IMG/VR virus record: IMGVR_UViG_3300025684_000015 | Location: 33,887 to 97,886 of that record | Source: a virus | DNA length: 64,000 nt | Reading direction: 5' to 3' (one strand) | Part shown: piece by piece, positions 1 through 64,000 of the stretch | Position numbering within the stretch: the stretch's first letter is position 1 | Layout: the number at the start of each line of letters is the position of its first letter | Made by a program: the position numbers and the translations under genes | Notes under the pieces: generated by a model | The model's database searches: none | The model's input: the letters and a program-made list of their open reading frames with translations, nothing else | What the model was told of the DNA's origin: nothing

Positions 1-1203
1 TCTAATAGCAACCACAGGATAGAATGTGTTGGCTGAGCTGAGTGTGTGCCCTGTGATTGGACTTGACTGACTCTTCTGCCTACCTATTAGTGTGGTTGTA
101 CCCTCTGAAGTAAATGAATGTGAACCTTGCCAAAAGTAATGTGGCCCAGAAGAAACCCCTGTGACATTGGCCAGTTCCACCCTTACTGGTAGTGCAGCAT
201 TTCCTGACCATGTATTTTCAATTCTATTAGCATGATTAAATTTGTGTATTGCATGAGCATTATTGTCAATAACAAATTTAAACTCTACCTGTCCTGCCCC
301 ATACCATTCATATTCAATAATGATTTGTTGTATGGCAGAGGGATTAAATACGATACCACTCGGACCTGTACCATCCAGTTTGTCATCGCTCCAATCATCA
401 CGAGCAACACGAGTTTCAACTATTCCTCCAGATGTATTTCTGCGAATCACACAGTAAAATGTAGACCCTTCTTCTTCAAAGTATGCGCCATTGCCCTCAT
501 CAAATAACCCAACGCGTCTACGAATACCAGGAAGAAGTGGATACCAACGAAATACCATAGACATTTCGCTTTGCCGTCCTGGTATATATCTCTGAACACG
601 CTTGGTTTGGCGTTTAATCTCATCACCTGCTGTACCGCCCACTTCGAGTAAAACCATAGCCTGATATTCGTCATGCGCGGCACTGGCTGTTCCTGAAATC
701 TGTTCGTCCCAGATGTCGTCATCTTTGCTTTGTGTATATGTAGCAAAGTCTGTTAATTCGAATGTAGACACCTTGCGACGGTTTTTAGAAGTGTGTTGTA
801 CAGTATCGTCATCAACCAACAACACTTGCTTACCCCAAGGATTTACGTCAGTTCCGATAACTTTAAGTGGATTGCCCACATCATTCTTAACTTCAACTTC
901 AGGTATACTAGTAACATTGACGTTAATATGAGAAGCACTATCAAGCATTAAGTTAAAAGTCTGACCGACGATATCAACGTGTAATGGATCACCTTCGTCA
1001 TTGCTGACTTCCACTTCACCAGGGATTGACACGGGCCCAGTAATTGTAATTGATTCACCGCCAATAGAAACAGGCAATGGATTATCTGAATCAACGATGA
1101 CTCCACTTCTATTTGCAGCAAGCATCATGACTTCAAAAAGGTCATCGTTTCTTGATGGGCCATTTCTTAGAAAATCATTACGGATTTTACTAAATTGTGC
1201 CAT
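1..1203 (-). CDS. Putative virion structural protein (3' end runs off the window; absent from the ORF track)
   Basis: Frame read from ATG at 1203 (MAQFSKIRNDFLRNG...) stays open towards the window edge; beta-rich with RQTKRVQRYIPG, DKLDGTGPSG and EYEWYGAG motifs that I recall from marine T4-like virion proteins. Confidence 0.6.
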   Translation of the reverse strand, partial: MAQFSKIRNDFLRNGPSRNDDLFEVMMLAANRSGVIVDSDNPLPVSIGGESITITGPVSIPGEVEVSNDEGDPLHVDIVGQTFNLMLDSASHINVNVTSIPEVEVKNDVGNPLKVIGTDVNPWGKQVLLVDDDTVQHTSKNRRKVSTFELTDFATYTQSKDDDIWDEQISGTASAAHDEYQAMVLLEVGGTAGDEIKRQTKRVQRYIPGRQSEMSMVFRWYPLLPGIRRRVGLFDEGNGAYFEEEGSTFYCVIRRNTSGGIVETRVARDDWSDDKLDGTGPSGIVFNPSAIQQIIIEYEWYGAGQVEFKFVIDNNAHAIHKFNHANRIENTWSGNAALPVRVELANVTGVSSGPHYFWQGSHSFTSEGTTTLIGRQKSQSSPITGHTLSSANTFYPVVAIR

Positions 1204-1282
1204 TATACTTCCTTTACCTTTGAACTTATAGTTATATTATACCAAATATTCTGCTAAAAGTACACAGTTTTTTTCAATTAAT

Positions 1283-2266
1283 TTAAATTTCTTTTGTTGT
1301 ACTAACAGTTTTTGCTTTTGGAAAAATACCAACTCTAGCTTTTGATAAAAACTTTCCAGCAATATTAGCACCACGATCTGTTGTATAACGAGCAAAAAAT
1401 ACTGGCTCATAACCAGCACCAACTAAGGGAGATCCATTTCTACCAGAGTGCGTAGATTTGATTTTATAAACTGAGCCGCTTTTGACTAATTTCATATCAC
1501 CTTGATGAAATTCATCGACGTTATTTCTACCACGAGATTTTCCAAAATCAATACCATACACTGACTTCATGATTAAGTCTTTATTTTTACAAATACGATA
1601 AACACTTTGCCCTGAGCTTAATCCCTCTGGAAACATATCTATTATATCAGTCATAAATTGTTTTACTTCTGAGTTATTACTCAAAGAGCGATCGCTTAAT
1701 CCGCCATATTGTTGAAAGTGTTGTGGTTTAGATCCGGCCTTGTGGGACAACCATGCTACTTCTTGTCCCATAGCATTTACAAAATGAAAGTCTGCTTTAG
1801 GAACACCTGGTGTAGACTCAATCCCACAAATCTCAATTGTTCTTCCACCAACATTTATTTTAATTTCTGCTTCATTTTCTTTTTCAATTGCTTTTTCTAT
1901 TTCAATTCTAAATTTAGTTAAAGCTGCATCTTCAGCTGCTGTACCTGAGCCAGCTCCTTTACCACCAAGAGATGCATCTTTAAGAAAGTCATTAGGAAAT
2001 ACAAGATTAGCATTTCTACCATTTAGCTTTCCTGGCAATGTAACCTTATATCCTTTTGGAGGATTAGCAATCTGAGATACTAATTCTTCTGCTGCTTTAG
2101 AATTTTTGTCAACATAGAACTCACCCTTTTTGACTAAGAATCCTTTAGTATTTTTGATTTTGTCAATAACAATCGGATCTCTACCACGGCGAGTAATGTC
2201 ACTTAATTTAAGCTCATTATAGCTTGCCATTGCGTCCTCCGTTATATACTGTCTAAACTTTAACAT
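1283..2266 (-). CDS. PD-(D/E)xK-like nuclease with T4 internal-head-protein-type N-terminus
   Basis: PKADF...WLSHK nuclease-like core; N-terminus MLKFRQYITE resembles the T4 capsid-targeting leader; late promoter upstream. Confidence 0.5.
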   Translation of the reverse strand: MLKFRQYITEDAMASYNELKLSDITRRGRDPIVIDKIKNTKGFLVKKGEFYVDKNSKAAEELVSQIANPPKGYKVTLPGKLNGRNANLVFPNDFLKDASLGGKGAGSGTAAEDAALTKFRIEIEKAIEKENEAEIKINVGGRTIEICGIESTPGVPKADFHFVNAMGQEVAWLSHKAGSKPQHFQQYGGLSDRSLSNNSEVKQFMTDIIDMFPEGLSSGQSVYRICKNKDLIMKSVYGIDFGKSRGRNNVDEFHQGDMKLVKSGSVYKIKSTHSGRNGSPLVGAGYEPVFFARYTTDRGANIAGKFLSKARVGIFPKAKTVSTTKEI

Positions 2267-2299
2267 TTAATTAAACCGTAATCTGTGAGTTTATAATAG

Positions 2300-2307
2300 T
2301 ATTTATA
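2300..2307 (-). promoter_or_regulatory. T4-type late promoter TATAAATA
   Basis: Exact TATAAATA on minus strand ~35 nt upstream of the 327-aa ORF. Confidence 0.75.
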
Positions 2308-2311
2308 ACAG

Positions 2312-2344
2312 AAAAAAACGCTACCCCTTTTGAAGTAGCGTTTT
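2312..2344. terminator. Rho-independent terminator (possibly bidirectional)
   Basis: AAAAAAACGCTAC...GTAGCGTTTT inverted repeat downstream of the DUF932 gene. Confidence 0.75.
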
Positions 2345-2367
2345 ATGTTTACAGAAAGAATACAGAA

Positions 2368-3324
2368 TTAAGCTACTTCTGCAAACTTAATAGCTGTTTC
2401 AAGAGCATTCTTTTTACGCACCTGATTTCCACCAAACCAAGATGAATACAAACGGTTATCTGCATTACGACCTTGTACATGATCGGTGATATATGTTAGT
2501 GAATTATAAGCCTGCCACCAAGAACCTTCAGCAAATTCTGCACCGGGCTGAGACTCAAGAGCTTCAAGACAAAGCTTTGCATTACGAGACAATGTATCAG
2601 CAGATAATTCTTTACCTTGAACTTTTTTGTCTGCAGTACGTGGATAGATTGTATTATAATATTCAATAAGTGAATCCATTGTAAAGCGCTTTTTACCAAG
2701 AAACTCAGCCATTTCTTTATAAGTTGCTAGCTTTTCAGATGCAATCCCAAGAGCTTCTTTTACTTCAGAAGGATTAAAGTCAACACGATGGCCAACTTTT
2801 ACTGCACGTTCAGCATTCATATTAAGTGAAAGTGAAAGTGTATTATTACATACAACACGAATCGGAGTAAATCGAATATCAATTGACTTACCATATTGGT
2901 GTGGGTTAGAGAACAAGAAGTATGAATCAACTTGATCACCACCAAAGAGATCAAATGACTCACTGACTTTTGCCAATGCCCATACCATTTGACCACCCTT
3001 TAGTGATCCAGCAGTATGCATTTCCATTTGACCAGAAAGAACATATTCTCCAAAGAACTCAAAAGCATCTTCATTTTGAAGTGGCTTCCAATTTTCACCA
3101 ACATTGGTTAGAATTTTTCCATCTGTCTCACGTACTAAAGACTTTTGACCAGTTGATTTACGTTCACCATTGAACTCGATGAAAGACTCAACCTCTTGAA
3201 CTTTCCAATCCAAACCAGCTTTTTCAAGCATTTGATTTGGAGTAAGATCATTTGAGACAGGAACTCCAAGACCATGCCATGGAAGTTCGCCTGCGTACGC
3301 CATTGTTTCAACTTGATGTGCCAT
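2368..3324 (-). CDS. DUF932/DUF945 family phage/plasmid protein
   Basis: PWHGLG, AGLDW, AGSLKGG..VW.LA, FTPIRVVCNNTL motifs. Confidence 0.85.
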   Translation of the reverse strand: MAHQVETMAYAGELPWHGLGVPVSNDLTPNQMLEKAGLDWKVQEVESFIEFNGERKSTGQKSLVRETDGKILTNVGENWKPLQNEDAFEFFGEYVLSGQMEMHTAGSLKGGQMVWALAKVSESFDLFGGDQVDSYFLFSNPHQYGKSIDIRFTPIRVVCNNTLSLSLNMNAERAVKVGHRVDFNPSEVKEALGIASEKLATYKEMAEFLGKKRFTMDSLIEYYNTIYPRTADKKVQGKELSADTLSRNAKLCLEALESQPGAEFAEGSWWQAYNSLTYITDHVQGRNADNRLYSSWFGGNQVRKKNALETAIKFAEVA

Positions 3325-3336
3325 AATATATGCTCC

Positions 3337-3618
3337 TTAAGCAGCAATTAAAAGTGATGGTGATACATTCCACATACCAGCAGAGCCGGCATTCACCACA
3401 ATATTTTTCTTGTTAATTCTTTGAATAGTGCCATTCATAGCACCACGTCTTCCAGTCCATTTCACATTTTGTCCTACACTGAAAGTATGCTTGATAGCAT
3501 TATTTTTCATGCGGCGAGTGGTGTTAAACATCTCAGCCATTTGATCAAATTGTGTGAGATCAGCCTTTGCCATAAGAACTTGAAGTTTAGCCATTTCATT
3601 TGTTGTCAACATAATCAT
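3337..3618 (-). CDS. Hypothetical early protein (SH3-like C-terminus)
   Basis: ORF directly behind early promoter repeat; FSVGQNVKW...G.I.RIN...WNVSPSLL pattern. Confidence 0.6.
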   Translation of the reverse strand: MIMLTTNEMAKLQVLMAKADLTQFDQMAEMFNTTRRMKNNAIKHTFSVGQNVKWTGRRGAMNGTIQRINKKNIVVNAGSAGMWNVSPSLLIAA

Positions 3619-3620
3619 TT

Positions 3621-3697
3621 CCTCTTTTCATTTTATAAGTATATTATACAACACTTTTTAGTACTTGTAAACAAAAAAATGCATTTAATTTGCATTT
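3621..3697 (-). promoter_or_regulatory. Early promoter/stem-loop repeat, copy 1 (shortened stem)
   Basis: TTTACA-17-TATAAT followed by ATACTTATAAAATGAAAAGAGG leader shared with other copies. Confidence 0.8.
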
Positions 3698-4485
3698 ATT
3701 TTTATAAAATCTACATCAAGGACAGAACGAGCATTATCTTCTCTTCCGCCGCGATAGATTCCAAATTTGATGTAAGGCTTCTTGCCTTTTCTCATTACAA
3801 TCTTATCAGACTTAGCACTCCAGACTTCATCTCCATTTGTCACCTTAGTGACCATATTAAAATGATCTTTCTTCATATCTAGATTAATTGTAACGTCTAC
3901 CCATTTACCAATATGATCATGGACTATAAAGTTTCCCATTGTCTTCTCAGACTCTAACTCAATATGGTTTAAATAATAATCTTTTCCAGATGCATGTTGA
4001 GTGCGAACACGTAAACGATTTCCTTTATCTACAGATAAAATATAAGCAGGTTTACATGAACCCTTTTTGTCGCTTTTGTAACAATTATTATATACTTGCA
4101 AAATAGTGTTTATTGAATCAGTCCACTGGTTAGTCCATTCAGCAAATCTAATTCTATATTTAATTTCATAGCTTTTATTTGGATAAAGGTATTCCATATT
4201 GCCTTTATAGCCAGCAGTAAGTTCTATCCTTTCATGCCATTGATATCCACTACGCTTATTGTTATCTGCTCGGCATCCACCACGCTCACCAGCATTTACT
4301 TCAAATCTAAGAAATTCAATATCTTTTTCTTTTAGCATTGAGTATTTAGATTTGCCTTGAGAAGGACAACTCTGATAAAAATTATGACTCCAATCTTTAT
4401 CTTTTATTGCAAATGCTTGTGAACTGAAAAATCCAGCTGCACAACTCAATACCACAGTGTGGAATACTATTTCTGAATATTTCAT
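3685..4485 (-). CDS. Secreted polysaccharide lyase-like protein (beta-jelly-roll)
   Basis: Signal peptide ending AFA; ERIEL, ILQV and YIKFGIYR motifs typical of polysaccharide lyases. Confidence 0.6.
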   Translation of the reverse strand: MKYSEIVFHTVVLSCAAGFFSSQAFAIKDKDWSHNFYQSCPSQGKSKYSMLKEKDIEFLRFEVNAGERGGCRADNNKRSGYQWHERIELTAGYKGNMEYLYPNKSYEIKYRIRFAEWTNQWTDSINTILQVYNNCYKSDKKGSCKPAYILSVDKGNRLRVRTQHASGKDYYLNHIELESEKTMGNFIVHDHIGKWVDVTINLDMKKDHFNMVTKVTNGDEVWSAKSDKIVMRKGKKPYIKFGIYRGGREDNARSVLDVDFIKINAN

Positions 4486-4562
4486 CTTTTATCCTCAGGC
4501 CAGTAAAGAGCGAGACACCAAAGTAATATTAAACAAACTATTAAACTTGCTACAAATTCCAT
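4482..4562 (-). CDS. 26-aa single-TM micropeptide (MEFVASLIVCLILLWCLALYWPEDKR)
   Basis: Start overlaps upstream stop (TAATG); stop overlaps lyase ATG (ATGA). Confidence 0.5.
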   Translation of the reverse strand: MEFVASLIVCLILLWCLALYWPEDKR

Positions 4563-4765
4563 TAGTGCCTCGCATGATCTTGATCGGTGAATTGAGAAAC
4601 ATGATCAGGATCTGATTTATGTGAGAAGACAACAGTATCATTGTCGACATCAACATCACCGTACATACGATGATCATGAACCAGATGGATAAAGTCAGGT
4701 CTACCAAAAACCCTGACAGCAGCCAGATAATCATTATCATTTCGAAAACCAACAAAGTGTAGCAT
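4562..4765 (-). CDS. Hypothetical protein
   Basis: 67-aa ORF fitting the coupled operon; HFVGFR...AVRVFG.PDFIH. Confidence 0.6.
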   Translation of the reverse strand: MLHFVGFRNDNDYLAAVRVFGRPDFIHLVHDHRMYGDVDVDNDTVVFSHKSDPDHVSQFTDQDHARH

Positions 4766-4772
4766 TATAAAC

Positions 4773-4844
4773 CTATATAAACATCAAGATTGGAAGTGAT
4801 GCCATTGCAAACATAAAGATAATTCCAAGGATAATTTGAGACAT
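4773..4844 (-). CDS. 23-aa single-TM micropeptide (MSQIILGIIFMFAMASLPILMFI)
   Basis: TAATG overlap with upstream ORF, GGAGG upstream, almost wholly hydrophobic. Confidence 0.45.
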   Translation of the reverse strand: MSQIILGIIFMFAMASLPILMFI

Positions 4845-5110
4845 TACACTGCCTCCTGGATCATTGGTGAACCATCAAAGTTAGTACTCATGACAACACC
4901 TTGACACTCGATCCAACGAGCGGCTTCTTCAATATTTTGATAAGCATCTGACTCATCGGCATCAAATGTACCATCTTCCTTTTTGATTTCCCAAGAACCA
5001 CGAAAATCGCCAAGCATATCTTGACAAATATAACATTCCTGCTCAGATACAACATTAGTTGCTTTATAGAAACCTTCAGAAACTTTAACGATTTTTAACA
5101 TGATCAACAT
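4844..5110 (-). CDS. Hypothetical early protein
   Basis: First ORF behind promoter repeat copy 2. Confidence 0.6.
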   Translation of the reverse strand: MLIMLKIVKVSEGFYKATNVVSEQECYICQDMLGDFRGSWEIKKEDGTFDADESDAYQNIEEAARWIECQGVVMSTNFDGSPMIQEAV

Positions 5111-5224
5111 CCTCTTTTCATTTTATAAGTATATTATATCATAAAAAAGAACCTTTGTAAACAAAAAAATGCACTTAATTTGAAAAAAAGTGCATTTAGT
5201 TTATGTGTTATAACAATAACTTAG
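5111..5224 (-). promoter_or_regulatory. Early promoter/stem-loop repeat, copy 2
   Basis: AAATGCACTT...AAGTGCATTT hairpin, TTTACA-17-TATAAT, conserved leader, near-IHF site at 5211-5223. Confidence 0.85.
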
Positions 5225-5515
5225 TTATTTTTTAGAAAAAGAATTTACTAAACGGGCTTGTTTTGTTCCTGGAATCTCTAAAACTGTTTCATTTGAGATT
5301 ATATCAATGATGATATTTGTTACATCAATCTCTTTGCGAATCCAACCCATTTTTTCTACAAGTTTTTCTAATTCTTTTTGATAGTATTCAAGTTCTTGTT
5401 CTTTTCTTATTTTAGACTCAATTACATCAGATAAAAGAATAATTGTTTCAGTTTTACTTTCTTTTTCTTCTTCTTCTCTTATTCTTCTTTTCATGTATTC
5501 TTCATGACGTTCCAT
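5225..5515 (-). CDS. Hypothetical coiled-coil protein
   Basis: 96 aa, E/K-rich, GGAG RBS. Confidence 0.6.
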   Translation of the reverse strand: MERHEEYMKRRIREEEEKESKTETIILLSDVIESKIRKEQELEYYQKELEKLVEKMGWIRKEIDVTNIIIDIISNETVLEIPGTKQARLVNSFSKK

Positions 5516-5544
5516 TTATTATCTCCACCTAGCTCCATCACTCA

Positions 5545-6045
5545 TTAGTTCTTTTCCCATCTATAAAATAGATGATCGTCAATAGTACCTATATAAGTTT
5601 TTTGTTTATTCCACGCTGGATCAACGTTTTTACTGTGATAGTGAGTTGCACCATCAGTTGGATCAATATTAGAATTACTAATTGATAATGCGCTATTGGC
5701 TATTTTTTTAGCATGTTCATACGCAGTTTTATCTCGAATTCTATCACTTAATCCATCGCAATACCAAGAAAAATGACACTTGTGTTTAATTGGTACGTGC
5801 TTATTATGAGTCTCTTTCCACCATTTAGAATGATATCCTTGGGTTACTACACCACAAATTGTATTAGGATATCTATCATCTTTGACTCTATTTAAAGTTA
5901 CCATAGCAACAGCGATCTGCCCACTAGAAGATTGATTGCGCGATTCAAAATATATATTTTTAGCAAGACATTCGAATTCTTTACTAGTGTTTACTTCTGT
6001 TGCTCCTAAAGAAAATAACAATGTTGCAATAATTTCGCTTAACAT
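5545..6045 (-). CDS. Cell wall hydrolase (SleB/Hydrolase_2 family)
   Basis: CLAKNIYFESR, VA.VTLNRV..RYPNTICGVV, FSWYCDG, GATHYH. Confidence 0.9.
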   Translation of the reverse strand: MLSEIIATLLFSLGATEVNTSKEFECLAKNIYFESRNQSSSGQIAVAMVTLNRVKDDRYPNTICGVVTQGYHSKWWKETHNKHVPIKHKCHFSWYCDGLSDRIRDKTAYEHAKKIANSALSISNSNIDPTDGATHYHSKNVDPAWNKQKTYIGTIDDHLFYRWEKN

Positions 6046-6281
6046 TCATTATTCTCATCAGCATAAACAATATTTTTGATTGGCCCTGTGCCTACTTCAA
6101 ATACATGACTAGTTTGTGCGGTATAGATGTTGCCATCCATAATCGATTTAATTCGAATGGTATCACCATCGTTAAGCACTTCACCAATAATTTCTTCATG
6201 TGGTTGTACAACACTAACTGTGACAGAGCTATTATAATAATCCCACATATAAACTTTCATTCCTTTAGTAATGCGTTTCAT
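6039..6281 (-). CDS. Hypothetical protein
   Basis: 80-aa ORF coupled to both neighbours. Confidence 0.55.
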   Translation of the reverse strand: MKRITKGMKVYMWDYYNSSVTVSVVQPHEEIIGEVLNDGDTIRIKSIMDGNIYTAQTSHVFEVGTGPIKNIVYADENNEC

Positions 6282-6796
6282 TATGCAGCCTCCTTTCGCT
6301 TTTGGCGTCGTTCAGCTAATAGCTTTTGGCGTCGTTCAGCTATAGCTGGATTTACTAATCCCTGACGAAGATATCTGTAAATTGTTTGAAAACAATCTCC
6401 ATGACCACGATCATTTTTTGACTTATCACGTAGATATTTAGGCATCTTAGATTTATGTGTATATTGTACATAATGAGATACTTCATGCGCAACCAAACAC
6501 ATTAGAATATCTGAATTATCAGACACTTTGATTTGCCCAATAGTAGGATCATCATTAAAACGGGCGTATTCGCTATATACTTTATTTCCGAATTGCCAAC
6601 ATTCAAGATTGATCTTAATCATGCGATATCCAGCCCAGCTGCGGCCGTTCTTACGACGATAAACATCTAAATGCTTAACTGCAGTATGGACATCTTTAGT
6701 TGTCAACCCAAGTTCATATTGTTTTTTCTTGAGATGGCGCATACAGATTTTAACCATTTCAGCAACGGGATTATAAAGTTCTTTATCAATAGCCAT
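6281..6796 (-). CDS. SprT-like zinc metalloprotease-fold protein
   Basis: HEVSH (HExxH) plus downstream HG..F. Confidence 0.6.
   Translation of the reverse strand: MAIDKELYNPVAEMVKICMRHLKKKQYELGLTTKDVHTAVKHLDVYRRKNGRSWAGYRMIKINLECWQFGNKVYSEYARFNDDPTIGQIKVSDNSDILMCLVAHEVSHYVQYTHKSKMPKYLRDKSKNDRGHGDCFQTIYRYLRQGLVNPAIAERRQKLLAERRQKRKEAA
6298..6342. repeat. 21-bp direct repeat x2 (encodes AERRQK twice)
   Basis: GCTTTTGGCGTCGTTCAGCTA at 6298 and 6322. Confidence 0.85.
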
Positions 6797-6802
6797 TTAC
6801 AT

Positions 6803-6920
6803 TCCTTTTTTCATTTTATAAGTATATTCTACCATACTTTTTAGCAAATGTAAACCCCTAAAATGCACTTTTTTAAAATAAAATGCATTTTTTTATCTGA
6901 AACATAATCAATAACTTAGG
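6803..6920 (-). promoter_or_regulatory. Early promoter/stem-loop repeat, copy 3, with IHF-consensus site
   Basis: TTTACA...TAGAAT, AAATGCA hairpin, AATCAATAACTTA at 6906-6918. Confidence 0.8.
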
Positions 6921-6932
6921 ATAAATACTTAA

Positions 6933-7508
6933 ATGAATGATTATGTTATCCCTCTAAGTAAGCTATCTTACGATAAAGAAGCATGCTTAGAATTTTTTAA
7001 AACTTTAGATTTTGGGAATCGGTGGGATGATAGGCCTACTGGCAGGTATATTCGTGCAGAAAATCCTGATGGCTATTTAGAAGTTCCATGCATTAAACAA
7101 ATCAATAATCAACTACCATATAGCGTCAATTTTCAATTTATTAAGATTGTTGGAGATTGGACAATGCCTATTCACATTGATACATATAGGACAGCTGTAT
7201 TAATGATACCACTATCACCAGATCCAGCACCAACTTATTGGTATGAAGAACCTGACTATATAAAAAAATTACGATTGTCTGGAGATAGAGATGCTTATAT
7301 TAAAGCTTCAAGAAAATTAAAAATAGATCCGATTTACACACATATTCATGATGGTATACCTACTATTATTAATTCAGAATTGCCGCATGGTACTGATACA
7401 CAGAATGGAATTGATCGGCTTACCATACAAATAGGAATGGCCAATACTGATACTGGACCATTCCTATCTTGGGATGAAATTTTTGAAAAAGTAAAAGACT
7501 TAGTCTAA
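6933..7508 (+). CDS. 2OG-Fe(II) oxygenase-like (DSBH) protein
   Basis: HID...PHG...RLTIQI facial-triad pattern. Confidence 0.6.
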   Translation: MNDYVIPLSKLSYDKEACLEFFKTLDFGNRWDDRPTGRYIRAENPDGYLEVPCIKQINNQLPYSVNFQFIKIVGDWTMPIHIDTYRTAVLMIPLSPDPAPTYWYEEPDYIKKLRLSGDRDAYIKASRKLKIDPIYTHIHDGIPTIINSELPHGTDTQNGIDRLTIQIGMANTDTGPFLSWDEIFEKVKDLV

Positions 7509-7802
7509 TTACTCTACTTCGCCTTTAAATACCCATGTGCGAACAATACCATTTTCATCATTATAGGCTGTTCTTGCATTAGCTGCGTCTTGATCACCAC
7601 TTTCAGACTCTGCTTTATATGCTAACCAAATTTCTTCGGTTTCTGCATAGTTTGTCAAAGTTAAAACCAAACCATCTTCAGACATAGCGCGCTCACGAAC
7701 AATCTTATATTCTGATTGTGTGTGTAGAATCATGTCATTTGTTGGTTGCCAAAATGGTACATCAACGCTAGGACGAGTAAATGTCATAACCGTTTTATAC
7801 AT
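7509..7802 (-). CDS. Hypothetical protein, last gene of transporter island
   Basis: 97 aa, TAATG-coupled to dctP. Confidence 0.65.
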   Translation of the reverse strand: MYKTVMTFTRPSVDVPFWQPTNDMILHTQSEYKIVRERAMSEDGLVLTLTNYAETEEIWLAYKAESESGDQDAANARTAYNDENGIVRTWVFKGEVE

Positions 7803-8758
7803 TATGCTGCTCCTTTAATATCTGCAACTAGGCCATTCTCAAAGAATGACTCATATTGCGGATAAACTGATTTAAGAGCTGTAGAAAATCTTGCTCTTTC
7901 TTTTTCTGACATAACAACAGTATCAATGCCAAAAGCTTTTGCTTCTGTTTGAACTCTAACATTATCTGCCAGTGAATCTTCTCTTTCGATTTTAGCTGCT
8001 TCTAATGAAGCTTCTTTCCATGCTTGTTGATCATTAGCAGACATAGAATCCCATAGTTGTTTATTCATTACAATTGAAGTAAGGAATAATGAGTGTGAAG
8101 TGTCATTAATATATTTAGCTACTTCATGCTGCTGTCTAGCAAAGAATCGAGCATATGTGGTAGTACCAGCATCAATACGACCATCTTTCATTGCTTGATT
8201 AATTTCATCAACTAACATTTGAACTGGTTTAGCTTGCACTGCTTCAAACATAGATTGAGATACTGGGCTTTTGGAGCAACCAATAGAAAGATCATAGAAA
8301 TCTTCAAGTCTTTCTAGAGTCTTTGTTGAAGGAATAATCCTATATCCACCTGAATATGTAAAAGCTAAACCTTTTAAATTAGATTTTTTCTCGAGCCATG
8401 AGAACAGATTTTGACCAATTTTTCCATCGAGTACTTTTTCGGCATGGCCATGATCTTCGAATAAGAATGGAAGCCCTAGGGAAAACATGTTCTTTTCAAA
8501 CTTCCCTAGAGTTTCTACATATGTTGTAGCAATATCAATATTGCCAGAGTTAACTAAACTAACAACTTTTTCTCTATCACTAGAGTGAATAGATAAGTTA
8601 CTACCAGTTTCTTTATTCCATTCGGATAGACTTAAAACCCGTAGATCATATCTACCATCAGTGCTATCTTTGATTTTTGCACTAAATACTTTTGCTGCGC
8701 GCAAAAATACATTGAATGGTTCGTGTGCAATAACCCACGTAAGTTGTTTAGTTTCCAT
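7802..8758 (-). CDS. dctP: TRAP solute-binding protein DctP-like, no signal peptide
   Basis: LPFLFEDH.HA.KVLDG, GLAFTYSGGYR motifs; paralog of 14808-15749. Confidence 0.8.
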   Translation of the reverse strand: METKQLTWVIAHEPFNVFLRAAKVFSAKIKDSTDGRYDLRVLSLSEWNKETGSNLSIHSSDREKVVSLVNSGNIDIATTYVETLGKFEKNMFSLGLPFLFEDHGHAEKVLDGKIGQNLFSWLEKKSNLKGLAFTYSGGYRIIPSTKTLERLEDFYDLSIGCSKSPVSQSMFEAVQAKPVQMLVDEINQAMKDGRIDAGTTTYARFFARQQHEVAKYINDTSHSLFLTSIVMNKQLWDSMSANDQQAWKEASLEAAKIEREDSLADNVRVQTEAKAFGIDTVVMSEKERARFSTALKSVYPQYESFFENGLVADIKGAA

Positions 8759-8764
8759 TTTAGT

Positions 8765-9718
8765 TTACTCTCCGAAAATTTCTCTGTATCCTGGCTCTAA
8801 TAGTTTTCTATTAGCAATATACGCATTCTTTAATCCTTGCGAATTAAGTGCTGCTTTATCTATATTTATCATTCTTTTTTCGCGTTCTGCCTTAGCTTTT
8901 TCACTTTGTACGGCTTTTGCTAAATTAATTTCATACCATTTTACAATTTCTGGATCAGTACCTTTTGCTAAAAGGGCACCGACTGTAGACATTTGTAAAA
9001 TTCCTGGATATGTTTCATTAACAGCTTCAGTATTAGGCAATGCTGGTAGTCTTCCATTAGACATTACCGCAATATACTTAATATCACCACTATTATAGAA
9101 CGCAACTGTTGGTGGCATACCACCTACCCAAATATCAACTTCACCAGCGGCTACGTCTTTAATAGCTTCTGCTGATTTTCTATATTTTACAAAGTTGACT
9201 TTATCTTTTGAGATACCTTCAGCTTCTAAAATAAGATTTGTTGCAACAATCTGATTAGGGAATGTTGTTGTGATATTTAGTGGTTTATTTGAAGTGCGAA
9301 TCCATTCAACCAATGCGGCTAATGAATTAATAGGTGTGTCGTGCTTTACGGCGATCACAATACTAGAAGTGATCAAGCCAGAAGTAAATTCGAAATCATT
9401 CGCCCAATCGTAATCAACCAACTCTGGGTTGGTGACTTCACCCATTACATGACTAATGCTTGTAGTCAAAAGCACGTGATGGCCATCTGCTGGGTAAGAT
9501 TTAAGAAAATGTTTTGTTCCGATAATACCAGCGGCACCTGGTTTAAACTCATAGATTACTTCAACACCAAGTGCTTCTTCAATTGACATAAAGCCAGTTG
9601 CATGAAGAGATGTTGGAGAAGAAGGAACCGTAACGGTAATAGGACCTGTTGGTTCCCATGCATACACAGTCGTGTTTGCTAGCACAGCAATAACGAAAGT
9701 CATAATATATTTTAACAT
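8765..9718 (-). CDS. tctC: Tripartite tricarboxylate transporter substrate-binding protein (TctC/Bug)
   Basis: Signal peptide, WEPTGPITVTVP, E.KPGAAG.IG, RLPALPN. Confidence 0.85.
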   Translation of the reverse strand: MLKYIMTFVIAVLANTTVYAWEPTGPITVTVPSSPTSLHATGFMSIEEALGVEVIYEFKPGAAGIIGTKHFLKSYPADGHHVLLTTSISHVMGEVTNPELVDYDWANDFEFTSGLITSSIVIAVKHDTPINSLAALVEWIRTSNKPLNITTTFPNQIVATNLILEAEGISKDKVNFVKYRKSAEAIKDVAAGEVDIWVGGMPPTVAFYNSGDIKYIAVMSNGRLPALPNTEAVNETYPGILQMSTVGALLAKGTDPEIVKWYEINLAKAVQSEKAKAEREKRMINIDKAALNSQGLKNAYIANRKLLEPGYREIFGE

Positions 9719-9763
9719 AATATTTTTTTTTCCTTTTAATGGGATTTATTTGATTTATACGAT

Positions 9764-9771
9764 TATTTATA
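9764..9771 (-). promoter_or_regulatory. T4-type late promoter TATAAATA
   Basis: Exact motif in intergenic gap upstream of tctC. Confidence 0.7.
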
Positions 9772-9774
9772 TTT

Positions 9775-10500
9775 TTACTTATTTGTCATTGAGCACAATT
9801 TAAGAACATTCTCCCAAGTCTTAGGAACGTTAACAACCAAATGAATTGATCCATCTTCCCAAGAATGAGTTCTATGCGTTTTCATTGTATCAACGTAATA
9901 AGCCCGACCAGGAATAATATCCTGTTTTTGGCCAGATTGACTCCATTCAAAAGAATCACTATCACATGCTTTCGATAAGAAAGCTACGATACGAATAGTT
10001 TTTCTAGTAATAAGTGGATAGTCTTTATGCGGTGGGAAATACCCACCCGCATTTACTTTAACTAAGAAAGTTCTACCAAGTTTGTCAAATGGTTCCAACA
10101 ACTCATGGAGAGAAGTTAGAGCATGATATACGTCTGTCTTATGGTTGAAGTCTTGGTCAAGTAAAAACTCGTTTCCAGTCTTAATTCTAGATTGTGGGAT
10201 AGAAAGATTTTCCGAATGAGAACTTCCTTCTAATCCAACTAGAACAAGACCTTCTCTATTATTTGGTGCCCATGCTTTTTTCAAGTATGGTTCCCAATCG
10301 TTATCAAATAACGATAATTCTTTATTTAATTGATCTAAATTAATTCTTGGTTTTAATAGTTCGAATTCACCCATTGCTTGCAATTGTAGCTCGCACATAA
10401 GATCTTCTTGCGTGGGTGTAAACTTTTCTGGCTTACGAGAATACTTCTCAAACCAGTTACCAGTATTTTCACCATCACCTTTATTTTTGATTTCTGTCAT
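9775..10500 (-). CDS. Aspartyl/asparaginyl beta-hydroxylase-like 2OG-Fe(II) oxygenase
   Basis: GGYFPPHKD...PGRAYYVDT.KTH...HLVVNV. Confidence 0.65.
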   Translation of the reverse strand: MTEIKNKGDGENTGNWFEKYSRKPEKFTPTQEDLMCELQLQAMGEFELLKPRINLDQLNKELSLFDNDWEPYLKKAWAPNNREGLVLVGLEGSSHSENLSIPQSRIKTGNEFLLDQDFNHKTDVYHALTSLHELLEPFDKLGRTFLVKVNAGGYFPPHKDYPLITRKTIRIVAFLSKACDSDSFEWSQSGQKQDIIPGRAYYVDTMKTHRTHSWEDGSIHLVVNVPKTWENVLKLCSMTNK

Positions 10501-10532
10501 CGTAATCCCAATTCATCGCAAATAAAATTGAT

Positions 10533-11954
10533 CTAAACATTCTTTTTCATCCTGTACATATTAGCTGATATGATTGCCAATATACATAACCATATTCCTA
10601 TTGCTATATTACTATGTATAAAGATAGAAAAGTCCCCTTGAGAAATACTAAGAGATCTTCTAAAATATTCTTCAAGCATTGGACCTAGAATTAATCCTAA
10701 AATAAATGGGACAACATTAATATCTAATTTCATAAACAGATAACCGAGAGCAATAAAAGCACAAAGAATAATTAAATCATTTGAGTTATTATTTACTCCA
10801 TACGTTCCAATAAAACAAACAGAAATAATAATAGGATATAATATTGTGTATGGTATTTTAATTAAGCTTACCCATATTTTAATCAACGGATAATTTAAAA
10901 TAAGAAGAATAATATTTCCAAAGAAAATACTGTAAACTAAAGACCAAAATAAATCAGGATGGTTTTGAATTACTAATGGACCAGGAACAATTCCAAATAC
11001 AATCATGGCACCAAGAATCAAAGTCATTGCCATATTTTCTGGTAATCCAAGACTTAATAAAGGAATAAGACTGCCTTGAGCAGCAGCATTATTTGCAGCT
11101 TCTGGAGCAGCAACTCCTTCTATAACTCCGGTGCCTAAATTTTTATTAATATTTTTTTCAACAGTATAAGCAGCATATGTTGCTCCTGTTAGTCCACCAC
11201 CTGGAATAATACCAAGAAACCCACCAATAAGAGTTCCTCTCAATGCTGCGGGAACAAATTGTTTTAAATCTTCTTTTGTTGGAAGAATTGCTAAATTTTT
11301 AGTCTGTACAATAGACATAGTATTTAATGATAAATTTCGAAATACTTCGGCGAATGCAACCATTCCAATTGCAGCTGCAACAAAACTTATTCCATCATAT
11401 AGATCATCAATATTGAATACAAATCTTTCAAGTCCACTATTTAAATCAACACCAACAGTTCCTGTCAATATACCAACCATAACTGCCGCTAATCCAGTTA
11501 AAAGATTATCACTTAGAATAGATGTAACACCAACAAATGCTAAACATAATAATGCAGTATATTCAGCTGGACCAAATTTAAAAGCAAGGTCAGCTAATGG
11601 TGGAGAAATAATTGCCATAGCAATTACCATAATAATACCAGCAATAAAGGAAGAAATAGCTGATACCATAATGGCTTTTCCAGCTAATCCTTTCTTTGCT
11701 AATTTATGACCATCAATACAAGTCATAATAGCACTATTTTCGCCTGGTGTATTTAATAGAATCGCTGTAGTAGATCCACCATATTGAGATCCATAATAGA
11801 TTCCAGCTAACATAATAATACCAGAAATAGGATCCATTCCAAAAGTAATTGGCAATAATAATGCAATTGTTGTTGATGGACCGAGGCCAGGTAATACACC
11901 AACGGCAGTGCCAGCAAGACATCCAATTAATAAAAATATTAATTGCTCTACCAT
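10533..11954 (-). CDS. tctA: Tripartite tricarboxylate transporter permease TctA
   Basis: G.LPGLG, YGSQYGGS..AILLN.PG, GVAAPEAANNA; multi-TM. Confidence 0.95.
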   Translation of the reverse strand: MVEQLIFLLIGCLAGTAVGVLPGLGPSTTIALLLPITFGMDPISGIIMLAGIYYGSQYGGSTTAILLNTPGENSAIMTCIDGHKLAKKGLAGKAIMVSAISSFIAGIIMVIAMAIISPPLADLAFKFGPAEYTALLCLAFVGVTSILSDNLLTGLAAVMVGILTGTVGVDLNSGLERFVFNIDDLYDGISFVAAAIGMVAFAEVFRNLSLNTMSIVQTKNLAILPTKEDLKQFVPAALRGTLIGGFLGIIPGGGLTGATYAAYTVEKNINKNLGTGVIEGVAAPEAANNAAAQGSLIPLLSLGLPENMAMTLILGAMIVFGIVPGPLVIQNHPDLFWSLVYSIFFGNIILLILNYPLIKIWVSLIKIPYTILYPIIISVCFIGTYGVNNNSNDLIILCAFIALGYLFMKLDINVVPFILGLILGPMLEEYFRRSLSISQGDFSIFIHSNIAIGIWLCILAIISANMYRMKKNV

Positions 11955-12364
11955 AATGGTAATGCTTTAAGTACTGTGAGTTTTAATATAATTGCTAAGA
12001 CCGAAGAAACGGCTGTTGAGATAATACATGATTTCCATGTAAAGTCTTTATGAAGAGTTGAAACTAACGGAACTAAAACCACAATAGAAGCTAAAATACC
12101 AAAATACTTAAACGCAAGAATTCCTAAAAATACAGCACCCAGCATTTTAATAAGTACAAATATTTCTAAATGTAATACTTCATTATCATTTTGTGATCGA
12201 AATGCGTATACTGTTGAAATAATAATTAAAATAATAGAAATAATAAATGGGTACATTCCTGGACCCATATTTGCAAGTGTTCCTAATTGCATATTAGATG
12301 ACATAATTAAAAATATAAATCCAATCATAAAAAGTAATATAGAAGTATATTGTTTTTTAGTCAT
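11948..12364 (-). CDS. tctB: Tripartite tricarboxylate transporter small permease TctB
   Basis: Four TM helices, MGPG.YP motif, C-terminal LP, adjacent to tctA. Confidence 0.85.
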   Translation of the reverse strand: MTKKQYTSILLFMIGFIFLIMSSNMQLGTLANMGPGMYPFIISIILIIISTVYAFRSQNDNEVLHLEIFVLIKMLGAVFLGILAFKYFGILASIVVLVPLVSTLHKDFTWKSCIISTAVSSVLAIILKLTVLKALPLW

Positions 12365-13383
12365 TATTCATATCCACAAAAATCATTATCTTCAACATAG
12401 TATTGTTTAATAAACTCTGTATCAAATGGTTTATAAAAGGATTGTAAAGAATTTGATTCAGATACAATCATATCAGGTTTATTTGTAAAGAATAATTTAC
12501 CCATAGACTGCCATTTTCTTTTGTAAATATGATAGTCTTTATCCTTTGTATAATTATATATTAGATCTTTATAGAGTGATTTATCTGGAGATTTATTTAA
12601 GATTGACCATCTTTGAATATCGTGAGAAGAGTAAAATGTGTCAAATTCTTTATGATAACCCAATCTAGGCTTATATTTTTCTTTAGCGTTTAACCATCTA
12701 AAATTGAAATTAAACCACCAACTAAAATCTTCAATAGTATCAATTGGCCGTGGAGAACTTTTACCAGTTTTTAACATAGCATTGATAAATGCTTCAGCCG
12801 CAATTTTATCAAATCCCAACTCAGCACAAACATTATATAGATTAGTTTTTGTTGCTGGTTTAGTAGTCCAAGATTTATCAATTCGTGAAAGCATCATGCC
12901 ACTAATAATTTGATCTGCATGTTCTGCTTGAATAGTAATACCATCATTATCTTCAGATAAATGTTTTTCAATTGATAAAAGTTTAAAGTTTGGTAAAATA
13001 TAAGTGTAATAAAATTTAGGATTCTCTTTTATAGAGTCACGATTCATTACAATTGTTATTTGATCTAAATTAATATTAGACTTAAGAAATGATATAACCA
13101 TTAAGGTTGAATCAATTCCGCCACTCCATTGTAAATATAAATGTTTACCTGTATCAACTAATTCTAAACAACGACTTTGTAATACATCTTCAAATGTTCC
13201 AACAGCTTTAACTGTAGGAATTTTATATTCTTCTGGCATATATTGCTTTAATGGTGTTACTAATGTTTCTGTTCTATCTGACATCCAACTAAAACGCATA
13301 ATTTTGCGCATAGCTCTTTCGTATAATACCATATCAGGAGTATCTAGAGCACGTAATAATATTGTTGAAGCATGTAGAATCAA
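12364..13383 (-). CDS. PP-loop ATP pyrophosphatase (asparagine-synthetase/ANH-like), paralog B
   Basis: WSGGIDST PP-loop; HADQI; shares DF.WW..FN and Q.WS..N with paralog A. Confidence 0.7.
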   Translation of the reverse strand: MILHASTILLRALDTPDMVLYERAMRKIMRFSWMSDRTETLVTPLKQYMPEEYKIPTVKAVGTFEDVLQSRCLELVDTGKHLYLQWSGGIDSTLMVISFLKSNINLDQITIVMNRDSIKENPKFYYTYILPNFKLLSIEKHLSEDNDGITIQAEHADQIISGMMLSRIDKSWTTKPATKTNLYNVCAELGFDKIAAEAFINAMLKTGKSSPRPIDTIEDFSWWFNFNFRWLNAKEKYKPRLGYHKEFDTFYSSHDIQRWSILNKSPDKSLYKDLIYNYTKDKDYHIYKRKWQSMGKLFFTNKPDMIVSESNSLQSFYKPFDTEFIKQYYVEDNDFCGYE

Positions 13384-13988
13384 TTGACGTATACCATATT
13401 ATCAATTAGACGTTTTAGTTTTGGTAATTCTTGCTGACTACTAATGTCATTTACTTTTTGAATTAATTTATAAACTGAACCATCAATTTTAGCTTTACCA
13501 TAAAAATAAGAATCATTTTCCATATCAATAAATTTTTTAGCCAATTCAAAAGATAATCCTGCTTGACTTGCAAAACATTCTATCATTTTATCATTATATA
13601 AAATATAGCGATCAGTATATCTACTCATAAATTTTTCGGCCATATCATCTATTAAAATAAGACATTCTTTTTTTATATTTAATATCTTTTTTGTCTTTTT
13701 AAATCTTATTGTTTTATGAGATACTAGTAAATCTACTTTTTGAATTTGATAGAATTCATCGATATCACTAGGTTTGGCGACAGAACCTTCACCAGGTCTT
13801 ACCATTCCTACGTTTTGTTGTAGTAAAATTTGATCTATATTTGGATTAAAAGTTGATGTTGTTCGTACTCGCATTACACTTGTATTTAATGCGTACTCAC
13901 AAAGTTTATTTGCTATATCATAATTAGAAGCTTCGCAGTAGATCAGGTGTTCTTCCTGATCTACCACAAAGATATATGTATTAATCAT
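13380..13988 (-). CDS. Hypothetical partner of PP-loop protein B
   Basis: ATGA-coupled to PP-loop gene; N-terminus resembles 17940-18575. Confidence 0.6.
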   Translation of the reverse strand: MINTYIFVVDQEEHLIYCEASNYDIANKLCEYALNTSVMRVRTTSTFNPNIDQILLQQNVGMVRPGEGSVAKPSDIDEFYQIQKVDLLVSHKTIRFKKTKKILNIKKECLILIDDMAEKFMSRYTDRYILYNDKMIECFASQAGLSFELAKKFIDMENDSYFYGKAKIDGSVYKLIQKVNDISSQQELPKLKRLIDNMVYVN

Positions 13989-14779
13989 TTTTTGCGAATT
14001 CTAAAAGTAACTACTTTGCGATCAGCTTCTGCAAAAATTGAAGCTGGTCTAGTTGTGTGTAATCTACGAGAATCATAACAAATAATACGACCTGGCTTAG
14101 GACTTACTACTTTACAAGTATCGCCCCAGTCAATTGGAAAACCTCGTTGTTGGCCACCTTTTTGATATCTTTGGTCGTCACCAGTTTCTGTATGATTGCT
14201 GGTGTAGAACATATTATCCGCAAACCATGTTGGATACCATACAGGGTTAGCAACATACATACATGTATATGTACGGTCATTCGATTCATCGGGTTGATCT
14301 CGATGAATTCCATGAGTATGCTTATAGTGTTCATTTGGCTGAGCCGCGGCGTACACTCTCCAACCCTGATCCATATTGGGATCTAATGTTGGTGGTGCAG
14401 TGTATTTATCTTTTATATACTCATCTGGAGAATTTTCTGCTACTGTGCCTTCGGGCTTACCAGCAATTTCAAATTCACCATCAAATTGCATATTGATACA
14501 TTGCCACAATTTATAAATTGGATCATGAGCTTTTAGACTTTCTTCGTCAGAAGCAAAATGAGCTCTTGGCATGAATAAATGGCGGGGCTCTTCCAGCCGC
14601 TTGGGGTAATCATTGGCTTTCCATTTACCAGGAACATATTCATGAATTTCATGAAAGTTGCTAGTTTTCTGCCTTTTCCAAGCGGCTGTCCAAGTTTGTT
14701 CTAATAGGTATTCCCATACTGAATGTCTAAGATCAGCTGGAACAGCGTCATCGACAACTCTTACTTCATAATCAATCAT
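13985..14779 (-). CDS. 2OG-Fe(II) oxygenase (prolyl-hydroxylase-like)
   Basis: IHRD...SPKPGRII.YDSR.LH..RP...RKVVTFR. Confidence 0.8.
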   Translation of the reverse strand: MIDYEVRVVDDAVPADLRHSVWEYLLEQTWTAAWKRQKTSNFHEIHEYVPGKWKANDYPKRLEEPRHLFMPRAHFASDEESLKAHDPIYKLWQCINMQFDGEFEIAGKPEGTVAENSPDEYIKDKYTAPPTLDPNMDQGWRVYAAAQPNEHYKHTHGIHRDQPDESNDRTYTCMYVANPVWYPTWFADNMFYTSNHTETGDDQRYQKGGQQRGFPIDWGDTCKVVSPKPGRIICYDSRRLHTTRPASIFAEADRKVVTFRIRKK

Positions 14780-14807
14780 TCAAATCACATCCTATTTTTA
14801 TTTTAGC

Positions 14808-15749
14808 TTAAGACTTTTGAATTTTCTCAATGATATTATCACTGAAAACATTCATGTACTTTGTGTACAGATGAGCAGTAGCTGCTTTGAACTTAGCAGT
14901 TTCTGATTCAGCCATCTTAACAATTTTAATGCCTTGGGTCTTACATTGATCTACGATACCATCGATAGAAGCAACTGATTCACGACGCTCTAAACGAGCA
15001 GCATTCAATGCAGCGTCTTTCAACACGGCTTGAGTCTTTTCATCTAGACCAGCGTAGAATTCTTTACCAACAATAATTGAGGTAAGGAAAAGTGAATGTG
15101 CAGTGTCATTAACTGTACCAAATGCTTCACCCTGCTTAAGAGGAAGAATACGTACATATGTAGACTCACCACCATCAATAACACCATTTGCATGTGCTTC
15201 ATTCATTTCTTCAAGTTCAACTGAATCAACAACATTTGCGCCTAGAGCTTTAAATGTGTCTACAGCAACAGGAGACTTAGAAGTACGAATGCTCATACCT
15301 TCAAAAGCAGCGACGGTATCTAATTCTTTTTCAGACGGGATAACACGGTATCCACCTGAATATGTAAAGGCCAAACCTTGTACAGGTGATTTTGCCTTAA
15401 GTCCATCCAATAGAGACTGGCCGATAGAGCCTTCTAGAACTTTATCTGCATGGTCATGATCGCGGAACAAGAAAGGCATGTCAAGTGCATACATATCTTT
15501 ATTCCAATCACCAAGCCATGTAGTATACATCTGCGATGCTTCTACAACGCCATCTTCCATTAACTGGAGAAGATCTTGTTTAGTGACTTTTTCGCCACCA
15601 TTATACTTATTTGAGTACTCAGTCAAAGAAAGAATTTCGATGTCTAAAGCACCATTTGTTTGCTCAAGTACTTGCGCTTTGAATCTTTCTGCAGCGCGCA
15701 GAAACAAATCAATAGGCTCATGAGCAATAACCCAACGAATGGTTTTCAT
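14808..15749 (-). CDS. dctP: TRAP solute-binding protein DctP, no signal peptide
   Basis: MPFLFRDHDHA.KVLEG, GGYR, G.SIRT, FKALGA, GVIDGGE. Confidence 0.85.
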   Translation of the reverse strand: MKTIRWVIAHEPIDLFLRAAERFKAQVLEQTNGALDIEILSLTEYSNKYNGGEKVTKQDLLQLMEDGVVEASQMYTTWLGDWNKDMYALDMPFLFRDHDHADKVLEGSIGQSLLDGLKAKSPVQGLAFTYSGGYRVIPSEKELDTVAAFEGMSIRTSKSPVAVDTFKALGANVVDSVELEEMNEAHANGVIDGGESTYVRILPLKQGEAFGTVNDTAHSLFLTSIIVGKEFYAGLDEKTQAVLKDAALNAARLERRESVASIDGIVDQCKTQGIKIVKMAESETAKFKAATAHLYTKYMNVFSDNIIEKIQKS

Positions 15750-15801
15750 TGTTAAACTCCTAATGTTAACACGTGTTTACGTTTTGGTTTGCAACCAACT
15801 T

Positions 15802-15809
15802 TATTTATA
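15802..15809 (-). promoter_or_regulatory. T4-type late promoter TATAAATA
   Basis: Exact motif upstream of dctP (AGGAG RBS follows). Confidence 0.7.
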
Positions 15810-15813
15810 TGTT

Positions 15814-16743
15814 TTATTTCTTAATATTGTCGTTATGCTTAATTAAAAGCTTTTCAACGATCGCAATATTTTCTAAATAGAATGCACCAATATCTTTACC
15901 ATCAAATACCGGTGAATTCATGTCTGATAGTCCAAATACTTTATCTTTACCAAGATTTTTTGTAGCAGCATTTAATACATATCCAAGCTTCAATCTTTTT
16001 AGTGTTGGCATTTCTGAAGAAGCAACAGTAATATTAAATACTTGTGGAGCAGATACTCCCTGTTCAGCTAATGTTGCTACTTCTGGAAGAAGTGGATGGC
16101 GGGAAGTACACGAAGCCGCGGCGGCTTGAATATTTGGATTTTTAGTTTTCATTTGGATATAGTTTTTAGCTTTTTCTACTACCATATTGACTGATCCATC
16201 TCCTGCCATTAACACCAATCCTTCATAATTAGATTTAAAAATTACGTAATTGATTTCGGTTTTAGCTGCTTCACCAATTTGGAGAGATGTCAAATGCGTA
16301 GCATTACCAATACCTACACCACCAACGGTCATGACATCTTTACCAGCATTTCGCATAGCCTCAATTGAATCTCCTAGATTCGAAATTACAATCCAGCATG
16401 CAGATCCTAAAGCATGAATAGGAACATATTTTTCACGATCTAATTTACCAGATCTAGTATGTTCTACATATTTTGGTGCGATAATAGATAATCTATTTTG
16501 TGGAGATGCATCCATTTGTTTTACAGCAATAATTTGCTGACCACCTGGTTTATTTTCAAGATGAAATTGAAATTGATCTTGAATCTTATTAGCTTCTTCG
16601 ACAATTGCTAAATACGCGGGTGTTCCGCCATGAGACGCTGAATACGGACTTTGAATATAGATGTCTTCTTTTGCAAAAGCGTGTGTAGACCCTAGTGTAA
16701 ACGCAACTGTCGCGCTAACCATTAAAGTTTTTAAGTTTTTCAT
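15814..16743 (-). CDS. tctC: TctC/Bug-like periplasmic binding protein (divergent)
   Basis: Signal peptide (AFA), ENKPGG, G.GNATHL, RHPLLPEVATLAEQG. Confidence 0.8.
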   Translation of the reverse strand: MKNLKTLMVSATVAFTLGSTHAFAKEDIYIQSPYSASHGGTPAYLAIVEEANKIQDQFQFHLENKPGGQQIIAVKQMDASPQNRLSIIAPKYVEHTRSGKLDREKYVPIHALGSACWIVISNLGDSIEAMRNAGKDVMTVGGVGIGNATHLTSLQIGEAAKTEINYVIFKSNYEGLVLMAGDGSVNMVVEKAKNYIQMKTKNPNIQAAAASCTSRHPLLPEVATLAEQGVSAPQVFNITVASSEMPTLKRLKLGYVLNAATKNLGKDKVFGLSDMNSPVFDGKDIGAFYLENIAIVEKLLIKHNDNIKK

Positions 16744-17980
16744 AAAAATACTCTTCTATTCCTTCGTTGTTAAAATATTTCATTTGATAATTTTCATCTA
16801 AACCAAACATATTATCTAGTTCATCGTTTATCGCAATTCGATGCCGATTCACAATGATTTGTTTAGATGGTATTTTCATTTTGTACCAATAGTACCAATC
16901 ATTGGCATCTAAACTATGTATATAGTCTTTAGCTGCCATTTTATAACGACCCTGTGTTGTGCCTAAGATTTTTTGGCCGTTATTATTATTTACCATAGAC
17001 CATAATTGAAAGTCTACAGCGTTAAACCAATTAATTTGTTTTTCGTATATTTTACTACGATCAACACCTGTTGATTGAATGCTTCCAGCCCTTAGCGCAC
17101 AATGCATATATTTTGGATTAAAGATAATCCACCAAAAGAAATCATGTAAGGTAGTTACTTTGCACTTTGCTGTTTCAATATTTCTAACCATTTTGTTATA
17201 ATACATTTCGCCAAATGCTTTATCAAGAGATGATTTTTCGGTATTAGAATATTTAAAATATCTACCATCTAAACAAAGATTAAAATACTTAATAATTGCT
17301 TGTTTATATTCGCTATAATGAACTTCTGGGTTGTCAATATTATCTTTTAACGCATATGCTTCTTTTGTATAATCAAAATAATAAGGAATTGACGGATATA
17401 ATTTAGTACCTAATTCAGTACCAAATAGAGCATCACCTTGATCACCTACAATAACTGTATAGTTTTGTTCCACAACAGTACGTCTCATATCAAATTCTTT
17501 ACTGTTATGAATCTTAAGTTTATCTTTAATAAATCTATTATAGAAGAATTCATTCTCAATAATTGAGTCAAAACTCATTGAAATTGTAATATTATCTAAT
17601 TGTTTATCTGTAAGATTTTTAATTAATGCCGCAACAATTGCTGTTGAATCTATACCACCAGAATATAGAATAAGAAATTGTTCATCTGTATTATCAATTC
17701 TTTTTGCGATATTTAAAGCTGTTTCATCACTAATTTGCGCAAATGATTTATTAAAGTCTTTTGATAAATCTGGCATATCATAACCAGGCGGTAATACCAA
17801 ATCATCACCCCATGGAGTATCCCACTCTCCATCTCTTGGAGAATATGAATTATACCCAAATGCTAATGAGATATTATAAAAAAACTTAGCTCCATCGTTT
17901 TGAAAGTTATATTTTTTCATAACTTTACGATGGTAAAATTTAAAAGGTGTATAATGTATTAGAAAAAAACGGTTTTGCAT
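16715..17980 (-). CDS. PP-loop ATP pyrophosphatase (asparagine-synthetase/ANH-like), paralog A
   Basis: YSGGIDST and GDQGDALFG motifs of the AS-B synthetase domain; no glutaminase domain; start uncertain. Confidence 0.75.
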   Translation of the reverse strand: MQNRFFLIHYTPFKFYHRKVMKKYNFQNDGAKFFYNISLAFGYNSYSPRDGEWDTPWGDDLVLPPGYDMPDLSKDFNKSFAQISDETALNIAKRIDNTDEQFLILYSGGIDSTAIVAALIKNLTDKQLDNITISMSFDSIIENEFFYNRFIKDKLKIHNSKEFDMRRTVVEQNYTVIVGDQGDALFGTELGTKLYPSIPYYFDYTKEAYALKDNIDNPEVHYSEYKQAIIKYFNLCLDGRYFKYSNTEKSSLDKAFGEMYYNKMVRNIETAKCKVTTLHDFFWWIIFNPKYMHCALRAGSIQSTGVDRSKIYEKQINWFNAVDFQLWSMVNNNNGQKILGTTQGRYKMAAKDYIHSLDANDWYYWYKMKIPSKQIIVNRHRIAINDELDNMFGLDENYQMKYFNNEGIEEYFYEKLKNFNG

Positions 17981-18575
17981 ATCGACTCAAATTCTCATAA
18001 AATTTTCTTTTTCGTAGGTTGCTTGTTTTAGATTTACTAAAGGCAACCATGATGTTGTCATATAATTCGTCAACATCTTTTGAATAATAAATTAGCTCGT
18101 AAATTGCTTCTTTAAATCCATTCTCAAAGTCTTTGTGACCACCATCAGATGCATGATAACCCATATCTTTATATGTTTCAATTCCCTTTGAATCTACAAA
18201 AGAAAAAATAGATTCGTACGATGATGGAAGTTCCATTTCAGTTTTTATAGTAGATTTTATAATTACAAACGTCATGCGAATATAATCTAAATGAGACTCA
18301 AAGATGTCTTGTGGAGTGTTCTGCTGAGGACCCAAATCTACATAAGAATCTTGTGGTTTAATTACTAGATATGGATATGGAGAAGACTGGCGGTATCCCT
18401 TTGGGTTACCTAGTGTCCAATTAGTACATACGCTATTATCAATTTCAGGCAATGTGACTGGAATTATGTTACACAATATTTTAGAGGTAAGTACTGTGGC
18501 TGTCTCGTATAGAGAGTGTACATCTTGATCGATAATTAAAAATCGTTCAATAGTATTTGAATATAATCCATGCAT
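17940..18575 (-). CDS. Hypothetical partner of PP-loop protein A
   Basis: Adjoins/overlaps PP-loop gene; FLIIDQDVHSLY resembles FVVDQEEHLIY of 13380-13988. Confidence 0.6.
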   Translation of the reverse strand: MHGLYSNTIERFLIIDQDVHSLYETATVLTSKILCNIIPVTLPEIDNSVCTNWTLGNPKGYRQSSPYPYLVIKPQDSYVDLGPQQNTPQDIFESHLDYIRMTFVIIKSTIKTEMELPSSYESIFSFVDSKGIETYKDMGYHASDGGHKDFENGFKEAIYELIYYSKDVDELYDNIMVAFSKSKTSNLRKRKFYENLSRYAKPFFSNTLYTF

Positions 18576-18602
18576 AATATAATATAACCTAAACGTGATT
18601 AA

Positions 18603-19058
18603 TCACATCTCTTTTATCACACCAATGTGATTATCTTGTTCTGTGCCAGAAATGGTTTGGAATCCATTCTGTAATGCCCAATCTAATTTACTTATTTTCA
18701 TCCAACCAAACATTTTTAGATAATTTGACCAATGTTTTTCATAAGCTTCTTCTAAAAGAAGAGCGCCTAATCCCTGATGTCGCCATTCTTTACGAATATT
18801 TATAGTACGAAAACGAATGGTAGATATATCCCACTCATATAATTGAGTAACTCCTATAATCCCATCAAAGTCTACTTCAGGATGTCGATCATATAGCCCA
18901 TAACATTTGGATATAGGATTATCTATACTAGAACGAAATGGCCCTAATTGGCTAACCAGTTGTCTATAGTTTTTATTGGGATCATTGAAGTGATCTACTT
19001 CTTTCCAATATTCTACAATTTGATCAAAGGAGATCTCTTCAACTTCAATTCCATCCAT
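18603..19058 (-). CDS. GNAT family acetyltransferase
   Basis: WRHQGLGALLL acetyl-CoA binding motif A; NGF near C-terminus. Confidence 0.75.
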   Translation of the reverse strand: MDGIEVEEISFDQIVEYWKEVDHFNDPNKNYRQLVSQLGPFRSSIDNPISKCYGLYDRHPEVDFDGIIGVTQLYEWDISTIRFRTINIRKEWRHQGLGALLLEEAYEKHWSNYLKMFGWMKISKLDWALQNGFQTISGTEQDNHIGVIKEM

Positions 19059-19403
19059 TTACGTTTGAGTACCTTTATTTGCTAAAACGTTAGTACTAAA
19101 TTTATCACCAGATGTAATTACACATGTGGTACCACGAGTTTTATTTACTACTATAAATGTCCATGTTAATGTATCATAATTAATCCACAATGAATGAAAA
19201 AGACCTTCACCAGTCGATGTTTCACTAGGTGCTACAAATATAATTTCTTCATCATATTTATTTTTTAAATTTTCTACAATATCATCTGTTTTTCCACAAA
19301 ATATTGGTAGTTGCATTGTGCTCACCCGAGGAGTAGCATCATTAGCAAAAACTAAAGTAGAAGCACAAACGAGTAAAGTAAACATTATTACATATCTTTT
19401 CAT
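19059..19403 (-). CDS. Secreted hypothetical protein
   Basis: Signal peptide, CG...KY.EE...TWT...TC pattern. Confidence 0.65.
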   Translation of the reverse strand: MKRYVIMFTLLVCASTLVFANDATPRVSTMQLPIFCGKTDDIVENLKNKYDEEIIFVAPSETSTGEGLFHSLWINYDTLTWTFIVVNKTRGTTCVITSGDKFSTNVLANKGTQT

Positions 19404-19419
19404 AATGATACTTCCTCTT

Positions 19420-19668
19420 AAAAAAACGAATGGTAGGTTATTCTGTTACTAGGAAACCTACCGAAACCCTATCCGACTATGCTGCTAGAGCGTAATCTTG
19501 AGGAGCAAAGTTATCGTTTGCATTTACTTTTGTGATTCTCCGCTGCCTTCACGTATCTGTCGATCCTATTTCGCCCCCATCATAAGCACACTCAGTAAAT
19601 GTGTTTATGGTGGAGGCGGTGGGTACTGCCCCCACGTCCAGCCTACATCCATCCAGTTTCACTGAATC
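19420..19668 (-). ncRNA. ssrA: Two-piece (circularly permuted) tmRNA, alphaproteobacterial type
   Basis: Acceptor piece ends ...GTGGG-GGCAGTA-CCCAC-CGCCTCCACCA (CCA at 19610-19608); 29-nt hairpin spacer; coding piece starts GGGGGCGAAATAGGATCGAC at 19578; G3.U70 pair; tag ANDNFAPQDYALAA* at 19521-19477; outer ends approximate. Confidence 0.93.
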
Positions 19669-19673
19669 ATTTT

Positions 19674-19681
19674 TATTTATA
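19674..19681 (-). promoter_or_regulatory. T4-type late promoter TATAAATA driving tmRNA
   Basis: Exact motif immediately upstream of the acceptor piece. Confidence 0.7.
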
Positions 19682-19685
19682 CTAC

Positions 19686-19814
19686 TTACTTACAAAGATC
19701 TTCATACTTCGTGGAGTGTACTCTATGTTTTGACATGTCTCTACCTAAATATCCTGGCGTTTTTTCTTTACTATTAAACATTTTAGATAATAACTTAACA
19801 AGTTTTTTGAGCAT
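19686..19814 (-). CDS. 42-aa basic small protein (MLKKLVKLLSKMFNSKEKTPGYLGRD...)
   Basis: GGAGAG RBS, amphipathic N-terminus; below ORF-track cutoff. Confidence 0.5.
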   Translation of the reverse strand: MLKKLVKLLSKMFNSKEKTPGYLGRDMSKHRVHSTKYEDLCK

Positions 19815-19849
19815 ATTTCTCTCCATTTCAGTTAGTATATTGTCGGAAT

Positions 19850-19915
19850 ATTAAGGGTATCCCCCTCTTTCCGGATTAACTCTATTATTATACCACATAA
19901 AAATGTATTTGTAAA
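19850..19915 (-). promoter_or_regulatory. Sigma70-type promoter plus conserved purine-rich leader
   Basis: TTTACA-17-TATAAT then AGAGTTAATCCGGAAAGAGGGGGATACCCTT; similar element at 47819-47884. Confidence 0.7.
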
Positions 19916-19925
19916 CAGTTTTTTT

Positions 19926-19933
19926 TATAAATA
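19926..19933 (+). promoter_or_regulatory. T4-type late promoter TATAAATA
   Basis: Exact motif upstream of the + strand secreted-protein operon; GAGG RBS follows. Confidence 0.75.
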
Positions 19934-19978
19934 AGATTGAAATACAAACTTTTATTATCTATTTTATGAGGATTTAGA

Positions 19979-20533
19979 ATGTTTAAGAAGCTAGCAATCT
20001 GTGCTAGCTTTATTATGTATATATCATTACCGGCAATGGCACAAGAACAAGACGTCATTGTTACTGACTCGACAAGTAATAGCACAGTGACAACGAACGG
20101 TCAAATGACCACAACGGTAAAACAACCACCTCCGTCCGCAATCTCACCACAATTTAGTAGTGGTAGCAATAGTGATCTATGTACTATTGGCGTAGCGGGT
20201 GCTGTCCAAACGCAAATTCTTGGTATCTCTGCAGGTACCACTTACACCGAAAAAAATTGTATCAGATTAAAAAATGCTAAGACTTTATACGATATGGGTA
20301 TGAAGGTCGCAGCAGTGTCTGTCATGTGTCAAGATTCAAAGATCTTTGATGCTATGAATCATGCTGGTACACCCTGTCCATATAATGGAACAATTGGTGA
20401 TGCCGCGCGTCTTGGTTGGGAAACCCACGTTGAGACTACGAGAAAAGAATTAGAAGATTCGGATAATATCAATGTTAAAGAAGCTGCTACTGTTGGTGGT
20501 ATGGGTCTTTTGGCCTTCTTACTGCTACTCTGA
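19979..20533 (+). CDS. Secreted/membrane-anchored Cys-rich protein
   Basis: Signal peptide (AMA), PPPSAISP, Cys-flanked beta-hairpin, AGTPCP, hydrophobic C-terminal tail. Confidence 0.75.
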   Translation: MFKKLAICASFIMYISLPAMAQEQDVIVTDSTSNSTVTTNGQMTTTVKQPPPSAISPQFSSGSNSDLCTIGVAGAVQTQILGISAGTTYTEKNCIRLKNAKTLYDMGMKVAAVSVMCQDSKIFDAMNHAGTPCPYNGTIGDAARLGWETHVETTRKELEDSDNINVKEAATVGGMGLLAFLLLL

Positions 20534-21377
20534 AAGTATTGCCCCGTATCCAGGTCGAACTGGTAATGCCGCTAGTAATGGGCATCAATGGGTAATGAAG
20601 AATATTCTGCCTGACGTCGCAGGGTTGGATATTAATGCAGTTATTTACAATTATACGATTCAAAAGAAAACTGAAGATGCTGCCACTGTGCATATTCAAA
20701 ATGAAAACGCTAGTGGGTCTGGATATATTTTTAGAGAGACTGACGAATGGAGACCAGGATCATTGGGAGGAACTATAATCAATAAAGTCGTTCAAGTGAA
20801 TCCTGGAATTCCAAGAGCCGCATGGGGAGATGGATCTATTGCTGTTGAGGGTGATGGTTCAGTTACTGATGCAAATGTAAGTTATAATTACAGAGTTAAT
20901 CCTTGTTTTGATCCACAGTTTGATCCCAATTGTCCAGGATATGTTGAACCTAAACTGGACATTGAAATACCTACAGTAGATCTAACTACATTATATGACG
21001 CAACTAAAGATGAAAACGTAGATTTAAGTAATGAAGAATTAGTTCTTATACAAGAAAATGACGAGCAGCTAGAAAAAGAAAAAGAAAAAGAAAAGGAAGA
21101 AGCTGAAGAAAAAGTTAGAAAGTACAGATTAGAAAAAGCTTTATCTGCTACTGATGCTTCAGCCTTATTCGCAGAAAATCAATTAATTCAACAAATGAAT
21201 GAAATTGCTAATTTAGCTGTAATTGCTCAAGGATACAATAAAACAATATCAGGCGGCGCATATAAAGAAACTATTGAATTAGTTGATTCTAAATTGCCTG
21301 ATAACGGAACAGGTTTAAGAAATAACTTAGCTCAACAAATATTGCATAATGAATTAGTGGATATGCAATACAAGTAA
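20472..21377 (+). CDS. Secreted protein: beta-sandwich N-domain, CFDPQFDPNCPG linker, helical C-domain
   Basis: Signal peptide; domain pattern read from translation. Confidence 0.7.
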   Translation: MLKKLLLLVVWVFWPSYCYSESIAPYPGRTGNAASNGHQWVMKNILPDVAGLDINAVIYNYTIQKKTEDAATVHIQNENASGSGYIFRETDEWRPGSLGGTIINKVVQVNPGIPRAAWGDGSIAVEGDGSVTDANVSYNYRVNPCFDPQFDPNCPGYVEPKLDIEIPTVDLTTLYDATKDENVDLSNEELVLIQENDEQLEKEKEKEKEEAEEKVRKYRLEKALSATDASALFAENQLIQQMNEIANLAVIAQGYNKTISGGAYKETIELVDSKLPDNGTGLRNNLAQQILHNELVDMQYK

Positions 21378-21411
21378 TATTATGTCACTCTAAACTTATA
21401 GGAGAAAACAC

Positions 21412-21942
21412 ATGAGATATGTGTTCACTAAACAAAAAGTTATAGCATTAAGTGTAGGCATGGGCATATTAGGGTCTGGCTTAACTTATGCTAAGGCAGA
21501 ACAAGTGCCAATTAATGGTATTGTAACATCTAGATGCATTATTCAAACTGACACTGCTGGTGTGTTTGGAAACCCTAATGCGTATACACTAACAACTGCA
21601 CCAGCTGATGGTGGATTACCACCTATTATTCGTTTTGATGTAACTCTAGCTGATGCTTATTATGCAGTAATTACTCCACCAACTGAATTTTCATCTAGTC
21701 CAGCATTACCAGATCAAGTAACGTTTACTGGTAATACAACAGTTGAGGCAGTATCTGATGCAACAGGCATGGGTTCATATGAATCAAATAAAATTCAAAC
21801 TGGTATGACTGACAAATATGATCTCACCGCAACTGGAAGTACATGGTTTAAAACAGCATCTGTCGCAACGATGGGTGGTAGTAAATCATTTCCAGGTGGA
21901 AACTACACAGCACTAGTAACTGCTGAATGTATTGCTCAGTAA
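21412..21942 (+). CDS. Putative fimbrial/pilin-like subunit
   Basis: Signal peptide (AKA), N-terminal I.G.V...C, C-terminal GGNYTALVTAEC resembling chaperone-usher pilin GxY strand; Thr/Ala/Gly-rich. Confidence 0.5.
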   Translation: MRYVFTKQKVIALSVGMGILGSGLTYAKAEQVPINGIVTSRCIIQTDTAGVFGNPNAYTLTTAPADGGLPPIIRFDVTLADAYYAVITPPTEFSSSPALPDQVTFTGNTTVEAVSDATGMGSYESNKIQTGMTDKYDLTATGSTWFKTASVATMGGSKSFPGGNYTALVTAECIAQ

Positions 21943-22360
21943 TAGGATAGTGTTTGTTATGTTAAAAAATATTATATTACCACTAGCAGTATTAGCATTA
22001 TATGCTGGTACTGCTAGTGCGCATGAAATGATTCCAACATATCCAAAGCTAAGTACCGTAGCTATAGATGGTGTGTATAAAACCACTATGAAGATGTTTA
22101 ATAAGCGGGAAGATGTTGAATTTTATGAAATCGGCGTATTCGATAAAGACTTTAAAGAAATACCATTTGTGTCAACTTATAAGATATTAAAAATAAGATA
22201 TCTAAGTCATGTTACTTTTGATGTGTATATTCGAAAAGCTGATTACGAAGCTGCAACATACATTTGTTCTAAAAGTAAATTAAGAAAAGCTAGTGATATA
22301 AGAACTGCTATATCTTCTAGAATATGTTCAAAGTTTCAGCATCAAAGACAAAACAAATAG
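21932..22360 (+). CDS. Putative pilus-chaperone-like periplasmic protein
   Basis: Signal peptide (ASA); P.Y...M.M.N......YEI.V.D pattern reminiscent of PapD N-domain; start probably at MLKNII. Confidence 0.4.
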   Translation: MLSNRIVFVMLKNIILPLAVLALYAGTASAHEMIPTYPKLSTVAIDGVYKTTMKMFNKREDVEFYEIGVFDKDFKEIPFVSTYKILKIRYLSHVTFDVYIRKADYEAATYICSKSKLRKASDIRTAISSRICSKFQHQRQNK

Positions 22361-22786
22361 GTGAATTTTATGAAGTATTTAGCGATAATAATAACCAGTC
22401 TTTTATTTAGTATAGAAGCCATGGCAGAAAATAGTTCACTCAATTTGCAAATGCCATCACCTGGAACTCAATATGGCCAAGATAGTATTCGATCAGGAGA
22501 AATTGATTGTAAAAATGCTATTGGTGGATCAACCAATTTTGAGTTTGGAGTAACAGGAATTATTGACAATTACAATAGTCCTTTCTCTAATGACAATGGT
22601 GCATCTACTAAAGATATTGGCGTATATGCTAGAATTACAATCCCTTTAGATGGACCTAAAGAACGAATCAATTGTAATTCTTTATATGAATTAGAATTAC
22701 GAAAAAAACGAATAGAAGTTTTAAAGCTCCAAGAAGAATTAGAAGCTTTAAAGAAATTAAACGCTCAAAGCGGCTTTGAAAATTAA
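22361..22786 (+). CDS. Secreted protein with Cys-flanked beta-hairpin and C-terminal coiled coil
   Basis: Signal peptide (AMA); C...FEFGVTG...IGVYARITIP...C. Confidence 0.7.
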   Translation: MNFMKYLAIIITSLLFSIEAMAENSSLNLQMPSPGTQYGQDSIRSGEIDCKNAIGGSTNFEFGVTGIIDNYNSPFSNDNGASTKDIGVYARITIPLDGPKERINCNSLYELELRKKRIEVLKLQEELEALKKLNAQSGFEN

Positions 22787-22876
22787 AATGTACTTTATTG
22801 AAGTTTTAAGATGGGCTATAGCCGTTCTAAAACAGAAAAGAATCAAACGAGCATTAAAGCGCTCTAGGAGAAAATA

Positions 22877-23311
22877 ATGTACGAATATAGAGTTAAAGTC
22901 AACAAAGTAGTAGACGGTGATACCGTTGATGTTGATATTGAATTGGGATTTGGTGTTGTGCTATCTGATGAACGTGTAAGAATTATGGGTATTGATACTC
23001 CTGAAAGTCGCACTCGTGATTTAACAGAAAAAGCATTCGGTCTTGCAGCTAAGAAAAGATTGCAAGAACTTCTTGGTGATGTTGCAGTTTTAAGAACACA
23101 AATTGCTAAAAATGGTGAAGATATGAAAGGTAAGTTTGGCCGTGTCCTTGGTGACTTTGTTGCTGAAGATGGTCGAATGATTACCGAAATTATGATAGAA
23201 GAAGGACATTGCGTTCCTTACTTTGGTGGAAGTAAAGAAGAAACTCAGGCTGCACACATGGTTAATCGTGAAAGATTGATTGCCGAAGGTGTAGTTACCT
23301 TAGACGATTAA
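22877..23311 (+). CDS. Thermonuclease (SNase) family nuclease
   Basis: VVDGDTVD, RIMGIDTPE, GKFGRVLG. Confidence 0.9.
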   Translation: MYEYRVKVNKVVDGDTVDVDIELGFGVVLSDERVRIMGIDTPESRTRDLTEKAFGLAAKKRLQELLGDVAVLRTQIAKNGEDMKGKFGRVLGDFVAEDGRMITEIMIEEGHCVPYFGGSKEETQAAHMVNRERLIAEGVVTLDD

Positions 23312-23323
23312 GGAGAGATTCAT

Positions 23324-23536
23324 ATGTATGATTTATATTCTAAAAAAGAAAAAATATATTTCCTTATTTGCGGAATTTTAATGGCTTTAGGATTATCAGT
23401 AACAACTTACTTTTATTTTAAATCTAGAGTTATTTCAATGCAATGGGAACAATCTTTTACAACTCCAAAAGAATACTGGTCAAAAGTTCCAAAATGGGAA
23501 TGGAAACCAGTATTTAAAGAAGACAAATTAGGTTAG
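23324..23536 (+). CDS. Small membrane protein
   Basis: One TM segment, AGGAG RBS. Confidence 0.55.
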   Translation: MYDLYSKKEKIYFLICGILMALGLSVTTYFYFKSRVISMQWEQSFTTPKEYWSKVPKWEWKPVFKEDKLG

Positions 23537-23546
23537 GAGAATTCAA

Positions 23547-24134
23547 ATGCTTACAACAATAATAGATCAATTAGTTAATTTCTGGCAATTTACAATTGTT
23601 GGTATACTCGTACTTATCGGGTTTATTGCTAATCTATTTGGTGTTGATAATGATAAAGAATTGGTTAGCTTTTCATACGAAGAAATGCCTAACATGCGAC
23701 CTATTAAAATAGAAACTGCGGGCAAAGGTTTCTGGGGAGCTATATGGATGTGGTTTGTGGGTGTGCGTCAATGGGAAATTGCTGAAGATTTTAAATATAA
23801 ATTGCAAAATGAAGAATTTGTAATTCCAGCAGGATTTACTTTTGATGGCGCATCAGTACCTAAATTTTTAGCTACTTGGTTATCACCAACTGGGGTATTG
23901 TTAATGGGTGGTCTTATTCATGACTACGCATACAAATATCAAAGACTACTTAAAGTTGATGGTACTACAACGCATCTTATGAATCAAAGACAAGCTGATA
24001 TGATCTTTAGAGACATTAATATTGAACAAAATGGATTCCATTTACTTAACTACTTAGCCTATTGGGCTTTACGTATTGGTGGTTTTGTTGCATGGAATGG
24101 TCATAGAAAAAGAAACGTGCAAATAGGAGAATAA
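23547..24134 (+). CDS. DUF1353 family protein
   Basis: IPAGF.FDGASVP...IHDYAY...ADMIF...ALRIGG. Confidence 0.8.
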   Translation: MLTTIIDQLVNFWQFTIVGILVLIGFIANLFGVDNDKELVSFSYEEMPNMRPIKIETAGKGFWGAIWMWFVGVRQWEIAEDFKYKLQNEEFVIPAGFTFDGASVPKFLATWLSPTGVLLMGGLIHDYAYKYQRLLKVDGTTTHLMNQRQADMIFRDINIEQNGFHLLNYLAYWALRIGGFVAWNGHRKRNVQIGE

Positions 24135-24135
24135 C

Positions 24136-24681
24136 ATGGCAGAATTCGAATTTGCTGGAACCACCTTTCGTGGTGGAAAAATGTTTATGGTTCTTACTGC
24201 TCTATCAACTCTAGGCGGTGCTGCTTGGGGTGGATTCGAATTCTATAATGACTATAGGAATATGAAAGAAATTGTTGAAAACATCGATGTGGATGCAATT
24301 AAAGCTGAAAATACTTTAGTTATTCAAAAGATGGATGAACAAATGATTCGTATTGAAGAAGCTATAGAATATACACGAGACATTAAATCTGGTTTAAGAG
24401 ATGATATTCTTTCGGTTGAAAAGCAAGTAGATCGTATGGAAGACAAAATTAGATCTTCTGAACAAGAAACTCGTGAACTTATAGTAAATGCAGAAGAACG
24501 ATTTGAGGCAAAAAGAGACGCTCTACAAAACGATTATGACCAAAAGGCCAGTCGTCTTGCAGAGCGAAATGATAATACTATAAAAGACCTTGAGACAAAG
24601 GTAGCTCGAGATCTGAAGGACCTTGAAGATCAGTTGACAAAGAAGTTGCAGCGGTCACTGGACAATCCACTTGCGAACTAA
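24136..24681 (+). CDS. Membrane-anchored coiled-coil protein
   Basis: N-terminal TM (LTALSTLGGAAWGGF) then long heptad repeats. Confidence 0.7.
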   Translation: MAEFEFAGTTFRGGKMFMVLTALSTLGGAAWGGFEFYNDYRNMKEIVENIDVDAIKAENTLVIQKMDEQMIRIEEAIEYTRDIKSGLRDDILSVEKQVDRMEDKIRSSEQETRELIVNAEERFEAKRDALQNDYDQKASRLAERNDNTIKDLETKVARDLKDLEDQLTKKLQRSLDNPLAN

Positions 24682-24943
24682 GGTCATGGATATATAACTG
24701 GATGAGTGCATAGTGAAGGACCTTCATAAGGTCTTTCCTTGCATCATCTGGTGATCCTTTCTTACCATAACGTTGAGCATATTTCATAACGTTACCAATA
24801 CAAAATCCAGTACCATGACCACCATCAATAATAAATTCAGTTGCTTGAAATTTGTCAGTTGAATAATGACCTTTATACGTAGAATCAATATATGATTTAA
24901 ATTGGCGAATCAATTCACCTTCATTATATTTGTAGTCTATCAT
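24578..24943 (-). CDS. DUF3310-like (nucleotide kinase-like) protein
   Basis: HY...GFCIGNVMKYAQRYGKK...DLMKVLHY; start reassigned to MIDYKY (AGGAG RBS). Confidence 0.7.
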   Translation of the reverse strand: MIDYKYNEGELIRQFKSYIDSTYKGHYSTDKFQATEFIIDGGHGTGFCIGNVMKYAQRYGKKGSPDDARKDLMKVLHYALIQLYIHDLSSQVDCPVTAATSLSTDLQGPSDLELPLSQGLL

Positions 24944-24944
24944 T

Positions 24945-25262
24945 TTATCTCCTATAAATGTATGCTTTATAAAGTGAAGCATTTTTGATTCCACCGACAA
25001 TATTTCCAAAGTAATCGTAAGAAACCTCGCCTTTTGAATTACAGAATGCATAATGTGGGTGAACAGCTTTCATTTTTTGGTATGGCTTACGACCACGAAT
25101 AACAACTCTCCAGCGATAGTCATCTCCACGCTGTTTATTCCATTCGTTAAATCGCGAAACCATACCTCTAACCATTTGCAATTCTTGCATGTCTTTTTCA
25201 TTATCAGGTGAAAAAGTGCCAACATATGAGTCAGTTGGATAACGTTGTGGTTCAATCGCCAT
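24945..25262 (-). CDS. Hypothetical early protein
   Basis: Start reassigned to MAIEPQ (GGAGG RBS). Confidence 0.55.
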   Translation of the reverse strand: MAIEPQRYPTDSYVGTFSPDNEKDMQELQMVRGMVSRFNEWNKQRGDDYRWRVVIRGRKPYQKMKAVHPHYAFCNSKGEVSYDYFGNIVGGIKNASLYKAYIYRR

Positions 25263-25464
25263 TGTACATACCCTCCGCAATATAAGCAGCATAATCTGCT
25301 AAATCATTACCAATTGTTTCAAATTCCTCAATTGCAGATTCACGCTGTATTGGTTTACTAGCAAATTCTGCACGAACCATAGTCATGAACTGGTCACGAG
25401 GTGTATTATAATTTTCTTGAGCAAATTCTTGCCCCTCAAAAACTGCTTGTCCCATCTTACTCAT
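25252..25464 (-). CDS. Hypothetical early protein
   Basis: Coupled small ORF in early cassette. Confidence 0.55.
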   Translation of the reverse strand: MSKMGQAVFEGQEFAQENYNTPRDQFMTMVRAEFASKPIQRESAIEEFETIGNDLADYAAYIAEGMYNGD

Positions 25465-25648
25465 AATCGTTTCCTTTCATCAATATTATACCTATTATTA
25501 TACAACAAAAACCAGCCAATGTAAAGGCAATAATTTGAGTTAATGACATTGCATTTTCCATACACGCGCCATCACAATCTGATCCCGCTGATCCAAGAAT
25601 AAGAATAAACCCAAAGAAAGCAATTAATCCACCCATCATTTTTGACAT
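25457..25648 (-). CDS. Small two-TM membrane protein
   Basis: Two hydrophobic helices flanking GSDCDGAC loop. Confidence 0.6.
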   Translation of the reverse strand: MSKMMGGLIAFFGFILILGSAGSDCDGACMENAMSLTQIIAFTLAGFCCIIIGIILMKGNDYE

Positions 25649-25860
25649 TACACTTCCTCCACTGTAATTTTATATTTCTTACCATTCATATCTTCAACAC
25701 TAATTGTTTTTTTAGTAGATACGAAATAACCTTTGTCAGGATGTAAATCCATTTGAACTTTTGAAACATCGCTCAACTTGATACGATCGGGATTCATGTA
25801 TTGATCTCTAATCAAACCTTTTTGTACTGCATCTGCAATATAATCACAATAAGCTAACAT
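25648..25860 (-). CDS. Hypothetical early protein
   Basis: 70 aa, ...D.NGKKYKITVEE. Confidence 0.6.
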   Translation of the reverse strand: MLAYCDYIADAVQKGLIRDQYMNPDRIKLSDVSKVQMDLHPDKGYFVSTKKTISVEDMNGKKYKITVEEV

Positions 25861-25871
25861 AACTATCTCTC

Positions 25872-26141
25872 CTAAGAACCTAAAACAATTTCATATGAAC
25901 CATCTGCATCTTTTCTAAAAGCTTCGATAAAATAATGCCAATCAAAGTCGGCCTGAATACGAAGACTATTTGCAGCGCGGATAACATCTGCTTCATCACC
26001 TGAAGACAAAAATGACGATACTTGAGATTTTTCATAGTTGGGATAATCCCCACCTGAAATATAAGTATAAGTGATACGACTACCAGCTGGTGGTAAAGTA
26101 ACATCATCACAAAGTACAGATTCTACAAAGTCATTCATCAT
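25872..26141 (-). CDS. Hypothetical early protein
   Basis: First ORF behind promoter repeat copy 4; start reassigned downstream of AAGGA RBS. Confidence 0.55.
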   Translation of the reverse strand: MMNDFVESVLCDDVTLPPAGSRITYTYISGGDYPNYEKSQVSSFLSSGDEADVIRAANSLRIQADFDWHYFIEAFRKDADGSYEIVLGS

Positions 26142-26150
26142 TGGTTTAGT

Positions 26151-26266
26151 TCCTTTTTTCATTTTATAAGTATATTATACTATACTTTTTAGCCTTTGTA
26201 AACAAAAAAATGCACTTAATTTGAAAAAAAGTGCATTTAGTTTGAGAGGAAAATCAATAACTTAGG
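26151..26266 (-). promoter_or_regulatory. Early promoter/stem-loop repeat, copy 4, with IHF-consensus site
   Basis: Hairpin identical to copy 2, TTTACA-17-TATAAT, AATCAATAACTTA at 26252-26264. Confidence 0.85.
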
Positions 26267-26284
26267 AATTATTTTAAAAAAATA

Positions 26285-26956
26285 TTAAATATTCTCCACA
26301 TATTCATCAATTAGAGGGAAGATTTTAGCAATTGCACAAGCACATTCCCTTGCAATTTCCATATGTTCTTTTTGAGTACCATTGGCAGATCTTAGCTCAA
26401 TGTAATGAATCCAAGATCGAAGGGTACCATTCACATATAACCTAGACTTAGTCAATCCTTCAGGTAGTACAGCACGAGCTTGTTCTTTTGCAATACCATG
26501 ATCTAAAGCCCACGCATAAACTTCTTGCACCATCCAAAGTACTCTACGTTGATGCCGATCCCATTCCCTCTGAAGTTCTTCACTATCAGTTTCAATAGAG
26601 TTCTGACGATTCTTTGTATCTTGCAATCGAGCTTCTCTAATCTCAAACTCATCAGTTAAATCACGAACATCAGCATATCGTTGAGAAAACTCTTGAAATG
26701 AAAATGATCTATGCCTTAATAGTTGTCTTGCAATGTCTCGAGTTGTTTCAACTTCTATGCAAGCAGATACCATTTCGAAGGGTGACCAGTGTTTGTGCTT
26801 TGCGAGATAGGCAAGTAACCTTTCTGACGTCGCAGAAGAAATTTGGTTCGAGGGGTTGGATACACGGGCGCAATACGCCACGAGTTCTTGGATATCATTA
26901 CCGACATATAGTTCTCCTTCTGGGGTTTGCGAATATGAGATTAATCGTGCTTTCAT
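26285..26956 (-). CDS. thyX: FAD-dependent thymidylate synthase
   Basis: RHRSFSFQEFSQRY ThyX motif; HWSPFE; KEQAR.VLP. Confidence 0.95.
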   Translation of the reverse strand: MKARLISYSQTPEGELYVGNDIQELVAYCARVSNPSNQISSATSERLLAYLAKHKHWSPFEMVSACIEVETTRDIARQLLRHRSFSFQEFSQRYADVRDLTDEFEIREARLQDTKNRQNSIETDSEELQREWDRHQRRVLWMVQEVYAWALDHGIAKEQARAVLPEGLTKSRLYVNGTLRSWIHYIELRSANGTQKEHMEIARECACAIAKIFPLIDEYVENI

Positions 26957-27144
26957 GTCTGTGGATCCTGGCCTGGTTGGTAATATTGGGCTTCTTCTGG
27001 TTTTAAGGAATTTTTTATACTATCCTTAAGTATCTCGTTAAATCCTCTATCCAAAATCCATTGCTTAGCGGCTTCATCCATTTCTAATGAAATAATGCCT
27101 TGGTCTGAGTCATAGCTAATTACATCTAATTTCATAGTTTCCAT
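26953..27144 (-). CDS. Hypothetical protein
   Basis: Small ORF coupled between gp41 and thyX. Confidence 0.5.
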   Translation of the reverse strand: METMKLDVISYDSDQGIISLEMDEAAKQWILDRGFNEILKDSIKNSLKPEEAQYYQPGQDPQT

Positions 27145-28535
27145 CCATCAAATTTTTCAGCTGAAATTCTACCACCGGCATTTGACTTATCAAAAACTGG
27201 AGTATCATCAACCAGTTGTGGTTCTTGAGATTGATCCACATCGTATAGTCTCATTCTAGATCTATCTATACCGACAACAAATCTTTTATAAAGCGTGGGA
27301 TCATTATAACGATTTTTAAGTTGCTTGACCATAAGTTGTCCATCTTTTTCGAGTTCTTCGGTTGAGATGAGTGCAAACATAAGATCGGCGGTAGCGGGTA
27401 ATCCAAAAGACTCGGACGTATCTTCAAGCCCAACATCTGAGTTAGAATAACCCGAGCGAGTCGTTTGCGTTGCAGAGAACACCGGCACATCGAATTCGAC
27501 GGCAAGTCCACGTAATTCTTCAGCAACTGCTTTAATGTAAGTGTATGAGTTGATTGCACCACCCATTCCCTTCATTCGAGATGAAGCACAGATATTTAAG
27601 TAATCAATAAAGATAATATCAGGTTCAAACTGTTTCTTTAATTTCAACTCATTCAATAAAGCTCTAAAGTGCCCTGCATGAGCTGACCCAGTAGGATATT
27701 CCTTTACAATCAATCGACCTGTAGTCTTACGAGCTAAGTTTGCAATTTTACTTGTAAACATATCTTTTGACATTTTATCGAGTTGATCAATGGGAACATT
27801 CAATAAGTTAGCATCGATACGCTCAGCAATACGTTCTTCTGCCATTTCCATCGTAATATAAAGAACATTACGACCTTCTACCAAAGCGCCACTAGCAACA
27901 TGACACATGAATAGAGACTTGCCAACGCCAGTACCTGCAAGGGCAATGTTAAGTGTTTTACGTGGTACACCACCCTTTGTAATTTTATTGAGATAATCGA
28001 GATCAAAGGGAATCCTATCTTCTTCTGTATGGTAGAAATCAAATCGTTGTTCAGCATTATCAACATAATCGTGACCAACATTAGTATCAAAGGCTACGCC
28101 AAGAGCTTTTGTAAGAAGATCTGGTAAAGCATTCTTAGTTAAAGTATCATGTTTACCATCAATAATATTAATAGATTCCATTACTGCATTATAAATTGCA
28201 CGATCTTGACACCACTTTTCAGTATTATCAAGTAACCAATTTTCATCTACTGTATCACCAACAAATAATTGTTTAGCAATTTCTACTGCAGCAGTAAAAG
28301 TATCACCATTTAGATTTGAATGCTCATTTAATTCTACTAAGAAAGTTTCTTGACTTGGTAGTTTATTATATTTTGCGACAAATTTACCAGCTTCTTTAAA
28401 GAGCGCTCTATATGGCCCTTCAAAGTATTCTGGTTTAATAAATGGTAACACCTTACGCATGTAATCTTCATTAGTTAAAAGATTACGCAGTATTGTATTC
28501 TCAATTTGTAAGTTCATCTCCATTTTCCCGATCAT
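27132..28535 (-). CDS. gp41: Replicative DNA helicase (T4 gp41)
   Basis: AGTGVGKS, ITMEMAEERIAERIDAN, SESFGLPATAD; start may be ~28514. Confidence 0.97.
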   Translation of the reverse strand: MIGKMEMNLQIENTILRNLLTNEDYMRKVLPFIKPEYFEGPYRALFKEAGKFVAKYNKLPSQETFLVELNEHSNLNGDTFTAAVEIAKQLFVGDTVDENWLLDNTEKWCQDRAIYNAVMESINIIDGKHDTLTKNALPDLLTKALGVAFDTNVGHDYVDNAEQRFDFYHTEEDRIPFDLDYLNKITKGGVPRKTLNIALAGTGVGKSLFMCHVASGALVEGRNVLYITMEMAEERIAERIDANLLNVPIDQLDKMSKDMFTSKIANLARKTTGRLIVKEYPTGSAHAGHFRALLNELKLKKQFEPDIIFIDYLNICASSRMKGMGGAINSYTYIKAVAEELRGLAVEFDVPVFSATQTTRSGYSNSDVGLEDTSESFGLPATADLMFALISTEELEKDGQLMVKQLKNRYNDPTLYKRFVVGIDRSRMRLYDVDQSQEPQLVDDTPVFDKSNAGGRISAEKFDGWKL

Positions 28536-28848
28536 AAGCTTTCACAAAGCCTTCTTCAAGGCCTTTATCAATAATATCTAATAATACCATACCAGCGAAG
28601 TTTTGTAAACCATTATTTTCAACTGATAGGTTTTCATCGGGTGTATCTACAATTTGAAAGTCAAAAGTTAATGCCTCTTCTTTATCGTTATATCCAATTT
28701 CACCAAAGACAATAGTAGTCTCCACGAAGTCACCAGACTCAAAGCGTACTGCCCAAGCATCTGGATGTTCTTCGTGGTGTACTAATTTATAGTCTTTATT
28801 TTCACTCAATGATATCATCATCAATCTCAATAATCTTATTGCCACCAA
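28501..28848 (-). CDS. Hypothetical protein at the T4 gp40 position
   Basis: Between uvsX and gp41; homology to gp40 not evident; start uncertain. Confidence 0.55.
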   Translation of the reverse strand: MVAIRLLRLMMISLSENKDYKLVHHEEHPDAWAVRFESGDFVETTIVFGEIGYNDKEEALTFDFQIVDTPDENLSVENNGLQNFAGMVLLDIIDKGLEEGFVKAYDRENGDELTN

Positions 28849-29848
28849 TTTTATAACACTGAGTTAAATATTCTTTAAAATCGGTTTCTTCAAAAATAGA
28901 TGTCCAGAATTCGGGGTCAAGAGTTTGTTTTTCTCGTACCTTTTGATCTGAAATTTCTCCAGTTTCTCTATCAACTTTGGCGTACCAGCCATTAGAAGGT
29001 TTGGCAATATAGTTACCTGTAAGTGCAATTTCACGAAGACCAGAGAACTTTTGTACGCCACCTTCCCAAGATACTGAAATAGGAATCTTTGATTTTTCTT
29101 TGACATAACGAGATTTCTCAACGTTAATTACAAAGTCATAACCAGTAATTTCAGTTCCAGTCTTATTTTGTCGGCGACCAAGAATCCAGATATTATCGGC
29201 TGAGTAATAGATACCAGTACCACCAGAAACAATAGCCTTAGGGAACAATCCAATCTCTTGATAAGTATGGTTAACCGCAATCAATGGGATATTCTTCATT
29301 GCTAGATATGGTGTACACATACGGAACAAACCTTTTAATGCTTTTGCACGAGACATATCAGCAACTGATTTCTCATTCAGTGCATCTTCAAGTTCTTTCT
29401 TTGAAGCTAGGTTACCAACAGAGTCAATAACAATACAAACTCGATCGTTATAATCTAAAGACTCTAATTGATGTACAATATCAAATTTAAGTTCTTCTAC
29501 GTTTGTAATAGGTGTGTGCAATACCCGAGAAGTATCGATCTCGAATTGTTCAAAGTATTGTTGTGGTGAACCAAACTCTGAATCATAAAACAATAATACT
29601 GCTTCAGGATATTTTTTAAGATATGCCGAAGCCATAATCAATGCAAACGAAGTTTTAAAGTGTTTTGATGGACCGGCAAGAACTGTTAGTCCTGGAGCTA
29701 GACCACCATCAGCACTGCCAGATAAAGCTACGTTAATCATTGGTACATCTGTTGGGATCATATCTTTATCGGTAAAGAATTTAGATTCAGAAAGAACTTC
29801 AGTGTGTTTGACTCTGGAATTCTTTTTTAGTTTATCCATAATGGACAT
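28802..29848 (-). CDS. uvsX: RecA-like recombinase UvsX
   Basis: AGPSKHFKT, YDSEFG, DSVGNLASKKE, ADMSRAK. Confidence 0.97.
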   Translation of the reverse strand: MSIMDKLKKNSRVKHTEVLSESKFFTDKDMIPTDVPMINVALSGSADGGLAPGLTVLAGPSKHFKTSFALIMASAYLKKYPEAVLLFYDSEFGSPQQYFEQFEIDTSRVLHTPITNVEELKFDIVHQLESLDYNDRVCIVIDSVGNLASKKELEDALNEKSVADMSRAKALKGLFRMCTPYLAMKNIPLIAVNHTYQEIGLFPKAIVSGGTGIYYSADNIWILGRRQNKTGTEITGYDFVINVEKSRYVKEKSKIPISVSWEGGVQKFSGLREIALTGNYIAKPSNGWYAKVDRETGEISDQKVREKQTLDPEFWTSIFEETDFKEYLTQCYKIGGNKIIEIDDDIIE

Positions 29849-29882
29849 ATAGTACTCCTATTTCCTTTTGATTAATTAAGTT

Positions 29883-29915
29883 ATATTATACCATAAATTC
29901 ATCTAATTGTAAACC
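29883..29915 (-). promoter_or_regulatory. Sigma70-type promoter upstream of uvsX
   Basis: TTTACA...TGGTATAAT overlapping the 3' end of the MTase gene. Confidence 0.6.
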
Positions 29916-31091
29916 ATTATTTTCATATTGTAGTGTTTGACTTTTATTATCTTGAATAAGAAAATTAGTATCAAGCATTTTATTATGAGATCTACCCTCA
30001 ATAAAAGACTTTACTTCCATAGCCATATCTTTTGCTGTAGAAACTGGTACGTTTTGGCAAATGTGATTTAAGTTTGATAAACCACCATGAAGCTGAAAAT
30101 CATTAGGCAATTTCATAATTGCCAAACATTCACGAATAGTTAGGTATCGATCTTCATCAGGATGAGTTAATGACGTTGGCATATGGCCAACAAAAGCACC
30201 AATATAATCCTTAGGGATCTCGGTATTCTTTCTCATGATATTACCACCAGCCGCAAGTTTATCGTACATACGAATGCACTTGGCTTCTTCACGCTCATAG
30301 TTATGAGCTTTCATCCATTTACCTACATCTAAATATGAGATCTTATGTGCCTCAATATAGTCTAATGGATTCGTGGTTTTTTCAATCTTATTTGCAAATT
30401 CCGCATGAGTAATACCTCCTTCTATTTCTTGAAGGACGTACTTATAAAACGGATTATCAGACGGCACACGAGAATTTGTGAGGATTTGGCTCATTGGATC
30501 ATTAGGATCCCGTTTCACGGAACGTATCGTATCCTCGATTTTTTCGTGGTCCCTCTTTATATATTCAAAAACAGGGACTTTATCGCCCTTCCAGAAAAAA
30601 TAAAATGTTCTATCTCTTACTTGCGAAAGGCCATGAAGAAGCGACTTAGTTTTGAAGATTGAGAAGGAATATCCAAATTCAGTTCCAATTGCTCTGAGTT
30701 TTGAGACGATCGGCGATCCCATTTTGCTTGCCAAGCGCGGTGCATTTTCCCCCCAAAAAACTGTAGGTTTAATATGCTCAAGCACAAGACGTGATGTATG
30801 TAACATCCAGTCATTTGTAGGGCTATCAGAAGCGGAAGAAGGACTAAGGCTGCTAAGGCCAGCGCAAGGGCAAACGGTGTTAACAACATCAACGCCATGA
30901 GCGCTACCCAGCTTTGAAGTATCATTGTCAAGGAGTGTGTATGGTACTGTTCCTCCGTAGTATTCGAGGAGGTGTTTGTCGTTGTTTGAAAAAACTTCAT
31001 AGCTTAAAATATACTCCGGCTTTGTTCCAAATGCTTGTTGCATTGCTATAGTTTCACCGCCAATAAGTGGTACTATACTCGCATAATTCAT
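29886..31091 (-). CDS. DNA cytosine-C5 methyltransferase-like protein (atypical motif I)
   Basis: PC (VCPCAGLS), EN (GENAP), QVRDR, RYLTIREC motifs; motif I is VPLIGG rather than FxGxGG. Confidence 0.75.
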   Translation of the reverse strand: MNYASIVPLIGGETIAMQQAFGTKPEYILSYEVFSNNDKHLLEYYGGTVPYTLLDNDTSKLGSAHGVDVVNTVCPCAGLSSLSPSSASDSPTNDWMLHTSRLVLEHIKPTVFWGENAPRLASKMGSPIVSKLRAIGTEFGYSFSIFKTKSLLHGLSQVRDRTFYFFWKGDKVPVFEYIKRDHEKIEDTIRSVKRDPNDPMSQILTNSRVPSDNPFYKYVLQEIEGGITHAEFANKIEKTTNPLDYIEAHKISYLDVGKWMKAHNYEREEAKCIRMYDKLAAGGNIMRKNTEIPKDYIGAFVGHMPTSLTHPDEDRYLTIRECLAIMKLPNDFQLHGGLSNLNHICQNVPVSTAKDMAMEVKSFIEGRSHNKMLDTNFLIQDNKSQTLQYENNGLQLDEFMV

Positions 31092-31092
31092 A

Positions 31093-31905
31093 TTAAAAAA
31101 ATTCCTCTAAGCTATTTGTTTGACTTGACAAATAAGCTTTTTTATGTTGAATAGTAGTAGCTAATTTAATCTGACCTTTCCATGGACCAGATGGAACTAA
31201 CTTTTCTTTTACCTTTATATATTCAGGCCATAAAGAAGCTAATTGGCGTTGAGCTTCGTTATGTACTTCAAGTGTGCGCCATGTAGAACAACCACCTTCA
31301 GCATTTGTTTCTGAACATGTTACCATATACTTAGCACTAATTCTATTTTTAAACCCACGAGTTAGAAGTTGTAAATTTACATCAAAATCTTCTGCTGCAG
31401 CAACGCGATTCCATTCAATATCAGTTGGCACATTTGGACCGTCATAAAAAACATTAGTCATAATGCGCTGGCATTCACGAATTGGCCATTGATTTACATC
31501 TGGGATAACCCATGCAGGTAAGAATCCACCATAGATAATTCCTTCATCCATCCAATCATTTATTAGATTAAATGCATCATCAAAGTCTTGACGAGTAAAT
31601 TTACGACTTAGCCATTTGGTTCCTTCACCCGGATTTGGTTCTTTTACAACAAAGTCTAAGTCATCATCTAATACCATATGACGAGTATTTTTAAATTCGT
31701 TAAAGATCCATTCTCGAGTTGGAGCAATCCTATTAATTTCTTCTGGAAGCTTTAAAACTTTATTGCCATAGATCTCAACCATTTCATCAAATTCATGAGC
31801 TTGTACGACAAAGAATGTTTTATTTTGATATTCTTCTGGTAGGTTATTATAGGTAATTTGTTTATTGACTCTACCAAGAGTTGGGATAATAAAGCAATCG
31901 ATCAT
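31093..31905 (-). CDS. GT-A fold glycosyltransferase (TET/JBP-associated-like, putative DNA-modifying)
   Basis: IIPTLGR, LDDDL, EDFD..LQLL..G, GGCS.WR. Confidence 0.75.
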   Translation of the reverse strand: MIDCFIIPTLGRVNKQITYNNLPEEYQNKTFFVVQAHEFDEMVEIYGNKVLKLPEEINRIAPTREWIFNEFKNTRHMVLDDDLDFVVKEPNPGEGTKWLSRKFTRQDFDDAFNLINDWMDEGIIYGGFLPAWVIPDVNQWPIRECQRIMTNVFYDGPNVPTDIEWNRVAAAEDFDVNLQLLTRGFKNRISAKYMVTCSETNAEGGCSTWRTLEVHNEAQRQLASLWPEYIKVKEKLVPSGPWKGQIKLATTIQHKKAYLSSQTNSLEEFF

Positions 31906-31923
31906 AATATAATTCTTTCAAAA

Positions 31924-31953
31924 TGGGTTGAGGAGCGTAGAATCTCCTCAACC
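31924..31953. terminator. GC-rich intergenic stem-loop
   Basis: GGGTTGAGGAG...CTCCTCAACCC inverted repeat. Confidence 0.5.
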
Positions 31954-31961
31954 CGGTTCCC

Positions 31962-32090
31962 TTAGTTGACGTTTTCAGATTGACCAGCTGATTTTGTGGC
32001 CCAAGCTAAATCAATTTCTAATTGTTTAACGCGTTGCGACAGCTGCTGTAATTGTAAAAATAAATCTTCATTAGTTGTTTTTGTTTCCAT
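31962..32090 (-). CDS. Small coiled-coil protein (42 aa)
   Basis: Start reassigned to METKTT (AAAGGTG RBS). Confidence 0.45.
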   Translation of the reverse strand: METKTTNEDLFLQLQQLSQRVKQLEIDLAWATKSAGQSENVN

Positions 32091-32115
32091 GATGGGTAAC
32101 ACCTTTGTTTCTTTT

Positions 32116-32562
32116 TCAAATGAATTCGTATTTGATACCAGTCTCATCAAACATCTCCTTAGTTTTGCGCCAAGATACTTCCCAAACTGGTGGTATTTCC
32201 ATGTTGCGCATAACAACACGTTTTACACCAACTTGAATAATACCCTTTGCGCATTCTGAACATACTGGTAGTCCAGTGACATATAATGTAGCATTATCTA
32301 AAGATACTCCATTATATCCTGCATTATAAATTACGTTCATTTCAGCGTGAACTACCAGCTCGTATTTCCTTTCGCGATCATTATAACGTTCGTCGTTATC
32401 ATCAATCCCTCGAGGAAAACCATTAAAGCCTTGGGCTAATACTTGACCTTTGGCTCCTACCGCCACAGCACCAATTTTGCGTGACGGGTCTTTCGACCAA
32501 CTTGCTACTTCTTCAGCAAGTTTTAAATATCTTTGATCCCACTTATCTAATCCCATATACAA
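32116..32562 (-). CDS. cd: dCMP deaminase
   Basis: SKDPS.KIGAV, HAEMN, PVCSECAK. Confidence 0.93.
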   Translation of the reverse strand: MYMGLDKWDQRYLKLAEEVASWSKDPSRKIGAVAVGAKGQVLAQGFNGFPRGIDDNDERYNDRERKYELVVHAEMNVIYNAGYNGVSLDNATLYVTGLPVCSECAKGIIQVGVKRVVMRNMEIPPVWEVSWRKTKEMFDETGIKYEFI

Positions 32563-32563
32563 A

Positions 32564-33286
32564 TCACTCTTTCCAGTTAGGATCTACTAATGTAAAGTGG
32601 CGAGAATACACGTGGAGATTTTGTACTTGCCAAATAATACTACCAGCTGTAGCTTGTAGATCAGTACTTAGTGAATTAAAATCATCTACTAAATGATCCA
32701 ATACATACTTTTGCCAAGCATAATCATTTTTATAACCAAACACAACATCATTTGATCTCATTTGGACAACAGCGTGTAATTCATATTCAAAGTTTTTTTC
32801 AACATCTCCAACTTCTGGTCTTAGATAATATGAAACAGTGTTTGTACAAATAAAGTCATTTTTATCATGTTCTTTATATTCTTCCCAAATTGACGGGCGA
32901 GTATAGACCATAGTTGCTCGACGAGTAGTTTCTTGATTTGCTAACAATTCGTCAAGAACTTGTCCATACTGGTTATAATATTTATCAGAATAAATTAGAT
33001 AACCATAGTTAGAATTTGTTTCACCATGTTTATTTGCGCTGTGTTTCCATGCAGCAGGTACTCCATTTGGATACTGGATATCATTTACGTTAGTGCTCAT
33101 AGACTCATACCAATCAATTTCTGATTTAATGTATGCATCATTAGGAGTACCAAAAATATATGGTTGATCAGCTTCAAAACTAGCACCAATGATTTCAATC
33201 ATTTTACAACCGGTGCGATCAATTTGAAACTTTTCATTATCTAAAGCGTAAATAAAAGTATCTCTAATATCTTCAGTTTTTAGCAT
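32564..33286 (-). CDS. gp42: dCMP hydroxymethylase (T4 gp42-type)
   Basis: IEIIGASF.AD, NSNYG, DFICTNTV, MRSNDVVFGYKNDYAWQKYVL, LHVYSRHF closely follow T4 gp42 as I recall it, including the cytosine-specifying Asp. Confidence 0.9.
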   Translation of the reverse strand: MLKTEDIRDTFIYALDNEKFQIDRTGCKMIEIIGASFEADQPYIFGTPNDAYIKSEIDWYESMSTNVNDIQYPNGVPAAWKHSANKHGETNSNYGYLIYSDKYYNQYGQVLDELLANQETTRRATMVYTRPSIWEEYKEHDKNDFICTNTVSYYLRPEVGDVEKNFEYELHAVVQMRSNDVVFGYKNDYAWQKYVLDHLVDDFNSLSTDLQATAGSIIWQVQNLHVYSRHFTLVDPNWKE

Positions 33287-33686
33287 TGGTTACTCTTTCC
33301 CTCAATCCACTTGTTGAAAATCTATGATCACGCTTATTAAAATATAGTATGATATCCCGTTGTTTACAAATATCTCTACCAGTGAAATCTGTATCTTTAT
33401 ATTCTACACCAAGAATGCGAATTTGTACATCCCTCATTTGCAAAATATCTTCAAGATCTGATTCGTGTAAATATGGGATAACTTCATCCACATATTTTAC
33501 TGCTTCGAGTTGAGTATATCTTTCCACTATCGTTTGAACGGGTGGATTTTTTTCTTTACGATCAATACTCGGATCAATTTGTAAACATGCAATTAGATAG
33601 TCGCATTGTTGCTTTGCTTCACGTAACATTTCTACATGACCAGCATGAAGCAAATCAAACGTCGACGCTGTTATTCCCACTCTCAT
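33273..33686 (-). CDS. Glycerol-3-phosphate cytidylyltransferase-like (TagD family)
   Basis: TFDLLHAGH (HxGH), ER...L.AVKYVDEV, R...FSTS. Confidence 0.85.
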   Translation of the reverse strand: MRVGITASTFDLLHAGHVEMLREAKQQCDYLIACLQIDPSIDRKEKNPPVQTIVERYTQLEAVKYVDEVIPYLHESDLEDILQMRDVQIRILGVEYKDTDFTGRDICKQRDIILYFNKRDHRFSTSGLRERVTNAKN

Positions 33687-34032
33687 CAGAATTACTCACC
33701 TTGATTGTTGCAGTTGCAGATTTTGGTTTATTAAACATATTATGATTAGCATTTTGACCTTCCATCTTACCACGAATATATGATACAGCAAAGGAACAAT
33801 AATTAATCATATCTTTATATGTGTCTTCAAGAGATTCAAATTGTGGATCACCACCAGCTTCAAGAAGCGATTGAGCACGAATAAGTTTTTGTGAAATCAT
33901 ATCATGGATAGTATCTACGCCACGACGATAATGCATTGCTTGAACAATATTCGAATTCTCATTTTGATAATCTTGAGATTTTTTAGTTTGCAGCTCTGCA
34001 CATTCTTGCAAAACTTTAACAGATTCCTTCAT
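33655..34032 (-). CDS. Nucleotide-modification-associated helical domain (Nmad/DUF1599-like)
   Basis: KK.QDY...K..R...ESLEDT..DMINY. Confidence 0.65.
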   Translation of the reverse strand: MKESVKVLQECAELQTKKSQDYQNENSNIVQAMHYRRGVDTIHDMISQKLIRAQSLLEAGGDPQFESLEDTYKDMINYCSFAVSYIRGKMEGQNANHNMFNKPKSATATIKVSNSDESGNNSVDV

Positions 34033-34630
34033 CTACAGACTCCCATGTTGGAAAAATATTAATACGCTTTTCAGTCCATTCACCTAATACAGTAATTATA
34101 CCAGGTTTATCAGCTCTTGTAAAGGATAAAGTGCTGCGCGCACCACCAGTATCCTTCCATTTTTGTGTGGTTAAAGAAAGATCTACAATAGAGACATGCA
34201 TACCAATAATACGCATTTTATCATCGAATTGAAATCTTTTTAATAGATGGACATCAACTTTCTTACCACCATTATTATTACCGACCCACTGACGGTTTGA
34301 TGGATCTTGTGAACAAGCATTCTTATCTTCAATAGGAACACCTTTGTAGACATGATCATAGCCATCAGCCATTTCTTCGTAAATATCTATACCAATTTCT
34401 TTCAATGAATCGATGAATAGAGTATTCAATGGAATATTTACTTGCTTACTGCGTTCTGCAGATCTTTGGCTAGAATCTACTTCATCAAGAACTTCGTATA
34501 GTTCTTTACCATACCAAGCTTTTGCAGCTGGTAGTTTTTCTTGATTCCATCGAGCAGCTACTAGTGGAGCAACTTGTTGGATGCCTTCAATAAGATCTGT
34601 ATAAAAACCTGACGTATTCATTATTACCAC
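34016..34630 (-). CDS. Putative restriction-endonuclease-fold protein
   Basis: GYD...IEDK resembling PD-(D/E)xK. Confidence 0.4.
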   Translation of the reverse strand: MVIMNTSGFYTDLIEGIQQVAPLVAARWNQEKLPAAKAWYGKELYEVLDEVDSSQRSAERSKQVNIPLNTLFIDSLKEIGIDIYEEMADGYDHVYKGVPIEDKNACSQDPSNRQWVGNNNGGKKVDVHLLKRFQFDDKMRIIGMHVSIVDLSLTTQKWKDTGGARSTLSFTRADKPGIITVLGEWTEKRINIFPTWESVDEGIC

Positions 34631-34833
34631 TCCTTATGATTTCCAGCAGCTTCGTTTTCTTCAAAGCCTTTAGTATAAGCTACAATTTCAGCAGCTGACA
34701 TGTCGCGACATTCAACCGGCTGACCATTATATGTTCCATCTTTATAGTAGTGCGGGTTATATGGGCGGCGATAATAACTATCAGCCATTCCACGATCATA
34801 AGGATAACCATGACGAGTATCAACAACATTCAT
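34624..34833 (-). CDS. Hypothetical early protein
   Basis: HG.PYDRG.ADSYY.R...PHY phage motif; start approximate. Confidence 0.65.
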   Translation of the reverse strand: MNVVDTRHGYPYDRGMADSYYRRPYNPHYYKDGTYNGQPVECRDMSAAEIVAYTKGFEENEAAGNHKEW

Positions 34834-34846
34834 AATATGATCTCCC

Positions 34847-35020
34847 TTAAAACTTGATTGAAGCTAAACCAGCATCGATTGGATCAATAATATATCCAAG
34901 ATCTTTTGCAACTTTATACACTACAGCTTCAGTAGGAAGATCTGAAGATAGACTCTGACAATAAGCAACAATCTCTTGCCAATTTGTATGTGGGATTTCA
35001 CGAGCTTTAAATTCAATCAT
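34847..35020 (-). CDS. Hypothetical early protein
   Basis: Start reassigned to MIEFK behind GAGGAG. Confidence 0.55.
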   Translation of the reverse strand: MIEFKAREIPHTNWQEIVAYCQSLSSDLPTEAVVYKVAKDLGYIIDPIDAGLASIKF

Positions 35021-35037
35021 GGTAGACTCCTCATTAC

Positions 35038-35124
35038 CTTTTTTCATTTTATAAGTATATTATACCATGAAAAGTCGGGTTTGTAAACAAAAAAATGCAC
35101 TTAATTTCAAAAAAAGTGCATTTA
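35038..35124 (-). promoter_or_regulatory. Early promoter/stem-loop repeat, copy 5
   Basis: AAATGCACTT...AAGTGCATTT hairpin, TTTACA-17-TATAAT, conserved leader. Confidence 0.85.
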
Positions 35125-35343
35125 ATTATCATTATCTGGAGAGACTATAAACGAATTTTTTAACTCATTTATATCTACCATAGTTCTATTGCCAGCTTCG
35201 TCTTCAACAGCAACTTGAAATGTTTCACCTTCAATGGCGCATAAAGAATCAAGAAGATCTATTAGTTCTCTAGTACTATCATCGATCTTTTTATCTTCTT
35301 TTTTCTTCTGATAAAATTCAAAATCGTATATATTACTCATCAC
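35122..35343 (-). CDS. Hypothetical protein
   Basis: Coupled to primase-like gene. Confidence 0.55.
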   Translation of the reverse strand: MMSNIYDFEFYQKKKEDKKIDDSTRELIDLLDSLCAIEGETFQVAVEDEAGNRTMVDINELKNSFIVSPDNDN

Positions 35344-36281
35344 ATATTTTTATACACATATTCAATGGCACGATCAGCTTCTTTGTCCATTGGTCTGTTT
35401 TTATACCAATTACCAGTTTCTTCATCAAATTGGCGACAGAGCTGAGATACTTCATCAGACGTAATAGCATATCTCTTATCAATCGCATGCCCAGCAACTG
35501 CTACCATAATCTGGTACATTTTATGATACCAACCAGTTCTACTTATGCTAGAATATTCTGCAGCTAGATTTTTTGGCCAGAATGGGCAATCATGGTAAGA
35601 TGACCAAGTAAAACTAGCATCTAATTTAGCTTTACGATGCTCAACAATTTGTTGTTGCATAGACTCTGGTAATCTATCAAAGAAATTATTCAATGAAGAT
35701 TTTTCTGGCATAGGATGTTTAAAGATTAATTCATCAGGGTCAATAGGTTCACGAGCATCACTATTGAAAATAAAATTGTTAGCACCAGCGTAGTTCGCAG
35801 GGATGTAATACATCCGTGATAAATCTTTAGTTTGTCTATCTCCGAGATTTCCGAGCTCTGTTTGTAGTGCATACCAAAATTTTTTGATTCGATCTCCTCG
35901 CACAGCTTTCGTAAGTGGAAAGACAAGACGGAACTTCGGAAAATCAATGGTGCTGCTAGCAGTACTATAGCAAATAAACCGAAAATTAGGAAATCTACTG
36001 TATAACTCATCTTTTAAATCTCCATCGCATACAAATTCATCGACATCAACTGCACACCAGCCACTCCACTCTAATACATTATCATTTGCTCGGGTAGTCC
36101 CCACCACATAGGTGGCTGGAGACATAAGTTCTGCATCTTTTTTAGTTGCTAATTTTCTTTCTGAAAGATCAAATAAGACTCTTTCAAATGAATCAAAATC
36201 TTTTAAGTCAACCCGTTTTTCAGTTTTATTATCAAAAATGCTATTAAAGAGCGTTAGTGATATTGCCGATGTTGTCGACAT
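35340..36281 (-). CDS. Archaeo-eukaryotic-primase (PrimPol)-like protein
   Basis: AVDVD (DxD), YSTAS...PKFRLVFPL, KDLSRMYY; helical C-terminal domain. Confidence 0.7.
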   Translation of the reverse strand: MSTTSAISLTLFNSIFDNKTEKRVDLKDFDSFERVLFDLSERKLATKKDAELMSPATYVVGTTRANDNVLEWSGWCAVDVDEFVCDGDLKDELYSRFPNFRFICYSTASSTIDFPKFRLVFPLTKAVRGDRIKKFWYALQTELGNLGDRQTKDLSRMYYIPANYAGANNFIFNSDAREPIDPDELIFKHPMPEKSSLNNFFDRLPESMQQQIVEHRKAKLDASFTWSSYHDCPFWPKNLAAEYSSISRTGWYHKMYQIMVAVAGHAIDKRYAITSDEVSQLCRQFDEETGNWYKNRPMDKEADRAIEYVYKNM

Positions 36282-36666
36282 GCGTAGGTGCCTCCCATCC
36301 TTCAGGCTTAATCAAATCAGGCAATCCCAAAGGATTTGGTCTTTCTTTCTTTTCGCCTGGAGTCTTAGCCATATTTGCAGTATGGACTCTATTCCAAGCA
36401 CGATAAGAATTCACACCAAAAGCATCTAGTGTGCCAATAGCAACAACGCATAGATCAATAAGACCATCAACAATTTCATCTGGATCTTTATCTTCATTTA
36501 CTGCTTTTTGAGTTTCTGCCAATTCTTCTTCAAGAAAGGCCATACGAAATTTCAAAAATTTAGACATTAGTTCTTTATTATCTAAATTCTTATCTACCCA
36601 ATCATGCACACCAAACTTAACATGCATATCATTAATATCTTTTACCCAATCATTACTCATCTTCAC
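36244..36666 (-). CDS. MazG-like/PRA-PH NTP pyrophosphohydrolase (candidate dCTPase)
   Basis: EEELAE, EIVDGLID, VH.ANMAK, KPEGW..P. Confidence 0.85.
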   Translation of the reverse strand: MKMSNDWVKDINDMHVKFGVHDWVDKNLDNKELMSKFLKFRMAFLEEELAETQKAVNEDKDPDEIVDGLIDLCVVAIGTLDAFGVNSYRAWNRVHTANMAKTPGEKKERPNPLGLPDLIKPEGWEAPTHVDNIGNITNAL

Positions 36667-36886
36667 CTCTTTTAAGCGGAGTTACATTATTAGTATATTG
36701 TACATCATCTTGATCGAAAAGTAAACAACTATTTTCAGGAACCTGATAACCCAAACTCTTTAAGAAATCAGTGTACGCTTCAAGCATTTCATCTAATGTT
36801 GCTTCATCTTTTAATTCAAAAGTAATTTTTCTTTGAGCAGTATATTCTTCATGTAGTTCTGGGCATTCCCATGTAAAAGTAATCAT
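36653..36886 (-). CDS. Hypothetical protein
   Basis: TLDEMLE.Y.DFLKSLGY pattern. Confidence 0.6.
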   Translation of the reverse strand: MITFTWECPELHEEYTAQRKITFELKDEATLDEMLEAYTDFLKSLGYQVPENSCLLFDQDDVQYTNNVTPLKRGEDE

Positions 36887-39372
36887 ACAAAAAAGTCCTC
36901 TAAGCTTGCGACTGGTTCTGGTGTCCAGCCAACAGCATCCAATATTGGTATTAATGGTTCTAGAAAAGATTTTGAAAACTGCAAATCATAATCTACATAC
37001 TTATTTAAATGTAATTCAGATGGTAAAACATCTGGAAAAGCAATTACATTTTCTTGAATAGCATTAGGCATTTTCATATATGTGAAATAAATCCTACTAC
37101 CATTTGTTATCAATTCATATTTATTCTTTAGTTTATTGTCTTTGATTTGTTTATTATATAAGATCGATCCACGCACATGAATAGGCGTACCTTTCTTATA
37201 TAGTTTTTCCCGATCTGCCCATTCGGTAATATTAGAAACAGATCGAGGAAATGCGACTTTTTCAGGAGATAAGCTATTAAATGTATTTTTAAAGTCTCGT
37301 ATAAAAGCTTGAGTATCTTCTTCACCACCTGAAATAATAACTTTGAAGATATCTTTGAATTTATTACGACAGACTTCTGGAGTAGAGGATTTAATAGCTT
37401 CAATACCCATGATCTTAAGTTTAGGCTCAGCGTATTGTACACCTTCATTATTGTGTACATTTAGAATGTAGCGCTTCTTTGCTGTCCATATACCACGGTC
37501 AGCGATAACTTCTCTACCCATTTCCATACGAGGTTTATGGCAATTCATCTTATTAAATAGCGCGTCATATGCAACAGATATTTTAGGCTCAAAGAATTCT
37601 TTACAAATCTTATCAAGAAATTGCACTGGATTTTTTGGATTAAAGTTTTTGACAAGTGAACTAAAGTTAACATATAGTGAATCTGTATCAATTGCAATTA
37701 CATAATCAATACCTTCAGTCTTAAGTACTTCATTCATTGCTTTATTTACAGCGATCTCAGCCCATTGAATAGCCAATTGCCCTGTTAATGTTACACCTTC
37801 AGCAAGACGAATATCAAAGTACTTAAACCATTGATTGCCTAGAGCTCCATAAAGAGAGTTCATAAGAATTTTAATAGCCATTTGCTGATTATTTAATTTA
37901 TTGATCTCTTTTTCTAAAGCATTAGTTTTATTTTTTTGATAGTCTGATTCAGCTGCCAACATCATATTCTTAATAGCACGACGTTCGTCATAATAGTCTT
38001 CAATGATTCGAGGAATAACACCATCTTTGTCTTTACGATAAGTAGATCCATTAGCAGCAACTGTGCCTTCATGAATAACTTTTTCTGATTTTAAATAGTA
38101 CTCTACACCTGAGTTTTCTGATTGATCAATAAGTGTTTCGGGTGACATATTCCACTGAACAATAATGTTCGGGTATAGACTATTTAAATCAAAAGAAACA
38201 ACCCAGTCATGCGCACCCACTTGTGGCTCTTTTACATATCCACCAGCAAACTTTGTTTTACCAGTGTCTGGTTTATTTAAAGGTGGAATTGTTTTTTCTT
38301 GTTGAAGTTTACGATAAATGATTGATTCCCAAATAGCGGTGGTACCCATTGTATCACCGTAATTGACACCACCCTTATATGCCATAGTCATAGCAAGAGT
38401 AATCAAACCCATTTTATCTTCAAAGCGCTCAATTAACTCAACGTCTTTCATATTATAATCAATATAACGTTGAAAATCTTCTTTATATAGATTTTTTAGT
38501 GAACCAGATTGTTCGTACGAAAGTTTTTCATCACCAAGTACAACATTAGCAATATGGTTTAGTTTATAAGATTCTTGAGCACCATAAGAATAACCAAACT
38601 TTTGAAAGAGTTCTAGATAATCTAGTTGACTAATACCCTTAATGTCATACGTATCTTCAGCTTTACCACGACGAGTAACTTCTCTATAGTCAACTAAACC
38701 CCATGGTGAAAACCTTTTAATAGCTCCAGGACCTAAAATTTTAGCTGTACGATTAATTAGATATGGAACATCGAAAAAGCGAACATTCCAACCAGTAATC
38801 ACATCTGGGCATACCGATTCACTAGCCCAAAAGTCAAGAAACTTTGTAAGCAGACTAACTTCATCGCGACATCGATAATAAGCAACTGGTTGAATAAGAG
38901 ATTTTTCTCTATCAAAATCACCATATGCCCATACACGATATACATTATCTTTACTGGATTTATAGGTAATAGAAAGAATACGTTGAGAAGCTTCATTTGG
39001 ATGTGGAAACCCATCTTCATATTCTGTTTCAATATCAAATGTACCTACATCAATAAGCTCGCGCTTAAATTCAATTTCGCGTGGGAACTTTTGAGTAATA
39101 TATTGCTGCAAGTAATTTTTGTTACCAAAGATATATCGGCCTGCAACTTGTTCATTCATTTGAAGCCATTCTTTAGCTTCACGCATACTATCAAGTTCAA
39201 TAGGCGCAACTGGCCGATCATTTAATGTTGACCAGCCAGTTTCTTTTTGGGACTGCACATAAAATACTGGTTTAAAATCGTTATCGCGCTTATAGATTTT
39301 TTTACCATCTGAACTATAACCACGATATAATATTGAATTACCATAACGAACTACGGACGTATAAAAAGACAT
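36883..39372 (-). CDS. gp43: Family B DNA polymerase (T4 gp43)
   Basis: FDIET exonuclease, SFDLNSLYP, KILMNSLYG, DTDS, KKRY; start reassigned to MSFYT. Confidence 0.98.
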   Translation of the reverse strand: MSFYTSVVRYGNSILYRGYSSDGKKIYKRDNDFKPVFYVQSQKETGWSTLNDRPVAPIELDSMREAKEWLQMNEQVAGRYIFGNKNYLQQYITQKFPREIEFKRELIDVGTFDIETEYEDGFPHPNEASQRILSITYKSSKDNVYRVWAYGDFDREKSLIQPVAYYRCRDEVSLLTKFLDFWASESVCPDVITGWNVRFFDVPYLINRTAKILGPGAIKRFSPWGLVDYREVTRRGKAEDTYDIKGISQLDYLELFQKFGYSYGAQESYKLNHIANVVLGDEKLSYEQSGSLKNLYKEDFQRYIDYNMKDVELIERFEDKMGLITLAMTMAYKGGVNYGDTMGTTAIWESIIYRKLQQEKTIPPLNKPDTGKTKFAGGYVKEPQVGAHDWVVSFDLNSLYPNIIVQWNMSPETLIDQSENSGVEYYLKSEKVIHEGTVAANGSTYRKDKDGVIPRIIEDYYDERRAIKNMMLAAESDYQKNKTNALEKEINKLNNQQMAIKILMNSLYGALGNQWFKYFDIRLAEGVTLTGQLAIQWAEIAVNKAMNEVLKTEGIDYVIAIDTDSLYVNFSSLVKNFNPKNPVQFLDKICKEFFEPKISVAYDALFNKMNCHKPRMEMGREVIADRGIWTAKKRYILNVHNNEGVQYAEPKLKIMGIEAIKSSTPEVCRNKFKDIFKVIISGGEEDTQAFIRDFKNTFNSLSPEKVAFPRSVSNITEWADREKLYKKGTPIHVRGSILYNKQIKDNKLKNKYELITNGSRIYFTYMKMPNAIQENVIAFPDVLPSELHLNKYVDYDLQFSKSFLEPLIPILDAVGWTPEPVASLEDFFV

Positions 39373-39394
39373 ACTTTCTCCATCACAATCAATA

Positions 39395-39429
39395 AGTATA
39401 TTATACACAAGTTTACAGCAAATGTAAAC
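39395..39429 (-). promoter_or_regulatory. Early-type promoter upstream of gp43
   Basis: TTTACA-17-TATAAT-ATACTTAT, same core as repeats but without hairpin. Confidence 0.7.
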
Positions 39430-39609
39430 CTATTTTTTCACATCAATGTCTTTTATTGCAGTATCACATTGTTGGCAACATTCTGGTGTACCACATTTGT
39501 CGTGAACTAAATCACCATCTACACCAAAAATTCTTTCCCAATTTTTTGAGTATGCGTCGGTATCTACTATTGGTCTTAGCTTAGATCCCTTACCATTGGT
39601 TGGTGTCAT
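39430..39609 (-). CDS. 59-aa Cys-rich small protein
   Basis: MTPTNGKGS...NWERIF...HDKCGTPECCQQC; ATGA overlap with peptidase stop; below ORF-track cutoff. Confidence 0.6.
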   Translation of the reverse strand: MTPTNGKGSKLRPIVDTDAYSKNWERIFGVDGDLVHDKCGTPECCQQCDTAIKDIDVKK

Positions 39610-40070
39610 TCATTAATACCTTCCGCATAGACAGTTTTACCATTTACACGCGAGGCTGTTAAAATAGACTTACGATTTTCGCCATCTGCTCTGTATGAAA
39701 CGTGTACCCAACCGGAATCAGGAATTCCTGGTGTATAGAATTCTAGAATAACTTGATCAAAGTCTAAATTATCTACAATCCAGTTTGCTAAGTCTGCGTT
39801 AGCTACTCCTGGAACTTCAATGTCTGCGGCTTGGCCTTTACAGTGTTGGCTAGTAGCGGATCCACCCACAGCTTCATTCAATTCAGGACAACGATATCCA
39901 CTATTCAGAACTGTAGGACCAAAATGATCACGCACTTTCTGTACAACATTTTCAAAAAGTGCTACAGCAGCATCAAGGTGTTCTCCTTGAGGGGTATTAT
40001 CAATGCCTTTACGCTCAGCGGTTTGAGACTTTGTAAATTCGGCCATTGAGAAATTTTTAGACAGTTTCAT
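39606..40070 (-). CDS. Peptidase M15A (candidate endolysin)
   Basis: SGYRC..LN..VGG..TSQH..G.AAD, WVHVS. Confidence 0.9.
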   Translation of the reverse strand: MKLSKNFSMAEFTKSQTAERKGIDNTPQGEHLDAAVALFENVVQKVRDHFGPTVLNSGYRCPELNEAVGGSATSQHCKGQAADIEVPGVANADLANWIVDNLDFDQVILEFYTPGIPDSGWVHVSYRADGENRKSILTASRVNGKTVYAEGINE

Positions 40071-40091
40071 GTTATCTCCTATTAGAAAATG

Positions 40092-40116
40092 AAAGGGAGC
40101 CCAAAGACTCCCCTTT
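40092..40116. terminator. Stem-loop terminator
   Basis: AAAGGGAG...CTCCCCTTT downstream of hsp20 operon. Confidence 0.55.
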
Positions 40117-40131
40117 ATTTATTCACTAGTT

Positions 40132-40347
40132 TTATTTATTGTCTATAATACGCCGGACAATATCGTGATGCGATACATTTTTAAAATCATTAGTATGATC
40201 TTTTAAATATGTCGCAGTTTCCCACGCCGCTTGCATGCGCCGTGCTTCCATGAGGCTATTTAAAAAGCCACCAAAGAAATTAATTACCGGCATTACCATT
40301 TTCTTCAGTGAGAAAGTGGGTCTCCGGAACGCTACTTGTGTTTTCAT
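40132..40347 (-). CDS. Small hypothetical protein coupled to hsp20
   Basis: GAGG RBS inside the hsp20 3' end. Confidence 0.55.
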   Translation of the reverse strand: MKTQVAFRRPTFSLKKMVMPVINFFGGFLNSLMEARRMQAAWETATYLKDHTNDFKNVSHHDIVRRIIDNK

Positions 40348-40783
40348 TTGAGTTTCCTCGTAAGGTTGAATTGATTTCGATTTTACGAGGACGCATTTCT
40401 TCTGGGACGACTACTTCTAAATAAATAGCAAGAATACCGTCTACTAGATCTGCTCCATTTACTTGAACATATTCAGACATCCGAAAGGTTTTTTCGAACT
40501 TCTTAGTAGAAATACTTTTGTGAATGTATTCCCTACCACGATTTTCATGGTTACCTCTTACCTTCAATGTTCTATCTTTCACGTCAATTTCTAACTCATT
40601 GAGGTGGAAACCTGCAACAGCTAATTCAATTGTATATCTAGTATCGTCTTCTTTTACGATATTATGTGGAGGATAGTTATCTTTTGAATGTCTAGCCACT
40701 CGGTCAAGCTCATCAAATAAATGATCGAACCCAACAAACGCTGAACGTGGAAAGAGAGTATGTACACCTTGTGTATTAGTCAT
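40280..40783 (-). CDS. hsp20: Small heat shock protein Hsp20 (IbpA-like)
   Basis: VGFDHLF, YPPHNI, IELAVAGF, GADL.DGIL, VPEE.RPRKI; start MTNTQ behind AGGAGG. Confidence 0.95.
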   Translation of the reverse strand: MTNTQGVHTLFPRSAFVGFDHLFDELDRVARHSKDNYPPHNIVKEDDTRYTIELAVAGFHLNELEIDVKDRTLKVRGNHENRGREYIHKSISTKKFEKTFRMSEYVQVNGADLVDGILAIYLEVVVPEEMRPRKIEINSTLRGNSNENTSSVPETHFLTEENGNAGN

Positions 40784-40843
40784 TATTGACCTCCTATTTA
40801 AAGCAAGGTTATGTTTTAAGACCGGCGCTATTCGCCGCATCCG
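40784..40843 (-). promoter_or_regulatory. ROSE-type RNA thermometer in hsp20 5' UTR
   Basis: ACCUUGCU pairs with AGGAGGU leaving a bulged G (UYGCU motif); upstream CGGCG/CGCCG hairpin. Confidence 0.75.
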
Positions 40844-40873
40844 TTATTATATATACGAGAATCTTATGAGATT

Positions 40874-41407
40874 TTAATTAGATTCTAAATATTGTACTAA
40901 GTTTTCTGGTTTGGTTTCACCATATGGATCTGTATCTTCACCGTCGTTATTGATACCTGGCTCTTGCCACCATTTTTCAATAACACCATCGTTGAATACA
41001 CACATATAGCGCCATGATCTGTTGCCAAATCCTAAATGGTTTTTACCAATAAGCATGCCCATGAATCGAGTAAAGTTACCAGATCCATCAGGAATTACTT
41101 TTACGTTCTGAATATTCTGAGCTTTAGCCCATGCGTTCATAACAAAAGCATCATTGACAGAAATGCAATACACTTCGTCAATACCTAAACTACGAATTTT
41201 ATCATAGTTCTCTTCAAAACCTGGAAGCTGATACGTAGAACATGTTGGTGTAAATGCTCCAGGTAAACTAAAGATTGCTACTCTTTTTCCTTTTAAGAGA
41301 GAATCGCTTGTTACATCTTCCCAGCGATATGGGTTAGGTCCTTCTATACTTTCATCACGAACACGAGTTTTAAACACCACGCAGGGTGCTTTAAAGCCTT
41401 CAATCAT
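40874..41407 (-). CDS. Peroxiredoxin (Prx5/PGdx type)
   Basis: SLPGAFTPTCS, SVNDAFVM.AW, RSWRY. Confidence 0.95.
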   Translation of the reverse strand: MIEGFKAPCVVFKTRVRDESIEGPNPYRWEDVTSDSLLKGKRVAIFSLPGAFTPTCSTYQLPGFEENYDKIRSLGIDEVYCISVNDAFVMNAWAKAQNIQNVKVIPDGSGNFTRFMGMLIGKNHLGFGNRSWRYMCVFNDGVIEKWWQEPGINNDGEDTDPYGETKPENLVQYLESN

Positions 41408-41408
41408 T

Positions 41409-41819
41409 TTACTTATTACCTATATTATATTTTGGACATAATTCCCAGTTGTTTTTATCCTTAAACGGGATAATTTTAATCTGACGAAGAGGGGCAACTG
41501 GTTGAGCTTGTGCCTTATCGTCAATTGTAATAAGACCCCAATCACTCATAAGAGTTGCGATCGTATTACGTCTAGCAATATCATTTTCTTCTAAGTTGGA
41601 TTTTTTACCATCAAGGAGAAATAACTCCTTAAAATGAACGATAAAATATCTACCTTGCTTATGTAGAATATGACAAGATTGAAATAGTTTATTTTCTTTT
41701 CTAGAAGCCACACCGATTCGAGTAAGTGTTTCACGCACTTTTAAGAAATCATCGGGCTCGTTGAGGGTAACCTCTAGCATATGGCCAGGGTTCCAATCAA
41801 TTAAATTATTTTCTTCCAC
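41409..41819 (-). CDS. regA: Translational repressor RegA
   Basis: DFLKVRETLTRIGVAS, QSCHILHKQG.YFIVHFKEL. Confidence 0.97.
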   Translation of the reverse strand: MEENNLIDWNPGHMLEVTLNEPDDFLKVRETLTRIGVASRKENKLFQSCHILHKQGRYFIVHFKELFLLDGKKSNLEENDIARRNTIATLMSDWGLITIDDKAQAQPVAPLRQIKIIPFKDKNNWELCPKYNIGNK

Positions 41820-42189
41820 CTTTATAAACCTTTGTTTTTAAGTTTGTTATTTGGTCTGGCGATAGAAGAGATAGTACTTGGCGGGCTTTTTCGTTGCTAT
41901 AACCATAATACTGTTTAATTACTTCCACGTCATCGATATTATGGGCTTTCACCCATTTAGAAAATCTTTTTTTCTTCCTAATCATATTTATAAGAAAGTC
42001 GTTTTTAAGAAGATTATCGATTTGGTGGTAGCGATTCATCTCGTTAGCAAACAAGACAGTGTCATGGAAATAAGATAACCCACGGTTAACCATAAACCCA
42101 TTATATTCTTTTTCGCTGATGTCATCAACTATTAGCTGTTCTTTAGTATAGTTGATAGCATTAAGGTAATCAAACGGAGATTTCGACAT
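41806..42189 (-). CDS. gp62: Clamp loader small subunit (gp62)
   Basis: Position between gp44 and regA; FMVNRGLS, KRFSKW, YYGYS.EKA. Confidence 0.92.
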   Translation of the reverse strand: MSKSPFDYLNAINYTKEQLIVDDISEKEYNGFMVNRGLSYFHDTVLFANEMNRYHQIDNLLKNDFLINMIRKKKRFSKWVKAHNIDDVEVIKQYYGYSNEKARQVLSLLSPDQITNLKTKVYKGGRK

Positions 42190-43099
42190 TGGCCATAATC
42201 TCCGTCATACACGCAACTACGTTTAGTTCATGATCAGCAACAAAAGCTTGTTTATATTGATAATCTGCTAGAATAAGAACTAATTGCGGAATTGAGTGTG
42301 GTTGAATATTAGAATTCATACGATCATAAATTGCTCTAAAGATAGCAGACGCATCAGTATCAATATTATTTGCTACCCACGTACGCATTCCTTTAAAGTT
42401 TTTATCTTTTAGTTGCTTAAACAACTCATCGTAATTATCTGCACGAGCAACAGAATGAGTAATACCAGTTAAAGACTGGCGTTGTAACTCATTTAGAATA
42501 CGACGTAAATCTGGTGCAAACTTCATAATAATTTCTGCAACAGCTTTTTGTTCGTATTCAACACCCTCGGTTTTGAGGATACCTTCTACGCGTTTCATAA
42601 ACTCCATAGCAATATTTGGTAATGCTTTTTTAGAAATATTAAATTCATATACACCACAACGAGAGTGCAATGGCTCAATAATTCTATTTTTGAAGTTACA
42701 CGTAAGGATAAACCTGCAGTTATTGGCAAACTCTTCAATAAAACCACGAAGAGCCGGTTGTGTTGACTGCGGGTTCAAGTAATCTGCCTCATCAAGGATC
42801 ACAACCTTATAACCACCTTGTAGTGAGACAGATGACGCGAACTGCTTGATCTTGCCACGGAGGGTTTCAATATTACCTTCCTCAGATCCATTAATTAAGA
42901 TCCAGTCGAGGCCAAGTTCATTACAAAGAGCTTTGGCCACCGTGGTCTTACCAAGACCTGCTGTACCAGTAAACAGCATATTGGGCAGTTCGCCAGATTC
43001 AACAATTTTAGTAAAAGTGTTTTTTAAATCTTCGGTAAGTACACAATCAGAAATAGTTTTTGGGCGATACTTTTCTACCCATAAGAAATCATTAGACAT
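42170..43099 (-). CDS. gp44: Clamp loader ATPase subunit (gp44)
   Basis: LWVEKYRP, G.GKTT, LDEAD, SRC. Confidence 0.97.
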   Translation of the reverse strand: MSNDFLWVEKYRPKTISDCVLTEDLKNTFTKIVESGELPNMLFTGTAGLGKTTVAKALCNELGLDWILINGSEEGNIETLRGKIKQFASSVSLQGGYKVVILDEADYLNPQSTQPALRGFIEEFANNCRFILTCNFKNRIIEPLHSRCGVYEFNISKKALPNIAMEFMKRVEGILKTEGVEYEQKAVAEIIMKFAPDLRRILNELQRQSLTGITHSVARADNYDELFKQLKDKNFKGMRTWVANNIDTDASAIFRAIYDRMNSNIQPHSIPQLVLILADYQYKQAFVADHELNVVACMTEIMANVEISV

Positions 43100-43123
43100 T
43101 CACGTACTCCATAATATAAAGAA

Positions 43124-43150
43124 AAGTTGAGGGGCTAACCGTGGCCCCTC
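43124..43150 (-). terminator. Stem-loop upstream of gp44
   Basis: GAGGGGC...GCCCCTC followed by a T-rich stretch on the minus strand. Confidence 0.45.
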
Positions 43151-43193
43151 GCGCGCGTATTAAGTCGCGACACTATCACCACCATGGGAGTGG

Positions 43194-43406
43194 TTATTCA
43201 TCAGTTTCAGCATCAGCCATGGCTTGTTCTTGTTCAAGATTTTCTACAAGCTGAATGACTTGAATACACTGATCACGTAGTCCACCAATGGTAGACAGTT
43301 CTTCACCTTTAAAGGCACCACGTTGTGTCATTGCATCAATAACAGCTACGGTTGACCGCGCTGATTTATTAGCAACATCACTAAGTTGTTGAACAGTTTC
43401 AGACAT
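43194..43406 (-). CDS. Hypothetical protein
   Basis: VID...QRGAFKGEELS.IG.LRD; start MSETVQ. Confidence 0.6.
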   Translation of the reverse strand: MSETVQQLSDVANKSARSTVAVIDAMTQRGAFKGEELSTIGGLRDQCIQVIQLVENLEQEQAMADAETDE

Positions 43407-43407
43407 A

Positions 43408-44097
43408 TTATACTCCAAATGTTGAGGTTTTTTCAAGTGCGATCCAGTATTTTACTGGAGTTGATTTATTACTAAACTCTGAGATGAGCTTAGAAGAAAT
43501 CTTAACGTCATAATCTCCGGGAAGAATTTTAAGATTGCTAATGCTAAGAATAAAATTAAATGCTGCGCCTTCTGTATAGTTGCCATCAATATCAATTGAA
43601 AATACATTAGACGTAGTATTTTTCGAGTCAACCACAGAGAGATTAATTACACCATCACTTGGTGTGATTGATACTTCTCCATGACCTAGAGCAGATGCCG
43701 CACGTTTTACTTTATTTAATGTGTCATTATCTAAAGTAAATGAAACTTCCGCTTCAGGCATCTTAATATCTTTTTGCGGAGTAGTCAAAGTTTCTTCAGC
43801 TGAGAAAAAGTATTTGACTCGAGATCTACCAGAAGAATCAGAAATGCGAACATGTCCTTCATCAAACTGCAGATTAGGTGCATCAACAAGCCCAAGCACG
43901 CTGATAAATTCATTTAGATCATAGATACCAAAATCTTTTGAAAAGCTTTCGGTAACTTCGGCTGAAGCTAAAACATTACGAGCTTCAGAGATAGTTTTGA
44001 TTGTAGTGCCTTCACGAATCAAAATATTCTGGTTAATACCAGAAAAGTTTTTTAATACCGATAGGGTGTTTTCACTTAGTTCCATTATATACTCCAC
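43408..44097 (-). CDS. gp45: Sliding clamp (gp45)
   Basis: LS..TL.VLKNFSGIN, FGIYDLNEF, YWIALE; start probably 44085. Confidence 0.95.
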   Translation of the reverse strand: MEYIMELSENTLSVLKNFSGINQNILIREGTTIKTISEARNVLASAEVTESFSKDFGIYDLNEFISVLGLVDAPNLQFDEGHVRISDSSGRSRVKYFFSAEETLTTPQKDIKMPEAEVSFTLDNDTLNKVKRAASALGHGEVSITPSDGVINLSVVDSKNTTSNVFSIDIDGNYTEGAAFNFILSISNLKILPGDYDVKISSKLISEFSNKSTPVKYWIALEKTSTFGV

Positions 44098-44107
44098 GTT
44101 TCAATAT

Positions 44108-44143
44108 ACTTATATTATACACAATTTTCATAGGTTTGTAAAC
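44108..44143 (-). promoter_or_regulatory. Early-type promoter upstream of gp45
   Basis: TTTACA-17-TATAAT. Confidence 0.65.
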
Positions 44144-44147
44144 AGTT

Positions 44148-45866
44148 TTATGCATTCATTTTACTAAAATTTTTGTCTTTTATGAATTCAATCTTAGATT
44201 TGAATTTACCATCTAAGATATCTCCTTTATGTGATATCACAAATACGTTTGTATCTTCTGTTAATGTAGATAAAATCTTAAGGAGATTTTCTACTCCATC
44301 TACATCAAGTGAAGAATCAAATGTCTCATCAAGAATCAAAAGATTTGTTGAGATTGAATTCTTCATCTTAGCAATTTGTCTCCACGTAAAGAGTAAAGCC
44401 AAATCGATTCTTTGTTTCTCACCTTCAGAGAAGGAAGCATAAGTAAACTCATCACGATGACGTGATCGAATAGTTTCTTGGAATGATTCGTCCAAATCAA
44501 AATGAACGAAGAAATCAAGCACTTGTAAATATTGATTAACGAGATTATTTATAACTGGTAAATACTGTTTTATAATCTTTGTCTTGATACCAGTATCTTT
44601 TAGCATTTCACCAATTACTTCGTTGTACGATCTTTGCTCACTGAGAAATAACCTTTGCTCCTGATAGGTATCTTTTTGATCTGATAAGTTCTGAAGAGTC
44701 TCCGTTGCTTCTGCCAGATCTCCTCCTCCACCTTCGATTTTGGTAAGATCACTTCTTTTAACTGATAGTCCAGACGAAATCTGCCCAAGTCTCTTATTGT
44801 TAGTGAGTAATAAATGCTGTTTGTTCGCGATAGCCTGGTGTACCTTATTCGCGACGTTAAGATCTGATTCAGTTTGACCTGATTCTTGAGAGATAGTGTT
44901 AAGTTTTGAACTAATGGTTTTTGCAGAAGAAGTTGCATCGGCGATTTTTGACGAGCGTAATTCGCTACCAATATCTTGGGAACAAGTTGGGCACGTGGTG
45001 TTATCTTCGAAGAACTTCGTTTCTTTGACGAGCTTTTTAATTTCTGATTTGAGCTCATGTTCATGCTCCTTTAATGAAGACTGTTTTGAATTTAATTTAG
45101 CTAAAGTCTCTGAAACCTTTTGCGTATTGGATTCAATGAACGTCCCGAGCTCAGAGTTTTCGTTCGTGAGTCTTGTCTGTTCTTCCTCAAGTTCAATAAT
45201 TTCCTCTTTAATCTTATCCGCGTATTCTTTATTAAGCGCTTTAACATCTTTGATATACTTCTTTTGTGTATCAACTTTATTAACAATGAGATCTAATTGA
45301 TAAGAAATTTCGTTTGTTTTATCTTTTAAGATGCCATTCTTTTCACGCAGTAATTGATTCATTTTAGAGAATACGTTAATATCCAACAAGTCTTCAATTA
45401 CTTCACGTCTATGGCCACCAGGTAGTTGCATAAAGGGAATGAATGAGGAAGAACCCAATACAACTACCTGATGGAACGTTTTATGCGTTAACTTAAGAAT
45501 ATTTTGTTCTATGATTTTTTGATATTCTTTAGAATGAGATGCTTGATCAATCATTGATCCATTCTGCCAAATCTCAAAAATTCCTGGTTTAATACCACGC
45601 ACAATTTTATATTCTACATTGCCAACAGCAAATTCTACTTCTACAACACAATCTTTCTTATTGATTGAGTTAACCAATTGTGGTTTATTAATATTACGGT
45701 GTGGTTTACCAAATAACGCAAATGAAATAGCATCTAGCATTGTTGATTTGCCAGAACCATTATGGCCAATAATCAATGTTGATTGGCTTTTATTCAAATG
45801 GATTTCAGTAAACTTATTACCAGTAGATAAAAAGTTTTTATATTTTATAGATTTAAATAATAGCAT
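44148..45866 (-). CDS. gp46: Recombination endonuclease subunit (gp46, Rad50-like)
   Basis: NGSGKST, CPTC zinc hook, FSEGEKQRID, LDETFD. Confidence 0.97.
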   Translation of the reverse strand: MLLFKSIKYKNFLSTGNKFTEIHLNKSQSTLIIGHNGSGKSTMLDAISFALFGKPHRNINKPQLVNSINKKDCVVEVEFAVGNVEYKIVRGIKPGIFEIWQNGSMIDQASHSKEYQKIIEQNILKLTHKTFHQVVVLGSSSFIPFMQLPGGHRREVIEDLLDINVFSKMNQLLREKNGILKDKTNEISYQLDLIVNKVDTQKKYIKDVKALNKEYADKIKEEIIELEEEQTRLTNENSELGTFIESNTQKVSETLAKLNSKQSSLKEHEHELKSEIKKLVKETKFFEDNTTCPTCSQDIGSELRSSKIADATSSAKTISSKLNTISQESGQTESDLNVANKVHQAIANKQHLLLTNNKRLGQISSGLSVKRSDLTKIEGGGGDLAEATETLQNLSDQKDTYQEQRLFLSEQRSYNEVIGEMLKDTGIKTKIIKQYLPVINNLVNQYLQVLDFFVHFDLDESFQETIRSRHRDEFTYASFSEGEKQRIDLALLFTWRQIAKMKNSISTNLLILDETFDSSLDVDGVENLLKILSTLTEDTNVFVISHKGDILDGKFKSKIEFIKDKNFSKMNA

Positions 45867-45871
45867 TCAAC

Positions 45872-46933
45872 TCACACTACTTCGAGGGATTGCGCCTCGG
45901 TCATAAGATCTGTCATTTCATTTTTAATACGATCTTTATTTAGATCCGTATCAACATTATCAATATATGCACTTAAGAGTTGTGAAGTATCTTCAACAGA
46001 TATACCATCATCTGATACATTTTCACCAATAAACTCCTGAAAATTCTCAGCAATTTTAAGTTCATAGATATCTTGATTCGAAATCTTATCAATAAATCGG
46101 TCAAAAGTAAATGATTCAGACTTATTTACTACAATAACTTTTACAAATTTGTTGGTAAGATCTTTTATCTTATAGTTATTATAATCTATTTCTTTGTCAT
46201 TGTACACAATTTTTTCGTACAAAGTGTGCGGATTTCTCACGGGTGTAAGTTCACGAGTTTTTGTATCTAATACGTGAAAATACTTAGGATCTCCACAATC
46301 AGACCAAGTCAATTCCATTTGACTACCAAGGTATTTAACATTGCCTTGTTCCGATTTAGTATGGAAATGCCCAGACATAACTAATTCAAATTTTTTGAAA
46401 ATGGTTGGATCCATTCCACCATTATTAGTAACACCTCTCATCATTTCAAATCCATTTAATTCTAGATGAGCACCAATAATTTGAGCATCACATGATTGAA
46501 TCCAATCAACTGTAGCTTTATAGTTTTCACTAGTAATCCATGGAATTAATCCCAACTTAAGACCATCATAGTCCATAACAGTTGGCTCCATAATAATATG
46601 AACGTTATTCATATAATGCCCAAGAAACTCTTTTAGCGAGTTTAGCTCATTAGTATTTTTATAATACGTATCATGATTACCAGGAATAATATCCATAGTC
46701 ATACCATTATCGCGTAATGGATCTAAGAATACTTTACGATTATGATTAACCGCTTTAACATTAATTTGTTTACGGTTATCGTAATAATCACCTAAATGTA
46801 GTACATGCGTGATTTTGTTTTCAATACAATATGGAAAAAAAGTATCGGTATAAAATCTAGTCTGATTTTCTAAAAAAATATCAGAAGAATTCCTGACATC
46901 ACAGTGTGTGTCATTCAGTATCGCCACTTTCAT
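45872..46933 (-). CDS. gp47: Recombination endonuclease subunit (gp47, Mre11-like)
   Basis: DTH, HLGD, GNHD, SGHFH. Confidence 0.97.
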   Translation of the reverse strand: MKVAILNDTHCDVRNSSDIFLENQTRFYTDTFFPYCIENKITHVLHLGDYYDNRKQINVKAVNHNRKVFLDPLRDNGMTMDIIPGNHDTYYKNTNELNSLKEFLGHYMNNVHIIMEPTVMDYDGLKLGLIPWITSENYKATVDWIQSCDAQIIGAHLELNGFEMMRGVTNNGGMDPTIFKKFELVMSGHFHTKSEQGNVKYLGSQMELTWSDCGDPKYFHVLDTKTRELTPVRNPHTLYEKIVYNDKEIDYNNYKIKDLTNKFVKVIVVNKSESFTFDRFIDKISNQDIYELKIAENFQEFIGENVSDDGISVEDTSQLLSAYIDNVDTDLNKDRIKNEMTDLMTEAQSLEVV

Positions 46934-47126
46934 TAGACAATTTCTCCTTTACTTCCGCAACATTATCAATTTTTCTTAAGACAACATAACCATCAAAAAT
47001 ATCAAATGATAACATATCGCCTTCTTTAGCATCAATTTGTTCTAGGATTTCATCGGGAATAGGGAGGATAAGATCTTCACCATCTTCAATAACTGTTGTA
47101 GTATAACGCTTTACTAGTTCACTCAT
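46911..47126 (-). CDS. AbrB/MazE-like small DNA-binding protein
   Basis: LILPIPDEIL...KEGD.L pattern. Confidence 0.55.
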   Translation of the reverse strand: MSELVKRYTTTVIEDGEDLILPIPDEILEQIDAKEGDMLSFDIFDGYVVLRKIDNVAEVKEKLSNESGDTE

Positions 47127-47719
47127 TCTAAAAACTCCGTTAAATCTGAGTCTACACTTTTAGTACGCTTTTTACGTACCTTCTCTTTTTTTACAAGCTC
47201 TTTAACTTCACCATCAACATGACGTACACGTTCAATTCTATCTTTCAAAGAATCGACAAAACTACCAATGGTATATTGACTCATTGCATCATTATCATCT
47301 GACGTAATAAAGTTTTCAATACCAGAACTAGTAAGATACTTCATCTTAATTTCTTGTTGTTTTTTCTCTTTTGCAATTCTACGTAAAAACGCATACCAAG
47401 TGATTTGTGTAAAGTACGCAAAAGCATTTGGTTTACCAGTTCTAGTTGCTGCTTCAATATCGTAATTATGAATAGCCTTTAAGCAATTTTCAACTGCGTC
47501 CATAACCATTTCTTCACGATAAGTATAGCGAATAAAATTGGCTTTATGCGATAATCCTTCGGCAATACGTAAGAAACATTGCGCAATATAATCTGGGACT
47601 TTTGGGATTTCAGTTTTAGTTGTTCTAGCTTCATTAACTGTACGAACGTAGTCAACAACCGATTGAGAAAACTGAGCATTATTTACATAATGAATACTTT
47701 CTCTTTTAGTTCTAGCCAT
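47123..47719 (-). CDS. gp55: Late sigma factor (gp55)
   Basis: HYVNN, IAEGLS.K.NF..YTY.EEM, NAFAYFTQI...AF.RRI.KEK. Confidence 0.96.
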   Translation of the reverse strand: MARTKRESIHYVNNAQFSQSVVDYVRTVNEARTTKTEIPKVPDYIAQCFLRIAEGLSHKANFIRYTYREEMVMDAVENCLKAIHNYDIEAATRTGKPNAFAYFTQITWYAFLRRIAKEKKQQEIKMKYLTSSGIENFITSDDNDAMSQYTIGSFVDSLKDRIERVRHVDGEVKELVKKEKVRKKRTKSVDSDLTEFLE

Positions 47720-47754
47720 ATCAGTTCCTATACATATAATTCATTTTATAGTTT

Positions 47755-47884
47755 ATTATATACCATCATGTAGCAAAAGTACACTATTAAATTTGCGCTT
47801 GAGTAAAAAAAATAGTTGTGTACAGATGTGCATATCCATGGTATAATAAAGAGTAATCCGGAGAGAAGGGGATATACCTTTAAT
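47755..47884. promoter_or_regulatory. Divergent promoter pair: minus-strand promoter for gp55 and plus-strand promoter with conserved purine-rich leader
   Basis: Minus: TGTACT-17-TATAAT; plus: TGTACA(47819)-17-TATAAT(47842) then AGAGTAATCCGGAGAGAAGGGGATATACCTT. Confidence 0.65.
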
Positions 47885-48374
47885 GGAATGTCTTTGGAAA
47901 TTTAATTACTTTACTGTCTGAATTAATTTCAGTAGATTCGGAGTTTTCATCCATTTCTGCAATTTCAGAAATTTCTTCATCCATTGTAGCAGCCAAATTT
48001 TCCAAGTACTCTTCCAATTCTTCGTCATCCATACCATAGACATCATCTAATGGTAAATCTCTCTTGACAGTAGTACTACTATTTATCATCTCTAATATTA
48101 CATTGGAATAGTGTTTCATTAAAGAATCAGATGGTGTTGCTTCAGAAATAACATGTCCAGAATTTAGCGTCTGCATCATTTCTGGATCATCTTGAAAACC
48201 CATCCATGGTCTAAAGGCAAAAAATCTAGTTTTAGTTTCTGGGTCAATTCCCTGAATTAGTTTTAGTGCAGCTCTTACTAGAATTGCTGAATTTTCTTCA
48301 TTATCCCATTCTATTACTTCACAAATAATCTCATCATCATTAGTCAGTTTAAACTGTTTGATTTGAAGATCCAT
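47880..48374 (-). CDS. Conserved T4-like hypothetical (Sm-like N-domain, acidic tail)
   Basis: KL.N.DEIIC, F.PWM; C-terminal KVIKFP.TFH. Confidence 0.65.
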   Translation of the reverse strand: MDLQIKQFKLTNDDEIICEVIEWDNEENSAILVRAALKLIQGIDPETKTRFFAFRPWMGFQDDPEMMQTLNSGHVISEATPSDSLMKHYSNVILEMINSSTTVKRDLPLDDVYGMDDEELEEYLENLAATMDEEISEIAEMDENSESTEINSDSKVIKFPKTFH

Positions 48375-49887
48375 TAATTTTTACCTTATATGTTTTGTTA
48401 TTAAAGTTTTCACGATTGTAAATTTTGTACCGCTCATCGGAATGTAAATATGCAAAGTTAACATGTTGGGTATTCTTCAAATCATCAATAATATCATATA
48501 ACGTGGTTGGTTCACCATTATCAGATTTTCTTAATCCTCTACCAATTGATTGAAGAACTCTTATCTGAGATTTAGACGGTGACGCAAATATAATGTTATG
48601 CAAATTGCGAATATTAATCCCAGTACTGAAAGTACCAAGACTAGCAACAATAATTGAATTCTTTTGTTTCTCCACAATTCCTCTTATAGCTTCTCGATCA
48701 GAAGTATCAACTTGGCCAGATACAAAAAACACTTTTCTTTTTTCGTCTACCTTACTATTTATCATATCGAAAAGTGGCTTCCCGTGCTTCTCAACATAGT
48801 TAAATAAGACTAACGTATTACCTTTTTGATCCACCGCCAAATTTCTAATAAAGTTATTGCGTTTCTCGTTAGACACAATCCATTCGATTTCTTCTTGATA
48901 TGTTCTTTTTCCAAAGTCTTCTCTAGATTCTTGGTCATAATCCAATACAATCCTTTTAATATTGAGTTGTGCTAGAGTGTCATTATCCTGAAGTGCTTTC
49001 GTAGTTGTAACTTTATATATCTTACCAAATAAGCCTTGAAGTACAAGTTCATGTGTTTGTGTTCCATCGAGTGTTCCTGTAGTACCAAATCTATATGCAG
49101 CTTCTGTGCACTTATTCATAATTTGCATTAATGATTTAGACTTAAATCCATGGCACTCATCTCCAACAATCATACCAAATTGTTGAAACCATGCTTTTGG
49201 TAATTTATAAATTGATTGCCATGTAGAAATAATAATAGGGCAACTAGTATCTTTATCTTTACCAGAATAAATTTTGTGGCTTAATCCCTTTGGCATTCCG
49301 TAAGACACAAAATCATTATCCATTTGTTCTACTAAAGATGTTGTAGGAACAATTACAAGCACCTTTTGTTTTTTCTCAGCATATTTCATTAAAAAATAAC
49401 TAGCTAAAGAATAAATTATTAAAGATTTACCTGAACCAGTTGGAGATAACAATATTGCTCTTTTTCTTCGAAGACCTTCCATTACAGCTAAATACTGATA
49501 TTCGCGAATTTTAAATGGTAAATTTAACCGATCAATAAAAGATAATAACTCTTTAGCATTAGGTCTTTCTTCAGAATAAACTGGACCATATTTTTCTGAA
49601 ACAACTGGTACTATATTATAGCCCCGCGTTTCACCGAATTTAAGTAAATGGTATATTAAACCAGCAGGCAATTCATTACTATTAGTGTCAAACAGTCGGA
49701 TTTTTCCATCCCATATACGCCGTTTAAAGGCAGGCATATATTGATAACCAGGAACAAAGAAAGAAAAAAACTCTTTTAGCTCTGCGGCTTGTCCGAAATT
49801 GCACTCAATATAAAGATTAGCATGATCTAGTTTCCAGATTCGAATTGTTTCCATCGTATAATGTTGCTTATCGTTTGGTGGCGCCAA
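48349..49887 (-). CDS. uvsW: RNA-DNA/DNA-DNA helicase UvsW
   Basis: WDGKIRLF, SPTGSGKS, DECH, QSIGRGLR. Confidence 0.96.
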   Translation of the reverse strand: MAPPNDKQHYTMETIRIWKLDHANLYIECNFGQAAELKEFFSFFVPGYQYMPAFKRRIWDGKIRLFDTNSNELPAGLIYHLLKFGETRGYNIVPVVSEKYGPVYSEERPNAKELLSFIDRLNLPFKIREYQYLAVMEGLRRKRAILLSPTGSGKSLIIYSLASYFLMKYAEKKQKVLVIVPTTSLVEQMDNDFVSYGMPKGLSHKIYSGKDKDTSCPIIISTWQSIYKLPKAWFQQFGMIVGDECHGFKSKSLMQIMNKCTEAAYRFGTTGTLDGTQTHELVLQGLFGKIYKVTTTKALQDNDTLAQLNIKRIVLDYDQESREDFGKRTYQEEIEWIVSNEKRNNFIRNLAVDQKGNTLVLFNYVEKHGKPLFDMINSKVDEKRKVFFVSGQVDTSDREAIRGIVEKQKNSIIVASLGTFSTGINIRNLHNIIFASPSKSQIRVLQSIGRGLRKSDNGEPTTLYDIIDDLKNTQHVNFAYLHSDERYKIYNRENFNNKTYKVKINGSSNQTV

Positions 49888-50273
49888 TTAAGATTTCCTA
49901 CTATTTCTTGAAGTGTTTCGGTTATAGTTTTCCAATACTGAATTAGCTCTTCACTTTTTTGAATTTCTGGATCTGAATCGTAATAGTGATCCATATCCCC
50001 TTTCATAATTTTTAATCCATTAAATGGATCTGGGTCCCACCCATGTTCTTCCATCTCTTCCTGAGACATCTTACCATTATACCAAAGCCACTTATATTTT
50101 AATAGTGTCTTTTGTCGCATTTCACTTTTCTTCAACTTAATTTTAGCTTGTGCTAAAAGTTGTAGATATTTTGCATGCAGTTGAGGGGTATCACGGGAAG
50201 ATTCATCAAGCTTAGCGTTATTAATTCGTGAGTCTTCTGCCCACATGTCGAGAATAGTCTCAAGCTCTTTCAT
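49827..50273 (-). CDS. uvsY: Recombination mediator UvsY
   Basis: W..DS.I, LHAKY, I.N.I.W..F.SG; adjacent to uvsW. Confidence 0.9.
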   Translation of the reverse strand: MKELETILDMWAEDSRINNAKLDESSRDTPQLHAKYLQLLAQAKIKLKKSEMRQKTLLKYKWLWYNGKMSQEEMEEHGWDPDPFNGLKIMKGDMDHYYDSDPEIQKSEELIQYWKTITETLQEIVGNLNWRHQTISNIIRWKQFESGN

Positions 50274-50299
50274 AATATAACTCCATTGTATAGGATTAT

Positions 50300-50797
50300 C
50301 TATATAAATTCAAAATACGTAAATCTGAACGAAACTGTAAATGTTATAAATTCTGTACCACTTGCGGTAGATTCAAATTGAATATCACCTAATGCTGTTG
50401 GGCAACATTCTAAATATTTTACTTGTTTAGTTGTATTGTTTTGGCTTGATAAAATAGATAAAGTAATATCTGAATAAGTTGGAGCGCTACTAGCATTTCT
50501 ATCTAGTGCTGATACTGGTAGATTATCAACTACTCTACGAATCCAAGCATACATTTCATTATATGCTGTCATATCTTCATCTAAAATAATATTAGCAGAT
50601 AGCTCATTAAATGTTAGTGAACCACCAACGATTGGTACCCCTTGAATTTTTCTAAAAGGTACTTCGGATGGATTTAAAATCATACCAGGATGAGTAACTG
50701 TTTGCGCAAAATATTCTAAGTTTGGATAGTTCTCGCGATCAATTACTAGTTTATAACTGGTAGGTTGCAAGTAATTTAAATTTGTAGTTAATGCCAT
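50300..50797 (-). CDS. gp3: Tail completion/tube terminator (gp3)
   Basis: N.LQP..Y, F.Q.V..PG, LDED...Y.E.Y.W. Confidence 0.85.
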   Translation of the reverse strand: MALTTNLNYLQPTSYKLVIDRENYPNLEYFAQTVTHPGMILNPSEVPFRKIQGVPIVGGSLTFNELSANIILDEDMTAYNEMYAWIRRVVDNLPVSALDRNASSAPTYSDITLSILSSQNNTTKQVKYLECCPTALGDIQFESTASGTEFITFTVSFRFTYFEFI

Positions 50798-50819
50798 TCT
50801 AGTATCTCCAATACAATAC

Positions 50820-50827
50820 TATTTATA
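50820..50827 (-). promoter_or_regulatory. T4-type late promoter TATAAATA
   Basis: Exact motif upstream of gp3. Confidence 0.8.
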
Positions 50828-50851
50828 TCAATTATAAACCATTATTTAAGC

Positions 50852-50879
50852 AAAAAAAGAGAGCCCCGAAGGGCTCTCT
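50852..50879 (-). terminator. Rho-independent terminator after gp23
   Basis: AGAGAGCCC-TTCG-GGGCTCTCT-TTTTTT (cUUCGg tetraloop). Confidence 0.92.
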
Positions 50880-50913
50880 AAGTAAGCATTAATATTATTA
50901 TTATTACAGTGTC

Positions 50914-52272
50914 TTATGCGAGGATATTGTCTACGCGGAAGATTCTGTAGTACTGGTTTGAACGATCGGCAGCCAAACCAGAAGCAGGAGACGAACCAAC
51001 GAATGGGTTTGAAGCCATACCGTAGCGAGTCTTAAAGCCAATCTTAGGCTGGAAAGTATCTTCACCAACCGCACGTACCATTGTTAATGGAACGTATGGG
51101 CAATAGAAGAGACCTGCGTCATATGGGTTAGTACCCTTATAACCAACGTTGATGTAATCAGCAGTTGCATATGGATCAATGTAAACCCGTGTGCGACCAT
51201 TAAGAACACCAGCGAATGTGTTACCAGTATCGTCAACGTTCAAGTTAGTTGCCATTGCTGGATTATAGTCAAGCATACCAGAAGCAGCAAGAGCAGAAGC
51301 AACATCTGAAGAACAGATGATGAAGTTACCTTTACCACGACGAGTTTCTTTAGCAATTACGTTAGACTCACGCTCGATCTGAAGGATCAGACCTTTGAAC
51401 TTCTCAACAGACCAACGTCCATCAGCATCAGTTGCAAGATCGAAGATACCAGCAGTCTGGATACCAGCCTGGCGTGAACCAATCTTAGCTTGAGCATTGA
51501 TAGTGCGAATAACTTCGCGGTTGATTTCAGCCAAGATCTCAGTTGAGAGAATGTTAGCCAATTCTGTTTCAGCATCCAAGCCATGAATAGCTTTAAGATC
51601 CTGAGCGAGTTCCAAGGTGTACTCAGCTTTCAATGCCCGGCTTTTCGCAGTCACTGTAGCTTTTTCGATGGTGAAGCCCATTTGAGCAAAATCTTCGCCA
51701 CCTGATACGCCAAGAGCTTCTGCTTCTGAAGTCTCATACGCATCGCCTTTATAAGGAACGTAGGTTGAACCTGAATCAACAATAGATGAATCAGTATCTG
51801 TATCAGTTGCACCAGCCAAACCTGATGGTCCGCGTGAACCGTTACCAGTTGTTGCTGAGTCACCTGAGTAACCAACAGCTGCTTCGTTAAAGAGAGCTTC
51901 GCTGCCTGCTGATACGCCGGCTTTTGACTTCTGGTAAGTTGACTTCATTGCGAAGATCAAACCAGTTGGACCAGTCATTGGCTGTACACCACAAACGTCG
52001 TATGCCATAAGGTTAGGCATTGCACGTCTTACAAGTGCAATCAGAACTGGGTTCCAGTTTGCACCAGTTGTGCCATGAGCTGCACCAGTTACAGATGCAT
52101 TTGTGTTATCTTCATGAAGCATACCTTCTTCGCGAAGTGCACGCTCTTGGTTTTCGAGAACCGCTGCAGTAACTGCACGGCGATGGCTGTCTTTAATAGA
52201 ACCGGCTGTCTCTTCGTTAAGAACTGGAGACCACTTTTCTACAAGACGATCGTAAGAAATAGTGTTATTCAT
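50914..52272 (-). CDS. gp23: Major capsid protein (gp23)
   Basis: GVQPMTGPTGLIFAM, KSRALKAEYTLELAQDLKAIHG, QPKIGFKTRYG. Confidence 0.99.
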   Translation of the reverse strand: MNNTISYDRLVEKWSPVLNEETAGSIKDSHRRAVTAAVLENQERALREEGMLHEDNTNASVTGAAHGTTGANWNPVLIALVRRAMPNLMAYDVCGVQPMTGPTGLIFAMKSTYQKSKAGVSAGSEALFNEAAVGYSGDSATTGNGSRGPSGLAGATDTDTDSSIVDSGSTYVPYKGDAYETSEAEALGVSGGEDFAQMGFTIEKATVTAKSRALKAEYTLELAQDLKAIHGLDAETELANILSTEILAEINREVIRTINAQAKIGSRQAGIQTAGIFDLATDADGRWSVEKFKGLILQIERESNVIAKETRRGKGNFIICSSDVASALAASGMLDYNPAMATNLNVDDTGNTFAGVLNGRTRVYIDPYATADYINVGYKGTNPYDAGLFYCPYVPLTMVRAVGEDTFQPKIGFKTRYGMASNPFVGSSPASGLAADRSNQYYRIFRVDNILA

Positions 52273-52286
52273 TTTAGTGACACTCC

Positions 52287-53348
52287 TTATTTAGATGTCT
52301 TTTTAATAGCTGACAGATATGAATTCATAACATCAGAAGATTCGACTTCATAAGCACCTTCTTCGTCAATTACTTCTTCTGCAACTGTCGTTGATTTATT
52401 GAAATAAGATTCTTTTACTGTTGCTACTTTGGCTGCAAATACATCTGCAGTATCAAAATCAACATCAGCTACAAGAGACTTAAGTTTTTCGACTTGAGTT
52501 TCTGCAAGATCACGAGAAGCTTCACGAATGATTTGCTCCCGCTTAAGAACTTCCAGTTCCTCTGCCATCACGATGGCTTTACCAGTCTGAGCGTTAAGTT
52601 GCTCTTCGAGCTCACTAACTTCAGCTGCTAATTCGTCAACCAGGTCGACTTTAGACTCAGGTACTTCGATATAAGATTCTGTGAACAGATCTTTCAAAGA
52701 AGTCATAAACTTCTCAGCAATTTCAGTTCTCAGACCAGATTCGATAGCAACCTTATTGTCTTCCATCCATTGTTCGACAACATAGTTCAGGTATGAATCT
52801 ACCTTCTCTACAAGATCTTGTTTTGTATTAGTTACTTCTTCAGCAATTTCTTCTTCGTATTTAGCTTCAAGACGATCAATCTCTTCTGCTAATTTAGATT
52901 TAATGGCTGCTTCGAAAATAACTTCAGCTTTAGATTTGAATTCTTCAGAAAGTGTAGCTTCTGATTGAACTAAAGCATTAAGGTCTTGTGAAAAATCAGC
53001 TTTATACGCGAAATCAGATTCTGCAATCTGCTCGCCTTCTACTGCTTCTACACCTTCGGCCTTATAGTTATACATTGCCGCAAGCTGTTCTCTGTTCATT
53101 GTCTGCATTTTGCCAACTGTAGCTGCAATTAAACCAGCTTTAGTCTTAGGCATTGGTTCTGCATTTTTAGCATCTTTTGCAGCACCCTTACCATTACGGC
53201 CAGCAACTGATGTAGCATCAGCAGCTTTATCCGCATCCGCAACAGATTGTGCTTCGGCGTTCTTCGGATCATGAGCTTCTTCCACAACTTCGTCCTCAAC
53301 TTCGTCGTGGAGTTCTACGTCCTGATCAATTTCATACTTATCAGTCAT
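52287..53348 (-). CDS. gp22: Prohead scaffolding protein (gp22)
   Basis: LSEEFK.KA..IFEAA, VDSYLNYVVE.W; position. Confidence 0.93.
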   Translation of the reverse strand: MTDKYEIDQDVELHDEVEDEVVEEAHDPKNAEAQSVADADKAADATSVAGRNGKGAAKDAKNAEPMPKTKAGLIAATVGKMQTMNREQLAAMYNYKAEGVEAVEGEQIAESDFAYKADFSQDLNALVQSEATLSEEFKSKAEVIFEAAIKSKLAEEIDRLEAKYEEEIAEEVTNTKQDLVEKVDSYLNYVVEQWMEDNKVAIESGLRTEIAEKFMTSLKDLFTESYIEVPESKVDLVDELAAEVSELEEQLNAQTGKAIVMAEELEVLKREQIIREASRDLAETQVEKLKSLVADVDFDTADVFAAKVATVKESYFNKSTTVAEEVIDEEGAYEVESSDVMNSYLSAIKKTSK

Positions 53349-53361
53349 AATTGACTCCTAT

Positions 53362-54018
53362 TTATCTAATTTTGAGTAACGAGAGGAAATTTTTAAACTC
53401 ACGAACCTGAGTCTCATAAAGATCAGATCGTGGAGCCTTTTTAATTTCAGTCTCCATTTTTTCAATTGTTTGTGCTTGAATAATACCGTTATTCCAAACC
53501 CATTCTACGCCTTCCATAATCCCATTAACGAAAGCAGACGGTGCAGATGGATCTTGTACTATATCAATTGCGTTAAGTAGGAAATCTTCTTTCACTACCA
53601 TAGCGCCGTTTTGTTGCATCAAACTTCCCATACCACGAGTCGAAACACCCAGTCCGACGCCACCATCGAGTAGACCTTGAACGATCATACCCATAGGAGT
53701 GTCTAGTACTGAGGCCTTTCCCACAACATCGTTTCCTGACCAAGTCAAAGATTCGATTTTGTGTGAAACTTTATCAAGGTTAACTGTTGGACCCTCAGGG
53801 TGATTCAATTCACCAACAGCTCTACCTTTTGAAACTTGTACGTCGTTATATCTACCAATAGCTTTTTCCATTATAGCTTTGGGATAAATTCGACCATTTC
53901 TATTCTTTTGATCGGCCTGAGCAAAGATACCTTCGATGAAGTACTTTTTACCACCACCGGCCTTTGCCTCGGTAAGTACTTCTAAACTTTGATCAGTATA
54001 TTCTGCAATAAGCTTCAT
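53362..54018 (-). CDS. gp21: Prohead protease (gp21)
   Basis: NRNGRIY, GELNHP, GVSTRGMGS, DIV.DPSAP.AFV. Confidence 0.97.
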   Translation of the reverse strand: MKLIAEYTDQSLEVLTEAKAGGGKKYFIEGIFAQADQKNRNGRIYPKAIMEKAIGRYNDVQVSKGRAVGELNHPEGPTVNLDKVSHKIESLTWSGNDVVGKASVLDTPMGMIVQGLLDGGVGLGVSTRGMGSLMQQNGAMVVKEDFLLNAIDIVQDPSAPSAFVNGIMEGVEWVWNNGIIQAQTIEKMETEIKKAPRSDLYETQVREFKNFLSLLKIR

Positions 54019-54022
54019 AAGC

Positions 54023-54229
54023 TCAGCCCTTATATTGTTTAACGAATTCTAAACCAGCTTTCTCAGCCTCTTTCTGAGACTTATAAGAATCTAATGCTTC
54101 TCCATCGACATAGGTAATAAACTTACCTTTATCTAAATGAATCATGACCTGCACACCTTTGATTTTTTTATCAAAGACGTGTTTACCGGCCGGCATTTTT
54201 TGTTCTCTTAATTGTGAAAACTGTTTCAT
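54023..54229 (-). CDS. Small prohead core protein (gp68 position)
   Basis: MKQFSQLRE leader; position between portal and protease. Confidence 0.55.
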   Translation of the reverse strand: MKQFSQLREQKMPAGKHVFDKKIKGVQVMIHLDKGKFITYVDGEALDSYKSQKEAEKAGLEFVKQYKG

Positions 54230-54248
54230 TTAAAATTACCTTCGTATA

Positions 54249-54256
54249 TATTTATA
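54249..54256 (-). promoter_or_regulatory. T4-type late promoter TATAAATA
   Basis: Exact motif in intergenic region. Confidence 0.8.
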
Positions 54257-54309
54257 TGTTTTTTATTTTCTACTTAGAGGCTTTTTTACGAATTGTCTTC
54301 TTCATCTTC

Positions 54310-54585
54310 TTAGGCACCGGAATCTGATTCATCTGATTCTTCATCATCGGTTTCGAGTTCTTCTGTGGAGTCGGTCTCGACATTCTCATCTTCATTTTCC
54401 TCTGCATCTAAGTCATTATAAATTTGACCAGCCACTTCAATCTTTTTTTGGTCTAAAATATCATTTAATTTTACTGTCATCATATTATTAAATACTGAAT
54501 TAGCTTTATTGTAATCTTGATCTAATGCATGTTGCACTAAATCTTCGATTGGATTTGGTATTACTTCACCGTCAATGTCTGACAT
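54310..54585 (-). CDS. Prohead core protein (gp67-like)
   Basis: Acidic tail; directly downstream of portal. Confidence 0.65.
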   Translation of the reverse strand: MSDIDGEVIPNPIEDLVQHALDQDYNKANSVFNNMMTVKLNDILDQKKIEVAGQIYNDLDAEENEDENVETDSTEELETDDEESDESDSGA

Positions 54586-54587
54586 AA

Positions 54588-56087
54588 TTATTCCTCGTCA
54601 CTTTGGTTTTGACCAGCTGCCTGGTCGTCTTGGGATTGCTTAGCCATATTTTCAATATCTTCATCTGAGAAATTAAGGACATTTTTCATAATCCATTCTC
54701 TAGAGAAATATTGATCTACATAATTATTAACCATATCAAGCGTTTGTAACTTTTCACGTAGAACTTCAAGATCTTTTAATTCTGTGAAATGGTTATCTCT
54801 AATATAGTCAACAATAATATCATTCTTCATGTTATTCCAATCATCTTCAGTAATAATACCTTTTAGTATTAGCTGAGTTTTTAGAATACCAGTGAATAAT
54901 TGACTAAACTTCATACGAAGTCTATCAATAAACTTTTGGAATTTCAATTCATCGCGACTAATCTCTGTAGATCTACCAAGAGAGAATTGAGACTCTTGTT
55001 CTAAGCGACTAATTGGAACATTTAAAGAACGATATAATCTTTTTTGGAAATAAATAATATCATCAATCTGCCCAAGGTTTTCACCACCGGGTAAAGTTGA
55101 GATCTCAGTGCCTCGGCCGCCTTCGCGCCTTGGTAACCAAAAATCTTCAAGCAATGATTGATGCTTACGATCATCTTTTAATTCGCCAGTTTTTGCATCA
55201 TAGACAAGCTTATTTCTATATCTTGTCATAATGTCTTTCATATATTGTTCAGACTTACCTTTTGGTAAGTTACCAACATCAATATAAAAGATTCTTCTTT
55301 CTGGTGCACGAGCCAAACGATAGATAACAAGAGAGTCTTCCATCATTCTTAATTGGTTAATTGGTTTAAGTGCTTTATGCAAATAAGATAAAATCTTTTT
55401 CTTACTCTCATCTAATAAACCAGATGTCACATAAGAAACTGAGTCTAAAGACATCTTAACACCAGAATTTTGCGCACCTGGTTTTTCTTGATAAATGTAG
55501 TATTCATCTACTTTTTCAATTAGCTGTGCGCCAGTTTCTGAGTCTTTTTTACGAGAAATTTGTTTTACTTTTCGCATTCTGGCAGAATCAATTACTCTAA
55601 TTTCTTGAATACCGCCTTTAAGGTTTGTTTCATCGACTACTAGGTGATGGAATAATCTACCATCAACATACCAGCGTCGGAAAATATCATGCCCATACAA
55701 ACCAAAATCAAGCATAGCATAAATATTATCGAATTCTGCTTTAATTTGTTTTTTAATACTATCGCTGACTTTTAGATTATCCATAGAGACATCAACAGAT
55801 TGATCTAATTCTCCACCAGCAATAGCTTCGTTAACAATATCTTCAATTGCTGCATCTACTTCTGGATGCATCGCAACTCCACGATATTTCATGATTAGTT
55901 GGAAATTGTCTTTTGATTCATCGCCATCAATATTTAAATATTGACCATAATGAGATCCAGCAGCAGTTACATAACCAGCACCATCATCATCACGTGCAGG
56001 TACAATAGACGGTTTTTTCTTAGCGTCTTCTTTATCTGCTTTTTTAATTTCAAATCCGAATAATCGGAAGCCTTGATTATCTGCCAT
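54588..56087 (-). CDS. gp20: Portal vertex protein (gp20)
   Basis: RAPERRIFYIDVGN, EDFWLPRREGGRGTEI.TLPG. Confidence 0.99.
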   Translation of the reverse strand: MADNQGFRLFGFEIKKADKEDAKKKPSIVPARDDDGAGYVTAAGSHYGQYLNIDGDESKDNFQLIMKYRGVAMHPEVDAAIEDIVNEAIAGGELDQSVDVSMDNLKVSDSIKKQIKAEFDNIYAMLDFGLYGHDIFRRWYVDGRLFHHLVVDETNLKGGIQEIRVIDSARMRKVKQISRKKDSETGAQLIEKVDEYYIYQEKPGAQNSGVKMSLDSVSYVTSGLLDESKKKILSYLHKALKPINQLRMMEDSLVIYRLARAPERRIFYIDVGNLPKGKSEQYMKDIMTRYRNKLVYDAKTGELKDDRKHQSLLEDFWLPRREGGRGTEISTLPGGENLGQIDDIIYFQKRLYRSLNVPISRLEQESQFSLGRSTEISRDELKFQKFIDRLRMKFSQLFTGILKTQLILKGIITEDDWNNMKNDIIVDYIRDNHFTELKDLEVLREKLQTLDMVNNYVDQYFSREWIMKNVLNFSDEDIENMAKQSQDDQAAGQNQSDEE

Positions 56088-56103
56088 TTACTTTCCCTTA
56101 CAA

Positions 56104-56135
56104 GTGGGGGTAGAGCATTATTCACTCTACCCCTT
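56104..56135. terminator. Stem-loop after gp19
   Basis: GGGGTAGAG...CTCTACCCC. Confidence 0.55.
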
Positions 56136-56149
56136 TATGTATACTCTTA

Positions 56150-56689
56150 TTAAGCGTCGGTAGTATTAGATGTCCAATACTGATACTGCCAAGTGATAGT
56201 AAATCTTTCGATTGTATCTGTATCACCATAAGAAACATCAATAGCTGAAATTTCTGAAGGCCATGCATCTTTAAAAGTATAAGTTTTAATAACAGAATTA
56301 TCTCTATCAAACTGTTCTACTTTTAAATCCGTGAAATAGAGTTCTGGATTTTGAATTCCACCAGCATCTGCATGGTTTGAAATTGCATTCATCCATTTTT
56401 CCATTTCATTTCTAATCTTAAACCCTGTGTCGTTAATTACAGTTACAGTCCAAACATCGAATACACGATCTCCGGCAACCTTCATTTGGCGCCCACGAAA
56501 TGGAATTGTAATTGTACCAACTGAAGAGGCTGGTAATTGAGCCGCTTCACACATAAAAGATGCAAAGTCTACATCTAAATTAACACCGAGACCTCCACGT
56601 GGATTTGCAAGAGTTACCTGGAATAGGTTACCTCTAGCTCCGCCACCAGCAAGTCTAGCTTTAAATTGATCTACTGAACCTAATGCCAT
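56150..56689 (-). CDS. gp19: Tail tube protein (gp19)
   Basis: GGGAR.NLF.V, FRGR..KVAGDR.F..WTVTV.ND. Confidence 0.96.
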   Translation of the reverse strand: MALGSVDQFKARLAGGGARGNLFQVTLANPRGGLGVNLDVDFASFMCEAAQLPASSVGTITIPFRGRQMKVAGDRVFDVWTVTVINDTGFKIRNEMEKWMNAISNHADAGGIQNPELYFTDLKVEQFDRDNSVIKTYTFKDAWPSEISAIDVSYGDTDTIERFTITWQYQYWTSNTTDA

Positions 56690-56700
56690 TTTTTATCTCC

Positions 56701-58446
56701 TTACACTGTGCCAACGACTTCTTCGAAGTCAACACCAGATCTTACGGCTACGAAGTTCAGAGTTACGTAGTTGATTGACCGAGCTGGCTTGATGAAGATA
56801 TTAGCGATGAATTCATTTCTATCAATAACTTCTGGTGTATTGACTGTTTCATCAGCAACAATACGGAAGTCAGTGATACCACGACGACCTTTGACATCGC
56901 GAAGAACCGGTTCAATAATATTTACGAATTCGGCCCGAGTAAACTCATCGTTGAATTCAAACATTACGCCTTCGGCTGCTCTTGCAATTGCTCTTTCAAG
57001 AACAAGGAAGAGTCTACGAACATTGATTCTATCAAAAGCAGAAGGTCTATTAAGGAGAGTCTTATCCCCGAAAAGAATAACCCCAGAACCTTGAATATTT
57101 ACAATTGGGTTAACACCAGCTTTGTAAAGAGTATCACGGTTAGTTTTATTAGGGTTATAGGTAATACCTGTTACACCTAAATATTGCCCACGTTTAACAC
57201 CAGCTGGTGAGAACCATGGAGCAGCATTTCTATCAGTTTCAGCCATGAGACCAGCTGTAGATGATGCGGCAGGAATTTCTAGATACTGATCATTGAACTT
57301 ATCATAAACTTTTAAGAAGTTTCCATCCATAATTAGATAAGAAGACTTAGTAAAGTTACCAGCAGTTGTAACTAAGTTGTTGGTAATTGTTGTTTCGTTA
57401 TTAATACCAATAACATCATTTCTAGCTGGTGATGTAACAACAACACAATCTTTACGTGCAGTCGCAATTGATGCAAGATCATTAACAACTGTAGTTTGCG
57501 CTGATGTGGCAACCAATGATGGAGCAATTAAGAAATCAATTTCAACAGCATCTTTATCTTCAAAAAGATCAAAACCTGTTGCGTATTCTGATGCAGTAAG
57601 AGTATAACTATAGAATCCATCAGCAAAATCATAATTGGTAATAGGTACACCCGACACTGCGTAATTCTTATTTGTGCCTGGTGTTAGGTTATCTCCAGCG
57701 TTTTTAGCGTCAAATGCAGAATCAAAGTTTGTTAAATAGACATACTGTGAACGTGTATTAATTACATCTTTTACGTAATTAGTCGTTCCATCTGCATTTT
57801 TTGAGTTTCCTGCCAATGACACATATGGGAACGCTTCAAGAACTGTTCCTTTTGTACCAGTGAACTCGCCGTTTTTATCGACAATTGCGATGTGTACTTC
57901 TGTGGAAATACCGTTACGGGCTGAATCATAAGATGATGTGCTTGGTGCGCCATCAAAAGATGATTTATAGATCCAGTCTGCGAAACTTGATCCGCCTGCT
58001 GAATCTGGCGGACAGATAGAAACTCTAAGTGAGTTGCCTAAATCGCCTGGATATTTAGCAATGAATGTTTGACCACTATCGAATGTAGTAATGTCAAATG
58101 CTGGTTTGTTGTTAACAGCTTTTGCAACTGGATCTACTCCAGTTTTATGAGTCTGAGCATTTAATGCTTCGTCTGTTGCTTCTCTAACAACGTACAGCGA
58201 ATTTGAATAGCGCAAGAAGTAACTTGCGTTATGAAAATCTTGTGCAGTTGATGCGGTTAGATTTGGAGCGCCGAATGTTTGAATTAGTCCTGCTTCATTA
58301 GCAACTAAGACTCTTTCGCCAACAGGCCCCCATCTAAAGTTTCCTACAATTGCGCCTGTAGAGGTCTGCACATTCGGTACTCCGCCTGTGAGATCAATCT
58401 CTTTTACGACTACTGCAGGAGATGCTGATGGTGTAAATAATGCCAT
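56701..58446 (-). CDS. gp18: Tail sheath protein (gp18)
   Basis: SP.V.VKEID, F.WGP, WFSPAG..RG, FDRINVRRLF. Confidence 0.98.
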   Translation of the reverse strand: MALFTPSASPAVVVKEIDLTGGVPNVQTSTGAIVGNFRWGPVGERVLVANEAGLIQTFGAPNLTASTAQDFHNASYFLRYSNSLYVVREATDEALNAQTHKTGVDPVAKAVNNKPAFDITTFDSGQTFIAKYPGDLGNSLRVSICPPDSAGGSSFADWIYKSSFDGAPSTSSYDSARNGISTEVHIAIVDKNGEFTGTKGTVLEAFPYVSLAGNSKNADGTTNYVKDVINTRSQYVYLTNFDSAFDAKNAGDNLTPGTNKNYAVSGVPITNYDFADGFYSYTLTASEYATGFDLFEDKDAVEIDFLIAPSLVATSAQTTVVNDLASIATARKDCVVVTSPARNDVIGINNETTITNNLVTTAGNFTKSSYLIMDGNFLKVYDKFNDQYLEIPAASSTAGLMAETDRNAAPWFSPAGVKRGQYLGVTGITYNPNKTNRDTLYKAGVNPIVNIQGSGVILFGDKTLLNRPSAFDRINVRRLFLVLERAIARAAEGVMFEFNDEFTRAEFVNIIEPVLRDVKGRRGITDFRIVADETVNTPEVIDRNEFIANIFIKPARSINYVTLNFVAVRSGVDFEEVVGTV

Positions 58447-58509
58447 GTGCTTTCCCTTTTTAGGTTCAGATTATACGATACATAATACGGTGTTTTTCAA
58501 TTTCATGTA

Positions 58510-58517
58510 TATTTATA
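58510..58517 (-). promoter_or_regulatory. T4-type late promoter TATAAATA
   Basis: Exact motif upstream of gp18. Confidence 0.8.
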
Positions 58518-58519
58518 AT

Positions 58520-60112
58520 TTAATCAAACTTAACAAACCACTCAGGTTTTTCATTATCTAATGACTCAATAAAATCTGATCCATCATCAATAAATCCAAA
58601 GGGTACTATATCATCAGCAATATCTTGCATTTTTTGTTCGAACAACATTTGTTTTAGATCAATATCAGTCATATCACCAAAAAATTGTGTTGTTGCAAAA
58701 TAACCAAACATAACTAAGTTCATCATTAAATCGTCATGATTACCATCAGAAGCTTCAAATGATTGACCACTAGAAGTAAATGTTGAAATTTCTAAAATAG
58801 TATTTTCATCAACGATATCTATTTTATAATTTTCTATAATATCTTTAATTGCAGAACAGCCTAACCGTTTTACTTTACGGTTCATATTGATACCTAAAGC
58901 ATTTGATTTAACAGTTGATTCTACGTGCATATTCTCATATTCTAAATCATGATATAATCCATTACAAACTACAGCGCCTTGATCATTTGATTCTATAACA
59001 ACATATGCATTATTATAAGAAACCGAATACTTATATATAATGTTAGGGAAGAGTATTGGAGAGATAGTATTGCGGCGATAAACAGCTACTTGCTCAAATG
59101 GACTAGTACTAATATCGATCAAATTAAAAGTAGAATAATCCTGTCCTCTTCCCTTACTTACATCGACTGTCATAATATATTCATGACCCTTTAAAGGCTC
59201 TTTGTATATTAATAGGTCTCCACCTTCCATTACTTTAATTGGATTTTTTGCTCTAAGTTTCATTAAAACTTCGGCATTAATTAAAGTATCACCAGTACCG
59301 AAAAAAGTATTTCCAAACTCCTGGTCAAATTGTAATTGACTGGTATTTGATATTGTTTGATTTTTCCATTCTTCATCTCTTCCAGGAACATCAAACCAAT
59401 CAACTCTAAAAGATTTAAATTCATTTACTTTTTGTTCTGCGCCTTCCCATATCTTATAAAACATATTACCAATACCATTAGCGGTAGAAGTAATAATTAC
59501 TTTTGTATCTTTACCAGAAGATACAACTGGATATGTGGACGTATAAAACTCAGTCGCGCGCTCCACAAAAGCAAACTCATCTAAATACAATAAATTAACA
59601 GACATACCACGAATAGAGCTGCCTGAAGTTGCTGCCGCCATAATTCTAGAATTATTAGAAAATTCAATAGAACCTTTATTAAGTGCTTTACATCCAGGTT
59701 GTAAAAAGAATGGTATATTTTCAAGCATTAATGTAACACGTGCAAGCATCTCGCGTGCAGTTGCTCCTTTATTTGCAAGAATAGCAATTGTTTTTTCTGA
59801 ATGAAATAGTGCAAACCAAAGTAAATACGCAACAGAGCTAATTGATTTGCCAGATTGTCGACATGCAAGAACAATAGAAAAACGGTTATTATTAAAATGG
59901 TCAAACATTTCGCGTTGATAAGGATATAGCTTAAATGGAACTAATCCTTTATCTAAGTGAATTACTTTAAGATACTTCTCGGCAAAATACGCTGGATCTT
60001 CCATGCATTTTTTATATTCTTTTAATTTTTCTGGAGTCCATTGCTCAGGAACTCCATCACGTTTGACGTTTGAATTACCGAGGTACGCTATCGTCTGTGG
60101 GAGTTGCATCAA
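58520..60112 (-). CDS. gp17: Terminase large subunit (gp17)
   Basis: RQSGKS, YLDEFAF, ITSTANG, HDDL.M. Confidence 0.98.
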   Translation of the reverse strand: MMQLPQTIAYLGNSNVKRDGVPEQWTPEKLKEYKKCMEDPAYFAEKYLKVIHLDKGLVPFKLYPYQREMFDHFNNNRFSIVLACRQSGKSISSVAYLLWFALFHSEKTIAILANKGATAREMLARVTLMLENIPFFLQPGCKALNKGSIEFSNNSRIMAAATSGSSIRGMSVNLLYLDEFAFVERATEFYTSTYPVVSSGKDTKVIITSTANGIGNMFYKIWEGAEQKVNEFKSFRVDWFDVPGRDEEWKNQTISNTSQLQFDQEFGNTFFGTGDTLINAEVLMKLRAKNPIKVMEGGDLLIYKEPLKGHEYIMTVDVSKGRGQDYSTFNLIDISTSPFEQVAVYRRNTISPILFPNIIYKYSVSYNNAYVVIESNDQGAVVCNGLYHDLEYENMHVESTVKSNALGINMNRKVKRLGCSAIKDIIENYKIDIVDENTILEISTFTSSGQSFEASDGNHDDLMMNLVMFGYFATTQFFGDMTDIDLKQMLFEQKMQDIADDIVPFGFIDDGSDFIESLDNEKPEWFVKFD

Positions 60113-60473
60113 TTATATCACCTTGTGCCAACATTTTTTGAACTTCAGCTGTTGATAAAAAGAAATTATTTTGCTGATTTTCAACCTTTGGCTCATCTTT
60201 TCTGTCAAGCTCTTTTTGTTTTTTATTTAAATCCATTAATTTATCGTTAACGTCTGAAACATTTTTAATTAATGTAGATAAAACTTCAAAAGCTCGAGGA
60301 TGCTCAGATTCTCTAGCAACTTGAATCATATCTTCAAGAGCATCTTTACCTTTTTCAATTAATTCGTAATACGTATCACGCGAATACTCATAATCTTGTT
60401 TAGATTTATCATCCGTCACTATCTGCACCATAGTATGTTCTAGTAAATCCAAAATCACTATCAGCTGAACCAA
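60075..60473 (-). CDS. gp16: Terminase small subunit (gp16)
   Basis: DYEYSR, A.ESEHPRAFEV; true start probably ~60419-60431. Confidence 0.9.
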   Translation of the reverse strand: MVQLIVILDLLEHTMVQIVTDDKSKQDYEYSRDTYYELIEKGKDALEDMIQVARESEHPRAFEVLSTLIKNVSDVNDKLMDLNKKQKELDRKDEPKVENQQNNFFLSTAEVQKMLAQGDIIDATPTDDSVPR

Positions 60474-61200
60474 TAGTTGTTAGTGGATCTGGGTTACTAA
60501 TAATTGTTTCTAATCTTAAATCAGAATCAGCTAATCCACCACCAATATTATATAATCGCGAAGTTGTTTGACGGATAACATTAGCTTGACCAATACCACC
60601 GTGATATTGTACACGCATTTCAAAATCTAAATTATAGATAATTGTTCTGCGCGCGGCAACCTCTCCTTCAAAGTCATCAGTAAATCCAACACCAGCAATA
60701 CTAACTGGGATATCTTCTCTAAATGATGGATACTCAGTACCAAAAGGAATCATAGTTAGAGTATATTGAGGATTAAACGTTGGTAATATTTGTTCAACAA
60801 TTTGTAACGCGTCATCTTGAGATTTCGCGTAAATATTCAATTGAAAAGATAAAACGTATGGGACACCTGTAAACAATTTGTTACGTGCAGTAGTACTTGA
60901 CGTCAACCCTTGAATATTATTCAACTTAGACAATTGGCGTGTAGTATCATATGCAATACTTGTAATCTCAAAAGACATTCTTGGGAGTTTAATTGCTACT
61001 TTTGTATCAGTATCTAAATTAGGATTTTCTCTAATTCTATCTAAATACTTTGACTTTGGTGCATACGATAATGGCACTTTTATCTGAGATATTCCACCAC
61101 CACTACTATTTTTGCGCACTACATAAATGTCGTTAAACAGCCTTCCGAATGCTGCAACGCATTTTTTAGTTTTTTCGTGATAAAAATGTGCACCAAACAT
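60409..61200 (-). CDS. gp15: Tail sheath stabilizer/completion protein (gp15)
   Basis: FG.LFNDI, KVPL.YAPK.K, LPRMSFE, QI.EQILP.F.P. Confidence 0.95.
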   Translation of the reverse strand: MFGAHFYHEKTKKCVAAFGRLFNDIYVVRKNSSGGGISQIKVPLSYAPKSKYLDRIRENPNLDTDTKVAIKLPRMSFEITSIAYDTTRQLSKLNNIQGLTSSTTARNKLFTGVPYVLSFQLNIYAKSQDDALQIVEQILPTFNPQYTLTMIPFGTEYPSFREDIPVSIAGVGFTDDFEGEVAARRTIIYNLDFEMRVQYHGGIGQANVIRQTTSRLYNIGGGLADSDLRLETIISNPDPLTTIGSADSDFGFTRTYYGADSDG

Positions 61201-61463
61201 TAGCTGTTATAAATCCCTTGTAAATGGTCTTCAAATTCTTCTACTTTTTTTAGTCTATTAGGCCACAATATGTATTCTTTTTCTGGATTCTTTTTTAAAT
61301 TATTTAAAAGTGGTATTACTGCATTATATAATTTGTCTAATTTCTCTTGTGCAGTCTTAGCTTCGGCTGCTGATAGTTCTACCTTTGCAGTTGTCTCTTG
61401 TACAGCTTGAAGTTCTTCTTCATTAACTGTAGTAAATCCAAAATCAAAAATATCATCACTCAT
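61200..61463 (-). CDS. Conserved hypothetical protein between gp14 and gp15
   Basis: FDFGFT...PLL.NLKKNPEKEYI.WPNR. Confidence 0.7.
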   Translation of the reverse strand: MSDDIFDFGFTTVNEEELQAVQETTAKVELSAAEAKTAQEKLDKLYNAVIPLLNNLKKNPEKEYILWPNRLKKVEEFEDHLQGIYNS

Positions 61464-62368
61464 TAATTAGGATCTCCAAATGGATTATTTTCTGAGAAGT
61501 CTAAGAAATCTGTTGTTTCAGTGTCAAAGAAATCGTTTTGTTCATTATTTGAAAGATTATTTAGTTCAGAAACACTTAATACTGTAAGATCTGAATCAAT
61601 TAAAGCTCCGTCCCATGTGGTCCCTCTACCACTAATAGTAATTGTTCTTCCAGCAGCAAACGTATGATAATTACCATCATCAGCACCAACATGCGCTAAG
61701 TATAATAAGTTATCACTATCAGAATATTTTACAACTTCTCCAGATACTATTACACCATCACTTAAAGTCATACTAGCGGTATGACCAGGAACAGTAGCAA
61801 TTGAATCTGAATCTAATGTAAGAATATATTGATAAGTGAAATCAGTTTCAATATCATCTATTGCTGCAATTCCAGTATCCAAATCTTCACCAGTATATTC
61901 AAACAAAGTACAACGTAATTTAAATACGTTTAAGTTTGCAATCTGATAAAATGGCATCTCATGTTCAACATGAGTAATTTGGAAAGTAGAATTAGAAAGA
62001 GGTAAGTAAATTAAATCACCTTCGCGAGGTCTTTCACTTTCAATATCATTATCATATCTAGCAACAGTTTGTGTCCATCTACGTCTGGATACTACAAATG
62101 TTGCCTCATCTCGTATTTCAACACCGAATCTAGAGAAAAGATCTCCTTCTCCCTCAAATCCTTCTATATTGTCGATATACATTTCAACTTTGTAAGCAGA
62201 ATTGAATGATGATTCAGCATCTTCGCCGAAAATAGTATTTTCATTTACTAAATCACGAGGAATATAATAAACATCTGATCCATAAATCTTTAAAGATTCT
62301 ATGACAATGTTTTCATATAGCTCATGTTCAGATTTTACTTTTTCTGAGAAGTAAATATTACGTGCCAT
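61463..62368 (-). CDS. gp14: Neck protein (gp14)
   Basis: ES.KIYG.DVYYIPR, RPREGDLIY.P, DFSENNPFG. Confidence 0.95.
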   Translation of the reverse strand: MARNIYFSEKVKSEHELYENIVIESLKIYGSDVYYIPRDLVNENTIFGEDAESSFNSAYKVEMYIDNIEGFEGEGDLFSRFGVEIRDEATFVVSRRRWTQTVARYDNDIESERPREGDLIYLPLSNSTFQITHVEHEMPFYQIANLNVFKLRCTLFEYTGEDLDTGIAAIDDIETDFTYQYILTLDSDSIATVPGHTASMTLSDGVIVSGEVVKYSDSDNLLYLAHVGADDGNYHTFAAGRTITISGRGTTWDGALIDSDLTVLSVSELNNLSNNEQNDFFDTETTDFLDFSENNPFGDPN

Positions 62369-62372
62369 TTAA

Positions 62373-63128
62373 TCATCCCATAAAAAAGTCTGGCGGAAGC
62401 TCATGCTCTAGCCGGATCTTTTCTTGTAATTCTTGGATCTCAGCCTGAGCGTCATCAAACATTTGTCTTCCGTTGATGATAACTCCTCCGGGTAATTGCA
62501 TACCTTCAAATTTAATTAAATTCATGCCCCATTGCAATTTAAGTAAAGATGTGGCGTATGATTTTAACCACATATCGTTATACACTGATGTAAAAGAATC
62601 TGGATCAATTGTTTGATATGTTTCTAAAACAATATAATCATTTTCTTCTAAATCTTTATCTTCAATATGACCATAGATATAAAGTCTATTTTGTCTACGT
62701 ACAAAGTTAACTAGTGGAGCACCATTCAATTTCATATCTAAAGTTGAAAGGTATTGTTGAATTTGTTCGTAATAAGCCAAATCACCGGCAAATGTCGCGA
62801 GATCCCAAATGTCGTTTAAAGCCATTTGATATTTGATATCGAACATATTGCCGGTTTGGGAAAATGTGGAGTTAACCCTGAACATACTCGACACCGTTTG
62901 AATATCACTACTCAAAGTCACGTATTTATTTGTGATGTCGGTTGAGGTCAATTTATGCTTCAGATATCCCTTTTTAGTGGCATCTGAATGATACTCTTGA
63001 TAGTATTGAATAGCTTCATCAATACGATCTTCAATTTGATCCTCATCAACATTAATCTCAATAACAGGTGCGCCTAAGCGCCGTAAGCAATAGTCAATTA
63101 ATGTTTGTCGAGAGTTCGGGTTAGCCAT
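62373..63128 (-). CDS. gp13: Neck protein (gp13)
   Basis: LRRLGAPVIEINV, QWG.NL.KF.G.QLPGG. Confidence 0.96.
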   Translation of the reverse strand: MANPNSRQTLIDYCLRRLGAPVIEINVDEDQIEDRIDEAIQYYQEYHSDATKKGYLKHKLTSTDITNKYVTLSSDIQTVSSMFRVNSTFSQTGNMFDIKYQMALNDIWDLATFAGDLAYYEQIQQYLSTLDMKLNGAPLVNFVRRQNRLYIYGHIEDKDLEENDYIVLETYQTIDPDSFTSVYNDMWLKSYATSLLKLQWGMNLIKFEGMQLPGGVIINGRQMFDDAQAEIQELQEKIRLEHELPPDFFMG

Positions 63129-63132
63129 TTAA

Positions 63133-64000
63133 TTAAGCACCTGCTCCAATAATTGTTTTAACAGTAGTACCGGCTGAGTTCTTAATCAACAATGTTGAAG
63201 CACTTGCAAGTTCTGTTGAACCAACAGTACCAGCACCAATTGCCATGTTAGTAATAGTAATGTTACCACTACCATTAACACCAGTTGTAGAACCAGTGAT
63301 ATCACCACTTAATGTGATGTTACGGCTGTTTACCCATGCTGAAGCAGTGTTTGCATTACCAGTTAAATCACCAATAAACGTTGCAGCTTGAATATCAGCT
63401 AATGCAAATGAACCATGGCCAGTATTGATTTGTGATGCAGCATCTGGTTCAAGTGTATAACCATCGTATGCTTTAAAGATTTGATCTGTAGCATCCCGGA
63501 AGAAACCAGCATGAGCATATGTACCACCTTCGTTGTAGTTACCAGCCCAACCAATATCAATTGATTGCGTTGGTGAACCAGCAGATTCAGCACCATTCAT
63601 GTAGATCATGTTATCTGAAACTGAAAGGTTTTCAGCGTTTACAGTTGTGGTAGTACCATTAACTTGTAAGTCACCATCAAGCACAACAGCACCAACAACT
63701 TCAAGAGTACCACCAATTACTGTGTTACCAGTTGCACCAGCAATAGTGAAGTTGCTATTAATATCAACATCACCAGTAACATCAAGAGTACCGGTTGTTG
63801 CAATATTACCAGATGTATTTGCTACAGTAAATGCACCATCAACATCAATACCACCATCTAGACTTGCTAGTAGGCTTACATCAAGTGTTGTTACTGTGGC
63901 TGCTGCCGCTGTGTTAGCACCTAGGATACCATCCATGTTAGTGAATGTTGCTGTAGTTGCTGTAAAGTCACCACTTGCATCTAGTACTACTGCACGACTT
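63133..64000 (-). CDS. Fibre-like virion protein (5' end outside window)
   Basis: Frame is open beyond 63936 to the window edge; G/T/A-rich, L.V.GTTTTVN...L.V.DN.I motif, HAGFFRDATD. Confidence 0.75.
   Translation of the reverse strand, partial: SRAVVLDASGDFTATTATFTNMDGILGANTAAAATVTTLDVSLLASLDGGIDVDGAFTVANTSGNIATTGTLDVTGDVDINSNFTIAGATGNTVIGGTLEVVGAVVLDGDLQVNGTTTTVNAENLSVSDNMIYMNGAESAGSPTQSIDIGWAGNYNEGGTYAHAGFFRDATDQIFKAYDGYTLEPDAASQINTGHGSFALADIQAATFIGDLTGNANTASAWVNSRNITLSGDITGSTTGVNGSGNITITNMAIGAGTVGSTELASASTLLIKNSAGTTVKTIIGAGA

Follow-up and report, generated by a model that had tools for sequence, protein, structure and literature searches.

The gene cluster described here probably specifies a T4-type pathway for making modified cytosine, located in the gene 42/beta-gt slot, to which a small nucleotidyltransferase is an accessory. 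It lies at positions 29886 to 36666 of the window, the 64,000-nucleotide stretch of DNA that was analysed, which is part of a 97.9-kb contig (about 57% complete) from an uncultured marine T4-like myophage, Kyanoviridae-like. The cluster occupies the interval from DNA polymerase to UvsX. Its upstream boundary is a gp43-type family B DNA polymerase (36883 to 39408; PF00136 and PF03104; phrog_262, 1012 bits), which is 54% identical to that of Kyanoviridae phage C48C1, and its downstream boundary is a UvsX recombinase (28802 to 29848; PF21134 and PF00154; phrog_97, 300 bits). The T4 gene order (43-imm-42-bgt-uvsX-40-41) places the modification genes in the corresponding slot. All genes given coordinates here are on the minus strand.

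The original prediction had named a run of modification genes, and every one of them was found in this interval, in the order proposed. The genes are closely packed, with overlaps of 32 nt between the Nmad1 and nucleotidyltransferase genes and 14 nt between the nucleotidyltransferase and hydroxymethylase genes, and a gap of 1 nt between the glycosyltransferase and C5-methyltransferase-like genes. Since the same gene order was found again in 41 IMG/VR loci, and the hydroxymethylase was upstream in 26 of the 27 loci picked through the C5-methyltransferase-like gene alone, the arrangement is not due to chance. We also observed a sigma70-like site (TTTACA-17-TGnTATAAT) at 35087 to 35059 on the minus strand. 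No late promoter TATAAATA was present within 29.5 to 37 kb, and sigma70-like sites lie upstream, a sequence pattern consistent with early expression of the cluster.

The cluster span also contains genes that the prediction had not listed. A gp61-type DNA primase (35340 to 36281; phrog_9765, 150 bits) has a conserved position in the related loci, while three small ORFs of 73, 66 and 69 aa (34624 to 35343) are variable in relatives, have few or no counterparts outside the window, and gave no match in protein family searches. A PD-(D/E)XK restriction-endonuclease-like protein of 201 to 204 aa (34016 to 34630, with a probable ATG start at 34621) is not conserved in the related loci. Residues D92, E101 and K103 are invariant across its 36 distant relatives, and its AF2 model has a pLDDT of 93. 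The best Foldseek matches of the model were NhoI, Eco15I-N, NaeI, EcoRV and DpnI (E about 2e-3, probability 0.97 to 1.0), with low TM scores of 0.35 to 0.48; the Atlas lead was ScaI-like.

The thymidylate synthase homolog (32564 to 33286) matched the structures of T4 gp42, a dCMP hydroxymethylase, with an E value of 9e-69. It keeps Cys148, Asp145, Asp171 (the E. coli D169 position) and Asp179, all invariant in 35 relatives, and judged by this signature it is a true gp42-type 5-hydroxymethyl-dCMP synthase. A residue diagnostic for 5-hydroxymethyl versus 5-hydroxy synthases has been published (Lee et al., NAR 2026, PMC13326640); at this position, E. coli D169, the window and 35/35 relatives carry Asp, whereas RB69 gp48 carries Asn. 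The identity is also 54% to T4 gp42 versus 21% to RB69 gp48. These observations make it extremely improbable that the enzyme is an RB69-type 5-hydroxy-dCMP synthase, with the sugar ether-linked directly to C5, even though both types have the dCMP-specifying Asp and an acidic residue where E. coli has L143. The RB69/DLP3 arabinosyl-5-hydroxycytosine clusters described in the same study occupy the same slot, and likewise combine a thymidylate synthase homolog, phage-made NDP-sugar genes and transferases in cassettes that are diverse across relatives. However, the folds of the donor-making genes differ, and the arabinose-5-P isomerase, kinase and HAD genes are absent here.

Next to the hydroxymethylase gene, and following it in 40 related loci, is a dCMP deaminase analogous to T4 cd (32116 to 32562; PF00383, 75 bits; phrog_174, 157 bits). 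The flavin-dependent thymidylate synthase ThyX, proposed earlier to cover dTMP supply, was located at 26285 to 26956 (PF02511, 141 bits). The MazG-like pyrophosphatase expected near the cluster was likewise present at 36244 to 36666 (PF01503, 38 bits; phrog_671). This all-alpha NTP pyrophosphohydrolase, a candidate dCTPase/dUTPase, has a weak PDB match to DR2231 and keeps its metal motifs EEELAE and VDGLIDL in 26 relatives. Its gene adjoins the primase gene, much as gene 56 of T4 is close to gene 61, separated from it by dam alone. The Nmad1/DUF1599 protein (33655 to 34032; PF07659, 29 bits, cut-off 25), modelled by AF2 as a helical bundle with a pLDDT of 80, is a core partner of the hydroxymethylase and was found in 31 related loci. 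The core of MazG, Nmad1, hydroxymethylase and deaminase recurs in 41 loci, and the minimal module, seen in L114 to L116, consists of MazG, Nmad1, hydroxymethylase and glycosyltransferase.

The T-even pathway (T4 genes 56, 42, 1, cd and a-gt/b-gt; the T2/T6 TAGT) thus resembles the window in its polymerase-uvsX slot, in a gp42-type hydroxymethylase with an identical active-site signature, in its dCMP deaminase and, for T2/T6, in a PF20691 glycosyltransferase. Unlike the T-even phages, the window has ThyX instead of td, adds the C5-methyltransferase-like, nucleotidyltransferase and restriction-endonuclease-like genes, and has MazG-like and Nmad1 proteins in place of a recognisable gp56. Neither of these two proteins has detectable homology to the T4 dCTPase gp56, which counts against a T4-type reading. 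Moreover, a gp1-type dNMP kinase (PF21448) was found neither on the contig nor in five related records (at most 71% complete), and the contig, itself incomplete, has no thymidylate-kinase-type enzyme (PF02223), so the step to hm-dCTP is unaccounted for.

A TAGT-family enzyme (31093 to 31905; PF20691, 72 bits; phrog_842, 144 bits) is the one DNA glycosyltransferase that was recognised on the contig, in agreement with the proposal that the transferase is of GT-A type rather than the GT-B type of T4. Its motifs LDDDLDF and AEDFD are kept in 28 relatives and match the published GT-A DDD...EDF motifs, and in about 25 loci its immediate predecessor is the deaminase or a short variable ORF. It stands alone, without a GT-B first-sugar alpha- or beta-glucosyltransferase (PF11440, PF09198; no match on the contig). 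This sits awkwardly with the role of the TAGT in T2 and T6, where the enzyme attaches the second glucose to a base that is glucosylated already (PMC13216743). Relatives carry at least five interchangeable cassettes after the core, that of the window being the lone TAGT; others are an AGT-like glycosyltransferase with an epimerase and UDP-glucose dehydrogenase, a GLF mutase with an epimerase, an NTP_transferase-HAD fusion, and an inositol-1-P-synthase-like protein with an hmdU-kinase-like protein (L132, L174, L186).

The same C5-cytosine-methyltransferase-like gene nearly always follows the cassette in these relatives. In the window it is the last gene of the cluster (29886 to 31091; PF00145, 63 bits), and UvsX comes next in 78 of 80 cases among its 349 relatives. 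The PC, ENA and QxRxR motifs and motifs IX and X are kept in 32 sequences, and motif I is degenerate (PLIGG). A conserved and apparently active C5-methyltransferase makes little sense alongside full replacement of cytosine. The catalytic cysteine is kept, and the simplest guess is that the enzyme would methylate cytosines that escape replacement.

Metavirome GT-A/GT-B hypermodification clusters, including "contig 53" (Pyle et al., bioRxiv 2023.12.21.572611), also place a GT-A enzyme (DDD...EDF) beside a thymidylate synthase homolog, a class already counted in metagenomes, or a C5-methyltransferase next to a glycosyltransferase, and offer a precedent for a donor made by a cytidylyltransferase-fold enzyme. 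The pathways tested in that study convert 5mC to 5hmC by a TET-type oxygenase, which was not detected in the window phage, where 5hmC would come from the gp42-type enzyme. The window also differs in having no HAD/APH partner and a methyltransferase with no obvious substrate.

The nucleotidyltransferase (33273 to 33686; 137 aa) is a HIGH-motif protein of the CTP_transf_like family (PF01467, 50 bits) and falls in phrog_7878, a large clade carried by phages. It shares fold, size and HxGH motif with TagD (glycerol-3-phosphate cytidylyltransferase) and HldC/RfaE domain II (heptose-1-phosphate adenylyltransferase), and by sequence it falls between TagD/ECT and HldC/RfaE-II. Its scores are practically tied, at 67.4 bits for RfaE domain II (TIGR02199), the top NCBIfam match, and 65.7 bits for TagD (TIGR01518), about 100 bits below both equivalog cut-offs (181 and 165.4, respectively). 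The original prediction held that CDP-glycerol, or a different CDP-polyol, is produced by a TagD-type enzyme and serves as the donor from which glycerol-phosphate or a polyol is placed onto hmC as a new DNA base. The N-terminal half indeed shows signatures of the cytidylyltransferase family (LHAGH, the segment KxKNPPV, and KYVDEVI), the closest matches in the PDB are cytidylyltransferases for ethanolamine-phosphate and glycerol-3-phosphate, with an RfaE-like protein also matched, and glycerol-3-phosphate requires no additional phage gene. The inositol-1-P-synthase-like and hmdU-DNA-kinase-like genes noted above make polyol chemistry conceivable in the clade; however, the nucleotidyltransferase is absent from those loci. 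Only xSTS remains of the RTEGISTT motif, the TAGT is a GT-A enzyme that transfers sugars, and the contig has no TagF-type/TagB (PF04464), LicD (PF04991) or GT9 transferase able to use such a donor, nor was a glycerophosphotransferase found on it, leaving the nucleotidyltransferase without a cognate downstream transferase. Its metabolic neighbours elsewhere (cupin isomerase, phosphomannomutase, UDP-glucose dehydrogenase and epimerase) are sugar-phosphate genes and therefore point to an NDP-sugar, not CDP-glycerol. Together with weak pathway linkage in relatives, this evidence leaves the CDP-polyol idea weakly supported and, in our estimate, very unlikely. Thus, the hmC pathway, with its post-replicative transferase, the ThyX supply and the GT-A enzyme of the earlier interpretation held up, while the dedicated CDP-polyol donor enzyme did not.

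A related possibility, which we regard as unlikely, is that the nucleotidyltransferase makes a phage-specific NDP-sugar (e.g., ADP-heptose, NDP-mannose or NDP-hexose) that the lone TAGT uses to form a non-glucose glycosyl-hmC. The RfaE match and sugar-phosphate contexts around close homologs fit this reading, as does the reconstitution of "contig 53", in which a HAD/APH enzyme, a cytidylyltransferase and a glycosyltransferase yielded heptosyl-5hmC (bioRxiv 2023.12.21.572611). Moreover, the gene is the sole donor-type gene of the window cassette, overlaps the hydroxymethylase start, and lies immediately upstream of that gene in 20 of the 41 related loci. However, in loci not chosen through the nucleotidyltransferase, it was present in the primase-to-hydroxymethylase interval in only 5/17 TAGT-selected and 5/27 C5-methyltransferase-selected cases; the linkage in relatives, on which the prediction had hinged, is therefore largely missing. 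TAGTs 81% identical to that of the window have no nucleotidyltransferase nearby (L093, L094), the gene is 9 kb from the hydroxymethylase in G004 and 23 kb in G006, and of the three cassette types that it accompanies (AGT-type, GLF and TAGT), two bring their own UDP-sugar enzymes. The contig also has no cupin, PMM or HAD/kinase partner for it.

The distribution of close homologs raises the possibility, somewhat better placed though still doubtful, that the gene has nothing to do with DNA, being a mobile auxiliary metabolic gene whose product goes into glycans of the host envelope or the virion, or into a cofactor pool, and which came to lie beside the hydroxymethylase by chance insertion. Copies 71 to 80% identical, with no hydroxymethylase within 8 kb, were found in 64 loci of the nucleotidyltransferase-selected set and in 66 of the 89 nucleotidyltransferase-bearing loci of the pooled set. 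Insertion sites of such copies include the gp55-gp47 interval and the stretch that separates neck/sheath genes from the small terminase, and a jumbo-like phage whose ThyA is normal also has such a copy. Phages of Vibrio, Acinetobacter, Roseobacter, Caulobacter, Synechococcus and Streptomyces carry homologs as well. A separate glycan cluster (two GT25 genes, a pyruvyl transferase and a GT8-like gene) is present on the same contig. The overlap of the nucleotidyltransferase gene with that of the hydroxymethylase, and its retention at exactly this spot in 20 loci, speak against chance insertion.

In the T4-type route that we favour, the MazG-like pyrophosphatase, perhaps with Nmad1, would convert dCTP to dCMP, which the gp42-type enzyme, typed by its sequence signature, would turn into 5-hydroxymethyl-dCMP, while the deaminase would divert part of the dCMP to dUMP, supplying ThyX. 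Conversion of hm-dCMP to the triphosphate would need a kinase, and the phage polymerase would then incorporate hm-dCTP. After replication, the lone TAGT would add a sugar onto hmC, the likeliest donor being a UDP-sugar of the host that supplies a hexose. From the gene content, the most likely product is glycosyl-hmC; a non-glucose adduct on hmC is conceivable, but nothing in our analysis points to one. The nucleotidyltransferase, whose probable product is an NDP-activated sugar, is a mobile accessory gene of marine phages, optional and changing in position, rather than a fixed or dedicated donor enzyme of the hmC pathway.

All genes named in the original prediction were recovered in a tightly packed run on the minus strand, spanning positions 29886 to 36666. 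In transcription order, the run opens with a MazG-like pyrophosphohydrolase (36244-36666), followed by a gp61-type primase (35340-36281), three small ORFs, a 204-aa ORF predicted to belong to the PD-(D/E)XK group (34016-34630), Nmad1/DUF1599 (33655-34032), a 137-aa CTP_transf_like enzyme (33273-33686, hereafter the nucleotidyltransferase), which lies upstream of a thymidylate-synthase (TS) homolog (32564-33286), a dCMP deaminase (32116-32562), a TAGT-family GT-A glycosyltransferase (31093-31905), and, last, a C5-methyltransferase-like gene (29886-31091). The cluster is flanked upstream by a gp43-type polymerase and downstream by UvsX, a gp41-type helicase, and ThyX (26285-26956), the latter also as predicted. 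The source is a 97,886-bp IMG/VR contig with an estimated completeness of 57%, whose polymerase is nearest to that of the Kyanoviridae phage C48C1 (54%) and then to those of cyanomyoviruses (47%). The slot occupied by the cluster is syntenic with the T4 order 43-imm-42-bgt-uvsX-40-41 and with the arabinosylation cluster of RB69; in C48C1, genes for a sugar epimerase and a UDP-glucose dehydrogenase occupy the primase-UvsX interval. No TATAAATA late promoter was found inside the cluster, and a promoter scan, the total count of which equaled chance, gave three strong sigma70-like sites, identical to one another, along the coding strand. The gap between the deaminase and the TAGT (31906-32115, 210 nt) is occupied in relatives by various small ORFs of 65 to 126 aa; in the window, an 85-aa frame (31962-32219) overlaps the 3' end of the deaminase and has weak counterparts in only two related loci (L099 and L117).

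Next, the identity of the TS homolog was evaluated. The protein matched the T4 dCMP hydroxymethylase structures 1b49, 1b5d, and 1b5e over residues 4 to 239 (E value of 9e-69), and an alignment of the window protein and 34 relatives with T4 gp42 and RB69 gp48 gave window-protein identities of 54% to T4 gp42 and 21% to RB69 gp48. The catalytic Cys (C148 in T4) and the dCMP-specifying Asp (D179 in T4, at the position of E. coli N177) were invariant in the window protein and all 34 relatives (35/35). RB69-type TS homologs, which have an Asn where E. coli ThyA has D169, produce 5-hydroxy-dCMP, whereas true hydroxymethylases keep an Asp there (2026, PMC13326640). As seen in the alignment, this position is Asn in RB69 gp48 and Asp in the window protein, which reads SND as in T4, and in every relative (35/35), and the RB69-type 5-hydroxycytosine reading was rejected on this basis. 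Because of the similarity to gp42 and the diagnostic Asp, the TS homolog appears to be a gp42-type 5hm-dCMP synthase (hereafter the hydroxymethylase), and the base made, as far as sequence can tell, would be 5-hydroxymethylcytosine (hmC). We also observed a 10-residue insertion (PEVGDVEKNF) past the catalytic Cys region of the window protein; T4 gp42 and the relatives shown do not have it.

The TAGT scored 72.2 bits against PF20691 (gathering threshold, 27.5) and conserves the GT-A motifs LDDDLDF and AEDFD. DDD and ED(Y/F) motifs of GT-A enzymes have been described for phage DNA glycosyltransferases, and GT-A enzymes beside TS homologs have already been counted in metagenomes (bioRxiv 2023.12.21.572611). 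In T2 and T6, the TAGT family adds a second glucose (PMC13216743). An alpha- or beta-GT to add the first sugar was sought with PF11440 and PF09198 on the 57%-complete contig and gave no match, in a search where the positive controls were also silent. TAGTs often occur alone, and the literature still terms the role of such enzymes undefined. Overall, the first half of the original prediction is borne out: the genes form a genuine hmC pathway of the T4 type, with a GT-A enzyme as its predicted post-replicative transferase.

The second half, in which a TagD-like enzyme would supply a CDP-polyol donor for a new DNA base, was not borne out: the nucleotidyltransferase scores below both relevant equivalog cut-offs, its linkage in relatives is weak, and no cognate transferase was detected on the contig. 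The enzyme scored 67.4 bits against NCBIfam TIGR02199 (HldC/RfaE domain II heptose-1-phosphate adenylyltransferase; cut-off, 181.5) and 65.7 bits against TIGR01518 (TagD glycerol-3-phosphate cytidylyltransferase; cut-off, 165.4), suggesting a placement between the RfaE domain II and TagD branches, about 100 bits under either cut-off. Two TagD motifs are present, HxGH as LHAGH and RYVDEV as KYVDEVI; the position of RTEGISTT reads RDHRFSTS. In the PDB, it matches cytidylyltransferases acting on ethanolamine phosphate and glycerol-3-phosphate; the match to an RfaE-like protein is weaker. The clade is very large and mostly metagenomic, with homologs, variously labeled TagD or HldE, in many cultured phages. 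An identical nucleotidyltransferase protein is also encoded on a 138,724-bp contig. Transferases of the TagF/TagB (PF04464), LicD (PF04991), and GT9 (PF01075) families had no match on the 97.9-kb contig, which represents 57% of the genome.

To evaluate linkage, related IMG/VR loci were gathered through the nucleotidyltransferase (80 loci), the TAGT (34 loci), and the C5-methyltransferase-like gene (80 of 349). The nucleotidyltransferase directly precedes the hydroxymethylase in 20 of the 41 loci that carry the latter, a biased set since half of its loci were chosen through the nucleotidyltransferase itself. It is largely unlinked in the other selections, being present in 5 of the 17 TAGT-selected loci that span the whole primase-hydroxymethylase interval and in 5/27 loci selected through the C5-methyltransferase-like gene. 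Two loci whose TAGTs are 81% identical to that of the window (L093 and L094) are without a nucleotidyltransferase nearby. In two further records, the gene sits approximately 9 kb (G004) and 23 kb (G006, 114 kb long) from the hydroxymethylase; in the latter, it adjoins a gp47 homolog, a position between gp55 and gp47 by synteny with C48C1. Copies 71 to 80% identical also occur between tail/neck genes and the small terminase. In a jumbo-like lineage, which has an ordinary ThyA, the neighbors of the nucleotidyltransferase are cupin isomerase, phosphomannomutase, UDP-glucose dehydrogenase, and epimerase genes. Cupin and phosphomannomutase genes likewise accompany the nucleotidyltransferase in several hydroxymethylase loci, and both are absent from the window's contig, including in a PF03332 profile search. 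This distribution argues against a dedicated pathway role. The most economical reading is that of a mobile nucleotidyltransferase for sugar phosphates, supplementing an NDP-sugar pool. A DNA destination for its product is possible, since a nucleotidyltransferase of such type feeds DNA heptosylation (bioRxiv 2023.12.21.572611).

In the jumbo-like loci L056 to L082 (for example, L059:6955-7662 and its neighbors), where PolB is distant and ThyA ordinary, the nucleotidyltransferase is 74% identical to that of the window and sits in a run with an FAD/NAD oxidoreductase, a cupin, a eukaryotic-type phosphomannomutase, and an epimerase, which looks like a compact sugar-activation pathway on an unusual fold. 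A 194-aa candidate partner gene in one group of loci occupies, by position and size, the place of the C48C1 late sigma factor gp55 and is therefore probably no functional partner of the nucleotidyltransferase. Downstream of the C5-methyltransferase-like gene, loci L100 to L109 share a conserved run of a DUF6267 protein (365 bits), a 518- to 715-aa protein, a DUF5824/DUF6321 protein, and a ferritin-like protein; in L100, the large protein matching HIGH nucleotidyltransferases is a 907-aa frame. These 518- to 907-aa proteins match CTP_transf/HIGH_NTase only at threshold level and were not counted as equivalents of the small enzyme. Approximately 21 to 28 kb ahead of the window start, the same contig harbors a separate glycan-type cluster (L003:5501-13095) with two GT25 enzymes, a polysaccharide pyruvyl transferase, a methyltransferase, a weak GT8-like protein, and several 225- to 275-aa unknowns, which could be another NDP-sugar user.

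The hydroxymethylase occurs in 41 loci of the nucleotidyltransferase- and TAGT-selected sets, where the order is polymerase, MazG, primase, variable small genes, (Nmad1), (nucleotidyltransferase), hydroxymethylase, deaminase, cassette, (C5-methyltransferase-like), and UvsX, with parentheses marking optional genes; a minimal module of MazG, Nmad1, hydroxymethylase, and TAGT is found in L114 to L116. Within the window's lineage, the transferase cassette is freely exchanged. Besides the lone TAGT of the window, the slot may hold a T4 alpha-GT-like GT-B enzyme with an epimerase, often together with a UDP-glucose dehydrogenase, or a related 340-aa protein with a UDP-galactopyranose mutase and an epimerase. 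Another cassette (L182:3883-6989, also in L171, L188, L192, L196, L197, and L205) comprises a 412-aa unknown, two small proteins, and a 366-aa fusion of an NTP_transferase (PF00483) to a HAD phosphatase, which would be a phage-made NDP-sugar donor enzyme with a fold unlike that of the window's nucleotidyltransferase. A four-gene cassette between the deaminase and the C5-methyltransferase-like gene (L132:3188-7004, also in L174 and L186) encodes a myo-inositol-1-phosphate-synthase-like protein (PF01658, 32 bits), a HAD/PNK-phosphatase-like protein, a protein with a 5-hmdU DNA kinase helical domain (PF18723, 37 bits), and a 344-aa unknown. Its content hints at a route other than glycosylation, with kinase activation of hmC preceding a substitution, perhaps by a polyol. 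The deaminase-UvsX slot is a hot spot for new chemistry, and its at least five swappable cassettes are concrete gene sets for reconstitution, among which the uronic-acid-type, galactofuranose-type, and kinase/inositol-type cassettes of relatives are more promising new-base candidates than that of the window.

The C5-methyltransferase-like protein scored 63 bits against PF00145 and 29.9 bits against NCBIfam dcm TIGR00675 (cut-off, 100.65). Across 32 sequences, the motifs PCAG (IV, PC), ENA (VI, ENV), QVRDR (VIII, QxRxR), and RYLTIRE and QNVPV (IX and X) are conserved; motif I (FxGxG, SAM binding) is degenerate and reads PLIGG. UvsX directly follows the gene in 78 of 80 loci (sampled from 349 IMG/VR relatives), and the hydroxymethylase lies upstream in 26 of the 27 loci with enough sequence, whichever cassette is present. 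The known phage pathway of a C5-methyltransferase, a TET enzyme (5mYOX), and a glycosyltransferase includes a TET/JBP dioxygenase, whereas none was detected on this contig with PF12851, in a search with the control silent. A near-obligate C5-methyltransferase is an unexpected companion of a pre-replicative hmC system, whose genome should offer no cytosine to methylate, and our literature search found no paper on clusters of a hydroxymethylase with a C5-methyltransferase or on marine myovirus hydroxymethylases.

Nmad1 and TAGT were reportedly defined by Iyer et al. in 2013, and our search for literature on Nmad1/DUF1599 found nothing useful. By profile comparison, Nmad1 shows no relation to the MazG-like family or to T4 gp56 (probability, <1%), nor does the MazG-like protein to gp56. 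Nmad1 is modeled as a small bundle of helices in which acidic residues are conserved; the Foldseek matches of the model were weak (AF_0060, E value of 1.4; iMazG, lower), and VIA-wide matches were generic helical hairpins with a Z score of <7. For the 204-aa ORF, the model is confident (pLDDT, 93), residues D92, E101, and K103 do not vary across 35 sequences, and restriction endonucleases, some of which are modification dependent, give the best structural matches, with modest E values and low TM scores. These features suggest a restriction-endonuclease-like PD-(D/E)XK protein. The ORF is not conserved among related loci.

Compared with the textbook pathway, two gaps stand out. No gp1-type dNMP kinase (PF21448) that would act on hm-dCMP was found in six clade records of at most 71% completeness (the window's contig, G000, and the records of L100, L089, L026, L011, and L109), nor a thymidylate kinase (PF02223) on the window's contig, and the conserved C5-methyltransferase is without an evident cytosine substrate. 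A combined reading, which we consider improbable, is that the lone TAGT, fed by the phage's nucleotidyltransferase, places an undescribed group on hmC and that the C5-methyltransferase-like enzyme also has a noncanonical, hmC-linked job. This enzyme could, for example, act on hmC itself or mark unmodified host DNA for the adjacent restriction-endonuclease-like nuclease. If true, this reading would mean a new hmC adduct in an abundant ocean phage lineage. Overall, these results indicate a wide occurrence of T4-style cytosine replacement among uncultured, cyanophage-related marine phages of the T4-like type, with 349 IMG/VR relatives for the C5-methyltransferase marker alone. DNA of the hmC-glycosylated kind resists restriction enzymes and many library preparations, which biases marine viromics.
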